From: Octopus vulgaris
Taxonomy: Eukaryota
Length of the DNA stretch: 64,000 nt
Assembly (NCBI GenBank): GCA_951406725.2
Contig: OX597841.1
Span: forward strand, 16,120,001-16,184,000
Direction of reading: 5' to 3'
Below are positions 1 through 64,000 of this stretch, piece after piece (positions within the stretch are counted from its first letter, which is position 1; each line of letters begins with the position of its first letter). Both the position numbers and the translations under genes were made by a program. The notes beneath the pieces were generated by a model that was not told where the DNA came from, did not search any database, and saw only the letters and a list, made by a program, of their open reading frames with translations.

Positions 1-177
1 GAAAGATCCCGGAGCGGGCAACGGAGATAGAGAAAAAAACGACTGGTGTTAGGAGTAGCACATGGTGAAAGGCGGATGTTTACGATAACAAGAGCAAAGT
101 GGGTTTTTAAAGGCAAAAGAGTGGAGACAAGGTTGGTAACGCAACAGAATATATATATATATATAGTGTTTTGTTGT

Positions 178-533
178 CTTATTCTTTTATTTGTTTCAGT
201 CATTTGACTGCGGTCATGCTGGAGCACCGCCTTTAGTCGAACAAATCGACCACAGGACTTATTCTTTGTAAGTTTATACATATTCTATTGGTATCTTGTG
301 TCGAACTGCTAGTTTGCGGGGACGTGGACACACTAATACACACACTCATACACACACACACACACATATACGACGGGATTCTTTCAGTTTCCATCAATCA
401 AATCCACTCGCAAGGCTTTCGTCTGCCAAAGACTATGGTTGAAGACACTTGCCCAAGATGCCACGCATTGGAACTGAACCCGGAACCATGTGGGTGGTAA
501 GCAAGCTACTTACCACACAGCCACTCCTACGCC
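178..533 (-). mobile_element. SINE family A (tRNA head, CORE-like segment, internal microsatellite)
   Basis: Minus-strand head GGCGTAGGAGTGGCTGTGTGG (A box)...GGTTCAGTTC (B box), CTTGGGCAAGTG CORE-like motif, tail ...TGACTGAAACAAATAAAAGA. Confidence 0.8.
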
Positions 534-561
534 TATATATATATATGTATATATATGTATG

Positions 562-600
<39 letters not shown>

Positions 601-844
601 GTATATAGATATATACATATATATATATACATATATCATATATATGTATACACGCACATACGCGTACATGTACATATATAAATATACACACTAAAGCATG
701 TATGTATGTATATGTATATCTAACTATAGCTCTATATATACACACATACACACATATGTATATACACATATACATGCACTCACACATATGTATATATATA
801 TATGTATATATATATATGTATATATATATGTATATATATATATT

Positions 845-891
<47 letters not shown>

Positions 892-1055
892 TTAGCAATT
901 AAGGACAACTACTTAATAAGGAAAACTTAACAAGAAATTGTCAGGTAGATAGCATAAAAACCTCATAAGAGAAAAAATTTCGAAAATAATTATTTCTTAT
1001 TGAACATATTAATTTATATATAGAGGGCATTATACATACATGTATGTATAATGCC

Positions 1056-1239
<184 letters not shown>

Positions 1240-1257
1240 GTATATATATATATTTAC

Positions 1258-1310
<53 letters not shown>

Positions 1311-1357
1311 TATATATATGTTCTTGATATATATATTTGTCGTCTTCTAGTTATACA

Positions 1358-1428
<71 letters not shown>

Positions 1429-1506
1429 TTGTTCGTGTTAATGTATATATTTCTCTGTCACTCTATATGTGTGTGTGTGACTGTGTGTGTGTAAGTATGC
1501 ATATGA

Positions 1507-1567
<61 letters not shown>

Positions 1568-1689
1568 GCAATGAAGGTGTGAGGTGCGAGATGAACAGAG
1601 CTTAGGTTGTGTTCCATGCGGGAGGTCTTCCTTATCAAAGTTCCCGCTAACCGCCGAGAGGAAGACGACTATGTGTCAAGAACTATACC

Positions 1690-3010
1690 TCCCGCCGCCA
1701 CCACCACCACCATCAACACCATCACCACCACCACCACAACCACCATTATCATCATCATCATCATCATTATCACACCACCACTACCATCACCACAACCATC
1801 AAACCACCACCACGATCATCATCATCACCACCACCACCACCGCCACCATTATCATCATCATCATCATCATCACACCACCACTACCATCACCATCACCATC
1901 AAACCATCAAACCACCACCATCATCATCATCACCACCACCACCACCACCATTATCATCATCATCATCATTATCACACCACCACTACCATCACCACAACCA
2001 TGAAACCACCACCACGATCATCATCATCACCACCACCACCACCGCCACCATTATCATCATCATCATCATCATCACACCACCACTACCATCACCACAACCA
2101 TCAAACCACCACCACGATCATCATCATCATCATCACAACCACCACCATCTCCAACACTTCCACCACCATCAACACCACCATCGCAATTTCCAGCACCATC
2201 ACCATCACCATCATCATCATCATCTCATTATTACACCACAAATAACAACAACACCACTTCCACCTCCACCTCTACCACCACCATCATCATCATCATCATC
2301 ATCATCATCACCATCATAACCACCATCATCATCACGACCAACACCACTAACACCGTCGTTGTCAACGTCAACATCCCCGTCATCATCACCATCATCATCA
2401 TCGTCGTCGTCGTTGTCGTCATCACAACCACCACCACCACCACCACAACTATCACTGCCGCCCTCAATACCACCGCCGCCCCCGCCACCACCACTGCAGC
2501 CATCATCATAATCATCGTTGTCGCTACCATCGCCACTCTACCAGCACCTCCACTACTACCACATCCACAACCACCATAACCATCGCCACCACTAACCCAT
2601 TACAATCATTACCACCATCATCATCATCATCACTTCCGCCGCCACCACCACCATCATTATCACTTCCACCACCACCACCACCACCACAATCACTACCATT
2701 ACCACCACCACCACCATCATCACCACTACCACCACTACCACCACCACCATCACCACTACCACCACTACCACCATCATCACCATCACCATCACCACCACCA
2801 CCACCACAATCACTATCATCACCACCTCCACCACCATCATCACTACAACCACCACCACCATCATCACTACCATTACCAACACCACCACCATCATCATCAC
2901 TACCATCACCACCACCACCACCACCATCATCACTACCATTACCCCACCACCACCACCACCATCATCACCCCCATCACCACCTCCATCACCATCACCATCA
3001 CCACTACCAA
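1690..3010. repeat. (CAC/CAT)n compound microsatellite
   Basis: Direct reading. Confidence 0.95.
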
Positions 3011-3094
3011 CAGCACTATTACGCTGTGAGCTTTTGTAACGCTGATGTCAAAGAAGAGAAATATAAGCAGATTTTAAAGGGGGAATGAGACGAC

Positions 3095-3270
3095 TGGGCG
3101 CGGCTGTTTGGGCGCTAGTGATTTGGCGCGGCTGTTTGGGCGCTAGTGATTTGGCGCGGCTGTTTGGGCGCCGGCGATGTGGCGCAACCGTTTGGGTACG
3201 GGTAGTTTGGTACGGCTGTTTTGGGGTGAGGTAATCTGGCGTAGCTGCTCGGGCGTTGGCGAGTTGGTCA
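3095..3270. repeat. GC-rich 14/28-bp decaying tandem repeat
   Basis: GGCGCGGCTGTTTGGGCGCTAGTGATTT repeated, then degenerating. Confidence 0.7.
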
Positions 3271-3350
3271 ACGAAGTTGTAATGTTTAACAAAACGGGCA
3301 GTTACCAACTTCTTTAGCTCCACATCTTTTCCACTTTTTCGGCTGCAAAC

Positions 3351-3815
3351 TTTTCTTCTTCTTCTTCTTCTTCTTCTTCTTCTTCTTCTTCTTCTTCTTC
3401 TTCTTCTTCTTCTTCTTCTTCTTCTTCTTCTTCTTCTTCACATTCTTCTTCTTCTTCACATTCTTCTTCTTCTTCTTCTTCTTCTTCTTCTTCTTCTTCT
3501 TTTTCTTTTTCTTCTTCCTTCTCTTCCTCTTCTTCTTCTTCTTCTTTTTTTTCTTTTTCTTCTTCTTCCTTCTCTTCCTCTTCTTCTTCTTCCTCTTCTA
3601 ATTCTTCTTCTTCCTCTTTTTCTTTCTTCTTCTTCTTCTTCCTCTTCTTCTTCTTCTTCCTCTTCTTCTTCTTCTCCTTCTTTTTCTTCTTCTTCTTTTT
3701 CTTCTTCCTCTTCTTCTTCTTCTCCTTCTTTTTCTTCTTCTTTTCTTCTTCTTCTTCTTCTTCTTCTTCTTCTTCTTCTTCTTCTTCTTCTGCTTCTTCT
3801 CCTCCTCCTCCTCCT
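3351..3815. repeat. (CTT)n microsatellite
   Basis: Direct reading. Confidence 0.95.
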
Positions 3816-4585
3816 TGTCTATCATCATCATCTCCACCGTAATTATCCTCATCATCCTCACCATCACCTTCATCATCTTTCCTCTTCCCCCCCTTGACCT
3901 CCTCCTCCCACAAACCCTAACCCCCCCAACTTTCTTCACCTTCCGTCTCTCTGTCAGTCGGTCTGTCTGCCTGTCCCCTGTCCTATCCCCTCTGTCCTGT
4001 CCCCTGTCCTTGTCCCCTATCCAATCCTTGTCTTTTCACTCTATCCGGACGTTTATTACATTCTAGCCCCTGAAATTATTTACAAAAGCAACATCCTGAC
4101 CTCCTCTACCACCACCACCACCACCCCCGAGCAAACCCCCCACCACCGCACCCGCCAAACCCCCACTACCACCCACTTCTACCCCCCATCCCACTTCAAG
4201 CACCCCCATCCCCCGCCCAACACCCCCCCCCGAACCTATCCGCAAAAAAAAAATACAAACAAGAAAAAACCTTCATTCAGCTTCTACAAGAACATGAAGC
4301 GAAAACACTCGCAGTAGCAACAACAACAACAACAACAACAGCAACAGCAACAATGAAATTCCCTCCAAAAACAACAACACAAACACATAACCAAAAAAAA
4401 AAAATAGCAGAAAAAAAGAAAAACGAGTTAAAAGCAAAAAAAACACGACACAAAAAAAAACAAAAGATATAAAAAAAAATTACGAAAACAAAATGTAAAT
4501 CACACGAAAAAAATATGTTACTAAACGTGAAGAGAAGGTAGAATAATAATGATAATAATAATAATAGTAATAATAATAATAATAA

Positions 4586-4586
<1 letters not shown>

Positions 4587-4616
<30 letters not shown>

Positions 4617-5223
4617 AAGAAGAAGAAGAAGAAGAAGAAGAAGAAGAAGAAGAAGGAGAAGAAGGAGAAGAAGGAGAAGAAAAGGAAGAAGAAGAAGAAG
4701 ATGAAGAAGAAGGAGGAGGAGGAGGAGAAGAAGAAGAAGAAGAAGAAGAAGAAGAAGAAGAAGAAGAAGATGAAATGAAGAAGAAGGAGGAGGAGGAGGA
4801 GAAGAAGAAGAAGAAGAAGAAGAAGAAGAAGGAGAAGGAAAAGAAGGAGGAGGAGGAGAAGAAGAAGAAGAAGGAGAAGAAGAAGGAGAAGAAGAAGAAG
4901 AAGAAGAAGAAGAAGAAGAAGAAGAAGGAGAAGAAGAAGAAGAAGAAGAAGAAGAAGAAGAAGGAGAAGAAGGAGAAGAAGGAGAAGAAAAGGAAGAAGA
5001 AGAAGAAGATGAAGAAGAAGGAGGAGGAGGAGGAGAAGAAGAAGAAGAAGAAGAAGAAGGAGAAGAAGAAAAAGAAGAAGAAGAAGAAGAAGAAGAAGAA
5101 GACGAGGAAGAAGATTAAGAAGAAGAAGAAGAAGAAGATGAAGAAGAAGAAGAAGGAGGAGAAGAGGAAGAAGAAGAAGAAGAAGAAGAAGAAGAAGAAG
5201 AAGAAGAAGACGAAGAAGAAGAA

Positions 5224-5254
<31 letters not shown>

Positions 5255-5347
5255 AAGAAGGAGGAGGAGGAGGAGGAGAAGAAGAAGAAGAAGAAGAAGA
5301 AGAAGAAGAAGAAGAAGAAGGAGGAGGAGGAGAAGAAGAAGGAGAAG

Positions 5348-5379
<32 letters not shown>

Positions 5380-5545
5380 GAAGGAGGAGGAGGAGAAGAA
5401 GAAGGAGAAGAAGAAGAAGAAGAAGAAGAAGAAGAAGAAGACGAGGAAGAAGAAGAAGAAGACGAGGAAGAAGATTAAGGAGGAGGAAGAAGGAGAAGAA
5501 GCAGACGAGGAAGAAGATTAAGAAGAAGAAGAAGGAGAAGAAGTT
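4587..5545. repeat. (GAA/GGA)n microsatellite
   Basis: Direct reading. Confidence 0.95.
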
Positions 5546-5782
5546 GAAGGAGAAAACAGTCGGAGTCATCTGTTGTAACCAGATTCTCTCTTACACCCGT
5601 ATATAAACATCCGCTCCCTTGTACAGAAACTACAGACAGGGTCCAGGCCTCTGTGCAAAACACCAACAAACCCCTAAAGCATACCCCTTCCCCTAACTCC
5701 AGCCCATCGCACCTCTTATCCGTCCGCCACACCACCACCCCACCGTCTCCTCTAACCCTGTCTCAACACGGCCTATTTCTCA

Positions 5783-5819
<37 letters not shown>

Positions 5820-5975
5820 GTTTGTGTTTTTTTTTAATATTTTTTTACTGTTTGGAAATGCGGTATCCCTAACAAGTTTACGGGAATGGGGTGGTCCGGG
5901 GGTTTGTCTGTTATTCTGCTGTATATAAACAGAACAAAATTATCACTAGACCAGAAAAAAATATTATTATTATTA

Positions 5976-6036
<61 letters not shown>

Positions 6037-6037
<1 letters not shown>

Positions 6038-6589
6038 GAGTGAGAGAGCAGTGCACGCCATCAAAGTGTCACAGGGGTAAAATAAACGAAGCCCAGTATA
6101 CCCATCATGACTACCCGTCTGATAAAGGTACACCAGGCACATGCATCACAACCATATGTGTGCAACATGGTGATCTCATATCAAGATAAACAGAACATGA
6201 CCTTGCAGGTGGGGCCCAGTTAAAATTTTCTTCTGCTCGAGTAGCCAATCCCGCTCAAAAAGTCCCTGAATAAGGGTTGTTTAAGGATGTTGAACGAAAC
6301 ACCCATGTTTCCAGAGGTGAATTATTCAAACCCCAAAGAATCCCTCTCAACACATGGCTATGATGCTCCCCCACTACTTCTGCCCGTGATCAGAGATGCA
6401 CATATCGTCAGCCAATAACGGACATGCTCAACTGGTTAAGGTCAAACAACTGACAAGCAAATCTGTGGTATTGAGCAGAATATTTGCTGTAGCCCATCTT
6501 TTATACCAAGACAAAACAATGTACATGATAACACTTCCAATCAGTTAAGATCAGAAGCCATGAGAGCCACTGCCTGGTACTGCATCAGG
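6037..6589 (-). mobile_element. ~550-bp (AAT)n-embedded non-autonomous retroposon
   Basis: Reverse complement of 53318-53874; (TTA)n on both sides. Confidence 0.8.
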
Positions 6590-6630
6590 TTATTATTATT
6601 ATTATCATCATTTTTATTATTATTTTTATT

Positions 6631-6716
<86 letters not shown>

Positions 6717-6736
6717 CATCATTATTATTATTATTT

Positions 6737-6893
<157 letters not shown>

Positions 6894-7454
6894 TGGTGGA
6901 GACAGCGGTGGTGGTGGTAGTTATTATCGCTGTTGTTACTGTTCTTTGTGAATGGTTACATTTCACAGATCAGTGCACAGGAAAACCATTCGCCACCCCC
7001 TACCTCCGCCAAGAACACCCTACGTATGAAATTAATACGATTTCTTTTATTTATTTATTTTTTTTATTTATTTCCGATTATTTACCATAATTTATTTTTG
7101 GTCCCTTTGCAGCACCGAGAAATTCTTCGAAAATATTTGGACGTCTGCCTCATTACCTGGGAGAGACAGTCTCTTACAACCGTTTACCTGTTTTGACATT
7201 TGTAATATTTACGCGCTACAAATATGGCTGCCTTCCGATGTGACAAGAAGTGGAACTCCCCTCGCCGTGGTAATTCTCAAGTAAACAACCTCGATCGCAA
7301 ATTATTAATTACATATGCAGAACGAGCCTCGAAACCCGATACTTACTCAAATATAATCCGTCACCCACCACCACCGAAAAGAAAAAAAGAAAAAATTACA
7401 AACGATAATTGTAATTATGCATTTATGTATATATAGACGCCATGATAGATCGGT

Positions 7455-8257
<803 letters not shown>

Positions 8258-8434
8258 ACTAAAGTGACAGAGGGTGCTTTTCAGCACCAACATTGCTAGA
8301 TATAGTAGTCAAAGCATCTCTTAGCCACGTGAGAGCATTTTCTAACGTGTCTTGACGCTTATTTCTAGCAACGCTGTTGACGAATATATTTGTTTCCTTT
8401 CAGTTCTAAACTGCAATTAGCCACCTTACTGATT

Positions 8435-8732
<298 letters not shown>

Positions 8733-8803
8733 ACACACACACACACATGTATGTATGTATGTATGTATGTATGTGTGTGTGTATGGCTGTATGTATATGT
8801 ATG

Positions 8804-8863
<60 letters not shown>

Positions 8864-8933
8864 GGAGTAAATACATAAATATGAAACAAGTTGGAAAAAA
8901 GGGTACTCAAATACCAGTGGTAGAGTAATATGT

Positions 8934-9035
8934 TTTATTTAAAGCAGCAGAAAATTCAACAAAACCTTTTACTCTGAGTTTCACGTTGCCGTTCATCGGA
9001 TAGGTTTTGTTGAATTTTCTGCTGCTTTAAATAAA
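8934..9035 (-). ncRNA. Type I hammerhead ribozyme (CCGAUGA core) closed by a ~35-bp stem I
   Basis: Minus strand reads ...ACCUAU-CCGAUGA-ACG GCAA CGU-GAAA-CUCAGAG-UA-AAAGGU... Arms 8934-8967 and 9002-9035 are complementary. Confidence 0.7.
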
Positions 9036-9057
9036 GTATATATATATATAGCCCGGC

Positions 9058-9102
<45 letters not shown>

Positions 9103-9987
9103 ACGGGCTACTTTCAATATCCGTCTACCACATTCACTAACAAAGCTTTGGGCGGCCCGAGGTTATAGCAGAAGACAGAGAGAGAGGGGGAGAGAGAGAG
9201 AGAGAAGGGAAAGAGATGGGGGGAGAAAGTGAAACAAGAGTGAAAAAAAAAAAGACAGGAGAAGGATGAAAGAGAGAGAAAAAGGTGAAATATTTAGAGA
9301 GAAATAACGAATGACAGAGAGAAAAATTGAGAAGAGAGACGAAAGAACGTGATTTTAATATGGCGTTCCATCGGTTGTTGACATTGTTAAAGGAACGGTT
9401 ATTTGAATGAAGCAGACGACCGCTAAAGATGTTTGGATGAGAAGAGTGAGAATGGAAAATGTCGGCTTTATTTTGACAGCTCAGACGACCGACATCAGCT
9501 ACGATTTCAGAAACACATTTGATTGCAGAATACAGCACATTCTTCGCATTGTAGATGTTGTTGTTGCTGTTGTTACTGCTGTTATGGTAGCTGTCGTTGT
9601 TGGTATGTCGTCTTCTTTGTGTTGTTTTAGTCAATGGTTTGCGGCCATACTGGGGCACAACTTCGAAGGATTTTTGAGTCGAATGAATCGATTCCAGCGA
9701 TTGCTTTTTTTTTTGTTTTCTAATTTTAAGACTTCGTACGTATTCTATCGGGCTCTTTTTGCCGAACCGCTACTTAATGTAGACAAGCTACTGGTCGTCA
9801 AATGGTGACTGTAGGGGGATGAGATTGGCAAGCACAAGCACAAACACACACATGAATATACACGCACACACATACACATATATATATATAAACACACATA
9901 TATTCATACACACACATACATACAGCCAGTTATAAATACGTACGTAGATATATACATATATCCATATATTATACGTATACACTAGTG

Positions 9988-10018
<31 letters not shown>

Positions 10019-10494
10019 GGTGATTGAAAAGTAACTCTCAATTTTAAAATACTTATAAATTATTCATTAGGCACAGGAGTGGTCTCGCCTTCGAAACACG
10101 CTTGAGTCTAACTAGCGACAGCTGATGACCGGGGATTTTTCCTTATTTTCTTGTTATAATTTAATGTTTTTCCCGTTTCTACGTCCTGTTGTTGTGTCCT
10201 GTACTCACGTATATTTATTTCTATATACATGTAGATGTAGGTACGTACATATATGTTTGTATGTATGCATATATTTTAATTATTACATTATTGTCTGACA
10301 GCGCCTCGCGTCGGGTTCGTTTTCGATTCGTCGGTTCGTTCCATCTCTTGTCCTCCATTTTAATTTATATATATATATATATATATATATTGATAAAAAC
10401 GATAAGGTAACAAAAGAAAGAAAGAGACCTCGATATTATGTAAATAGAGGAATTTATCTGTAAATATAATATGTGACAATTATTCGGTAGCTAT

Positions 10495-10555
10495 GATAAA
10501 ACTCTGAGTTTCGGATGCCCAGGTTGAAATCCACGCCACCATCTCTTCAGTTATC
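10495..10555 (-). ncRNA. Type I hammerhead ribozyme, mirror copy in the left arm
   Basis: Reverse complement of 10565-10625 with one substitution in the stem II insert. Confidence 0.7.
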
Positions 10556-10564
10556 TGATGGCCG

Positions 10565-10625
10565 GATAACTGAAGAGATGGTGGCGTGGATTTCCACCTG
10601 GGCATCCGAAACTCAGAGTTTTATC
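10565..10625 (+). ncRNA. Type I hammerhead ribozyme (CUGAAGA core), right arm of an inverted repeat
   Basis: GAUAA-CUGAAGA-GAUG...CAUCC-GAAA-CUCAGAG-UU-UUAUC. Confidence 0.7.
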
Positions 10626-10660
10626 TTGGCTACCGAATAATTGTCAAATATTATATTTAC

Positions 10661-10711
<51 letters not shown>

Positions 10712-10716
<5 letters not shown>

Positions 10717-10905
10717 GCAATCAAAAAACACAGAGAAAAAGAAGAAACAAACGTTTAGGACGTTGCACAAGCAATGTATTAATAAGACGCTCAGAGAAGG
10801 AAAAAGAGTAGTTGTTTTACGTTTCGAGCATAGCTCTTTTTCGGAAACAGAAAGAAACAGGAAAGTCCAAGACGAAGAAGGAAAGAAATCGCCAACAATC
10901 ACGTG
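10712..10905 (-). mobile_element. Minimal-HHR element, degenerate core (HHR 10813-10849)
   Basis: Minus strand UGUUU-CCGAAAA-A-GAGC UAU GCUC-GAAA-CG-UA-AAACA. Confidence 0.55.
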
Positions 10906-11398
10906 CAGTTGTGTGTGTGTATGTATGTGTGTGTGTATTGTCTGTGTGTGTATGTGTGTGCTCGTACCGGTTTTGATTGATGAATATATAAACTATGCAC
11001 TTTATAACACCTAGGTATTTCAGAGCTGGAGGTCAGGATTGTGCTTTAGTCGATACGATCATAGACAGGCTGTCATGTTTGTTTGGAGAGCTGATCGATA
11101 GGTCTGATCGTGAAAAATTCGATTAAACGTATCTGATCGCCTTCAATCGATGTAGCGAATAACTATGCCGCTTCAGGCACGTACCACGTCTATGCTTGCG
11201 AGCGCGTGTGTGCCTGTGCACGTGTCTGAGTCGAATGCACGCAAACACACCAACATCGGTTGTCAAGCGACGGTAGTGGGACAAACACAGGCACACAAAC
11301 ACATGGATATATATATATACATGTGTGTGTGTATGTGTGTGTGCGTATAAATATATATAATACATATATATATATATACTACACATATATATATATAA

Positions 11399-11506
<108 letters not shown>

Positions 11507-11699
11507 TATAATACATACATACATATATATATATATATACACGACGGGTTTCTTTCAGTTTCCGTCTTCCAAATCCTCTCACGAAGATTTTATGGCCAGA
11601 GGCTATGGTAGATGACACTTGCCCAAGGTGTTACGCACTGATACTGAACCAGAAACCATGTGGTTGGTATGTACATTCCTGCGCCATGTTGATTCGTTA

Positions 11700-11892
11700 G
11701 TTACTGCACGCATTTTTTTTCTCTCCTTCTTTCTGTGTTTTTTTTCTCTCTGTGTATCTTTCTGTTGAAGAGCGTAGGCTCGAAACGTTAAAGACTTGTT
11801 TTATTTATATTTCCTGAGCGCCATACTAATACAATTGTTTGTTTGTTTTCCACCTGCCTTCGTCTTTTGTCTATTTTCATAAAGCTTCCCGT
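11700..11892 (+). mobile_element. Minimal-HHR element (HHR 11757-11794, CUGUUGA core)
   Basis: UCUUU-CUGUUGA-A-GAGC GUAG GCUC-GAAA-CG-UU-AAAGA; homologous to the 7455 copies. Confidence 0.6.
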
Positions 11893-11909
11893 TATATATA
11901 TATACATAC

Positions 11910-11988
<79 letters not shown>

Positions 11989-12223
11989 TATGTATATAAA
12001 CATTTTCGACCTCACACACTCGTTGCTGCATATTTACCGGTATGCTGCGAATAGCGTGGTGAAGATTACTCCCTCAAAGTGTTGGTTGTTAAAATACCTG
12101 AAAGTAAAGATAAAGGGAGACAACTCACCCGAAATCCCATTCTGGAGTGGTGCACATCGATGTTTCACCATTTTTGTGGCTTATCAACATCAAGTACCCG
12201 AACCGTTGGAAAAGGAGAAATGG

Positions 12224-12257
12224 CTTGACGTTTCGGACACTGGTTCTTCTTCAGAAA
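12224..12257 (-). ncRNA. Minimal hammerhead motif (CUGAAGA core)
   Basis: Minus strand UUU-CUGAAGA-A-GAAC CAGU GUCC-GAAA-CG-UC-AAG; one mismatch in stem II. Confidence 0.5.
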
Positions 12258-12522
12258 GAAAAACAATGTAGAAAGATGGTTGAAAAATACGTGCACACAC
12301 ATACATATGTGTGCATACATACATATATACATGCATATTGACAGACATGCATGCATGCACATATATAATATACATACATACCCACAGAAACACAGAGACA
12401 CACAGACATATATATACACATACAGAGAGAGAGACAGGCAGACAGACAGACAGACAGACAGGCACAGAGACGGAGAGCGAAATAGATAGAAATGTATGTA
12501 TATATATACAGATATATTGTTG

Positions 12523-12558
<36 letters not shown>

Positions 12559-12627
12559 GCAACACTTTTTTTGTATAATAATATGTATATATGTATTTGT
12601 ATGTATGTATGTATGTATCTATGTATA

Positions 12628-12681
<54 letters not shown>

Positions 12682-12689
12682 CATATTTG

Positions 12690-12747
<58 letters not shown>

Positions 12748-12758
12748 CATATATATAC

Positions 12759-12812
<54 letters not shown>

Positions 12813-12896
12813 GTGTGTACATATATATATTTATGTTTGTGTGTACATATATATATTATGTGGCTGTATGTGTGTGTGTGTGTGTTAATATTTATA

Positions 12897-13365
12897 TGAG
12901 CTGGCAGAAAATTTAGCACGCCGGGCGAAATGCTTAGCGGTATTTCGTCTGCCGTTACGTTCTGAGTTCAAATTCCGCCGTGGTCGACTTTGCCTTTCAT
13001 CCTTTCGGGGTCGATAACTTAAGTGTGTGTGTGTGTGTGTGTGTAGGAGGGGAGAATTCGCAATAAAAAAATACAAAAGACCAAGATTAAATGAGTACCA
13101 GTTACGCACTGGGGTCGATATAATCGACTTAATCCGTTTGTCTGTCCTTGTTTGTCCCCTCTCTGTGTTTAGCCCCTTGTGAGTAGTAAAGAAATAGGTA
13201 TTTCGTCTGTCTTTACGTTCTGAGTTCAAATTCCACCGAGGTCGATTTTGCCTTTCATCCTTTCGGGGTGGTCGATAAATTAAGTACCAGTTGCATACTA
13301 GGGTCGATCTAACTGACTGTCCTCCCCACCTCCTCTAACATTTAAGGCCTTGTGCTTAGACTAGA
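12897..13365 (+). mobile_element. SINE family B, head plus ~2 body units
   Basis: GAGCTGGCAGAA...GAGTTCAAATTCC (B-box-like)...GCCTTTCATCCTTTCGGGGTCGATAA. Confidence 0.75.
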
Positions 13366-13395
13366 AAAGACTTATAAATGTAAACGTGCTTGCAA

Positions 13396-13766
13396 ATGTA
13401 TGTATGTATGTATGTATGTTTGTATGTATGTATGTATGTATGTATGTATGTATGTATGTATGTTTGTATGTATGTACGTATGTATGTATGTATGTATGTA
13501 TGTTTGTATGTATGTATGTATGTAATGTATGTATGTATGTATGTATGTATGTATGTTTGTATGTATGTATGTATGTATGTATGTATGTTTGTATGTAATG
13601 TATGTATGTATGTATGTATGTATGTATGTATGTATGTTTGTATGTATGTATGTAATGTATGTATGTATGTATGTATGTATGTATGTATGTATGTATGTAT
13701 GTTTGTATGTATGTATGTATGTAATGTATGTATGTATGTATGTATGTATGTATGTATGTTTGTATG

Positions 13767-13797
<31 letters not shown>

Positions 13798-13831
13798 TGT
13801 ATGTATGTATGTATGTATGTATGTATGTATG

Positions 13832-13862
<31 letters not shown>

Positions 13863-13961
13863 TGTATGTATGTATGTATGTATGTATGTATGTATGTATG
13901 TTTGTATGTATGTATGTATGTATGTAATGTATGTATGTATGTATGTATGTATGTATGTATG

Positions 13962-13998
<37 letters not shown>

Positions 13999-14274
13999 TG
14001 TATGTATGTATGTATGTATGTATGTATGTATGTATGTTTGTATGTATGTATGTATGTATGTATGTATGTATGTATGTATGTATGTATGTATGTATGTATG
14101 TATGTGTGTATGTATGTATGTATGTGTGTATGTATGTATGTATGTATGTATGTATGTATGTATGAATGTGTGTATGTATGTATGTATGTGTGTATGTATG
14201 TATGTATGTAATGTATGTATGTTTGTATGTATGTATGCATGTATGTATGTATGTATGTAATGTATGTATGTATG

Positions 14275-14305
<31 letters not shown>

Positions 14306-15222
14306 TGTATGTATGTATGTATGCATGTATGTAATGTATGTATGTATGTATGTATGTATGTAATGTATGTATGTTTGTATGTGTGTATGCATGTATGTAT
14401 GTATGTATGTATGTATGTATGAATGTATGTATGTATGTATGTAATGTATGTATGTATGTATGTATGTATGTATGTATGTATGTATGTATGTATGTATGTA
14501 TGTATGTATGAATGTGTGTATGTATGTATGTATGTGTGTATGTATGTATGTATGTAATGTATGTATGTTTGTATGTATGTATGCATGTATGTATGTATGT
14601 TTGTATGTATGTTTGTATGTATGTATGTATGTATGTAATGTATGTATGTATGTATGTAATGTATGTATGTATGTATGTATGTATGTATGTATGTATGTTT
14701 GTATGTATGCATGCATGTATGTATGTAATGTATGTAATGTATGTATGTATGTATGTGTGTATGTATGTGTGAATGTATGTATGTATGTATGTATGTATGT
14801 GTGTATGTGTGTATGTATGTGTGTATTCATGTATGTATGTATGTATGTATGTATGTATGTATGTATGTATGTATGTATGTTTGTATGTATGTATGTATGT
14901 ATGTATGTTTGTATGTATGTATGTATGTATGTATGTATGTATGTATGTATGTATGTATGTTTGTATGTATGTTTGTATGTATGTATGTATGTGTGTATGT
15001 ATGTATGTATGTATGTATGTATGTATGTTTGTATGTATGTATGTATGTATGTATGTATGTATGTGTGTATGTATGTAATGTATGTATGTATGTATGTATG
15101 TATGTGTGTATGTATGTTTGTATGTATGTATGTATGTATGTATGTATGTATGTGTGTATGTATGAGGGTATGTATGTATGTATGTTTGTATGTATGTATG
15201 TATGTATGTAATGTATGTATGT
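13396..15222. repeat. ~1.8-kb (TATG)n satellite
   Basis: Direct reading; recurrent TAATG/TTTG variants. Confidence 0.97.
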
Positions 15223-15238
15223 ATATCATTCCATTTCT

Positions 15239-15300
<62 letters not shown>

Positions 15301-15548
15301 ATATAGAGCTGATGAGGAAGAGATTCACAGTTCTAAGAAGCTGCTGAGAGCGGAGGTGGTTTAAAAACAAAAAACAAAAAACCGCGAGCAAAGGAGGCGG
15401 GTGAGGGTGGGGGTTGTTTCGGTCGGGTGTTTTTGCTCTTATCGCTGTCTCTCATCGAACTTATAAATTCGATCCGATGATTAAAAATACACCGACTACT
15501 GATCGGCGCGTTTACGAGCTAGTACATGTGTCTGTATAGATATATATA

Positions 15549-15641
<93 letters not shown>

Positions 15642-15746
15642 GTATATATGCATGTATGTATGTATGTATGTATGTATATACATATATATATATATGTATC
15701 TGTATTTGTATGCATGAATGCGTGTATGTATATATATATATATACG

Positions 15747-15781
<35 letters not shown>

Positions 15782-15874
15782 GTGTATACGTGCAGATTAG
15801 TATGTTTAATTATATTTCAGTCTAGTTGCTGTTGTGGCTGTGGTTATGGGTAGTGGTGTTTGTGTAAGGGACGA

Positions 15875-15943
15875 TGATGGTAGCAGTAGTAGTTGTAGTA
15901 GTTGTTGTTGTTGTTATGGTGGTGGTGGTAGTAGTAGTAGAAT

Positions 15944-16010
<67 letters not shown>

Positions 16011-16772
16011 TATGGTGATGGTGGTGGTGATGGTAGCGGCGGCGGCGGTGATGATCGTAGTAGTAGTAGTAGTTGTTGTTGTTGTTGTTGTTATGGTGGT
16101 GGTAGTGGTAGTAGTAGTAGTAGTTGTAATAATTCTTCTTATGGTGGTTATAATGATGATTTTGCTGTTGTTAGTATTGTTGTCTTTTAGTGGTTCTGGT
16201 GGTGGCGCTGGTGGTGGTAGTGGTAGTGGTGGTGGTGGTGGTGGTGGTGGTGGCGGTGGTGGTGGTGGTGGTGGTGGAGATGGTGGTGGTGGTGGTGGTG
16301 GTGGTGGTGGTGGCGGTGGTGGTGGTGGTGGTGGTGGTGGTGATGGTGGTGGTGGTGGTGGTGGTGGTGGTGGTGGTGGAGATGGTGGTGGTGGAGATGG
16401 TGGTGGTGGTGGTGGTGGTGGTGGTGGTGGTGGTGGTGGTGGTGGTATGGTGGTGGTGGTGGTGGTGGTGGTGGTGGTGGAGATGGTATGGTGGTGGTGG
16501 TGGTGGTGGAGATGGTGGTGGTGGTGGTGGTGGTGGTGGTGGTGGTGGTGGTGGTGGGGGTGGTGGTGGAGATGGTATGGTGGTCGTGGTTGTGGTGGTC
16601 GTGGTCGTTGTCGTGGTCGTGGTGTTGGTGGTGATGGTGGTGGTGGTTGTGATGGGATTCAGTTTTAATTCGTGTTTAATATCGTTATTGTCGGCGGTGT
16701 CAGGCGGTAATGTGATTGGCGGTGTGGTGTAAGGCCAGTGAAGGGGAAGTGCTGCTTCGCCTTGTCTTTTAC

Positions 16773-16830
<58 letters not shown>

Positions 16831-17352
16831 GTTATTCTTTAATTTCATTTTGGAGTTGTGCAGGTTATTGAGAACAGACTGTCTGGGAGAGAATAGAGAT
16901 AGAAAGTGGCGAGGGTAGAAGTGCAGGTGGCGACGGCGTTGGGGGAGTAGGAGGAGGCGGAGGAGGAGGAGAAGAAGAAGAAGAAGAAGAAGAAGAAGAA
17001 GAAGAAGAAGAAGAGAGAGAAGACGAAGAAAAATGTGAAGAAGAAGAAGGAGAAGAAGGAGAAGAAGAAGAAGAAGAAGAGGAAGAAGAAAAAGAAGAAA
17101 GGAAGAAGAAGAAGAAGAAGAAGAAGAAGAAGAAGAAGAAGAAGAAGAAGAAGAAGAAGAAGAAGAAGAAGAAGAAGAAGAAGAAGAAAAGGAAGAAGAA
17201 GAAGAAGAAGAAGAAGAAGAAGGAGAAGAAGAAGAACAAGAAGAAGAACAAGAAGAACAAGAACAAGAAGAAGAAGAAGAAGAAGAAGAAGAAGAAGAAG
17301 AAGAAGAAGAAGAAGAAGAAGAAGAAGAAGAAGAAGAAGAAGAAGAAGAAGA
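15875..17352. repeat. Consecutive (GTA)n, (GGT)n, (ATT)n and (GAA)n microsatellites
   Basis: Direct reading. Confidence 0.93.
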
Positions 17353-17955
17353 AACGAAAGAAATAGGAATCGAAAAATGTGATACTGATGGCGATGATTA
17401 TGATGTCCGGTTCCTTCGTTTCCATGACATTTAGATGACTGATTTCCTGATACTCCATCTGAGCAGAACGCCAGTCCATTGCTGGGGTAACCCAATTACA
17501 GCTGGAGCAACATGAAAATAGAGAATTTTCCTCAAGAATACAACGCACCACCTGGTCCGGTCCGGTCCGGTGCGGCCCGGTGCGGCCCGGTGCGGTCCGG
17601 TTCGATCCCGGGAATCGAAACCGCAACCTTGCGATTACGACACTCCCAATTGAACGAAACGCTAGTCCGCTTCAGGGTTTAACTTCCCAATTAATGTTGG
17701 AACTCCTTCACAGCTGAGTGGACTGAGGCAGCGTTTGGCCCAAAAGTACGACACACCGCCCAGACCAGGAATGGAACTGACGGTCTTACGGTCGTGAGCG
17801 CTGTGCCCTAACTGCTGGGCCACGCGTCTTCACGTCTTCTACAGCAACGATCAAATCTAAAACTTGTGAATAAAACTGTGTGGTGGGGTATAGATACTGA
17901 AGTAGTTCTATCCTGCGTCTAATGGACCGGTTATTCATGTTTCCATGGATAACCG

Positions 17956-18690
17956 GTCCTAAAAGCGACCTAGATCTCAGTTTCCACATCCTAGAAGCGA
18001 CCTAGGTCCCAGTTTCCATTTACTAAAAGCGACCTATGTCTCAGTTTCCATGTCCTAAAAGCGACCTAGATCTCAGTTTCCATGTCTAGAAGCGACCTAG
18101 ATCTCAGCTTCCATGTCCTAGAAGCGACCGAGATCTCAGATTCTATGTCCTAGAAGCGACCTAAATCTCAGTTTCTATGTCCTAGAAGCGACCTAGATCT
18201 CAGCTTCCATGTCCTAAAAGCGACCTAGATCTCAGTTTCTATGTCCTAGAAGCGACCTAGATCTCAGTTTCTATGTCCTAGAAGCGACCTAGATCTCAGC
18301 TTCCATGTCCTAAAAGCGACCCAAATCTCAGTTTCTATGTCCTAGAAGCGACCTAGATCTCAGCTTCCATGTCCTAAAAGCGACCTAGATCTCAGTTTCT
18401 ATGTCCTAGAAGCGACCTAGATCTCAGCTTCCATGTCCTAAAAGCGACCGAGATCTCAGTTTCTATGTCCTAGAAGCGACCTAGATCTCAGCTTCCATGT
18501 CCTAAAAGCGACCTAGATCTCAGTTTCTATGTCCTAAAAGCGACCTAGATCTCAGTTTCTATGTCCTAGAAGCGACCTAGATCTCAGCTTCCATGTCCTA
18601 AAAGCGACCGAGATCTCAGTTTCTATGCCCTAGAAGCGACCTAGATCTCAGTTTCTATGTCCTAGAAGCGACCTAAATCTCAGTTTCCAT
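17956..18690. repeat. 32-bp minisatellite x~23 (CCTARAAGCGACCTAGATCTCAGYTTCYATGT)
   Basis: Period 32 (e.g. 18181 to 18213). Confidence 0.95.
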
Positions 18691-18776
18691 AATAGAAGAC
18701 ACTTGCCCAAGGTGCCACGCAGTGAGACTGAACCCGGAATCATGTGGCTGGTAAGCAAACTAGTTACCATACAGCC

Positions 18777-18830
<54 letters not shown>

Positions 18831-19059
18831 GTTCGTATATGAGCATACACATAAATACATATATTTATGTGTGTGTGTATACATATACACACTCGAAATG
18901 GGGAGTAGACAGCCGACAACTGATGAAGGGTCGTTCTTTATGTTACTAGTCCTGTTTTCCATTTGTTTCTCTCGTTGTTTGCACATTGAACTCATTTGTT
19001 TTCGTATTTCATGTTGTTTACTATTGGTGACGTCCCGTACCCCTATATGCATATATATA

Positions 19060-19455
19060 TGTGGTAAGTAGCTTGCTTACCAACCACACGGTTCCGGGTT
19101 CAGTCCCACTGCGTGGCATCTTGGGCAAGTGTCTTCTGCTATAGCCCCGGGCCGACCAAAGCCTTGTGAGTGGATTTGGTAGACGGAAACTGAAAGAAGC
19201 CTGTCGTATATATGTGTATATATGTATGTATGCGTGTATATATGTTTGTGTGTCTGTGTTTGTCCCCCTAGCATTGCTTGACAACCGACGCTGGTGTGTT
19301 TACGTCCCCGTCATATAGCGGTTCGACAAAAGAGACACCGATAGAATAAGTACTGGGCTTACAAAAGAATAAGTCGAGTTGCTCGATGAAAGGCGGTGCT
19401 CCAGCATGGCCGCAGTCAAATGACTGAAACAAGTAAAAGAGTAAAGAGTAAAAGA

Positions 19456-19456
<1 letters not shown>
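19060..19456 (+). mobile_element. SINE family A
   Basis: Head-to-tail match, ending in (GTAAAAGA)n. Confidence 0.8.
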
Positions 19457-19514
<58 letters not shown>

Positions 19515-19672
19515 TATATATTATTTATATTATATATGTATATATATATAAGCCTCTATATGTCTATGTGTATGTGTGTGTATAAATACATGTATGTAAA
19601 CATGTTTGCATACATAAGCATCTGTGTATGTACGCACACAAATGTTTATAACACCGTCTGTATGTGTGTGTG

Positions 19673-19736
<64 letters not shown>

Positions 19737-20071
19737 GGTGTGTGTAAACATATCTCCCTATTGCCAAATCGAGCGTATCGAATAGCCCCAATACCGGTTT
19801 ATTCCAGTTTAAATACCGTCTTGGCTCAATCTTTAACGCCGGTCAGGGGTGAGTGGTTGTGTCAGTCGGTGGTGTTGGTCGTGGTGGGAGTCTGGGTTGT
19901 AGAAGCGGGTGTTGGTGACGGTGGTTGAAGTCGTGGCGTTGGTGGTGGTGGTGGTGGTGTCGGCGTTCACGGTGACGATGGCAGTGACTGTGAAGGTGGC
20001 GGTGGTGACGGCGATCGCGGTGAGGGTAGTGGTGGTGATGGTGTAGATGGGGAAAGAACTGGAAACCAACG

Positions 20072-20229
20072 TTGATGACGACGACGATGGTCATGATGAT
20101 GATGATGATGATGATGGTGGTGGTGATGATGATGGTGGTGGTGATGATGATGGTGGTGATGATGATGGTGGTGGTGATGTTGATGGTGGTGATGATGATG
20201 CAGATGGTGATGATGATGATGATGATGCA

Positions 20230-20267
<38 letters not shown>

Positions 20268-20274
20268 CGACGAC

Positions 20275-20322
<48 letters not shown>

Positions 20323-20400
20323 GATGATGATGATGACGATTATGATTATGTTGGTGATGATGATGATGATGATGACGATTATGATTATGATGATGATGAC

Positions 20401-20443
<43 letters not shown>

Positions 20444-20508
20444 ATGATGATGATGACGATGATGATGATTATGATGATGATGATGATGATGATTATGATG
20501 ATGATGAC

Positions 20509-20550
<42 letters not shown>

Positions 20551-20630
20551 AATGATGATGAATATGACGATGATGATGATTATGATAATGACGATGATGA
20601 TGATGAGGAAGGTGATGATGATGATGACGA
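20072..20630. repeat. (GAT)n microsatellite
   Basis: Direct reading. Confidence 0.95.
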
Positions 20631-20674
20631 TTGCATTCTTTCTCTACTACCATAAGAAAAGAAGTATATACATA

Positions 20675-20860
20675 TATTTTCTCTCTCTCTATTTTCTCTC
20701 TTTATTGTCTCTCGTTTCTTTCTGTGTTCCTTTCTGTTGAAGAGCGTCGGCTCGAAAAGTTAATGACTTTTTCACTTCCCCAGCGTTAAACTGACACATC
20801 TGTTTATTGTCTACACCAAATGTCTTGGTCTTTTGTATTTTTTTTTTGCGAATTCTCCCC
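20675..20860 (+). mobile_element. Minimal-HHR element, decayed (motif 20730-20765)
   Basis: CTTTCTGTTGAAGAGCGTCGGCTCGAAAAGTT with flanks homologous to the 7455 copies. Confidence 0.5.
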
Positions 20861-20863
20861 CCT

Positions 20864-20894
<31 letters not shown>

Positions 20895-20909
20895 TAAGCA
20901 CGCTTATAT

Positions 20910-21875
20910 GTGAGCTGGTAGAATCGTTAGCACGCTGGGCAAATGCTTAGCGGTATTTTGTCTGCCGTTACGTTGTGAGTTCAAATTCCGCCGAGGTCGA
21001 CTTTGCCTTTCATCCTTTCGGGTTCGATTAAATAAGTACCAGTTACGCACTGGGGTCGATATAATCGACTTAATACCTATGCCTGTCCTTGTTTGTCCCC
21101 TCTATGTTTAGCCCCTTGTGGGTAGTAAAGAAATAGGTACTTCGTCTGCCGCTACGTTCTGAGTTCAAATTCCGCCGAGGTCGACTTTGCCTTTCATCCT
21201 TTCGGGTTCGATTAAATAAGTACCAGTTACGCACTGGGGTCGATATAATCGACTTAATACCTATGCCTGTCCTTGTTTGTCCCCTCTATGTTTAGCCCCT
21301 TGTGGGTAGTAAAGAAATAGGTACTTCGTCTGCCGCTACGTTCTGAGTTCAAATTCCGCCTAGGTTGACTTTGCCTTTCATCCTTTCGGGTTCGATTAAA
21401 TAAGTACCAGTTACGCACTGGGGTCGATATAATCGACTTAATACCTATGCCTGTCCTTGTTTGTCCCCTCTATGTTTAGCCATTTGTGGGTAATAAAGAA
21501 ATAAGTATTTCGTCTGTCTTTATGTTCTGAATTCAAATTCCGCCGAGGTCGACTTTGCCTTTCATCCTTTCGGGTTCGATTAAATAAGTACCAGTTACGC
21601 ACTGGGGTCGATATAATCGACTTAATACCTATGCCTGTCCTTGTTTGTCCCCTCTATGTTTAGCCATTTGTGGGTAATAAAGAAATAAGTATTTCGTCTG
21701 TCTTTATGTTCTGAATTCAAATTCCGCCGAGGTCGACTTTGCCTTTCATCCTTTCGAGGTCGATAAATTAAGTACCATTTACGCACTGGGATCGATATAA
21801 TCGACTTAGTCCTTTTGTCTGTCCTTGTTTGTCCTCTCTGTGTTTAGCCCTTTGTGGATAGTAAAGAAATAGGTA
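20910..21875 (+). mobile_element. SINE family B concatemer: one head plus 5 x 184-bp units
   Basis: Unit starts at 20957, 21141, 21325, 21509 and 21693. Confidence 0.85.
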
Positions 21876-22137
21876 TGATCCAGCCATCCTAGAGTTGGGC
21901 GTTTGTATCCTCCAAGTGGTCTATGGTAGGTATAAAAAAAATGGACTGTACAATCAGGAACGATGACAATTTATCGGCGGGGAAGGTAACAATTTTTTTC
22001 CTTATCGAAGTTACGCAGAAATTCGATAAGCTTAAAGTTTCTGTATAGCTTATGGTTACCAACTGGAGTTGCTATGAAAGCGAATAATAGCAATGTGCCT
22101 TGGATTTCACCCGGTCTAATCCTTCAGTTTCGATATA

Positions 22138-22228
<91 letters not shown>

Positions 22229-22462
22229 ATGTATATATATATACATATGTGCGTGTATCTATGTATGTGTGTATGAATATAGGTATATATGTATGTATAT
22301 ATGTAATTATATATGTACATATATATATATAAAGATAACTATATATAAAGATGTTTATCTGTCTATATATATATACATATATACACTCATATATATATTT
22401 ATATACGTATAAAAAAATATATGTATATATATATACGTATGTAATTTATGTGTGTATATAAG

Positions 22463-22493
<31 letters not shown>

Positions 22494-22645
22494 GCACATA
22501 TCTATATATATATGTGCGTATATATATATGTGTGTGTGTATATATTGTATGCGCGCGCAAGCAACGATGTCTGTCTATATATATATATATATATGCGTAT
22601 ACATGTATATATATGTATGTATATTTGTACATATATATACATGTT

Positions 22646-22687
<42 letters not shown>

Positions 22688-22962
22688 GGGGGTGGGAGTT
22701 GAACCGCTAATCATGTTGAACTATTAATCCCCCACCAAAATCTTTTTCTCTTCCCCCCTGTTTCGTCCTCTCTTCATTTTTACCCCCCTCTCAACACATT
22801 CTATCGAAGAGAGTTATTGCATCATACGAGGGGACAAAAAAAACGAAACTTTTTCATGGTTTGAATAAATATAAATTACACATTTAATACATTCCAATGG
22901 ACGAACACCACCACCCTCCGCACCACCGCCGCCACCACGGTGGATTCTATTTTATATGTATA

Positions 22963-23868
22963 CTAGCAGTATCGCCCGGCGTTGCTCGGGTTTGTAAGGG
23001 AAATAACTATATAAGCATTTTTAGAGAGTTATAGCCAAAAATTAGCAAAAAAAATGCATTAAAAATGGAAAAAAAATTATGGTAATTTTATTTTTAAATT
23101 CGTTGACTCATCGTAGACATTTTTAGAGAGTTACTTCCCTTATATAATAGCGGAAAAAATGCATTAAAATGGAAAAAAAATTATGGTAAATTTTTTTTAA
23201 AATCGTTGACTCATCGTAGACATTTTTAGAGAGTTACTTCCCTTATATAATAGCGGAAAAAATGCATTAAAATGGAAAAAAAATTATGGTAAATTTTTTT
23301 TAAAATCGTTGACTCATCGTAGACATTTTTAGAGAGTTACTTCAGTTATATAATAGCGAAAAAAATTGCATTAAAATGGAAAAAAATGATAGTAAATTTT
23401 TTTTTTAAATCGTTGACTCATCGTAGACATTTTTAGAGAGTTACTTCCCTTATATAATAGCGGAAAAAATGCATTAAAATGGAAAAAAAATGATGGTAAA
23501 TTTAATTTTTAAATCGTTGACACATCGTAGACATTTTTAGAGAGTTACTTCCCTTATATGATAGCGAAAAAATGCATTAAAATGGAAAAAAAATTATGGT
23601 AATTTTTTTTTAAATCGTTGACTCATCGTAGACATATTTAGAGAGTTACTTCTCTTATATAATAGCGAAAAAAATTGCATTAAAATGGAAAAAAGTGATG
23701 GTAAATCGTTGACTCATCGTAGAAGCGCGCTAATACCCAGAAGGGCTCGATATGAATCACGACTATAAGATACCCGGTTTTGGTTATACTGCACCGCAAA
23801 ATGTGGGAGTAGTTAGGAATTTAAATCGTAGGAGACAGACACTCACACAACTTCACTTTTATATATAA

Positions 23869-23871
<3 letters not shown>
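22963..23871 (-). mobile_element. Non-autonomous Helitron with ~7 internal ~103-bp tandem repeats
   Basis: On the minus strand it starts TC and ends CCCGAGCAACGCCGGG hairpin + CTAG, inserted between A and T. Repeat starts at 23016, 23118, 23221, 23324, 23428, 23532 and 23633. Confidence 0.8.
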
Positions 23872-23913
<42 letters not shown>

Positions 23914-24148
23914 AATATATATATATGTATATATATGGAAAAAAAAGACAATATAGAAAATGCTAAAATAATTTTATAAAAAACAGTTCAGCCATTGAGA
24001 CTTTTTCAAATGTAACAATTCAAAAACCGCTAGAGTACGACGACGTAAACACACCAACATCGGTTGTCAAGCGATGGATCGAGGGGGCGGGAGTTACAGA
24101 CACAAAGATACATACATATATATACCTATATACATATACATACATAGA

Positions 24149-24267
<119 letters not shown>

Positions 24268-25299
24268 GTATGTATATATTCCTTTATTCTTTCCTTTTAC
24301 ATTTTTCAGTCATTTGACTGTGGCCATGATGGAGCACTGCCTTTAGTTGAGCAAATCGACCCCAGGACTTATAGGCCTAGTACTTTTTCTATCGGTTCTT
24401 TTGCCGAACCGCTAAGTGACGGTGGTGATGGCACTGGGTGGTGGTGATGGTTGTGGTGAGGGTAGTGATGGCGATGGTAGTGACAGCGGTGATTGTGGCG
24501 ATGGTGGTGGTAGTGGTGTTTTTGGTGACAATGGTGGTGGTTGTGCAAGTGATAGTAGAAGTAGTTGTGGTGGTAATGGTAGTAAAAGTGGTGGTGGTGG
24601 TGGTGGTGGTGGTGATGGTGGTGATGATGGTGGTAGTGATGGTGGTGGTGTTAAGTATTGTCGTAACAGCTATAAGGGAGCTACGATAATAGTGGTGGCG
24701 GAGCAATAAGGGAGAGGGTCCACCGTCGCTGCTGCGCATGATGATAGTGGTGGCGGTGGTGGTGGTTGTGGAGACGGCGACGGCGGTGATGTGATGGTGG
24801 CGATGGTGGCGGCGGTGAGTGCGGTGGTGTTGTCCATTGGCTGTCCAAACGGTGGCTAGTTTTTCAATGGCCATTCATATTTCGGGGTCGCCTTTTAAAA
24901 TTAATGCTCGACGCCTCCCCTCAACGTCACCGCTACCACCGACCCCCGGCCCCCACCACCATCACTTCCATCTCCTTCCCCACGCTCCACGTCAAGTTCT
25001 ATTTGGCTCTGGGTCAAATCAGATTAGGCCGACACGCTTCAATGACCAACGAATTTATCGACACAGCTTTCTTTCTCCCTCTTTCTCCCTCTTTCTCTCT
25101 CTGTCTCTAACCGTCTTATTCATTCATTTCCGTCCGTCCGTCTGTCCGTCTGTCTGTCAGTCTGCTCAACTATTTGCCTGTCTGTCTGTCTGTCTGCGTG
25201 CCTCTTTGACGCTCACTTTCTTTTCTTCCATCTCTTTATCTCCCAGTATCTCTCTCTCTCTCTGTTTTATATACAGACATATCTATATATATATATGCC

Positions 25300-25885
<586 letters not shown>

Positions 25886-26213
25886 GTTATTCATCCATCC
25901 GTCTTACCGGCCATTCTGACAGATGCTTGTTACGCTCCACCGGATTCTCTATGGCTTAAGACGTCCCTAGGACAGTTTTAGAGGATATTTAAAGCCAAGA
26001 AGTTTAGTAGAGGAGACGGGAAAGGCTGGACAGAATGCGGAATATAGAGACGGAAGAAGTGACAGAGGGGGTGGAACAGAAAGCGAACTGGAGGTTCTTC
26101 GATGACTGGCAGACACGTGATTAAAAAGAGAAGACAACCGTTTACTTTAGCAGTTCTGAACTAAAGTCCAAAGCGGTTTTTTTTTTCTTTTGTTAAAATT
26201 TATCCTCAATAAA

Positions 26214-26609
26214 TCTTTGTATATAAAAGTGAAGTTGTGTGTCTGTCTCCTACGATTTAGATTCCTAACTACTCCCACATTTTGCGGTGCAGTTTAACCA
26301 AAACCGGGTATCTTATAGTCGTGATTCATATCGAGCCCTTCTGGGTATTAGCGCGCGTCTACGATGAGTCTACGATTTTAAAAATAATTTAACATCATTT
26401 TTTTCCATTTTAATGCATTTTTTCGCTATTATATAAGGAAAGTAACTCTCTAAAAATGTCTACGGTGAGTCAACGATTTAAAAAAAAATTTAACATCATT
26501 TATTTTCCATTTTTAATGCATTTTTTTGCTATTTTTTGGCTATAACTCTAAAAATGCTTATATAGTTATTTCCCTTACAAACCCGAGCAACGCCGGGCGA
26601 TACTGCTAG
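26214..26609 (+). mobile_element. Non-autonomous Helitron (same family as 22963, ~2 internal repeats)
   Basis: A|TCTTTGTATATAAAAGTGAAG...CCCGAGCAACGCCGGGCGATACTGCTAG|T. Confidence 0.85.
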
Positions 26610-27265
26610 TTACTTTATATTCCTTTCTACAATGCAAAAAATATTTTAACAATTTTTTTTTAAATGCTTTACAAGGCGCAGGCGTGGCTGTATGGTTAGT
26701 AAATTGCTTAAGAACCACATGGCTCCGGGTTCAATCCCACAGCGTGGAACTTTGGGCAAGTGTCTTCTACTAAAGCCACGGGCCGACCAAAGCCTTGTGA
26801 GTGAATGTGGTAGACGGAAACTGATAGAAGCCCGTCGTTATTTAACTGCGGCCATGCTGGGGCACCGCCTCTAGTCGAACAAATCCACGCTAATTCTTGT
26901 AAGTCTAGTACTTATTCTATCGGTGACTTTTGCCGAGCCGCTAAGGTATGGGACGTAAACACATAAACATCGGTTGTCAAGCGATCGTAGGGGGACAAAC
27001 ACCGACACAAATTCATATACATACATGCATACATACATATGTATAAATATATATCTATATATGTGTGTGTGCATACAACATACATATATATATACATGTA
27101 TATATATCCATCATATATATATATGTATATACCTTGTATATATATATAATTATTATATATACATATATATTGTATATATATATGTACATGTATATATATA
27201 TATGTACATTATATATATATATATATTATACATATATATATATATACATATATACATATATATAT

Positions 27266-27347
<82 letters not shown>

Positions 27348-28028
27348 ACACATATATATATATACACACACACGTACACGACAGGCTTCGTATAGTTTCC
27401 GTCCCTGGAATTAACTCACATGGTATTGGCCAGTCTGGAACTTCAAGAGAAGCCAATTGCCCAAGGTTCCACGCAATCAGATCGAACGCGAAACCACACA
27501 ACTGCGAAGTCGTCTCCTTAACCACATCGCCACGGGCTGCGCCGAGGGAATTCAAACACCTAGAGGCTGGTCAGGTGGTGGTTTCAATAGGGGTAGAATA
27601 ATTGATACGGGTGACTGGGTAGGGATCGGGTAGGTAGGTGAGACGAAGGTCAAAGGCGTCTGGCGTGTCAGCGTGTCAAGGCAAAGGATACGGGTGGTGT
27701 TGCGGGTAGGTGATGATACCCGGTTTAATGATTGTGGACAGTTGAGAATGACAAATAAATCCGGATCCCTTTCATCTCTCTTTTCAGGGTCTTTGCGGAA
27801 TGTGAGGGGTTAAGAATGAACCCTATAATTGCGGTTCTTGTTTTTGTTATTGTTGTTGTCGTTGCTGTTGTTGTTGTTGTAACTGTGCTCGGTGATGTTG
27901 TTGTTCTTGTTATTCTTGTTGTTGCTGCTGCTGTTATTATTGTTGTTGTTGTTGTTGTTATTGTTGTTGTTAATGTTGCACGAGGTAATTTTGTTACATA
28001 CATACATACACACATACATACATATATA

Positions 28029-28436
28029 CAGGAGTGGCTGTGTGGTAAGTAGCTTGCTAACCAACCACATGGTTCCGGGTTCAGTCCCACTGCGTGGCAT
28101 CTTGGGCAAGTGTCTTCTGCTATAGCCCCGGGCCTACCAATGCCTTGTGAGTGGATTTGGTAGACGGAAACTGAAAGAAGCCCGTCGTATATATGTATAT
28201 ATATATATAAGCATGTATGTATGTGTGTATGTGTTTGTGTGTGTTTGTCCCCCTAGCATTGCTTGACAACCGATGCTGGTGTGTTTACGTCTCCGTCACT
28301 TAGCGGTTCGGCAAAAGAGACCAAAAGAGCACTGGGCTTACAAAGAATAAGTCCCGGGGTCGATTTGCTCGACTAAAGGCGGTGCTCCAGCATGGCCGCA
28401 GTCAAAATGACTGAAACAAGTAAAAGAGTAAAAGAG
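28029..28436 (+). mobile_element. SINE family A
   Basis: A/B boxes, CTTGGGCAAGTG, tail repeat. Confidence 0.85.
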
Positions 28437-28733
28437 AGAAAAAAGAGTATATCTAATGTAGGATAAAATTTTTTCGAAAAAATATTCTATCAATGGCCAG
28501 CATATTAAAAAATACCTTTAAAGGTTAAATTATAAACAACTTGCCCTTATTTATAAGTTGTTTATATATAGAGATATATATATACGACGGGCTTCTTTCA
28601 GTTTCCGTCTACCAAATCCACTCACAAGGCTTTGGTCAGCCCGAGGTTATAGAAGAAGACACTTGCCCAAGATGCCACGCAGTGGGACTGAACCCGGAAC
28701 CATGTGGTTCGCAAGCAAGCTACTTACCACAGT

Positions 28734-28788
<55 letters not shown>

Positions 28789-28821
28789 GCATACATACAT
28801 ACATACATACACACACATATC

Positions 28822-28873
<52 letters not shown>

Positions 28874-28890
28874 ATGAAACACATGTATGT

Positions 28891-28945
<55 letters not shown>

Positions 28946-30140
28946 TATATGTATGTATGTATATATGTATGTATGTATATATGTATGTATGTATTTAATT
29001 TTAGTCTAGACGTTTTCAAAAGATGAAAGTTGTACATAATTTTCATACGCTATTTTGTCAAAAACCACCCAGAAAACTATTTTACTATGTACTAATAAAA
29101 TTTCTAGACGTCTGTATTGACAATTTTTACCTCGTATAACTATCGTAAAATCTGTTGCTATTTGAGTTGACAAACTGTGTTTGGTTGTTTAATATCTGGG
29201 GTGCGCGGCGTGGAAATGTGTATCATAGTTCTTTGTGCTTGTATCATTATTTAGAGGTGACTATAGTTAGATATTTGTCTGTGTGGTGAAAGAAAACGCT
29301 CGGTATCCAGCGATGTGGGTTCAAGTTCAGTCCCGCTATGCGTGGCACCTTTGGTCGGTCCCTTCGGACTATTGCAGCGAAGTGGTCAATGCCCTGCCAG
29401 TGATTTTACAGTAGCGGCACGGTAGAGTGATGGTTTGTTGCCAACTTGATGTGACAGTCCCAGGAAAGGGAAAAATGCTACTGTTATTTAACCCCAGGAA
29501 ACACCGTTTCAAGTTGGCCAAGTGACACAAGCGTTCTGTGTCCTTAAGTTTTCAAACTGGAGAGATAAGCACCTCCACCTAGCAAATATATATATGTATA
29601 CAGTACGTGTGTTCTCAGCCAAAACGGAGAGGTGTACCAACATTCCCAAGTGGCTTATTGAATAACTGTAGATTCCTTCGTACATGAAACCACTGGTTGC
29701 CTTGTTAAGCCACAAAACAGAATATTTTTCCATTAAAATGAGATTTTGAGCACTTGTCACTATTTCATACATAAACACACACATTTATATGTATCACGTA
29801 AACGATTGGGTATTTGGAATCCAGGCAAGTACCTTATTAGCATTCTAATGTAATCCAGATCTGCCCAACCACACTGAATAATATGGAACATACATTGCCT
29901 ACCGCCAATACTTCATAGTGGTCCTATCCCCCGTTGTGATTTGGAGGATGTCATCAGTTGCCCATCCCCATCACATAAGCCATCTGTCATCATTCAAAGC
30001 GAGGTTGTGTTTTGACTGTCGAAGCATGAAGTAGGTTGGGAAATGTCAGCTACCGGAAGTTGACATCTGTTTCGCATTCGTGGACCCAACAACATAACAG
30101 CAACGACACAGACAACAACAACGTTAACAACAATAGCAGC

Positions 30141-30236
<96 letters not shown>

Positions 30237-30344
30237 AGTAATAATGATAACGATAACGATCATAAGAATACTTCTATTGTTACCACACGGAGCGGGGGGG
30301 GTGAAGATATGTGGGTGTGGTGGGGAGGAATGGCATTGCAAAGA

Positions 30345-30970
<626 letters not shown>

Positions 30971-31089
30971 ACTGCGCGGTACCTTCGACAGGTGTCTTCT
31001 ACTAAAGTACCAGACAAACCCAAGCTTTGTGAGTGGATTTAGGAGAGAGAAAAGTGAAAGAAGGCTGTCGTGTTCTCGTGTTCAAAAAG

Positions 31090-31375
31090 TCTCTCCGCAG
31101 TGAATTTTTCGGTGAACAGATTATTCCGAAAGGACTTTGGCCACCAAATTCACCTGATTTAACACCGCCAGACATTGTTTTTTCTGGGGAGCAAGTAAAG
31201 GATCAGTGTACAAGAATCACCTGAAAACCATTAATGAGCTATAAAAAGGTAATCATAAACCTTCACACGGTTCATCATACCGCGTCAGACTCTCCAAGTT
31301 GTATTTCAAGACATGTGTAGAAGAGTCAACTTATGCATTGAAAATGAAGGACGACACTTTCGGCATCTCTTATAA
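31090..31375 (+). pseudogene. Decayed Tc1/mariner transposase C-terminus
   Basis: Translates GLWPPNSPDLTPPD (WPPxSPDLxP motif), then after frameshifts F(L)WG...VYKN and RRVNLCIENEGRHFRHLL*, the typical Tc1/Tc3-like C-terminus. Confidence 0.75.
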
Positions 31376-31437
31376 AGTTTTTCAAAGTCTTGTAAAGTCT
31401 AATATATTCTTTTGTAGTCTTATACCATCTTAGAAAT

Positions 31438-32226
31438 AGGAGTGGCTGTGTGGTAAGTAGCTTGCTAACCAACCACATGGTTCCGGGTTCAGTCCCACTG
31501 CGTGGCATCTTGGGTAAGTGTCTTCTACTATAGCCTCGGGCCGACCAATGCTTTGTGAGTGGATTTGGTAGACGGAAACTGAAAGAAGCTTGTCGTATAT
31601 ATGTATACTAGCAGTATCGCCCGGCGTTGCTCAGGTTTGTAAGGGAAATAACTATAAAGCATTTTTAGAGAGTTATAGCCAAAAAATAGCAAAAAAATGG
31701 AAAAAAATTATGGTAAATTTTTTTTGAGAGTTAAAAAAGGTGGAGTTGCGTCCCCTAGACAGTCTGTGGTTTGTGTTTCTGATTCTCGACCCCATGTCGA
31801 ATTTATCGATTTTTTTTTCAGAGCTGGAGGAACTTTTCAAAATTTTCGCTGTGTTAGTTTTGAATTATGACATTGGGCTATGTGTGTGTCAAGTTTCATC
31901 AGAATCGGTTGAAAGCAGTCGTCAGGGTGAGGGTACAACCAAACAGACACACAGAAACACACACAGACAAACTGCCGTTTATATAGAGAGAGATATAGAT
32001 ATATGTGTGTGTGTGTTTGTGTGTCTGTGTTAGTTCCCCTAGCATTGCTTGACAACCGATGCTGGTGTGTTTATGTCCCTGTTACTTAGCGGTTTGGCAA
32101 AAGAGACCGATAGAATAAGTACTGGGCTTACAAAAGAATAAGTCCCGGGGTCCCGAGTTGCTCGATTAAAGGCGGTGCTCCAGCATGGCCGCAGTCAAAT
32201 GACTGAAACAAGTACAAGAGTAAAAG
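31438..32226 (+). mobile_element. SINE family A, interrupted by a Helitron
   Basis: Head at 31438-31606, tail at 31995-32226. Confidence 0.8.
31608..31993 (-). mobile_element. Non-autonomous Helitron, second 5' variant, nested in a SINE
   Basis: Same 3' hairpin/CTAG end, but the 5' end is TCTCTCTCTATATAAACGGCAG. It splits SINE 31438-32226 in its (TA)n tract. Confidence 0.8.
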
Positions 32227-32951
32227 AGAGAGAGTAAACTATAAACGCAGGAGTGGCTGTGTGGTAAGTAGCTTGTTTACCAACCTCATGGTTCCGAGTT
32301 CAGTCCCACTTCGTGGCACCTTGGACAAGTGTCTTCTACTATAGCCTCGGGCCGACCAAAGCCTTGTGAGTGGATTTGGTAGACGGAAACTGAAAGAAGC
32401 CCGTCGTATATATGTATGTGTGTATATATATATATTCTACGAAGGTTTTTGCCCAAATGTAATTATGTATGTGTGTGTGTGAGTATGGTGTGTGTGTATT
32501 GTGTGTGTGTGTGTGTGTGTGTTGTGTGTGAGTATGGTGTATGCTTGTATATATGTTTGTACGTGTATGCGTTGTGTGTGTGTGCGGGCGTGTGCATGTC
32601 TCTGTGTGTATATATGATGTGCGTGTGTATGGTGTGTGGTGTGTGGTGTGTGAGTATGATGTATGTATGTATATGTGTGCGTGTATGCGTTGTGTGTGTG
32701 TGTGCGTGCGTGTGTGTGCGTGCGTATGTCTGCGTGTTTGTGCGTGTCTGTGTGTATGGTGTGCGTTTGTGCGCGTGTCTGTGTGTTTGTGTGTATAGTG
32801 TGTGTGTGTGTGTATGTTGTGTCTGTGTGTCTGTGTGTGTATTAGTGTGCATGGTGTGTGTGTGTGGTGTGTATGTGTTTGTGTGTGTATGTGTGTGTGT
32901 ATGTGTGTGTATGTATGTGTATGTATATATATATGTTTGTGTGTGTATGTA

Positions 32952-33004
<53 letters not shown>

Positions 33005-33130
33005 TTGTATATATATTTATATATATGGGTGTGTGTGTATTGTGTATATATATACATATATGTGTGTCTGTGCGTGTGTCTGCCTGTTTTATGCGTGTGT
33101 CTGTGGTGTATGTGCATGTGCGCATGGTGT

Positions 33131-33167
<37 letters not shown>

Positions 33168-33437
33168 TGTGTGTGTGTCTGTCTGTTTAACCTACATAGT
33201 AGATATATAAACGGGGGCTAATTTAGCTTTCTTCCTAGATTGAAAAAAAAGATAATGAAGAGCCGAAATCGATTTGCGATTGTTATTGGATTCTGATCAG
33301 GGACGTCTACACCGGTTCGATTAATCCCAGAGACAGGAGCAGACAAACTGTTTATATACTCGACAATCCCAGTAGCTACACACAGACAGATATACACACC
33401 CACCCACGCAGACACACATACACCCATATACATGTAC

Positions 33438-33523
<86 letters not shown>

Positions 33524-33525
<2 letters not shown>

Positions 33526-33669
33526 CAACAATCAAGGAACGGCCATAATAGGCCATTCACCCACTAGAAATAACAGCCAAAGCTTCAACCGCAAATAAAA
33601 ATTAATTCCGTAAACCAGGAGAAAATTTGTGGGTGAATGGCCTATTATGGCCGTTCCTTGATTGTTGAT
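33524..33669. repeat. Perfect 41-bp inverted repeat, 64-bp spacer
   Basis: 33524-33564 is the reverse complement of 33629-33669. Confidence 0.9.
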
Positions 33670-33805
33670 GTTGAACTTAAAAATGGTCTATGACTATTTA
33701 ATTTTTTTCCCACTAGGCCGCTGGTGGCAAAAGAATTCTACAAAATTTTTTTTTGCCACCCTATATTGATTAATTATATATATATATATATATATATACA
33801 TACAT

Positions 33806-33855
<50 letters not shown>

Positions 33856-33858
<3 letters not shown>

Positions 33859-33952
33859 CCCGAGGCTATAGTAGAAGACACTTGCCCAAGGTGCCACGCA
33901 GTGGGACTGAACCCAGAACCATGTGGTTCGTAAGCAAGTTACTCCTGCGCCT

Positions 33953-33991
<39 letters not shown>

Positions 33992-34146
33992 CGCAGGAAG
34001 GCGCAGGAGTAGCTTGCTTACGAACCACACGGTTCTGGGTTCAGTCCCACCGAGTGGCACCTTGGGCAAGTGTCTTCTGCTATAGCCTCGGGCCGACCGA
34101 AGCCTTGTGAGTAGATTTGGTAGCTGGAAACTGAAAGAAGCCCGTC

Positions 34147-34185
<39 letters not shown>

Positions 34186-34348
34186 GGGGTGTGTGTGTGG
34201 GGTGTGTGTGTGTGGGGGGGTGTATGTGTGTGTATGTATTTGTCTGTCTGTATTTGTCTCCCCCACCATCGTTTGACAACCGATGCTGGTGTGTTTACGT
34301 CCACGTAACGCACCGGTTCGGCAAATGAGACCGATAGAATAAGTACTA
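33856..34348. mobile_element. Two head-to-head SINE family A copies around (TA)n
   Basis: Minus-strand head at 33856-33951; plus-strand copy at 33989-34348. Confidence 0.75.
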
Positions 34349-34455
34349 TGTGAGAGAGGGAGAGAGAGAAAGACAGAGATTGAGAGAGATAGGGAGGGAG
34401 GGTGTGTGCGCGTGCATGCGTGTGTGCGCGTGCATGCGTGTGTGCGCGTGCATGC

Positions 34456-34487
<32 letters not shown>

Positions 34488-34713
34488 CTGTGTGCCAAAA
34501 AAAAAACACTCTGAGACGAGAATCAAAGAGCGGCGGGAGGATTAAGAGATGAAAAAATGCATAGCGGAAATTACGGATTTGAAACCAAAATATCTGCCAT
34601 AGAAACCATTGACAGGCAATTAAAATGGCTGAATCGTTGATCTATGGGCGAATTGGGTGTATGGGAGTGCGTGCTACAAGTAGCCATATACATACACACA
34701 CACGAAGACAGAT

Positions 34714-34773
<60 letters not shown>

Positions 34774-34774
34774 G

Positions 34775-34891
<117 letters not shown>

Positions 34892-34894
34892 GTA

Positions 34895-34969
<75 letters not shown>

Positions 34970-35217
34970 GTATGTATGTATTCTCTTTTACTCTCTTTTA
35001 CTTATTTCAGTCATTTGACTGCGGCCATGCTGGAGCACCGCCTTTAGTCGAGCAAATCGACCGAGCCCCCAGGACTTTTTCTTTGTAAGCCTAGAACTTA
35101 TTCTATCGGTCTCCTTTGCCGAACCGCTAAGTTACGGGGACGCAAACACGCCGCCATCGGTTATCAAGCGATGTTGGGGGGGGGGATAAACACAGACACA
35201 CAAACTTATACACAGAC

Positions 35218-35290
<73 letters not shown>

Positions 35291-35295
<5 letters not shown>

Positions 35296-35832
35296 GTTGT
35301 ATACTGTCAATCTTACAAGAACGTGACAGTAGGGGGTACACCACCGCTGTATAGCCCTAGGAAGCATCGAACGCCTCCTGATGGCTTTGACACATTTCCC
35401 CTGTGTCCTTATATACATTTACGAAGGGGAGACAAACACCCCCGGCTGCCGAAACTGCATCTAGGGACACCGTGTTTCAGGATCGTTGTCCTTCATCGGC
35501 CTAGAGTAGCAGACACCGGTCAGCTGGTGATATTTGTCTCGACTTCGTATCTGTATATATCTATATTCAGTGAAGTTTATTCACTGGTTATCAAAATAAG
35601 AAATATCGAATTTCTAAATCTCTCGTAGAGACATGTACGGTGGTGGGACGATAGAATGGTTGTATACTGTCAATCTAACAAGAACGTGACAGTAGGGAGT
35701 ACACCACCGCTGTATAGCCCTAGGAAGCATCGAACGCCTCCTGATGGCTTTGACACATTTTTCCCTGTGTCCTTATATACATTTACGAAGGGGAGACAAA
35801 CACCCCCGGCTGCCGTGTTTCAGGATCGCTGT
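35291..35832 (-). mobile_element. Second retrozyme-like element: ~1.5 tandem copies of a 363-bp unit
   Basis: GAATGGTTGTATACTGTC occurs at 35291 and 35654. The second copy has a ~21-bp deletion and ends inside the HHR. Flanked by (AG)n and (TG)n. Confidence 0.7.
35460..35505 (-). ncRNA. Type I hammerhead ribozyme (CCGAUGA core)
   Basis: Minus strand reads UCUAGG-CCGAUGA-AGGA CAACGA UCCU-GAAA-CACGGUG-UC-CCUAGA. Perfect 6-bp stem I and 4-bp stem II; GUC site. Confidence 0.85.
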
Positions 35833-35896
35833 GTGCGTGTGTGTGTGAGTGCTACGACCAAATGGAGGGGGACCTCGAAATGGAAGGTAGCCTGAT

Positions 35897-36435
35897 TGGA
35901 AATAGCAGCCAAATCTCCCTGAAATCACATCCTACTGTCTTATGTATGTATATATGTATGTATGAGCCAATGAGGGAGGCCTCTACATGGTAGCTAGACC
36001 TGGTAGAAATAGCAGCCAAATCTCTCTCAAATCACACCCTACTGTCTTATGTATATATGTTTGTATGAGCCAATGAGGGAGACCTCTACATGGTAGCTAG
36101 ACCTGGTAGAAATAGCAGCCAAATCTCCCTGAAATCACATCCTACTGTCTTATCTATGTATATATGTATGTATGAGCCAATGAGGGAGGCCTCCACATGG
36201 TAGCTAGACCTGGTAGAAATAGCAGCCAAATTACATCCTTCTGTTTTATGTATGTATGTATGTATGTATATATGAAGCATTCAGGGGGTAGAAATAGCAG
36301 CGATTTATCCCTTAAATCTCATCCCACTGTCTTAGCTATGTATATGCGTATATATGAGCCAATAAGGGATACCTCTATATGAAAGAGCAAGAAAGAGCAG
36401 CCAAATCTCCCTCAAATCACATCCTACTGTCTTTT
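35897..36435. repeat. ~105-bp tandem repeat, ~5 units
   Basis: GAAATAGCAG at 35899, 36006, 36109, 36216 and 36291. Confidence 0.85.
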
Positions 36436-36532
36436 GTACAGTGGCGGACTAGCCAGGTTGCCAGCTAGCCCGATGGCAAGTGGACCCTGCGCCCTTAGAG
36501 TCCATATATGGGGGCCCATCCCGTCAAGTTTG

Positions 36533-36983
36533 AGCAAATATTCTTCTCAATACCAGATTTACTTGTCAATTGTTTGACCTTAACCAGTTGAGCATGTCCC
36601 TTGGTGGCTGACGATATGTGCATCTCTGATCACGAGCAGAAGTAGTGGGGGAGCATCATAGCCATATGTTGAGAGGGATTCTTTGGGGTTTGAATAATTC
36701 ACCTCTGGAAACATGAGTGTTTCGCTCAACATCCTTAAACAACCCTTATTCGGGGACCTTTTGAGCAGGATGGGTTACTCGACCAGAAGAAAATTCTAAC
36801 TGGGCCCCCACCTGCAAGGTCATGTGCTGTTTATCTTGATATGAGATCACCATGTCGTGCACATATGGTTGTGATGCATGTGCCTTTTGTACCCTTATCA
36901 GACGGGTAGTCATGATGGGTATACTGAGCTTTGTATATTTTACCCCAGTGTCACTTTGAAGGAATGCACTGCTCTCTCACTCA
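36533..36983 (+). mobile_element. 5'-truncated copy of the (AAT)n-embedded element
   Basis: Matches the 3' ~450 bp of 53318-53874 and ends CTCTCACTC(AAT)n. Confidence 0.8.
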
Positions 36984-37064
36984 ATAATAATAATAATAAT
37001 CATGATAATAATAATAATCATGATGATGATAATAATAATAATAATAATAATAATCATGATGATG

Positions 37065-37149
<85 letters not shown>

Positions 37150-37480
37150 TAATAATAACAATAATAATAACCTTCCACCATCTGTAATCTACCATAACCA
37201 ACAACACAACCACCATCTCTGCTTCTACCGCCAAAATACTTCACTCAACACTCGACAACCATTAACGCCCTCCCCGCCACCACCACCACCACTGCCGCCA
37301 CCGCTACTGCCACCGGAAGTAATAACTTTACCCGAGAAGACAACAGCTGTTGGTGCTCCCCCCACCCCAACTACCAGCAATACCACCACAATCACCACCA
37401 CCATCGCTACCATCACCACCACTGCTATCATCAGCACGATCAGCAGCAGCAGTAGCACCACCACCACCACCGCAACACAC

Positions 37481-37524
<44 letters not shown>

Positions 37525-37678
37525 TCCAAATACTTGATGTATGCTGAGAGATTGTCTTCGCCCGTTTGCCTTTGGACGGTTGACATTTGTAGTTATTATC
37601 AGTGTATTTTGGCGTATTATTCTATATTTATTTGTTAATTTATAAGTTAAGATACGTACATTTATTATATTATTTATA

Positions 37679-37752
<74 letters not shown>

Positions 37753-37770
37753 AATATTATCATCATCATC

Positions 37771-37892
37771 ATAGACCTGATGAGTGACTATATTTTAAAT
37801 TGAATTAATTTTAGATCGATTTAATTTTAATCGAATTGATTTTTATTATTATTATCTATTTGAAATATAGCCACGAAACGCGCGTAGTCTAT
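37771..37892 (+). ncRNA. Type I hammerhead ribozyme with canonical core and long stem II
   Basis: AUAGAC-CUGAUGA-GUGACUAUAUUUUAAAU...AUUUGAAAUAUAGCCAC-GAAA-CGCGCG-UA-GUCUAU. 6-bp stem I, ~17-bp stem II, palindromic stem III. Confidence 0.85.
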
Positions 37893-39151
37893 TTACTATT
37901 GATGTACTCTATTGATTTTTAGAATAATGTTTTCTATAGTATATTTAACTTTTTTCTATATGGTGTGAATAACGTCTTTCACTATTGAATTGCTTAATAG
38001 AGGTTTTTCTATTTCTTTACTACCCACAAGGGGCTAAACACAGAGAGGACAAACAAAGGCAGACAAACGGATTAAGTCGATTATATCGACCTCAGTGCGT
38101 AACTGGTACTTATTTAATCGACACCGAAAGGATGAAAGGCAAAGTACATAGACATTACCACTGAACACTACAACCGGCACTGCACGCAAACAACACCAGC
38201 ACCACCACTACTCAAATCGACCACCACTGCATACCAGCGCCCATACTAGAAACAACCACTTCTGTACTTGTACATAAACACTACTTCTCTACACAACACC
38301 CGCTACTGTCAAAAAAAAACCTACCACTTCTTCAACTACCTCCGCTACACACAGCCACGACTCCACACAAACAACACCACTGCATACTGCCACCACTACT
38401 ACAAAAAAAAAGCCTTCACTGTCTTGAATGCACTGCCATTACCGCGTAACCACCGCTAAGCACAAACCACGACCATCCCTTCCATACCGCCCCTCCAAGC
38501 CACTACTACCAACATCACCACCACTGCCACCACCACCACCACCACCACCACCAAGGCCACCACTGCTGTCACCACCACCACCACCACTACCACCCCCACC
38601 ACCACTGCCACCACCACCACCACCACCACCACCACCACCACCACCACTGCTGTCACCACCACCACCATCACTAACACCACCGCCACAATCACTGCAACCA
38701 TCACACTGCCGCCACCATCACTAACACCACCGCCACAATCACTGCAACCATCACTACCAGCACCGCCACACCACTACAGCCACTACAATCACCACCACCA
38801 CTGCACCACCGCTACAAGCATCACTACGACCACTACCACCACCACCACTACCTCCATTGCTACCACAACCACCATTACAACAACCACAACCACCACCACC
38901 ACAACCATCACCGCCACGACCATCACCGCCACGCCAAGCATCACTACCACCACAACCACCACCACAACCAGTGTGCAGCCGCCGCCGCCGCCGCCGCCGC
39001 TCCATACGGCCACCCATTGATAACATAAAGCCTAGCTGTCTCAGCTAATACCGCACACTCCAATGTAGGTCAAATCCAGTATATATACACTCACTGGATC
39101 AATATGTCTGCTCTTCTGTGACCCTTACACGCAAACACACGCAAACATATA

Positions 39152-39182
<31 letters not shown>

Positions 39183-39285
39183 GTACGCACATATACTCAC
39201 GCACAACTACACACGTATATACAATCATATGTATAAGTATGTATTTGTGTATGTATGTATGTATGTATAAGTATGTATGTGTGTG

Positions 39286-39349
<64 letters not shown>

Positions 39350-39621
39350 CATATATATATATATATATATACAAACATACGTGCGTGCAACGTGCACACA
39401 CACACGTATATATATAGTTGTATAAACACGTGCGTGCGTACATGTATTGTGAGTGTGTATATATGTATATATGTATATATACATATATATACATACACAC
39501 ATATATAAAGCATGCATGCATAAATGTATATATATGTATGTAAATGTAAATATATGTATATATATATATATATTTGTGTGTGTGTGTGTGTGTGTGTATG
39601 TACGCACCCACGTGTTTATAC

Positions 39622-39692
<71 letters not shown>

Positions 39693-40051
39693 GTAGTTCA
39701 TATGTGTGTGCGTGTGTTGTATAGTCATGTACGGGCGTACGTACATACCATGCATACATATATATGCCTTCAACCACCGTCGTATTATTTTTCAAAGATA
39801 CACGCACATAAGCATACTCGCTTTTGTTTACACACCGCCCAAACACACATATATATATATACGAGCGTGGGTATACTCTTATTCTTGTTTTCAGTCATTT
39901 GACTCTGGCCATGCTGGAGCACCGCCTTTAGTCTTTGTAAGTCTAGTACTTATTCTATCGGTGTCTTTTGCCGAACCGCTAGTTTACGGGGACGTAAACA
40001 CACCAGCATCAGCTGTCAAGCGATGTTGGGGGGACATACACAGACACACAA

Positions 40052-40119
<68 letters not shown>

Positions 40120-40286
40120 CATAAGGGACTAAAGCCATCTGAATATGGCTAGGGACAGGGCAGGGTGGTGGGGGTGTTACTGTTGCATTTAGCCCCAGGC
40201 GAACATCGACGTCACCAGAAAGGCTAGACACCGTCACGGTGTCCTTATCCTGCAAAGGGAGGTAATTCCCCGATGAAGCGGAAACA

Positions 40287-40332
40287 CACACGGACCATGG
40301 TTTCAAGGTGTATTGCCTATCGTCGGCGTGTG
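40287..40332 (-). ncRNA. Type I hammerhead ribozyme, unit 1 (CCGACGA core)
   Basis: Minus strand reads CACACG-CCGACGA-U AGG CAAUACA CCU U-GAAA-CCAUGG-UC-CGUGUG. 6-bp stem I, palindromic stem III, GUC site between 40293 and 40292. Confidence 0.85.
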
Positions 40333-40646
40333 GTAGGCCTCCGCTTCCTCGACGAATTCTCACTCTGCAGGATTTTCACATATAGATTTTCAAGCAAAAT
40401 ACATTTGCTGATTTCGAAAATCTGTTCGAAAGCAATAATAATTCTCTAAAAGAGATATAGACAGTAACTGCTCGATAACATAAGGGACTAAAGCCATCTG
40501 AATATGGCTAGGGACAGGGCAGGGTGGTGGGGGTGTTACTGTTGCATTTAGCCCCAGGCGAACATCGACGTCACCAGAAAGGCTAGACACCGTCACGGTG
40601 TCCTTATCCTGCAAAGGGAGGTAATTCCCCGATGAAGCGGAAACCA

Positions 40647-40692
40647 CACACGGACCATGGTTTCAAGGTGTATTGCCTATCGTCGGCGTGTG
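40647..40692 (-). ncRNA. Type I hammerhead ribozyme, unit 2
   Basis: Same motif as 40287-40332, 360 bp further along. Confidence 0.85.
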
Positions 40693-41006
40693 GTAGGCCT
40701 CCGCTTCCTCGACGAACTCTCACTCTGCAGGATTTTCACATATAGATTTTCAAGCAAAATACATTTGCTGATTTCGAAAATCTGTTCGAAAGCAATAATA
40801 ATTCTCTAAAAGAGATATAGACAGTAACTGCTCGATAACATAAGGGACTAAAACCATCTGAATATGGCTAGGGACAGGGCAGGGTGGTGGGGGTGTTACT
40901 GTTGCATTTAGCCCCAGGCGAACATCGACGTCACCAGAAAGGCTAGACACCGTCACGGTGTCCTTATCCTGCAAAGGGAGGTAATTCCCCGATGAAGCGG
41001 AAACCA

Positions 41007-41052
41007 CACACGGACCATGGTTTCAAGGTGTATTGCCTATCGTCGGCGTGTG
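41007..41052 (-). ncRNA. Type I hammerhead ribozyme, unit 3
   Basis: Same motif as 40647-40692, 360 bp further along. Confidence 0.85.
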
Positions 41053-41406
41053 GTAGGCCTCCGCTTCCTCGACGAACTCTCACTCTGCAGGATTTTCACA
41101 TATAGATTTTCAAGCAAAATACATTTGCTGATTTCGAAAATCTGTTCGAAAGCAATAATAATTCTCTAAAAGAGATATAGACAGTAACTGCTCGATAACA
41201 TAAGGGACTATATATATATATATATAAATATATGACGGACTTCTTTCAGTTTCCGTCTACCAAATCCACTCACAAGGCTTTGGTTGGCCTGAGGCTATTG
41301 AAGAAGATACTTGCCCAAGGTGCCACGCAGTGGGACTGAACCCGGAGCCATGTGGTTCATAAGCAAGCTACTTACAACACAGCCACTCCTACGCCTATAT
41401 ATATAT

Positions 41407-41630
41407 AAGGCGGTGAGTTGGCAGAACCGTTAGCGCGCCGGGCGACATGCTTAGCGGTATTTCGTCTGTCGTTACGTTCTGAGTTCAAATTCCGCCGAGG
41501 TCGACTTTGCCTTTCATCCTTTCGGGGTCGATAAATAATGTTCCAGTTTCGCACTGGGGTCGATGTAATAGACTTAATCCGTTGTCTGTCCTTGTTTGTC
41601 CTCTCTGTGTTTAGCCCCTTGTGGGCGAAA
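41407..41630 (+). mobile_element. SINE family B monomer
   Basis: AAGGCGGTGAGTTGGCAGAACCGTTAGC head plus one unit. Confidence 0.8.
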
Positions 41631-41651
41631 AAATATATATATATATATATA

Positions 41652-41691
<40 letters not shown>

Positions 41692-42187
41692 TAGAAACAA
41701 GGCATCCCAAATAGTGATCTAGCGAGATTCAAGTGATTTCTTTTTGTACCGTAAACCATTTAGTTTCTGTGGTGCCCCACTTCTGTTCCGTGTTTGTATT
41801 ACTTCATGTTTAAATCGACAGGATGGCCATAGGTAGAGCGTCGTTTCTCAGCAGTTTAGTTTCTTAAGGGTGGCTTGTGGCTAAAAAAAACAACAATAAC
41901 AATAACAACAGTAATCTTTGAATCGACGAAAAGAAAATAAAGGAGTAAAAACGGATCCCTTGTCCGAAGGAAGTATATGACCCCTATTTTCTGAAATGTA
42001 AAGAAGGATCAGCAAGGGGTCAGTTAGGGGTTCGCTGTGAAATGTTTTCGGCTATACAAGGTATTGAATGGAGAATCCTTGAACTTTATAACACCTTCAG
42101 TAGACGGGTGGAGGTGGGGTGGCTTTTCTCGCACATTCTCTTCCCACCTCTCTCATTTTTCATGCTTTTCACTTTCTCTCATAACAG

Positions 42188-42229
<42 letters not shown>

Positions 42230-42290
42230 TAATGTCTCTGTGTGTGTGTGGCTATATATATATATATATATATATATTTGTATGTATTTG

Positions 42291-42324
<34 letters not shown>

Positions 42325-42356
42325 TAGATAGACAGATAGATATATATATGTGTATG

Positions 42357-42407
<51 letters not shown>

Positions 42408-42507
42408 GTATATGTGTATATATATACATATATATAAATATATATATATATTTGCGCATACATATATACACATCTGTTGCATATATATGCATATATATGC
42501 ATATATA

Positions 42508-42555
<48 letters not shown>

Positions 42556-42576
42556 CATATATACATACATATCTCT

Positions 42577-42980
42577 TTCTCTCTTTTACTTGTTTCAGTC
42601 ATTTGACTGCGGCCATGCTGGAGTACCGCCTTCAATCGAGCAACTCGACCCGAGGACTTATTCTTTGTAAGCCCAGTACTTATTCTATCGGTCTCTTTTT
42701 GCCGAACCGCTAAGTAACGGAGACATAAACACACCAGCATCGGTTGTCAAGCAATGCTAGGGGGACAAACACAGACACACAAACACACACACGCATATAT
42801 ATGTATATACATATATACGACGGGCTTCTTTCAGTTTTCTTCTACCAAATCCACTCACAAGGCTTTGGTCGGCTCGAGGCTATAGCAGAAGACACTTGCC
42901 AAAGGTGCCACGCAGTGGGACTGAACCCGGAACCATGTGGTTGGTAAACAAGCTACTTACCACACAGCCACTCCTGCGCC
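42577..42980 (-). mobile_element. SINE family A
   Basis: Full-length match. Confidence 0.85.
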
Positions 42981-42997
42981 TATATATATATATGTAT

Positions 42998-43057
<60 letters not shown>

Positions 43058-43355
43058 TTTTCCACTCTAGTCACAAGGCCCGAAAGTTTTGGGGAGGGGA
43101 CCAGTCGATTAGGTCGACCCTTAGTGCGTAACTGGTACTTATTTAATCGACCCCGAAGGGATGAAACGCAATTCGATCTCGGCGGAGTTTGAACTCAGAA
43201 CGTAGCGGCAGACGAAATACCTATTTCTTTACTACCCACAAGGGGCTAAACACAGAGAAGATAAACAAGGACAGACAAAGGGATTAAGTCGATTATATCG
43301 ACCCCAGTGCGTAACTGGTACTTAATTTATCTACCCCGAAAGGATGAAAGGCAAA
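43058..43355 (-). mobile_element. SINE family B fragments
   Basis: Reverse-complement units. Confidence 0.7.
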
Positions 43356-43639
43356 TATATATATATTCTTTTATTTGTTTCAGTCATTTGACTGCGGCCA
43401 TGCTGGAGCACCGCCTTTAGTCGAGCAAATAGACCCCATGACTTATTCTTTGTAAGCCTATTACTTATTCTATAGGTGTATTTTACCGAACCGCTAAGTT
43501 ACGGGGACGTAAACACACCAGCATCGTTGTCAAGCGATGGTAGGGAGACAAACACAGACACAAAAACATACATATATATTTTTTTCTTTTACTTGTTTCA
43601 GTCATTATACTGCGGCCATGCTGGAGCACCGCCTTTGTA

Positions 43640-43789
43640 CAGCAGGGATCACCACCCCCTGCCGGAGGTTCGAGGAGCTTTTAGGTATTTTCGCTCAATA
43701 AACACACACAACGCCCGGTCTGGGAATCGAAACTGCGATCCTGCGACCGCGAGTCCGCTGCCCTAACCACTGGGCCATTGCGCCTCCAC
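43640..43789 (-). mobile_element. tRNA-derived SINE head, third family
   Basis: Minus strand GTGGAGGCGCAATGGCCCAGTGGTTAGGGCAGCGGACTC...GTTTCGATTCC (A and B boxes). Older relatives at ~17700-17833 and ~46780-46925. Confidence 0.7.
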
Positions 43790-43925
43790 GGCCATTGCGC
43801 CTCCACGGCCATTGCGCCTCCACGGCCATTGCGCCTCCACGGCCATTGCGCCTCCACGGCCATTGCGCCTCCACGGCCATTGCGACTCCACGGCCATTGC
43901 GCCTCCACGGCCATTGCGCCTCCAC
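43773..43925. repeat. 17-bp minisatellite x9 (GGCCATTGCGCCTCCAC)
   Basis: 153 bp = 9 x 17, with one substitution. Confidence 0.95.
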
Positions 43926-44179
43926 ATATATACGATGGGCTTCTTTCAGTTTCTGTCTACGAAATCCACTCACAATGCTTTTGTCGGTCCGAGGCTATAG
44001 TAAAAAAAAAAACACTTGCCCAAGGAGTCACGCCTTGGGACTGAACCCGGAACCATGTGAATAGTAAGCAAGGTAATTACCAGACAGCCACAGCCACATA
44101 CACATGTATACACAAACGCACGCACACATATATACACGTATGTATAATATCTATACGCCGATATATATACATATATATA

Positions 44180-44254
<75 letters not shown>

Positions 44255-44428
44255 ACATACTCACGCGCACCCACACACCCGAGCAGGGACACACGGACAG
44301 AACCGTATGCTGCACTGAATCAGGGTATCCCTTCACCCCATCTGACATACACGCATACACACAAGTACACTCACATACAACGATACAACTTCGCTCTGGT
44401 TTACTATAGTCGTCGCTGCAGCAGCAGC

Positions 44429-44499
<71 letters not shown>

Positions 44500-44501
44500 C
44501 T

Positions 44502-44583
<82 letters not shown>

Positions 44584-44733
44584 TAATAGCAGTAGTAGTA
44601 GTAGTAGTTGTAGTAATGGTGGTGGTGGTGGTGGTTGTAGTACATCTTACTAACAACTAGTATCGCCAGGAAAGTATCATTTCTTAATTTTTATTTATTT
44701 TCTTCTACATATGTGTGTGTGTATGCATGTGTG

Positions 44734-44789
<56 letters not shown>

Positions 44790-44898
44790 AGGCATTTATG
44801 TGTAATAATGCCCTCTATACAATATATATATATATATATATGTATAATTAAACAATTTAGGAATGGCCTTCATTGAATTTTTTGCTACCCTAAATTGA

Positions 44899-44944
<46 letters not shown>

Positions 44945-45126
44945 AACATACGCATATATATATATATATATATACATACATACATATATATGTATGTATG
45001 TATGTATGTGTATGTATGTATGTGTGTGTGTTTGTGTGTGTGTGTGTGTTAGAGTGTGTGAATGTGTGTGTATATATATGTACGTATATACATATATACA
45101 TATATACATATATCTATATCTATCTA

Positions 45127-45160
<34 letters not shown>

Positions 45161-45848
45161 CATATGAATGTATATATTTATGTGTGTGTGTATATATGTA
45201 TGTTTGTATGTATGTGTGTGTGTGCGTGTATTTGTATGTGTGTGTGTGTGTGTGTGTATTGCCTTTTCTCTCTCGACAAAAAAAAAAAGGACATACCTTA
45301 AAACCGACCTCCGCGTAACCTAGCAACAACCGGGTATCAGGGTTATGTAGGGTATGCATGCCACTCACCCCCCCCCCACCCCTCACCCGCCGCCGCACCA
45401 CCACCGCCACCACCACCACCACAACCACCACCGCCACTATTCAAAGGTATTCTCGGTGCTAAGGTGTCGAAGGTTAAGACGAAGTATCTCTCCGGGTGTA
45501 TCCTGGTTAAAAGATAAGGGTGGGTGTTGAGGAGAAATGTGTAGGGATCGCGGCCATAGGGGGTGGGGTGGCGGTGTAGTGATGGTGGTGGTTGTTGTTG
45601 TAGCTGTTAATGTTGTTGTTGCTGTTGTGGTGGTGATAGCGATGGTTGTTGAAGTGTTGCAGTGCGTCGAACAAAGTGGATCTTGGTATTTTTTTTAAAT
45701 TTTGTTTTACGTTTTGAGTTCAAATTAGGGTTTGCCTTTCAACCTTTCAGGGTCGATATAATAAGTACCAGTCGCGTGCTGGGGGAAGTTAATGTAATCG
45801 ACTACCACCTCCCCCCCACCATCGCCCCTACCAGCAGCACCAACAGCA

Positions 45849-46008
45849 TTTTCAAAATTTTCGCTGCTTTAGTTTTGAATTATGACATTGGGCTATGTGT
45901 GTGTCAAGTTTCATCAGAATCGGTTGAAAGCCGTGGTCAGGGTGAGGGTACAACCTGACAGACACACAGACACACAGACAGACAAACTGCCGTTTATATA
46001 TAGAGAGA
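45849..46008 (-). mobile_element. 5' fragment of the second Helitron variant
   Basis: Matches 31834-31993. Confidence 0.7.
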
Positions 46009-46124
46009 TATTTGAGTAGTTGAATGAATTATCTTGTTATGGATAATTCGGTTAAGCGGTACCTGGGTAGCAAATTCACATCAGAGAAGACACGTTTGAA
46101 GTTACGTGCTTTCGTGTGGAAATT

Positions 46125-46747
46125 TGAATAATAGATGGGATGGTCTCGGCTGGAGCAGATCCTTTGATCGTAGGCCGACGCACTCAGGACTGACCTGGAG
46201 TTAAATAACAACCAACACCACCACCACCACCACCACCACCACCACCACCACCACCGCCACCACCACCACTACCATCACCACCACCACCACCCCCACCACT
46301 ACCACCACAACCACCCCCACCACCACCACCACCACTACCCCCTACCCTACCCCCACCCACCCCACCACCACCTCCACCACCACCACCGTCACCATCACCA
46401 CAACCACCACCGTCACCACCACCACCACTACCACTACCACCACCGTCACCACCACCACAACCACCACCACCATTCACACCTTACATATTCTTCTTCCTGT
46501 CACCTCCCCCCATGTCTTCATAATTACATAAAGCGAACATTCAACGGTCTTCCAATATTATTTTCTTAACTTCTTTCTCATCCATTGAACTGCGGTCATG
46601 CTGGAGCATCTGCAACGGTTTTAGTCGAATAAATCAGATTTTCCCTTCTTTTAAAAGTTATTTTTTTTTGTATAGGTATAATACCTATTCTATCGGTTTC
46701 TCTTTTGCCGAACCGTTAAGTAACAGGGACGTAAACAAACCGACAGA
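46125..46747 (+). repeat. Left arm of a local inverted duplication
   Basis: Reverse complement of 48697-49888. Confidence 0.85.
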
Positions 46748-46935
46748 AACGGAGAGCCACTCTGCCTCATGATTACACATTTACAGCCGGGCGGTCTAAA
46801 GCGAAGTGAAAATGAAGTGTTTTGCTGAAAAATCATAAAACACCAGCCAAGTCCAGGAAATGAAACCGCAGTCTTGTGATTGTTAACAAAGTACCCTTAA
46901 CCACCCGACCACGCACCACCATGTGCATCTGATAT

Positions 46936-47745
46936 ATATTTCTTTACTGCCCTCAAGGGGCTAAACATAGAGGGGACAAACAAGGACAGACGAAGGGATT
47001 GAGTCGATCATATCGTCCCCAGTGCGAAACTGGTACTTAATTTATCGACTCCGAAAGGATGAAAGGCAAAGTCAACCTCGGCGTAATTTGAACTCAGAAC
47101 GTAACGACAGACGAAATACCGCTAAGCATTTCGCCCGGCGTGCTAACGATTCTTACTTCTGTACTGCCCACAAGGGGCTAAACACAGAGGGGACAAACAA
47201 GGACAGACGAAGGGATTGAGTCGATCATATCGCCCCCAGTGCGAAACTGGTACTTTATTTAATCGACCCCGAAAGGATGAAAGGCAAAGTCAACCTCGGC
47301 GTAATTTGAACTCAGAACGTAACGACAGACGAAATACCTATTTCTTTATTACCCACAAGGGGCTAAACACAGAGGGGACAAACAAGGACAGACACATGGA
47401 TTAAGTCGACTACATCGACCCCAGTGCGTAACTGGTACTTATTTAATCGACTCCGAAAGGATGAAAAGCAAAGTCAACCTCGGCGTAATTTGAACTCAGA
47501 ACGTAACGACAGACGAAATACCTATTTCTTTATTACCCACAAGGGGCTAAACACAGAGGGGACAAACAAGGACAGACACATGGATTAAGTCGACTACATC
47601 GACCCCAGTGTGTAACTGGTACTTATTTAATCGACCCCGAAAGGATGAAAGGCAAAGTCGACCTCGGCGGAATTTGAACTCAGAACGTAACGACAGACGA
47701 AATACCGCTAAGCATTTCGCCCGGCGCGCTAACGTGTCTGCCAGC
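46936..47745 (-). mobile_element. SINE family B concatemers (1 + 3 units)
   Basis: Reverse-complement ~184-bp units; heads near 47150 and 47745. Confidence 0.8.
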
Positions 47746-48074
47746 TCAGTCGATGCTAGCTCTCCTAACACTAGCACTTTCTTCAATTTTCTGTATTGCT
47801 CTCAAGGACAGCGTACTTCCGGTATCACCCGGATGTCATTTATTGCCTGCTTTGCTTTCAATAACATCGTCCGCCATTGTTAATCGACTCTAACTTCCTT
47901 TCCGTTCCCATCGACAATATGTTTGTTATTTTTGCTCAGAGTTTATCAACAACGTAGGCGCAAACGACAAAGGAAAAAGCCTTTTTCCTCTCATTATATA
48001 GTTTATAAGGATTCCATGAGCTTAAAAGAGAGCAAGATTTCATTTCTTAATAATTCTGGTATCGTTAAGACTGC

Positions 48075-48329
48075 TAGCTGGCTGAATCGTTAGCACGCTG
48101 GACGAAATGCGTAGCCGTATTTCTTCTGCCGCTACGTTCTAAGTTCAAATTCCGCCCAGGCCGACTTTGCCTTTCATCCTTTCGGGGTCGATAAATTAAG
48201 TACCAGTTACGCACTGGGGTCGATGTAATCGACTTAATACCTATGTCTGTCCTTGTTTGTCCCCTCTGTGTTTAGCCCCTTGTGGGTAGTAAAGAAATAG
48301 GCATTTCGTCTGGCTTTACGTTCTGAGTT

Positions 48330-48333
<4 letters not shown>
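48075..48333 (+). mobile_element. SINE family B
   Basis: Head plus ~1.2 units. Confidence 0.75.
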
Positions 48334-48395
<62 letters not shown>

Positions 48396-48696
48396 TGTGT
48401 ATGTATGTTTGTATATGTCTGTGTGTGTGTGTTTGTCACGCCACTATCGCTTGACAACCGATGTTGCTGTGTTTACGTCTCCGTAACTTAGCGGCTCGAT
48501 CAAAAGGACTGGTAAAATAAGTACTAGGTTTACAAAGAATAAGTCCTGTTGTCGATTTGTTAACCTAAACGTCGGTGCTCCAGTATGGCCGCATTCAAAT
48601 GACTGAAACAAATAAAAACTAAAAGAATAGATAGATAGATATAGGTACATATATATGTGTGTCTGTGATTGTTACATCCGTCTCCGCTTGACAGCC

Positions 48697-49888
48697 TCTG
48701 TCGGTTTGTTTACGTCCCTTTTACTTAACGGTTCGGCAAAAGAGAAACCGATAGAATAGGTATTAGATCTAAAGCAAAAAAAAAAACTTTTAAAAGAAGG
48801 GAAAATTTGATTTATTCGACTAAAACCGTTGCAGATGCTCCAGCATGACCGCAGTTCAATGGATGAGAAAGAAGTTAAGAAAATAATATTGGAAGACAGT
48901 TGAATGTTCGCGTTATGTAATTATGAAGACATGGGGGGGAGGTGACAGGAAGAAGAATATGTAAGGTGTGAATGGTGGTGGTGGTTGTGGTGGTGGTGAC
49001 GGTGGTGGTGGTGGTGGTGGTAGTGGTGGTGGTGGTGGTTGTGATGGTGGTGGTGGTGGTGGTGGTGGTGGTGGTGGTGGTGGTGGTGGTGGTGGTGGTG
49101 GTGGTGGCGTGGTGGTGGTGGTGGATGTAGTGGTGGTAGTGGTGGTTGTAGTTGTAGTGGTGGTGGTGGTGTGATGGTGGTGGTTGTGGTGGTGGTAGTG
49201 GTGGTGGTGGTGGTGGTGTGATGGTGGTGGTAGTGGTGGTGGTGGTGGTGGTGTGATGGTGGTGTGGTGGTGGTGGTGGCGTGGTGGTGGTGGTGGTGAC
49301 GGTGGTGGTAGTTGTGGTGGTAGTGGTGGTGGTGGTGTGTGGTGGTGGTGGTGGTAGTGGTGTGGTGGTGGTGGTGGTGGTGGTGGTGGTTGTAGTGGTG
49401 GTTGTGATGGTGTGGTGGTGGTGGTTGTGGTGGTGGTAGTGGTGGTGGTGGTGGTGGTGTGATGGTGGTGTGGTGGTGGTGGCGTGGTGGTGGTGGTGGT
49501 GACGGTGGTGGTAGTTGTGGTGGTAGTGGTGGTGGTGGATGTGGTGGTGGTGGTGGTGGTGGTGGTGGTGGTAGTGGTGGTGGTGGTGGTGGTGGTGGTG
49601 GTGGTGGTGGTGGTGGTGGTGGTGGCGTGGTGGTGGCGTGGTGGTGGTGGTGGTTGTAGTGGTGGTTGTGATGGTGTGGTGGTGGTGGTTGTGGTGGTGG
49701 TGGTTATGGTGGTGGTGGTGTGATGGTGGTAGTGGTGGCGGCGGTGGTGGTGGTGGTTGTGGTGGTTGTGATGGTAATGGAAATGGTGGTGGTGGTGGTG
49801 GTGGTTATTTAACTCCAGGTCAGTCCTGAGTGCGTCGGCCTACGATCAAAGGATCTGTTCCAGCCGAGACCATCCCATCTATTATTCA
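48697..49888 (-). repeat. Right arm of the inverted duplication, with expanded (GGT)n
   Basis: Unique flanks match the left arm; the (GGT)n tract is ~830 bp versus ~260 bp. Confidence 0.85.
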
Positions 49889-50335
49889 CGCGGTATGGGA
49901 GTATTTTTTGTAATAAAGTATTTCCTATTTTATGAAACAGAGATGAGAGGTGAGGGAGAGAGGGAGGGAGTAAGAGAAGGAATGAGAGAGAGAGAGAGAG
50001 AGAGTTAGAGAGAGTTAGAGAGAAATGGAGAGTGAATGAGGGATAGAGAGGGAAAGAGTGAGAGACAGAGAGAGATTGAATGCGAAAGAGTGAGCCAGGA
50101 TGGACAAAGAGAGAAAGTGAGAAATGGGGAGAGAAAGGGAGAGTTTGAAAGCAAGAGAGAGAGAGAAAGAGAGAAATGTGAGAGGGAGAGAGATATGGGA
50201 GAGAGAAAGAGAAAGAGACTGAAAGCAAGAGAGAGAGAAAGAGAGAAATGGGAGAGAGAGAGAGAAATGGAGAAAGAGAGAGAGATTGAAAGAAAGAGAG
50301 AGCAAAGAGTGGGGCAAAGAGAGAAAGAGAGAGAT

Positions 50336-50366
<31 letters not shown>

Positions 50367-50487
50367 GGAGAGAGAAAGGGGGAGAGAGAGAGAAATAGAG
50401 AAAGAAAAAGAGAGAAAGAGAGGGGCACAGAGACAGTCAAAGAAAGAAAGAAAGAAAGAAATGAAGGAAGAAAGAAAGATAGAAGGA

Positions 50488-50563
<76 letters not shown>

Positions 50564-50920
50564 AATGAAGGAAGAAAGAAAGATAGGAAGAAACATACAT
50601 CTATAAATGTGTTACAAATCAGCCCTGATGGGAGAGACCTATATACAAAATTATTCCAAGCGTGACCATCACCTTGTTTTTATATCTAACCACCGCTTTA
50701 CTAAAGTGTTCTTCCTTTATATTTTCTTAAGACGGTAGGATGTGATTTAAAAGAGATTTACTTGCTATTTCCGGCATGTTCAATGACTACACAGAGGCTT
50801 CTTCGCTTATGTTGCCAAAGTCCAGGTCAGTAGATATGAATAAAGGCTTTCCAACCGTGAACTTCCTGTCCTTTTGTGCACAGACAGGTTCACAAAAGTC
50901 GCTATTTCCCACTTATTTTT

Positions 50921-52085
50921 AAGGCGGTGAGCCGAGCTGGCGGAAACGTTAGCACGCCGGGAGAAACGCTTAGCGAGTGATTCGTCTGTCTTTACGTTCT
51001 GGGTTCAAATCCCGCCGAGGTCGACTTTGCCTTTCATCATTTTCGGGGTCGATAAATTAAGTACCAGTTGCATACTGGGGTCGATCTAATCGACTGGCCA
51101 CATCTCAAAAAATTCCGGGCCTTGTGTCTGGAGTAGGAAGGAAATATTTTGCTTTGGTAAAGCGGCGAGCTGGCAGAAACGTTAGCATGCCGGGCGAAAT
51201 GCGTAGCCGTATTTCGTCTGCCGTTACGTTCTGAGTTCAAATTCCGCCGAGGTCGACTTTGCCTTTCATCCTTTCGGGGTCGATAAATTAAGTACCAATT
51301 ACGCACTGGGGTCGATATAATCGACTTAAAATCTGTCTGTCCTTGTTCGTCCCCTCTGTGTTTAGCCCCTTGTGGGTAGTGAAGAAATAGGTATTTCGTC
51401 TGCCGTTACGTTCTGAGTTCAAATTCCGCCGAGGTCGACTTTGCCTTTCATCCTTTCGGGGTCGATAAATTAAGTACCAATTACGCACTGGGATCGATGT
51501 AATCGACTTAATACCTATGTCTGTCCTTGTTCGTCCCCTCTGTGTTTAGCCCCTTGTGGGTAGTAAAGAAATAGGTATTTTCGTCTGCCGCTACGTTCTG
51601 AGTTCAAATCCCTCGAGGTCAACTTTGCCTTTCATCCTTTCGGGGTCGATAAATTAAGTACCAGTTACGCACTGGGGTTGATGTAATCCACTTAATCCCT
51701 TTGTCTGTCCTTGTTTGTCCCCTCTGTGTTTAGCCCCTTGTGGGTAGTAAAGAAATAGGTATTTTCGTCTGCCGCTACGTTCTGAGTTCAAATTCCGCCG
51801 AGGTCAACTTTGCCATTCATCCTTTCGGGGTCGATAAATTAAGTACCAGTTACGCACTGGGGTTGATGTAATCCACTTAATCCGTTTGTCTGTCCTTGTT
51901 TGTCCCCTCTGTGTTTAGCCCCTTGTGGGTAATAAAGAAATAGGTATTTCGTCTATCGTTACTTTATGGGTTCAAATTCCGCTGAGGTCGATAAATTAAA
52001 TACCTGTTACGCACTGGGGGTCGATCCCTTTGTCCTTGTTTGTCCCGTCTATGTTTAGCCTCTTGTGGGCAATAAAGAAATAAGA
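50921..52085 (+). mobile_element. SINE family B monomer plus a 5-unit concatemer
   Basis: Unit starts at 51213, 51395, 51580, 51764 and 51948. Confidence 0.85.
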
Positions 52086-52105
52086 AACTGTTAAAGAAAG
52101 ATATG

Positions 52106-52541
52106 CTTCTTTTCTACTCTAGGCACAAGGCCCGAAATTTTGGGGTAGAGGGTCAGTCGATTAGATCGACCCCAGTGCGTAACTGGTACTTATTTAATCA
52201 ACCCTGAAAGGATGAAAGGTAAAGTCGACCTCGGTGGAATTTGAACTCAGAACGTAACGGCAGACAAAATACGGCTACGCATTTCGCCCTGCGTGCTAAC
52301 GATTCTTATTTCTTTACTGCCCTCAAGGGGCTACACACAGAGGGGACAAACAAGGCCAGACAAATGGATCAAGTCGATTATATATCGACGCCAGTGCGTA
52401 ACTGGTACTTAATTTATTGACCCCGGAAGGATGAAAGGGAAAGTCGACCTCGGCGGAATTTGAACTCAGAACGTAGAGGTAAACGAAATACTGCTAAGCA
52501 TTTCGCCCGGCGCGCTAACGTGTCTGCCAGCTCGCCGCCTT
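52106..52541 (-). mobile_element. SINE family B, two copies
   Basis: Reverse complement, tail-to-tail with the 50921 array. Confidence 0.8.
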
Positions 52542-52545
52542 ATTC

Positions 52546-52583
<38 letters not shown>

Positions 52584-52585
<2 letters not shown>

Positions 52586-53129
52586 GCCCTGATGCAGTAC
52601 CAGGCAGTGGCTCTCATGGCTTCTGATCTTAACTGATTGGAAGTGTTATCATGTACATTGTTTTGTCTTGGTATAAAAGATGGCCTACAGCAAATATTCT
52701 GCTCAATACCACAGATTTGCTTGTCAGTTGTTTGACCTTAACCAGTTGAGCATGTCCCTTGGTGGCTGACGATATGTGCATCTCTGATCACAAGCAGAAT
52801 TAGTGGGGGAGCATCATAGCCATGTGTTGAGAGGAATTCTTTGGGGTTTGAATAATTCACCCCTGGAAACATGGGTGTTTCGCTCAACATTCTTAAACAA
52901 CCCTTATTCAGGGACCTTTTGAGCAGGATGGGCCACTCGACCAGAATAAAATTCTAACTGCAAGGTCATACGCTGTTTATCTTGATATGAGATCACCATG
53001 TCGCGCACATATGGTTGTGATGCATGTGCCTGGTGTACCCTTATCAGACGGGTAGTCATGATGGGTGTACTGGGCTTTGTATATTTTACTCCAGTGTCAC
53101 TTTGATGGCATGCACTGCTCTCTCACTCA
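52584..53129 (+). mobile_element. (AAT)n-embedded element, full copy
   Basis: (AAT)n-ATGCCCTGATGCAGTACCAGG...CTCTCACTC-(AAT)n. Confidence 0.8.
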
Positions 53130-53132
53130 ATG

Positions 53133-53209
<77 letters not shown>

Positions 53210-53255
53210 AATGATAATAAAAACAATAATATTAATAATAATAATAATACTAATG

Positions 53256-53317
<62 letters not shown>

Positions 53318-53318
<1 letters not shown>

Positions 53319-53874
53319 TGCCCTGATGCAGTACCAGGCAGTGGCTCTCATGGCTTCTGATCTTAACTGATTGGAAGTGTTATCATGTACATTGTTTTGT
53401 CTTGGTATAAAAGATGGGCTACAGCAAATATTCTGCTCAATACCACAGATTTGCTTGTCAGTTGTTTGACCTTAACCAGTTGAGCATGTCCCTTAGTGGC
53501 TGACAATATGTGCATCTCTGATCATGAGCAGAAGTAGTGGGGGAGCATCATAGCCATGTGTTGAGAAGGATTCTTTGGGGTTTGAATAATTCACCTCTGG
53601 AAACATGGGTGTTTCGTTCAACGTCCTTAAACAACCCTTATTCAGGGACCTTTTGAGCGGGATGGGTTACTCGATCTGAAGAAAATTCTAACTGGGCTCC
53701 ACCTGCAAGGTCATGTGCTGTTTATCTTGATATGAGATCACCATGTCGCGCACATATGGTTGTGATGCATGTGCCTGGTGTACCCTTATCAGACGGGTAG
53801 TCATGATGGGTATACTGGGCTTCGTATATTTTACCCCAGTGTCACTTTGATGGCATGCTCTGCTCGCTCACTCA
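53318..53874 (+). mobile_element. (AAT)n-embedded element, full copy in tandem with 52584
   Basis: Same termini; separated from the previous copy only by (AAT/AAC)n. Confidence 0.8.
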
Positions 53875-54572
53875 ATAATAATAATAATAATAATAACATT
53901 CAGAGCAACTCTAGATCTAAACAAGAATTTGAACAACAACCACAATAACAACAACAACAACAGTAGCAGCAGCAGCTGATATTATGTAAAAAAATCCTCT
54001 TCTGTAGCTGGTCTTCCGGCATCTTCCTTTCATTCATTAAAAAAAAAAAGTATGAAAACCTTCTGTGGCCTTTATTCAAATGCAAATATGTGTTTTCGTT
54101 TTATTCTATGGTTTCCATTCGGTAAAGGAGGTCGTGTTTCTTTTATTTGAAATCACTTCCTTGGTTTAATATCGACGTGGGAACGTTCAGAGCACCGTAA
54201 ATGATGTATGTCTAGTAATTAGAACGTTTAAGTTCGTTCAGGTGGTACGAGTGAGGTCAAAGCTGCTTGCCCTACAATCGGGGCCGATGAAAAAGGAAGG
54301 GAGAATTCCTTCGAGGGGGACAACGTTCTTCAAGGACGTCATGTTCTTTCGAGGGTGTTTGGTTTTCGATGCGTGTAGGCATGGCTGATTGTACGGTTCA
54401 GGAAGAAGGCTTTGGTGTGTGCCGCCTTGCAGCCACGTGAATCCCGGTTCGGTCCCACAGCGCGGGCGGCGGCACCTTGGCTGGGAAACTTTCTTCTATT
54501 ATGGCCCTGGCCTGACCAATGACTTGCGAGTTAATCCGGTAGAGAGAAACTGTGTGGAATCCCATCGTGTGC

Positions 54573-54611
<39 letters not shown>

Positions 54612-54779
54612 GGCGTAGGAGTGGCTGTGTGGTAAGTAGCTTGTTTCCCACTCACGTGGTTCCGGGTTCAGTCCCGCGGCACCTTGGGTGGGCAACTCTC
54701 TTCTATTATGGCCCTGGCCTGACCAATGACTTGCGAGTTAATCCGGTAGAGGGAAACTGTGTGAAATCCCATCGTGTGC

Positions 54780-54842
<63 letters not shown>

Positions 54843-54845
<3 letters not shown>

Positions 54846-55180
54846 CGTAGGAGTGGCTGTGTGGTAAGTAGCTTGTTTCCCAATCACGTGGTTCCGGGTT
54901 CAGTCCCACTGCGTGGCACCTTGGGCAGGTATCTTCTACTATAGCCTCGGGCCAACCAAAACTTTGTGAGTGGATATGGTAGACGGAAACTGAAAGAAGC
55001 CCGTCATATATAAATGAAAATGTGTGTGTGTGTGTTTGTGTGTCTGTGTTTCTCCCCCCCACCCACAATCGCTTGAAAACCGACGCTGGTGTGTTTACGT
55101 CCTCGAAACTTAGCGGTTCGGCCAAAAAGGACCCTATAGAATAAGTACTAGGCTTACAACGAATAAGTCCTGGGGTCAAT
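54843..55180 (+). mobile_element. SINE family A (preceded by duplicated diverged heads at 54375-54780)
   Basis: GGCGTAGGAGTGGCTGTGTGG head and body. Confidence 0.75.
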
Positions 55181-55234
55181 TTGATGGAAACTATTTCGAA
55201 GACTACAGATCCAATTCCATTACTGGAATATCAA

Positions 55235-55508
55235 AAAATCTCCCGTTTCCTGGATTGCAAACGCATGGCCTTCAAAGTGTGGTGTGATGTAGTAGCCTTC
55301 GGGCCACGAGAGGGTGTACTTTACGTCAACTCTATACTGTCTTCTTCAAGCTTCCGGGCAACATACCCATGCAGGGTCTTTTGGGTTTGTTTTTTTATAT
55401 GTTGGGTGTTTTCCATCCAGTTCTTCTCCGAGGTGAGAGAGAGCCCAGCTGTTTTGGGGCTGTATAGGGGATCATCATGATTACAGCGTTTCTTGAGGAG
55501 TTCACTGC
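55235..55508 (-). pseudogene. Decayed Dong/R4-clade non-LTR retrotransposon ORF fragment
   Basis: Minus strand translates ...ELLKK...QKTLHGYVARKL, then after a frameshift VDVKYTLSW...ITPHFEGHAFAIQE. This resembles the KxLHG / D..S..W / EG..AIQE region after the RT domain of R4/Dong-like elements (recalled motif, not searched). Confidence 0.55.
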
Positions 55509-55509
55509 T

Positions 55510-57405
55510 GTGTGTATGTATGTATGTATGTATGTATGTGTGTATGTATGGATGTATGTGTGTGTGTATGTATGTATGTATGCATGTATGTATGTGTGTG
55601 TGTATATGTGTACGTATGTATGTATGTATGTGTGTGTGTGTATGTATGTATGTATGTATGGATGGATGGATGGATGTATGTATGTATGTATGCGTGTATG
55701 TATGTGTGTATGTATGTATGCATGTATGTGTGTATGTATGTATGTATGTATGTATGCATGTATGTATGTATGTGTGTGTGTATATGTGTACGTATGTATG
55801 TATGTATGTATGTGTGTGTATGTATGTATGTATGTATGGATGGATGGATGTATGTATGTATGTATGTATGTATGTATGTATGTATGTATGTATGTATGTA
55901 TGTATGTATGTATGTATGTATGTATGTATGTATGTATGTATGTATGTATGTATCTATGTATGTATGTATGTATGTATGTATGTATGTATCTATGTATGTA
56001 TGTATCTATGTATGTATGTATGGATGTATGTATGTATGTATGTATGTATGTATGTATGTATTTATGTATGTACGTACGTATGTATGTATGTATTTATGTA
56101 TGTATGCATGCATGTATGTATGTATGTATGAATGTATGTATGTATGTATGTGTGTATGTATGTATGTATGTATGTATGTATGTATGTATGCATATATGTG
56201 TGTATGTATGTGTGTATGTATGTATGTATGTGTGTATGTATGTGTGTATGTATGTATGTGTGTATGTATGGATGTATGTATGTATGTAGGTATGCATGTA
56301 TGTATGTATGTGTGTGTGTATATGTGTACGTATGTATGTATGTATGTATGTATGTATGTGTGTGTGTGTGTGTATGTATGTATGGATGGATGGATGGATG
56401 TATGTATGGATGTATGTATGTATGTATGTATGCATATATGTGTGTATGTATGTGTGTATGTATGTATGTATGTGTGTATGTATGTGTGTATGTATGTATG
56501 TATGTGTGTATGTATGGATGTATGTATGGATGGATGGATGTATGTATGTATGTATGGATGTATGTATGTGTGTATGTATGTATGTATGTATGTATGTGTG
56601 TATGTATGTATGTATCTGTGTATGTATGGATGTATGTATGTATGTATGTATGTATGTATGTATGTATGCATGTATGTATGTATGTGTGTGTGTATATGTG
56701 TACGTATGTATGTATGTATGTATGTATGTGTGTGTATGTATGTATGTATGGATGGATGGATGTATGTATGTATGTATGTATGTATGTATGTATGTGTGTA
56801 TGTATGTATGTATGTATGTATGTATGTATGTATGTATGCATGTATGTATGTATGTATGTGTGTGTATGTGTGTATGTATGTATGTATGTATGTGTGTATG
56901 TGTGTATGTATGTATGTATGTATGTGTGTATGTATGTGTGTATGTATGTATGTATATATGTGTGTGTGTATGTATGTGTGTATGTATGTGTGTGTGTATG
57001 TATGTATGTATGTACGTATGTATGTGTGTATGTATGTGTGTATGTATGTATGTATGTGTGTATGTATGTGTGTATGAATGTATGTATGTGTGCATGTGTG
57101 TATGTATGTATGTATGTGTGTATGTATGTGTGTGTGTATGTGTGTATGTATGTATGTATGTATGTATGTGTGTATGTATGTATGTGTATATGTATGTGTG
57201 TATTTATGTATGTGTGTATGTATGTATGTATGTGTGTATGTATGTATGTATGTGAGTATGTATGTGTGTATGTATGTATGTATGTACGTATGTATGTGTG
57301 TATGTATGTGTGTATGTATGTATGTGTATATGTATGTGTGTGTATGTATGTATGTATGTGTGTATGTATGTATGTATGTATGTATGTATGTATGTGTGTG
57401 TGTAT

Positions 57406-57443
<38 letters not shown>
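55510..57443. repeat. ~1.9-kb (TATG/TG)n satellite
   Basis: Direct reading. Confidence 0.97.
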
Positions 57444-57445
<2 letters not shown>

Positions 57446-57968
57446 GAAATTCCCTTCGAGACATTCCTAAGAAATCCATCAAACATCACACGCAGAAACA
57501 GAAGAATGTCAAATCTCTTTCTACAAGTTGACAACAGAGATTTGAAGGCACGATCATATGAAAGTGGCCCCTCGAACCCCATCCCCTGTATAGTCAACAC
57601 CCTTAATTCCAAGTTAACTTTCTCCCAACCCCTGACCCCTAATTCATAAATCTATTTTTTAAAGTAACCAGTAAAATTGTTTGTTTGATATCTGACACTA
57701 AACTGGAACGAAGTATTAGTTCAAAATAGTATTCTGTGTATTATACCTAAAGTATGCACATCGTTGAAAGCCTGATGAGCTACGATGTTCGTCTCTAGAA
57801 AGCATCTCGATTGGGCGTACAGTATTAAAAAAGATACAGGAAAATATGAGCAACAGATCAGAATCAACTATCGGCGGTGATGGATTTCAGCGTCTTTGGG
57901 CTTCATCAGCAACAAATATCCTCAGATAATCACATATAAAGACTAGATCACCCTCACCTCTCTCTCTC

Positions 57969-58379
57969 TCTTTTACTCTTTTACTTGTTTCAGTCATTTG
58001 ACTGTGGTCATGCTGGAGCACCGCATTTAGTCGAGCAAATCGACCCCGGGACTTATTCTTTTGTAAGCCCAGTACTTATTCTATCGGTCTCTTTTTTGCC
58101 GAACCGCTAAGTGACGGAGACGTAAACACGCCAGCATCGGTTGTCAAGCAATGCTAGGGGGACAAACACAGACACACAAACATATACACACACACATATA
58201 TATATATACATATATACGACAGGTTTCGTTCAGTTTCCGTCTACCAAATCCACTCACAAGGCATTGGTCGGCACGGGGCTATAGCAGAAGACACTTGCCC
58301 AAGGTGCCACGCTGTAGGACTGAACCCGGAACCATGTGGTTGGTTAGCAAGCTACTTACCACACAGCCACTCCTGCGCC
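57969..58379 (-). mobile_element. SINE family A
   Basis: Full-length match. Confidence 0.85.
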
Positions 58380-58448
58380 TGATATACAAAATCGATGACT
58401 GAAAAGCCATTGAAGTCGTATTTAGACGATAGTCTGAAATTATATTTC

Positions 58449-58772
58449 AGGCGTGGCTGCGTGGTAAGAAGCTTGCTCCCCAATCACATGGTTCTGGGTT
58501 CAGTCCCACTGCGTGGCACTTTTGGTAAGTGTCTTCTACTACAGCCACGGGTCGACCAAAGCCTTGTGAGTGGAAGCTGAAAAAAGCCCGTGGTATTATA
58601 TATGAGTGGCTGTGTGATAAGAATCTTTGTTTCCCAACCACATGGTTCCGGGTTCAGTCCCACTGCGTGACACCTTGGTCAAGTGCCTTCTACTATAGCC
58701 TCGGGCCAACCAAAGCCTTGTGAGTGGATTTCGTAGATGGAAACTGAAAGAAGCCCGTCGTATATATGTATG

Positions 58773-58824
<52 letters not shown>

Positions 58825-58906
58825 TGTGTTTGTGTTTGTCCTGGGGTCGATTTGCTCGACTAGAGGCGATGCTCTAGCATGGCCGCAGTCAAATGACTAA
58901 AACAAG

Positions 58907-58959
<53 letters not shown>

Positions 58960-59366
58960 CGTAGGAGTGGCTGTGTGGTAAGTAGCTTGCTTACGAACTA
59001 CGGGATTCCGGGTTCAGTCCCACTGCGTGGCACCTTGGGCAAGTGTCTTCTACTATAGCCTCGGGCCGACCAAAGCTTTGTGTGTGGATTTGGTAGACGG
59101 AAACTGAAAGAAGCCCGTCGTATATATGTATATATATGTATGCATGTACGTGTTTGTGTGTCTGCCTTTGTCCCCCCAACATCGCTTGACAACAGATGCT
59201 GGTGTGTTTACGTCCCCGTAACTTAGCGGTTCGGCAAAAAAGAGATCGATAAAATAAGTACTAGGCTTATAAGGAATAAGTCCTGGGGTCGATTTGATCG
59301 ACTAAAAGGCGGTGCTCCAGCATGGCCGCAGTCAAATGACTGAAACAAGTAAAAGAGTAAAAGAGT
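58449..59366 (+). mobile_element. Cluster of three SINE family A copies (58449, 58603, 58958)
   Basis: Repeated heads; the last copy is full length. Confidence 0.8.
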
Positions 59367-59409
59367 ATACACATACATACATACATTTATATATAAACAT
59401 ATACATATA

Positions 59410-59676
59410 TCTCTCTCTATATAAACGGCAGTTTGTCTGAAAATTTTGAAAAGTTCCCCCAGTTCTGAAAAAAATCGATAAATTCGACATGGGGTCGAGA
59501 ATCAGAAACACAAACCACAAACTGTCTAGGGGACACAACTCCACCTTTTTTAACTCTCAAAAGAAATTTACCATCATTTTTTTCCATTTTTTTGCTATTT
59601 TTTGGCTATAACTCTCTAAAAATGCTTTATAGTTATTTCCCTTACAAACCTGAGCAACGCCGGGCGATACTGCTAG
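59410..59676 (+). mobile_element. Non-autonomous Helitron, internally deleted copy of the second variant
   Basis: A|TCTCTCTCTATATAAACGGCAG...CGCCGGGCGATACTGCTAG|T. Confidence 0.8.
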
Positions 59677-59930
59677 TACATACATAAGTGTACACACATA
59701 CTTACAACACATACGCAGAAAGACAGACATTTATACGTACGTATGTGTGTCTTTTGTGTGCGTGCGTATGTGTACGTGTATGTACGTATATACATACATA
59801 TGTACATATATGTATGTACACACACACAAACACATAACACACACCACATACGCACACATGTAGACACATGACATAAACACACATACACACACACACACAC
59901 GTATATATATATATATATATATATATACGC

Positions 59931-60440
<510 letters not shown>

Positions 60441-60815
60441 ATATACACATACATATACATATATACAGCACACGAGTATATATATATAACTTCTGTCAAA
60501 ATTGTGTATATTTCCAAGTGACAGCAGAGGGAAACCAGGCGTAAAATTTTCCTCCAAGAAAATTAGGATTTCGTACAAGAAATTCCTATGTACAGCTGGA
60601 GACAGGAGGAGTCGGGTTCGGGCGTAGCGTAGGTAAGGTATGGCGGCGGAGGTAACGGTGCCACGGAGAGGGCGGCGAAAACGGCGCTGGAGACGGAGAC
60701 GTGGAGACGGCGGAGTAAACGGCGATGGAGATGGCGATGTGGAGACGGTGGAGTGAAGGCGCTGGAGTAGGTGGTGGGGTACAAATAATGACACGAAGAG
60801 ACACACACGCACACG

Positions 60816-60874
<59 letters not shown>

Positions 60875-61015
60875 CAGCGGTGGTGCCCCAGCATGGCTGC
60901 AGCCTTCGGGCTAAAACATTTTTAAGGATTTAAGGATATATAAAACTTAGATAAAACTTAGATATGTTTCGACCAGAGATTGGTCCAGGCCATGTCTAAC
61001 TTAATAGCACCACCT

Positions 61016-61047
<32 letters not shown>

Positions 61048-61394
61048 GTTTGTATGTATGTATATATATATTTATATTTATATACATATACATATACATA
61101 CCACGGGCTTCTTTCAGTTTCCGTCTACTAAATTCACTCACAAGGCTTTGGTCAACCCAATGTTATAGTAGAAGACGGTTATCCAAGGTGCCACGCAGTG
61201 GGGCCGAACTCGGAACCATGTGGTTCATATATATATATATATATATAATGGGTGAATGAATTATTATCATTAACATGTAAAATTCAATGAACCGTTATTC
61301 CTTTGGAATAAAAGCATGTTGTCTTCGAAACATATGTCGAAAGTAAAAGAATCTTATTAACATCTTCGTTCAACTCCATTTATTTATTTATTTA

Positions 61395-61483
<89 letters not shown>

Positions 61484-61542
61484 TAAGTAATTATAGGGTT
61501 TATTATATATATATATATATATATATATAACGATTTCCTGCA

Positions 61543-61659
61543 ACCACACACCGAATTTAGAAATAGCAGTCAAAGAGTTATAGCTATTCTTTCTACTAAA
61601 GAATAGTAGAAAGAATAGCTATAACTCTTTGACTGCTATTTCTAAATTCGGTGTGTGGT
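61543..61659. repeat. Perfect 55-bp inverted repeat, 7-nt loop
   Basis: 61543-61597 is the reverse complement of 61605-61659. Confidence 0.9.
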
Positions 61660-61791
61660 GAAGCAAATCGTTGCTAAACCTTTAATTACTTAGTATTACT
61701 TAAACTTTCCTCGAATGGGACTTTTACATGCCGAAATCTACTTGGTGAAATTAATGATTAATCCAAATTAATTAATTTCACCCTATATTAT

Positions 61792-61847
<56 letters not shown>

Positions 61848-61849
<2 letters not shown>

Positions 61850-62259
61850 TCTTTTACTCTTTTACTTGTTTCAGTCATTTGACTGCGGCCATGCTGGAGC
61901 ACCGCCTTTAGTCGAGCAAATCGACCCCGGGACTTATTCTTTGTAAGCCCAGTACTTATTCTATCGGTCTCTTTTGCCGAACCGCTAAGTGACGGGGACG
62001 TAAACACACCAGCATCGGTTGTCAAGCAATGCTAGGGGGACAAACACAGACACACAAACATATACACACACACATATATACATATATACATATATACGAC
62101 AGGCTTCTTTCAGTTTCCGTCTACCAAATCCACTCACAAGGCATTGGTCGGCCCGGGGCGATAGTAGAAGACACTTGCCCAAGGTGCCACCCTGTGGGAC
62201 TGAACCCGGAACCATGTGGTTTGTTAGCAAGCTACTTACCACACAGCAACTCCTGCGCC
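61848..62259 (-). mobile_element. SINE family A
   Basis: Full-length match. Confidence 0.85.
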
Positions 62260-62289
62260 TATCTGTGTATATAGTCAGTTTGAATATAC

Positions 62290-62450
62290 AAATAATTAAA
62301 TTAAAAAATGTGAACGGGAGAACGTGCACATGAGATGTATAAGCTTGACGCTCGGTGAAACGAGAAAGTTTGACGTTTCGAGCATAGCTCTTCGTCGGAT
62401 AGGAGAAGGGGAAAAGTCCCAAAAAGGAAACGATGAAATTGCCAACGGCA
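62290..62450 (-). mobile_element. Minimal-HHR element (HHR 62368-62402)
   Basis: Minus strand CCGACGA-A-GAGC UAU GCUC-GAAA-CG-UC; stem I decayed. Confidence 0.5.
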
Positions 62451-62465
62451 CACATATATATGTAA

Positions 62466-62571
<106 letters not shown>

Positions 62572-62721
62572 CTATATATATATATCATTATATTAATCTT
62601 TATATTTTTGGTATGTTTAAGTGTGTGTATGTATAATTATGTATGTATGTGTATATATAAATATATATAAAGTAGTTTTAAAGACAGAACCACCTTATAT
62701 ATATGTATGTTTGTATGTATA

Positions 62722-63053
<332 letters not shown>

Positions 63054-63068
63054 GTATATATATATATT

Positions 63069-63117
<49 letters not shown>

Positions 63118-63439
63118 GTATATATACATGCATACACGCACACATACACGCATACACATAACACATGCGCAGACTTGTCACTACCGCCAACCTATGTAAC
63201 ACGACTCCGCTGAAGACAGGCACGTGTGCGTCTGTCGGTTTCCAACCGACCAATCAAACTTCCTCCTAACTTCACGTGACATTTCAACACCGTCATAATT
63301 CACGATTACGTGACAAATTAATAATTCGCGACCAGGGATCGAACCCCGTACCATAGGTTTGTTATTCGCATTTACCACGTCTTTTTCTCATAAATCATTG
63401 GGGCTGTCTACACCAAACCTTTCTGTTTATCGCATTTAC

Positions 63440-64000
63440 GTGTCAGCATTTTTTTGAGGGGAGGGGCGAAGATAATTTTTTTGCATTCTGTCTTTTTACT
63501 TCTGGCCATGCTGGGGCACCGCCGTGAAGGTTTTTTTTTTGAGGGGAGGGTCGAGGATAATTTGTTTATCTTGTCCTTTCAATTCCTTCTCTTATTAGAA
63601 TCTGGCCATGCTGGGGCACCGCCGTGAAGGGGGTTTTTTGAGGGGAGGGGCGAGGATAATTTTTTGGCATTCTGTCTTTTTACTTCTTTCTCTTATAAGA
63701 CTCCGGCCATGCTGGGGCACCGCTGTAAAGAGGTTATTTTTAGGGGAGGGGCGAGGATAATTTTTTTTTATATTTTATCTTTTTACTACTTTCAGTTATT
63801 AGACTGCGGCCATGCTGGGGCACCACCTTGAAGGGTTTTTTTGAGGGGAGGGGCGAGGATAATTTTTTGGCATTCTGTCTTTTTACTTCTTTCTCTTATA
63901 AGACTCCGGCCATGCTGGGGCACCGCTGTAAAGAGGTTATTTTTAGGGGAGGGGCGAATATAATTTTTTTTTATATTTTATCTTTTTACTACTTTCAGTT
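63440..64000. repeat. ~100-bp tandem repeat built on the SINE-A tail, running off the window
   Basis: GGCCATGCTGGGGCACC recurs about every 100 bp with GGGGAGGG blocks. Confidence 0.85.

What the first reader, a model, noticed from the sequence alone, without database searches (positions are those of the whole stretch)
40170..40248. Unexplained conserved block shared by both retrozyme-like families at a similar distance from the ribozyme
Seen: GGGGGT...TAGCCCCAGG..AACATCGA...GGCT.GACAC-loop-GTGTC-CTTAT (40170-40248) aligns with GGGGGT...TAGCCCTAGG.AGCATCGA...GGCT..GACAC-loop-GTGTC-CTTAT (35332-35412). It lies ~45-55 nt from the cleavage site in both, and the GACAC/GTGTC stem has different loops. 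Inference: a second functional RNA module (promoter, RT-recruitment signal, ligation aid or an unrecognised ribozyme). It does not fit the HDV, twister or pistol consensus by eye.
Basis: partly seen in the sequence, partly recalled or inferred. Interest (0 to 1): 0.72.

Follow-up and report, generated by a model that had tools for sequence, protein, structure and literature searches.

The report
Conserved RNA fold in hammerhead retrozymes
The block is a pair of predicted RNA hairpins, kept by paired mutations across many related families of a small ribozyme-bearing jumping repeat, and it likely serves as the handle by which a Penelope-type reverse transcriptase binds the RNA and finds the two fixed points where inserted copies end.

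Summary
The block is real but must be read on the minus strand, where the hammerheads lie. The two 'families' align over the whole monomer and belong to one superfamily of ~360-nt hammerhead repeats; one exact motif has 4,109 genomic hits (control 1). The conserved core (40187-40251; 35349-35415) is two predicted hairpins: 278 of 285 cells pair in 18 lineage rows, with changes on both sides. It is as conserved as the hammerhead (0.72 vs 0.71; flanks 0.52-0.58). Next to it, a family-specific 7-9 bp helix closes over the first of two fixed insertion ends. Of 39 two-armed insertions, 32 use one end each, a Penelope-like footprint. Best reading: a binding and positioning signal for a Penelope-type enzyme (0.5). 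Against: none of the autonomous Penelope elements sampled carries it, and one makes two ends without it. No support for ribozyme, promoter or SINE/LINE tail. This scan reached the same reading before on other DNA of this genome (e1-8868179, e1-8862755).

The parts
40187..40251 (-). Core block, family F1, unit 1: hairpin HP1 (40227-40243, 6-bp stem) and hairpin HP2 (40191-40225; 4-bp basal stem, internal loop, upper stem)
   Evidence: Covariance model built without F1 rows matches at 36.7 bits, E about 1e-8; stems
40546..40610 (-). Core block, F1 unit 2
40906..40970 (-). Core block, F1 unit 3
35349..35415 (-). Core block, family F2a: HP1 35389-35407, HP2 35353-35386
   Evidence: 56 bits, E about 1e-14; sequence
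35712..35779 (-). Core block, second (5'-truncated, hammerhead-less) F2a unit
29486..29550 (-).
   Evidence: 40.8 bits
40286..40333 (-). Type I hammerhead of F1 unit 1, core CCGACGA, short palindromic helix III, predicted cut after 40293
   Evidence: pattern and helix check; cleavage untested
40646..40693 (-). Hammerhead of F1 unit 2
41006..41053 (-). Hammerhead of F1 unit 3
35459..35506 (-). Type I hammerhead of F2a, core CCGATGA, predicted cut after 35466
   Evidence: cleavage untested
40535..40542 (-).
40461..40468 (-). 3' strand of that helix, in the 'tail' between end 1 (about 40475) and end 2 (about 40431)
35702..35709 (-). 5' strand of the predicted long-range helix in F2a (also 35339-35346); partner at 35638-35645
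40133..40150 (-). Terminal hairpin HP3 of F1, about 17 nt before end 1
35304..35329 (-). Terminal hairpin of F2a before end 1
40116..41210 (-). F1 array: three 360-nt units between TA repeats, finishing at end 1
35290..35815 (-). F2a insertion: one full unit plus a truncated one, finishing at end 1 next to (AG)n/(TA)n

Best explanation
The block is two predicted RNA hairpins on the hammerhead strand of a non-coding repeat superfamily, and it likely acts as the binding and positioning signal for a Penelope-type reverse transcriptase-endonuclease that would copy the RNA into TA repeats. Shown here: strand, position, conservation, paired changes, two fixed 3' ends, and one end per arm in two-armed insertions. 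Predicted from covariation: HP1, HP2, a long-range helix starting 5-9 nt after the block that closes over HP3 and end 1. Inferred: the unit is transcribed and cut by its hammerhead (perhaps circularised); an enzyme supplied in trans binds HP1-HP2, whose invariant unpaired letters (G before HP1, first loop G, C and T-R-G of the internal loop) would be contacts; the adjoining helix holds the two start sites in place; each nicked DNA strand primes at one start site.
For: Block identity among 6 deep lineages is 0.72, hammerhead 0.71, neighbouring segments 0.52-0.58, HP3 0.64. RNAalifold on an unfitted 8-row alignment gives HP1 and HP2, with 5 of 16 pairs changed on both sides (9 of 500 shuffles reach that count, 0 of 500 the covariation score). 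The model-fitted alignment (39 distinct rows) is 96.6% paired, 9 of 16 pairs with double change, 0 of 500 shuffles. In 18 lineage rows G-U cells outnumber A-C 16 to 4, favouring the hammerhead strand. Copies stop at two fixed sites, 65-75 and about 110-125 nt after the block, in the 7 families examined (few copies for F2c and F2e). 32 of 39 two-armed loci have one of each end, none has two first ends. A 7-9 bp helix joins the linker to the tail in 9 of 9 families in four sequence classes (shuffle P 0.002-0.035 each). In the anole Penelope element, reverse transcription starts at two sites flanking the 'tail', and the RNA needed lies between about the hammerhead cut and just past those sites (PMC11167929).
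Against: No partner was found. The model found no match in 6 autonomous Penelope-like loci and 1 match in 26 more, lying beyond that element's own hammerhead and TA-flanked end. One abundant autonomous family has two ends (19 and 14 of 42 copies) without the block, so the block is not needed for two-ended insertion in general. Only 9 of 30 generic hammerhead-pattern loci carry it. The distance to the hammerhead cut is just as fixed (50-58 nt), so position alone does not separate RT binding from a processing role. Single-sequence folding is weak: z -0.14 for F1, whose minimum-energy fold lacks the basal stem. Related rows can beat shuffles without structure, and A3 is fitted to the model. No binding, probing or expression data.
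Confidence: 0.5

Rival explanations
1. The block binds a host protein that stabilises the monomer or circle, helps its ligation, or keeps the hammerhead off in the circle; the fixed ends are set by HP3 and the tail alone.
For: Fixed 50-58 nt from the cut; sequence-level conservation of unpaired letters; absent from the autonomous elements sampled, as a need specific to small RNAs would predict. PMC7229834 (Discussion) argues for host ligases and an unknown block on the hammerhead in circles.
Against: The block is joined directly to the helix that closes over end 1; no known host motif matched in Rfam.
Confidence: 0.25
2. The block is only one arm of a generally self-paired RNA, kept by descent and by a non-specific need to stay folded (or by hairpin repair during copying), with no specific partner.
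For: The monomers are homologous end to end; the hammerhead-flanking stems are self-paired too; retrozyme circles are predicted to be highly self-paired (PMC7229834 passages).
Against: The segments flanking the hammerhead have drifted to 0.52-0.58 identity while the block keeps 0.72; unpaired positions are invariant in 18 of 18 rows.
Confidence: 0.12
3. The block is an internal promoter acting as DNA (polymerase II TATA type or polymerase III box type).
For: A TATA-like stretch precedes HP1 in the F2a copy, which also has one B-box match.
Against: TATA in 2 of 18 rows, B box in 1 of 18; double changes and G-U bias point to a folded single strand.
Confidence: 0.06
4. The block is an unrecognised self-cleaving ribozyme.
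For: Compact, conserved fold with invariant unpaired letters.
Against: No Rfam match over the block at E up to 10; the only conserved helices of 4 bp or more are the three nested ones, none joins loops; both loops vary in length and sequence; 5' truncation points are scattered (read by eye; weak, as they do not cluster at the hammerhead either).
Confidence: 0.04
5. The block is a passively captured SINE or LINE tail.
For: SINE-like and LINE pieces are dense around it.
Against: In the window the model matches only the six repeat copies; in loci with LINE 3' regions (L024, L053, L091) it matches only repeat copies; passive capture does not explain the double changes.
Confidence: 0.03

Closest known systems
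Metazoan non-LTR retrozymes (PMC7229834: passages and Discussion; bioRxiv 10.64898/2026.07.22.740005: parts 1-3 of 5)
   Same: Tandem non-coding units of about 360 nt, each with a type I hammerhead, proposed to be moved by Penelope-like elements; mussel units are 350-390 bp.
   Different: The text I saw describes no covarying non-catalytic module or fixed start sites. Circular RNA and cleavage are shown there, not here. No homology to an autonomous terminal repeat was found here, unlike 24 of 57 Xenopus families.
RNA template region of the anole Penelope element PAc (PMC11167929: parts 1-2 of 4)
   Same: Order hammerhead, protein-required RNA, two start sites flanking a tail; AT-rich target; both strands extended.
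   Different: That region is coding (start of the ORF), its start sites lie in an AC-rich stem-loop, and the tail is 30-40 nt. Here it is non-coding, no reading frame is kept, and the tail is about 44-58 nt. No sequence comparison was made.
3' UTR stem-loops of R2 (PMC11194090: abstract only) and LINE tails borrowed by SINEs (recalled)
   Same: Two stem-loops near the 3' end determine binding and template positioning for target-primed reverse transcription.
   Different: Different enzyme class; one start at the RNA end rather than two internal starts; SINE tails are homologous to their LINE, which was not found here.
Autonomous Neptune-like Penelope elements of this genome
   Same: TA-repeat targets, inverted truncated arms, two 3' ends, hammerhead-like motif near the end in several.
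   Different: AT-rich ends, end 1 about 55 nt after the cut instead of about 175, and no match to the block.

Membership tests
Metazoan non-LTR retrozyme (host element) | Tandem units of about 150-400 nt, each with a type I hammerhead | tested here: met
   360-nt period, 3 units, 3 hammerheads; cores vary (CCGA or TTGA starts)
Metazoan non-LTR retrozyme (host element) | No protein coded | tested here: met
   No Penelope-like coding region continuous with a copy among 234 block-bearing loci of 305; the matches seen are separate nested pieces
Metazoan non-LTR retrozyme (host element) | Self-cleavage and circular RNA in tissue | not testable with these tools
   Only assembled contigs were on offer
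Penelope-mobilised non-autonomous element | 5' truncation, inverted arm, optional tail with two fixed ends, TA target | tested here: met
   features as in PMC8557442 passages
Penelope-mobilised non-autonomous element | 3' end homologous to the terminal repeat of an autonomous element | tested here: inconclusive
   Not found in 32 autonomous-element loci or 30 GIY-YIG loci (motif and blastn test on 1.5 kb); the search tool scores only the top 150 of 4,557-19,721 candidates, so families are unsampled
Retroelement RT-recognition RNA (R2, LINE or PAc type) | Conserved stem-loops near the start of reverse transcription | tested here: met
Retroelement RT-recognition RNA (R2, LINE or PAc type) | Specific binding by the enzyme, required for priming | not testable with these tools
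   needs binding and priming assays
HDV-like, twister, pistol, twister-sister, hatchet ribozymes | Match to the family model | tested here: not met
   0 Rfam matches at gathering score in the window; none of 80 matches at E up to 10 overlaps the block. The hammerheads here were missed too, so Rfam sensitivity is limited
HDV-like, twister, pistol ribozymes | Conserved pseudoknot between loops (feature recalled) | tested here: not met
   No conserved helix uses the loops in 18 rows
Polymerase II/III internal promoter | Conserved TATA or B box (consensus recalled) | tested here: not met
   2 of 18 and 1 of 18; A box not tested
SINE/LINE tail | Occurs at the 3' end of a SINE or LINE outside the hammerhead repeat | tested here: not met
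   no curated repeat library was available

The most novel reading that the evidence does not exclude
The block is a retrozyme-evolved RNA scaffold, not inherited from any autonomous element, that captures a dimeric Penelope enzyme in trans and, with the covarying long-range helix, sets two template start points, one for each nicked DNA strand, much as telomerase RNA sets a template boundary for the related telomerase enzyme.
Probability: 0.2. Interest if true: 0.75.

Novelty: new variant of a known kind. Interest (0 to 1): 0.5.

Why it matters
How animal retrozymes are recognised and copied back into DNA is open: the papers read infer a Penelope partner from co-occurrence and repeat homology, and one Penelope enzyme has been studied in vitro. 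A 65-nt module with natural compensatory variants, two mapped start sites and young autonomous candidates with intact frames in the same genome makes the question directly testable. It would also define a small RNA tag for Penelope-driven insertion. The host element is a known kind, and this scan has noted the fold before.

Tried and rejected
Palindromic kissing loop as a dimer signal: the UCGA apex is absent from F3-F6; rejected as a general feature. ATG at the HP2 apex as a start codon: frame not kept between families (read). Plus-strand HDV or pistol folds, considered by eye: not supported. Autonomous partner: four searches found none with the block; the nested remnants in L032, L043, L102, L140, L195 are separate insertions. 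A tail-to-upstream helix in autonomous elements: 8 bp in the main family but P 0.17; not claimed. Other organisms: 0 and 6 pattern hits in metagenomes, 8 in viral contigs; none has the full block (best 24.5 bits without HP1), and four are hairpins beside an A run in microvirus-like contigs (family recalled from the protein's look). Other molluscs could not be searched. Expression: no RNA holder listed on record; contigs cannot show strand or circles, and the 'goes back 359' joint fits tandem DNA equally. One search added nothing. One search's profile search returned nothing through an option fault and was redone. Paper searches listed no description of this module; one search found no cephalopod SINE-tail paper. 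Supplements were not read; those of PMC7229834 (mussel retrozyme sequences and folds) and PMC8557442 (consensus files) may bear on novelty.

Full report
Observation. Both stretches are present as described. A hammerhead scan finds type I motifs on the minus strand of both elements, with predicted cuts after 40293 and 35466, which is 45 and 54 nt from the block. With stringent scoring it is the best local match between the two monomers (score 28; 3 of 1000 shuffles reach it). With two milder scorings the whole monomers align (0 of 1000 each). The 'two families' are relatives.

The host element. The genome is 2.8 Gb in 227 contigs; an octopus is likely from the look of its SINEs (recalled, from no call). 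An exact pattern for HP1 has 1,813 hits (control 0) and one for HP2 has 4,109 (control 1); both are lower bounds. Copies are tandem, 5'-truncated, often with an inverted arm, and sit in TA repeats. These are the features given for Penelope-like elements (PMC8557442 passages). Following weaker profile hits gave 227 copies in 40 clusters at 20% distance, 13 with two or more members. A third family copy lies in the window at 29486-29550. Of 30 loci drawn by a generic hammerhead pattern, 9 carry the block, so it marks one clade of hammerhead repeats.

Conservation. Among six deep lineages (15 pairs, family majority sequences computed in the script) mean identity is 0.72 for the block, 0.71 for the hammerhead, 0.64 for HP3, and 0.52, 0.58 and 0.56 for the 5' arm, the cut-to-block segment and the linker.

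Structure. HP1 is a 6-bp stem that reads GACACA/TGTGTC in most families, GACACC/GGTGTC in F1, GGCACA/TGTGCC in F3 and GACGCA/TGCGTC in F4. The F3-type change recurs in an F2-type copy (L210:3028). The F4-type change recurs in the F1 lineage, through a G-U step in L364 and as a full pair in a loose end of run X19. HP2 has a 4-bp basal stem, an internal loop and an upper stem with a variable apex. RNAalifold on an unfitted alignment of 8 copies returns exactly these three helices; 97.6% of cells pair, 5 of 16 pairs change on both sides (9 of 500 shuffles reach this; 0 of 500 the covariation score). MAFFT misaligned the stems when all 16 representatives were given, so I built a model from the 8 rows, none from F1. 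It finds all six window copies on the minus strand. The fitted alignment of 44 matches (39 distinct) is 96.6% paired with 9 of 16 double changes; slid controls reach at most 57.5%. On 18 rows kept by hand, one per lineage, after dropping 26 duplicates and junction artefacts, 278 of 285 cells pair, G-U outnumbers A-C 16 to 4, and no conserved helix joins the loops. Limits: rows are related, the alignment leans to the model, and single-sequence folding is weak (z -0.14 for F1, -1.6 to -2.3 for four others on this strand and similar on the opposite strand).

Context. Copies stop at two fixed sites 44-58 nt apart in the seven families examined (F1: 23 and 19 of 70, with 21 running on into the next unit; F2a: 25 and 20 at the modal positions of 79). 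End 1 lies 15-19 nt after HP3. In two-armed loci one arm has end 1 and the other end 2 in 17 of 20 (F1), 12 of 14 (F2a) and 3 of 5 (F3); none has end 1 twice (earlier notes seen prompted this count). A 7-9 bp helix pairs the linker just after the block with the tail just after end 1 in 9 of 9 families; its sequence falls in four classes, and cross-class pairings are 3-7 bp. The block thus sits between the hammerhead arm and a closed domain holding end 1.

Mechanism. In the anole Penelope element the enzyme nicks AT-rich DNA on both strands, starts at two internal sites that flank the tail, and needs RNA from +20 to +172, with the hammerhead cut at +26 (PMC11167929). R2 binding depends on two stem-loops (PMC11194090 abstract). 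By analogy the block is most likely the enzyme's handle (0.5). That the fold is under selection is more secure than what selects it.

Results against. Several young autonomous Neptune-like families exist, but the model found nothing in 6 of their loci and one separate insertion in 26 more (one of the 26 had no Penelope protein match). The main family has two ends without the block. The distance to the cut is as fixed as the distance to end 1. A host-protein role in stability, ligation or hammerhead control (0.25) remains; PMC7229834 raises that need. Promoter, ribozyme and SINE/LINE-tail readings failed the tests run.

Distribution. Contigs of runs labelled organisms B, C and D cover the F1 block with few differences. 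Nothing convincing was found in metagenome or viral contigs.

Novelty. The element is a non-LTR retrozyme-type repeat (PMC7229834 passages and Discussion; bioRxiv 10.64898/2026.07.22.740005 parts 1-3 of 5; PMC4209133 part 1 of 4). In cricket hammerhead satellites the non-hammerhead part was less conserved than the ribozyme (PMC2837043 passages), unlike here. Seven paper searches listed no account of this module; PMC6962438 passages only count hammerheads in giant squid. Earlier notes of this scan give the same reading for other copies; they are not independent support. Verdict: real, structured, likely functional; new variant of a known kind; interest 0.5.

Noticed in passing
window 7497-7540 (+), 8640-8683 (-), 62772-62815 (+): Three minimal hammerheads in short TA-flanked elements without the block, each followed by a pyrimidine-rich 3' end; likely ends of another Penelope-like family.
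   Followed up: partly
window 29390-29590 (-): 5'-truncated copy of a third block-bearing family (F5), older than F1 and F2a; best relatives 85-92% identical.
   Followed up: yes
window 40320-40326, 35493-35499; L210, L164: Hammerhead cores vary by family: CCGA start in F1, F2a, F4; TTGA with a matching A in F1b and F3, like the U3-A8 swap in PMC4209133. Activity untested.
   Followed up: no
L123:1762-3915 and G000 matches: Very young Neptune-like Penelope families with intact 784- and 781-residue frames and atypical hammerhead-like ends; candidate enzymes.
   Followed up: partly
L335-L340: A Penelope-like family with a 1008-residue frame, a proline/serine-rich N-terminus, a long CA-rich 3' region and 6.2-kb tandem copies; my hammerhead scan found no motif that I could assign to it.
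   Followed up: partly
L348, L354-L362, L365, L369, L370: Abundant very short foldback hammerhead elements with ends about 27 and 98 nt after the motif, no block.
   Followed up: partly
L115 3' region: In the main autonomous family the tail can pair 8 bp with a segment 218 nt upstream, echoing the long-range helix, but P 0.17.
   Followed up: partly
window about 40442-40458 (-) and matching places in other families: A further small hairpin (TCTC/GAGA stem) lies in the tail before end 2 in most families.
   Followed up: no
L299-L302: Microvirus-like contigs share a hairpin resembling HP2 beside an A run, terminator-like; taken as convergence.
   Followed up: yes
L042, L052, L080, L085, L086: An unidentified repeated ORF with a zinc-knuckle motif (ORF1-like) lies near several copies.
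   Followed up: no
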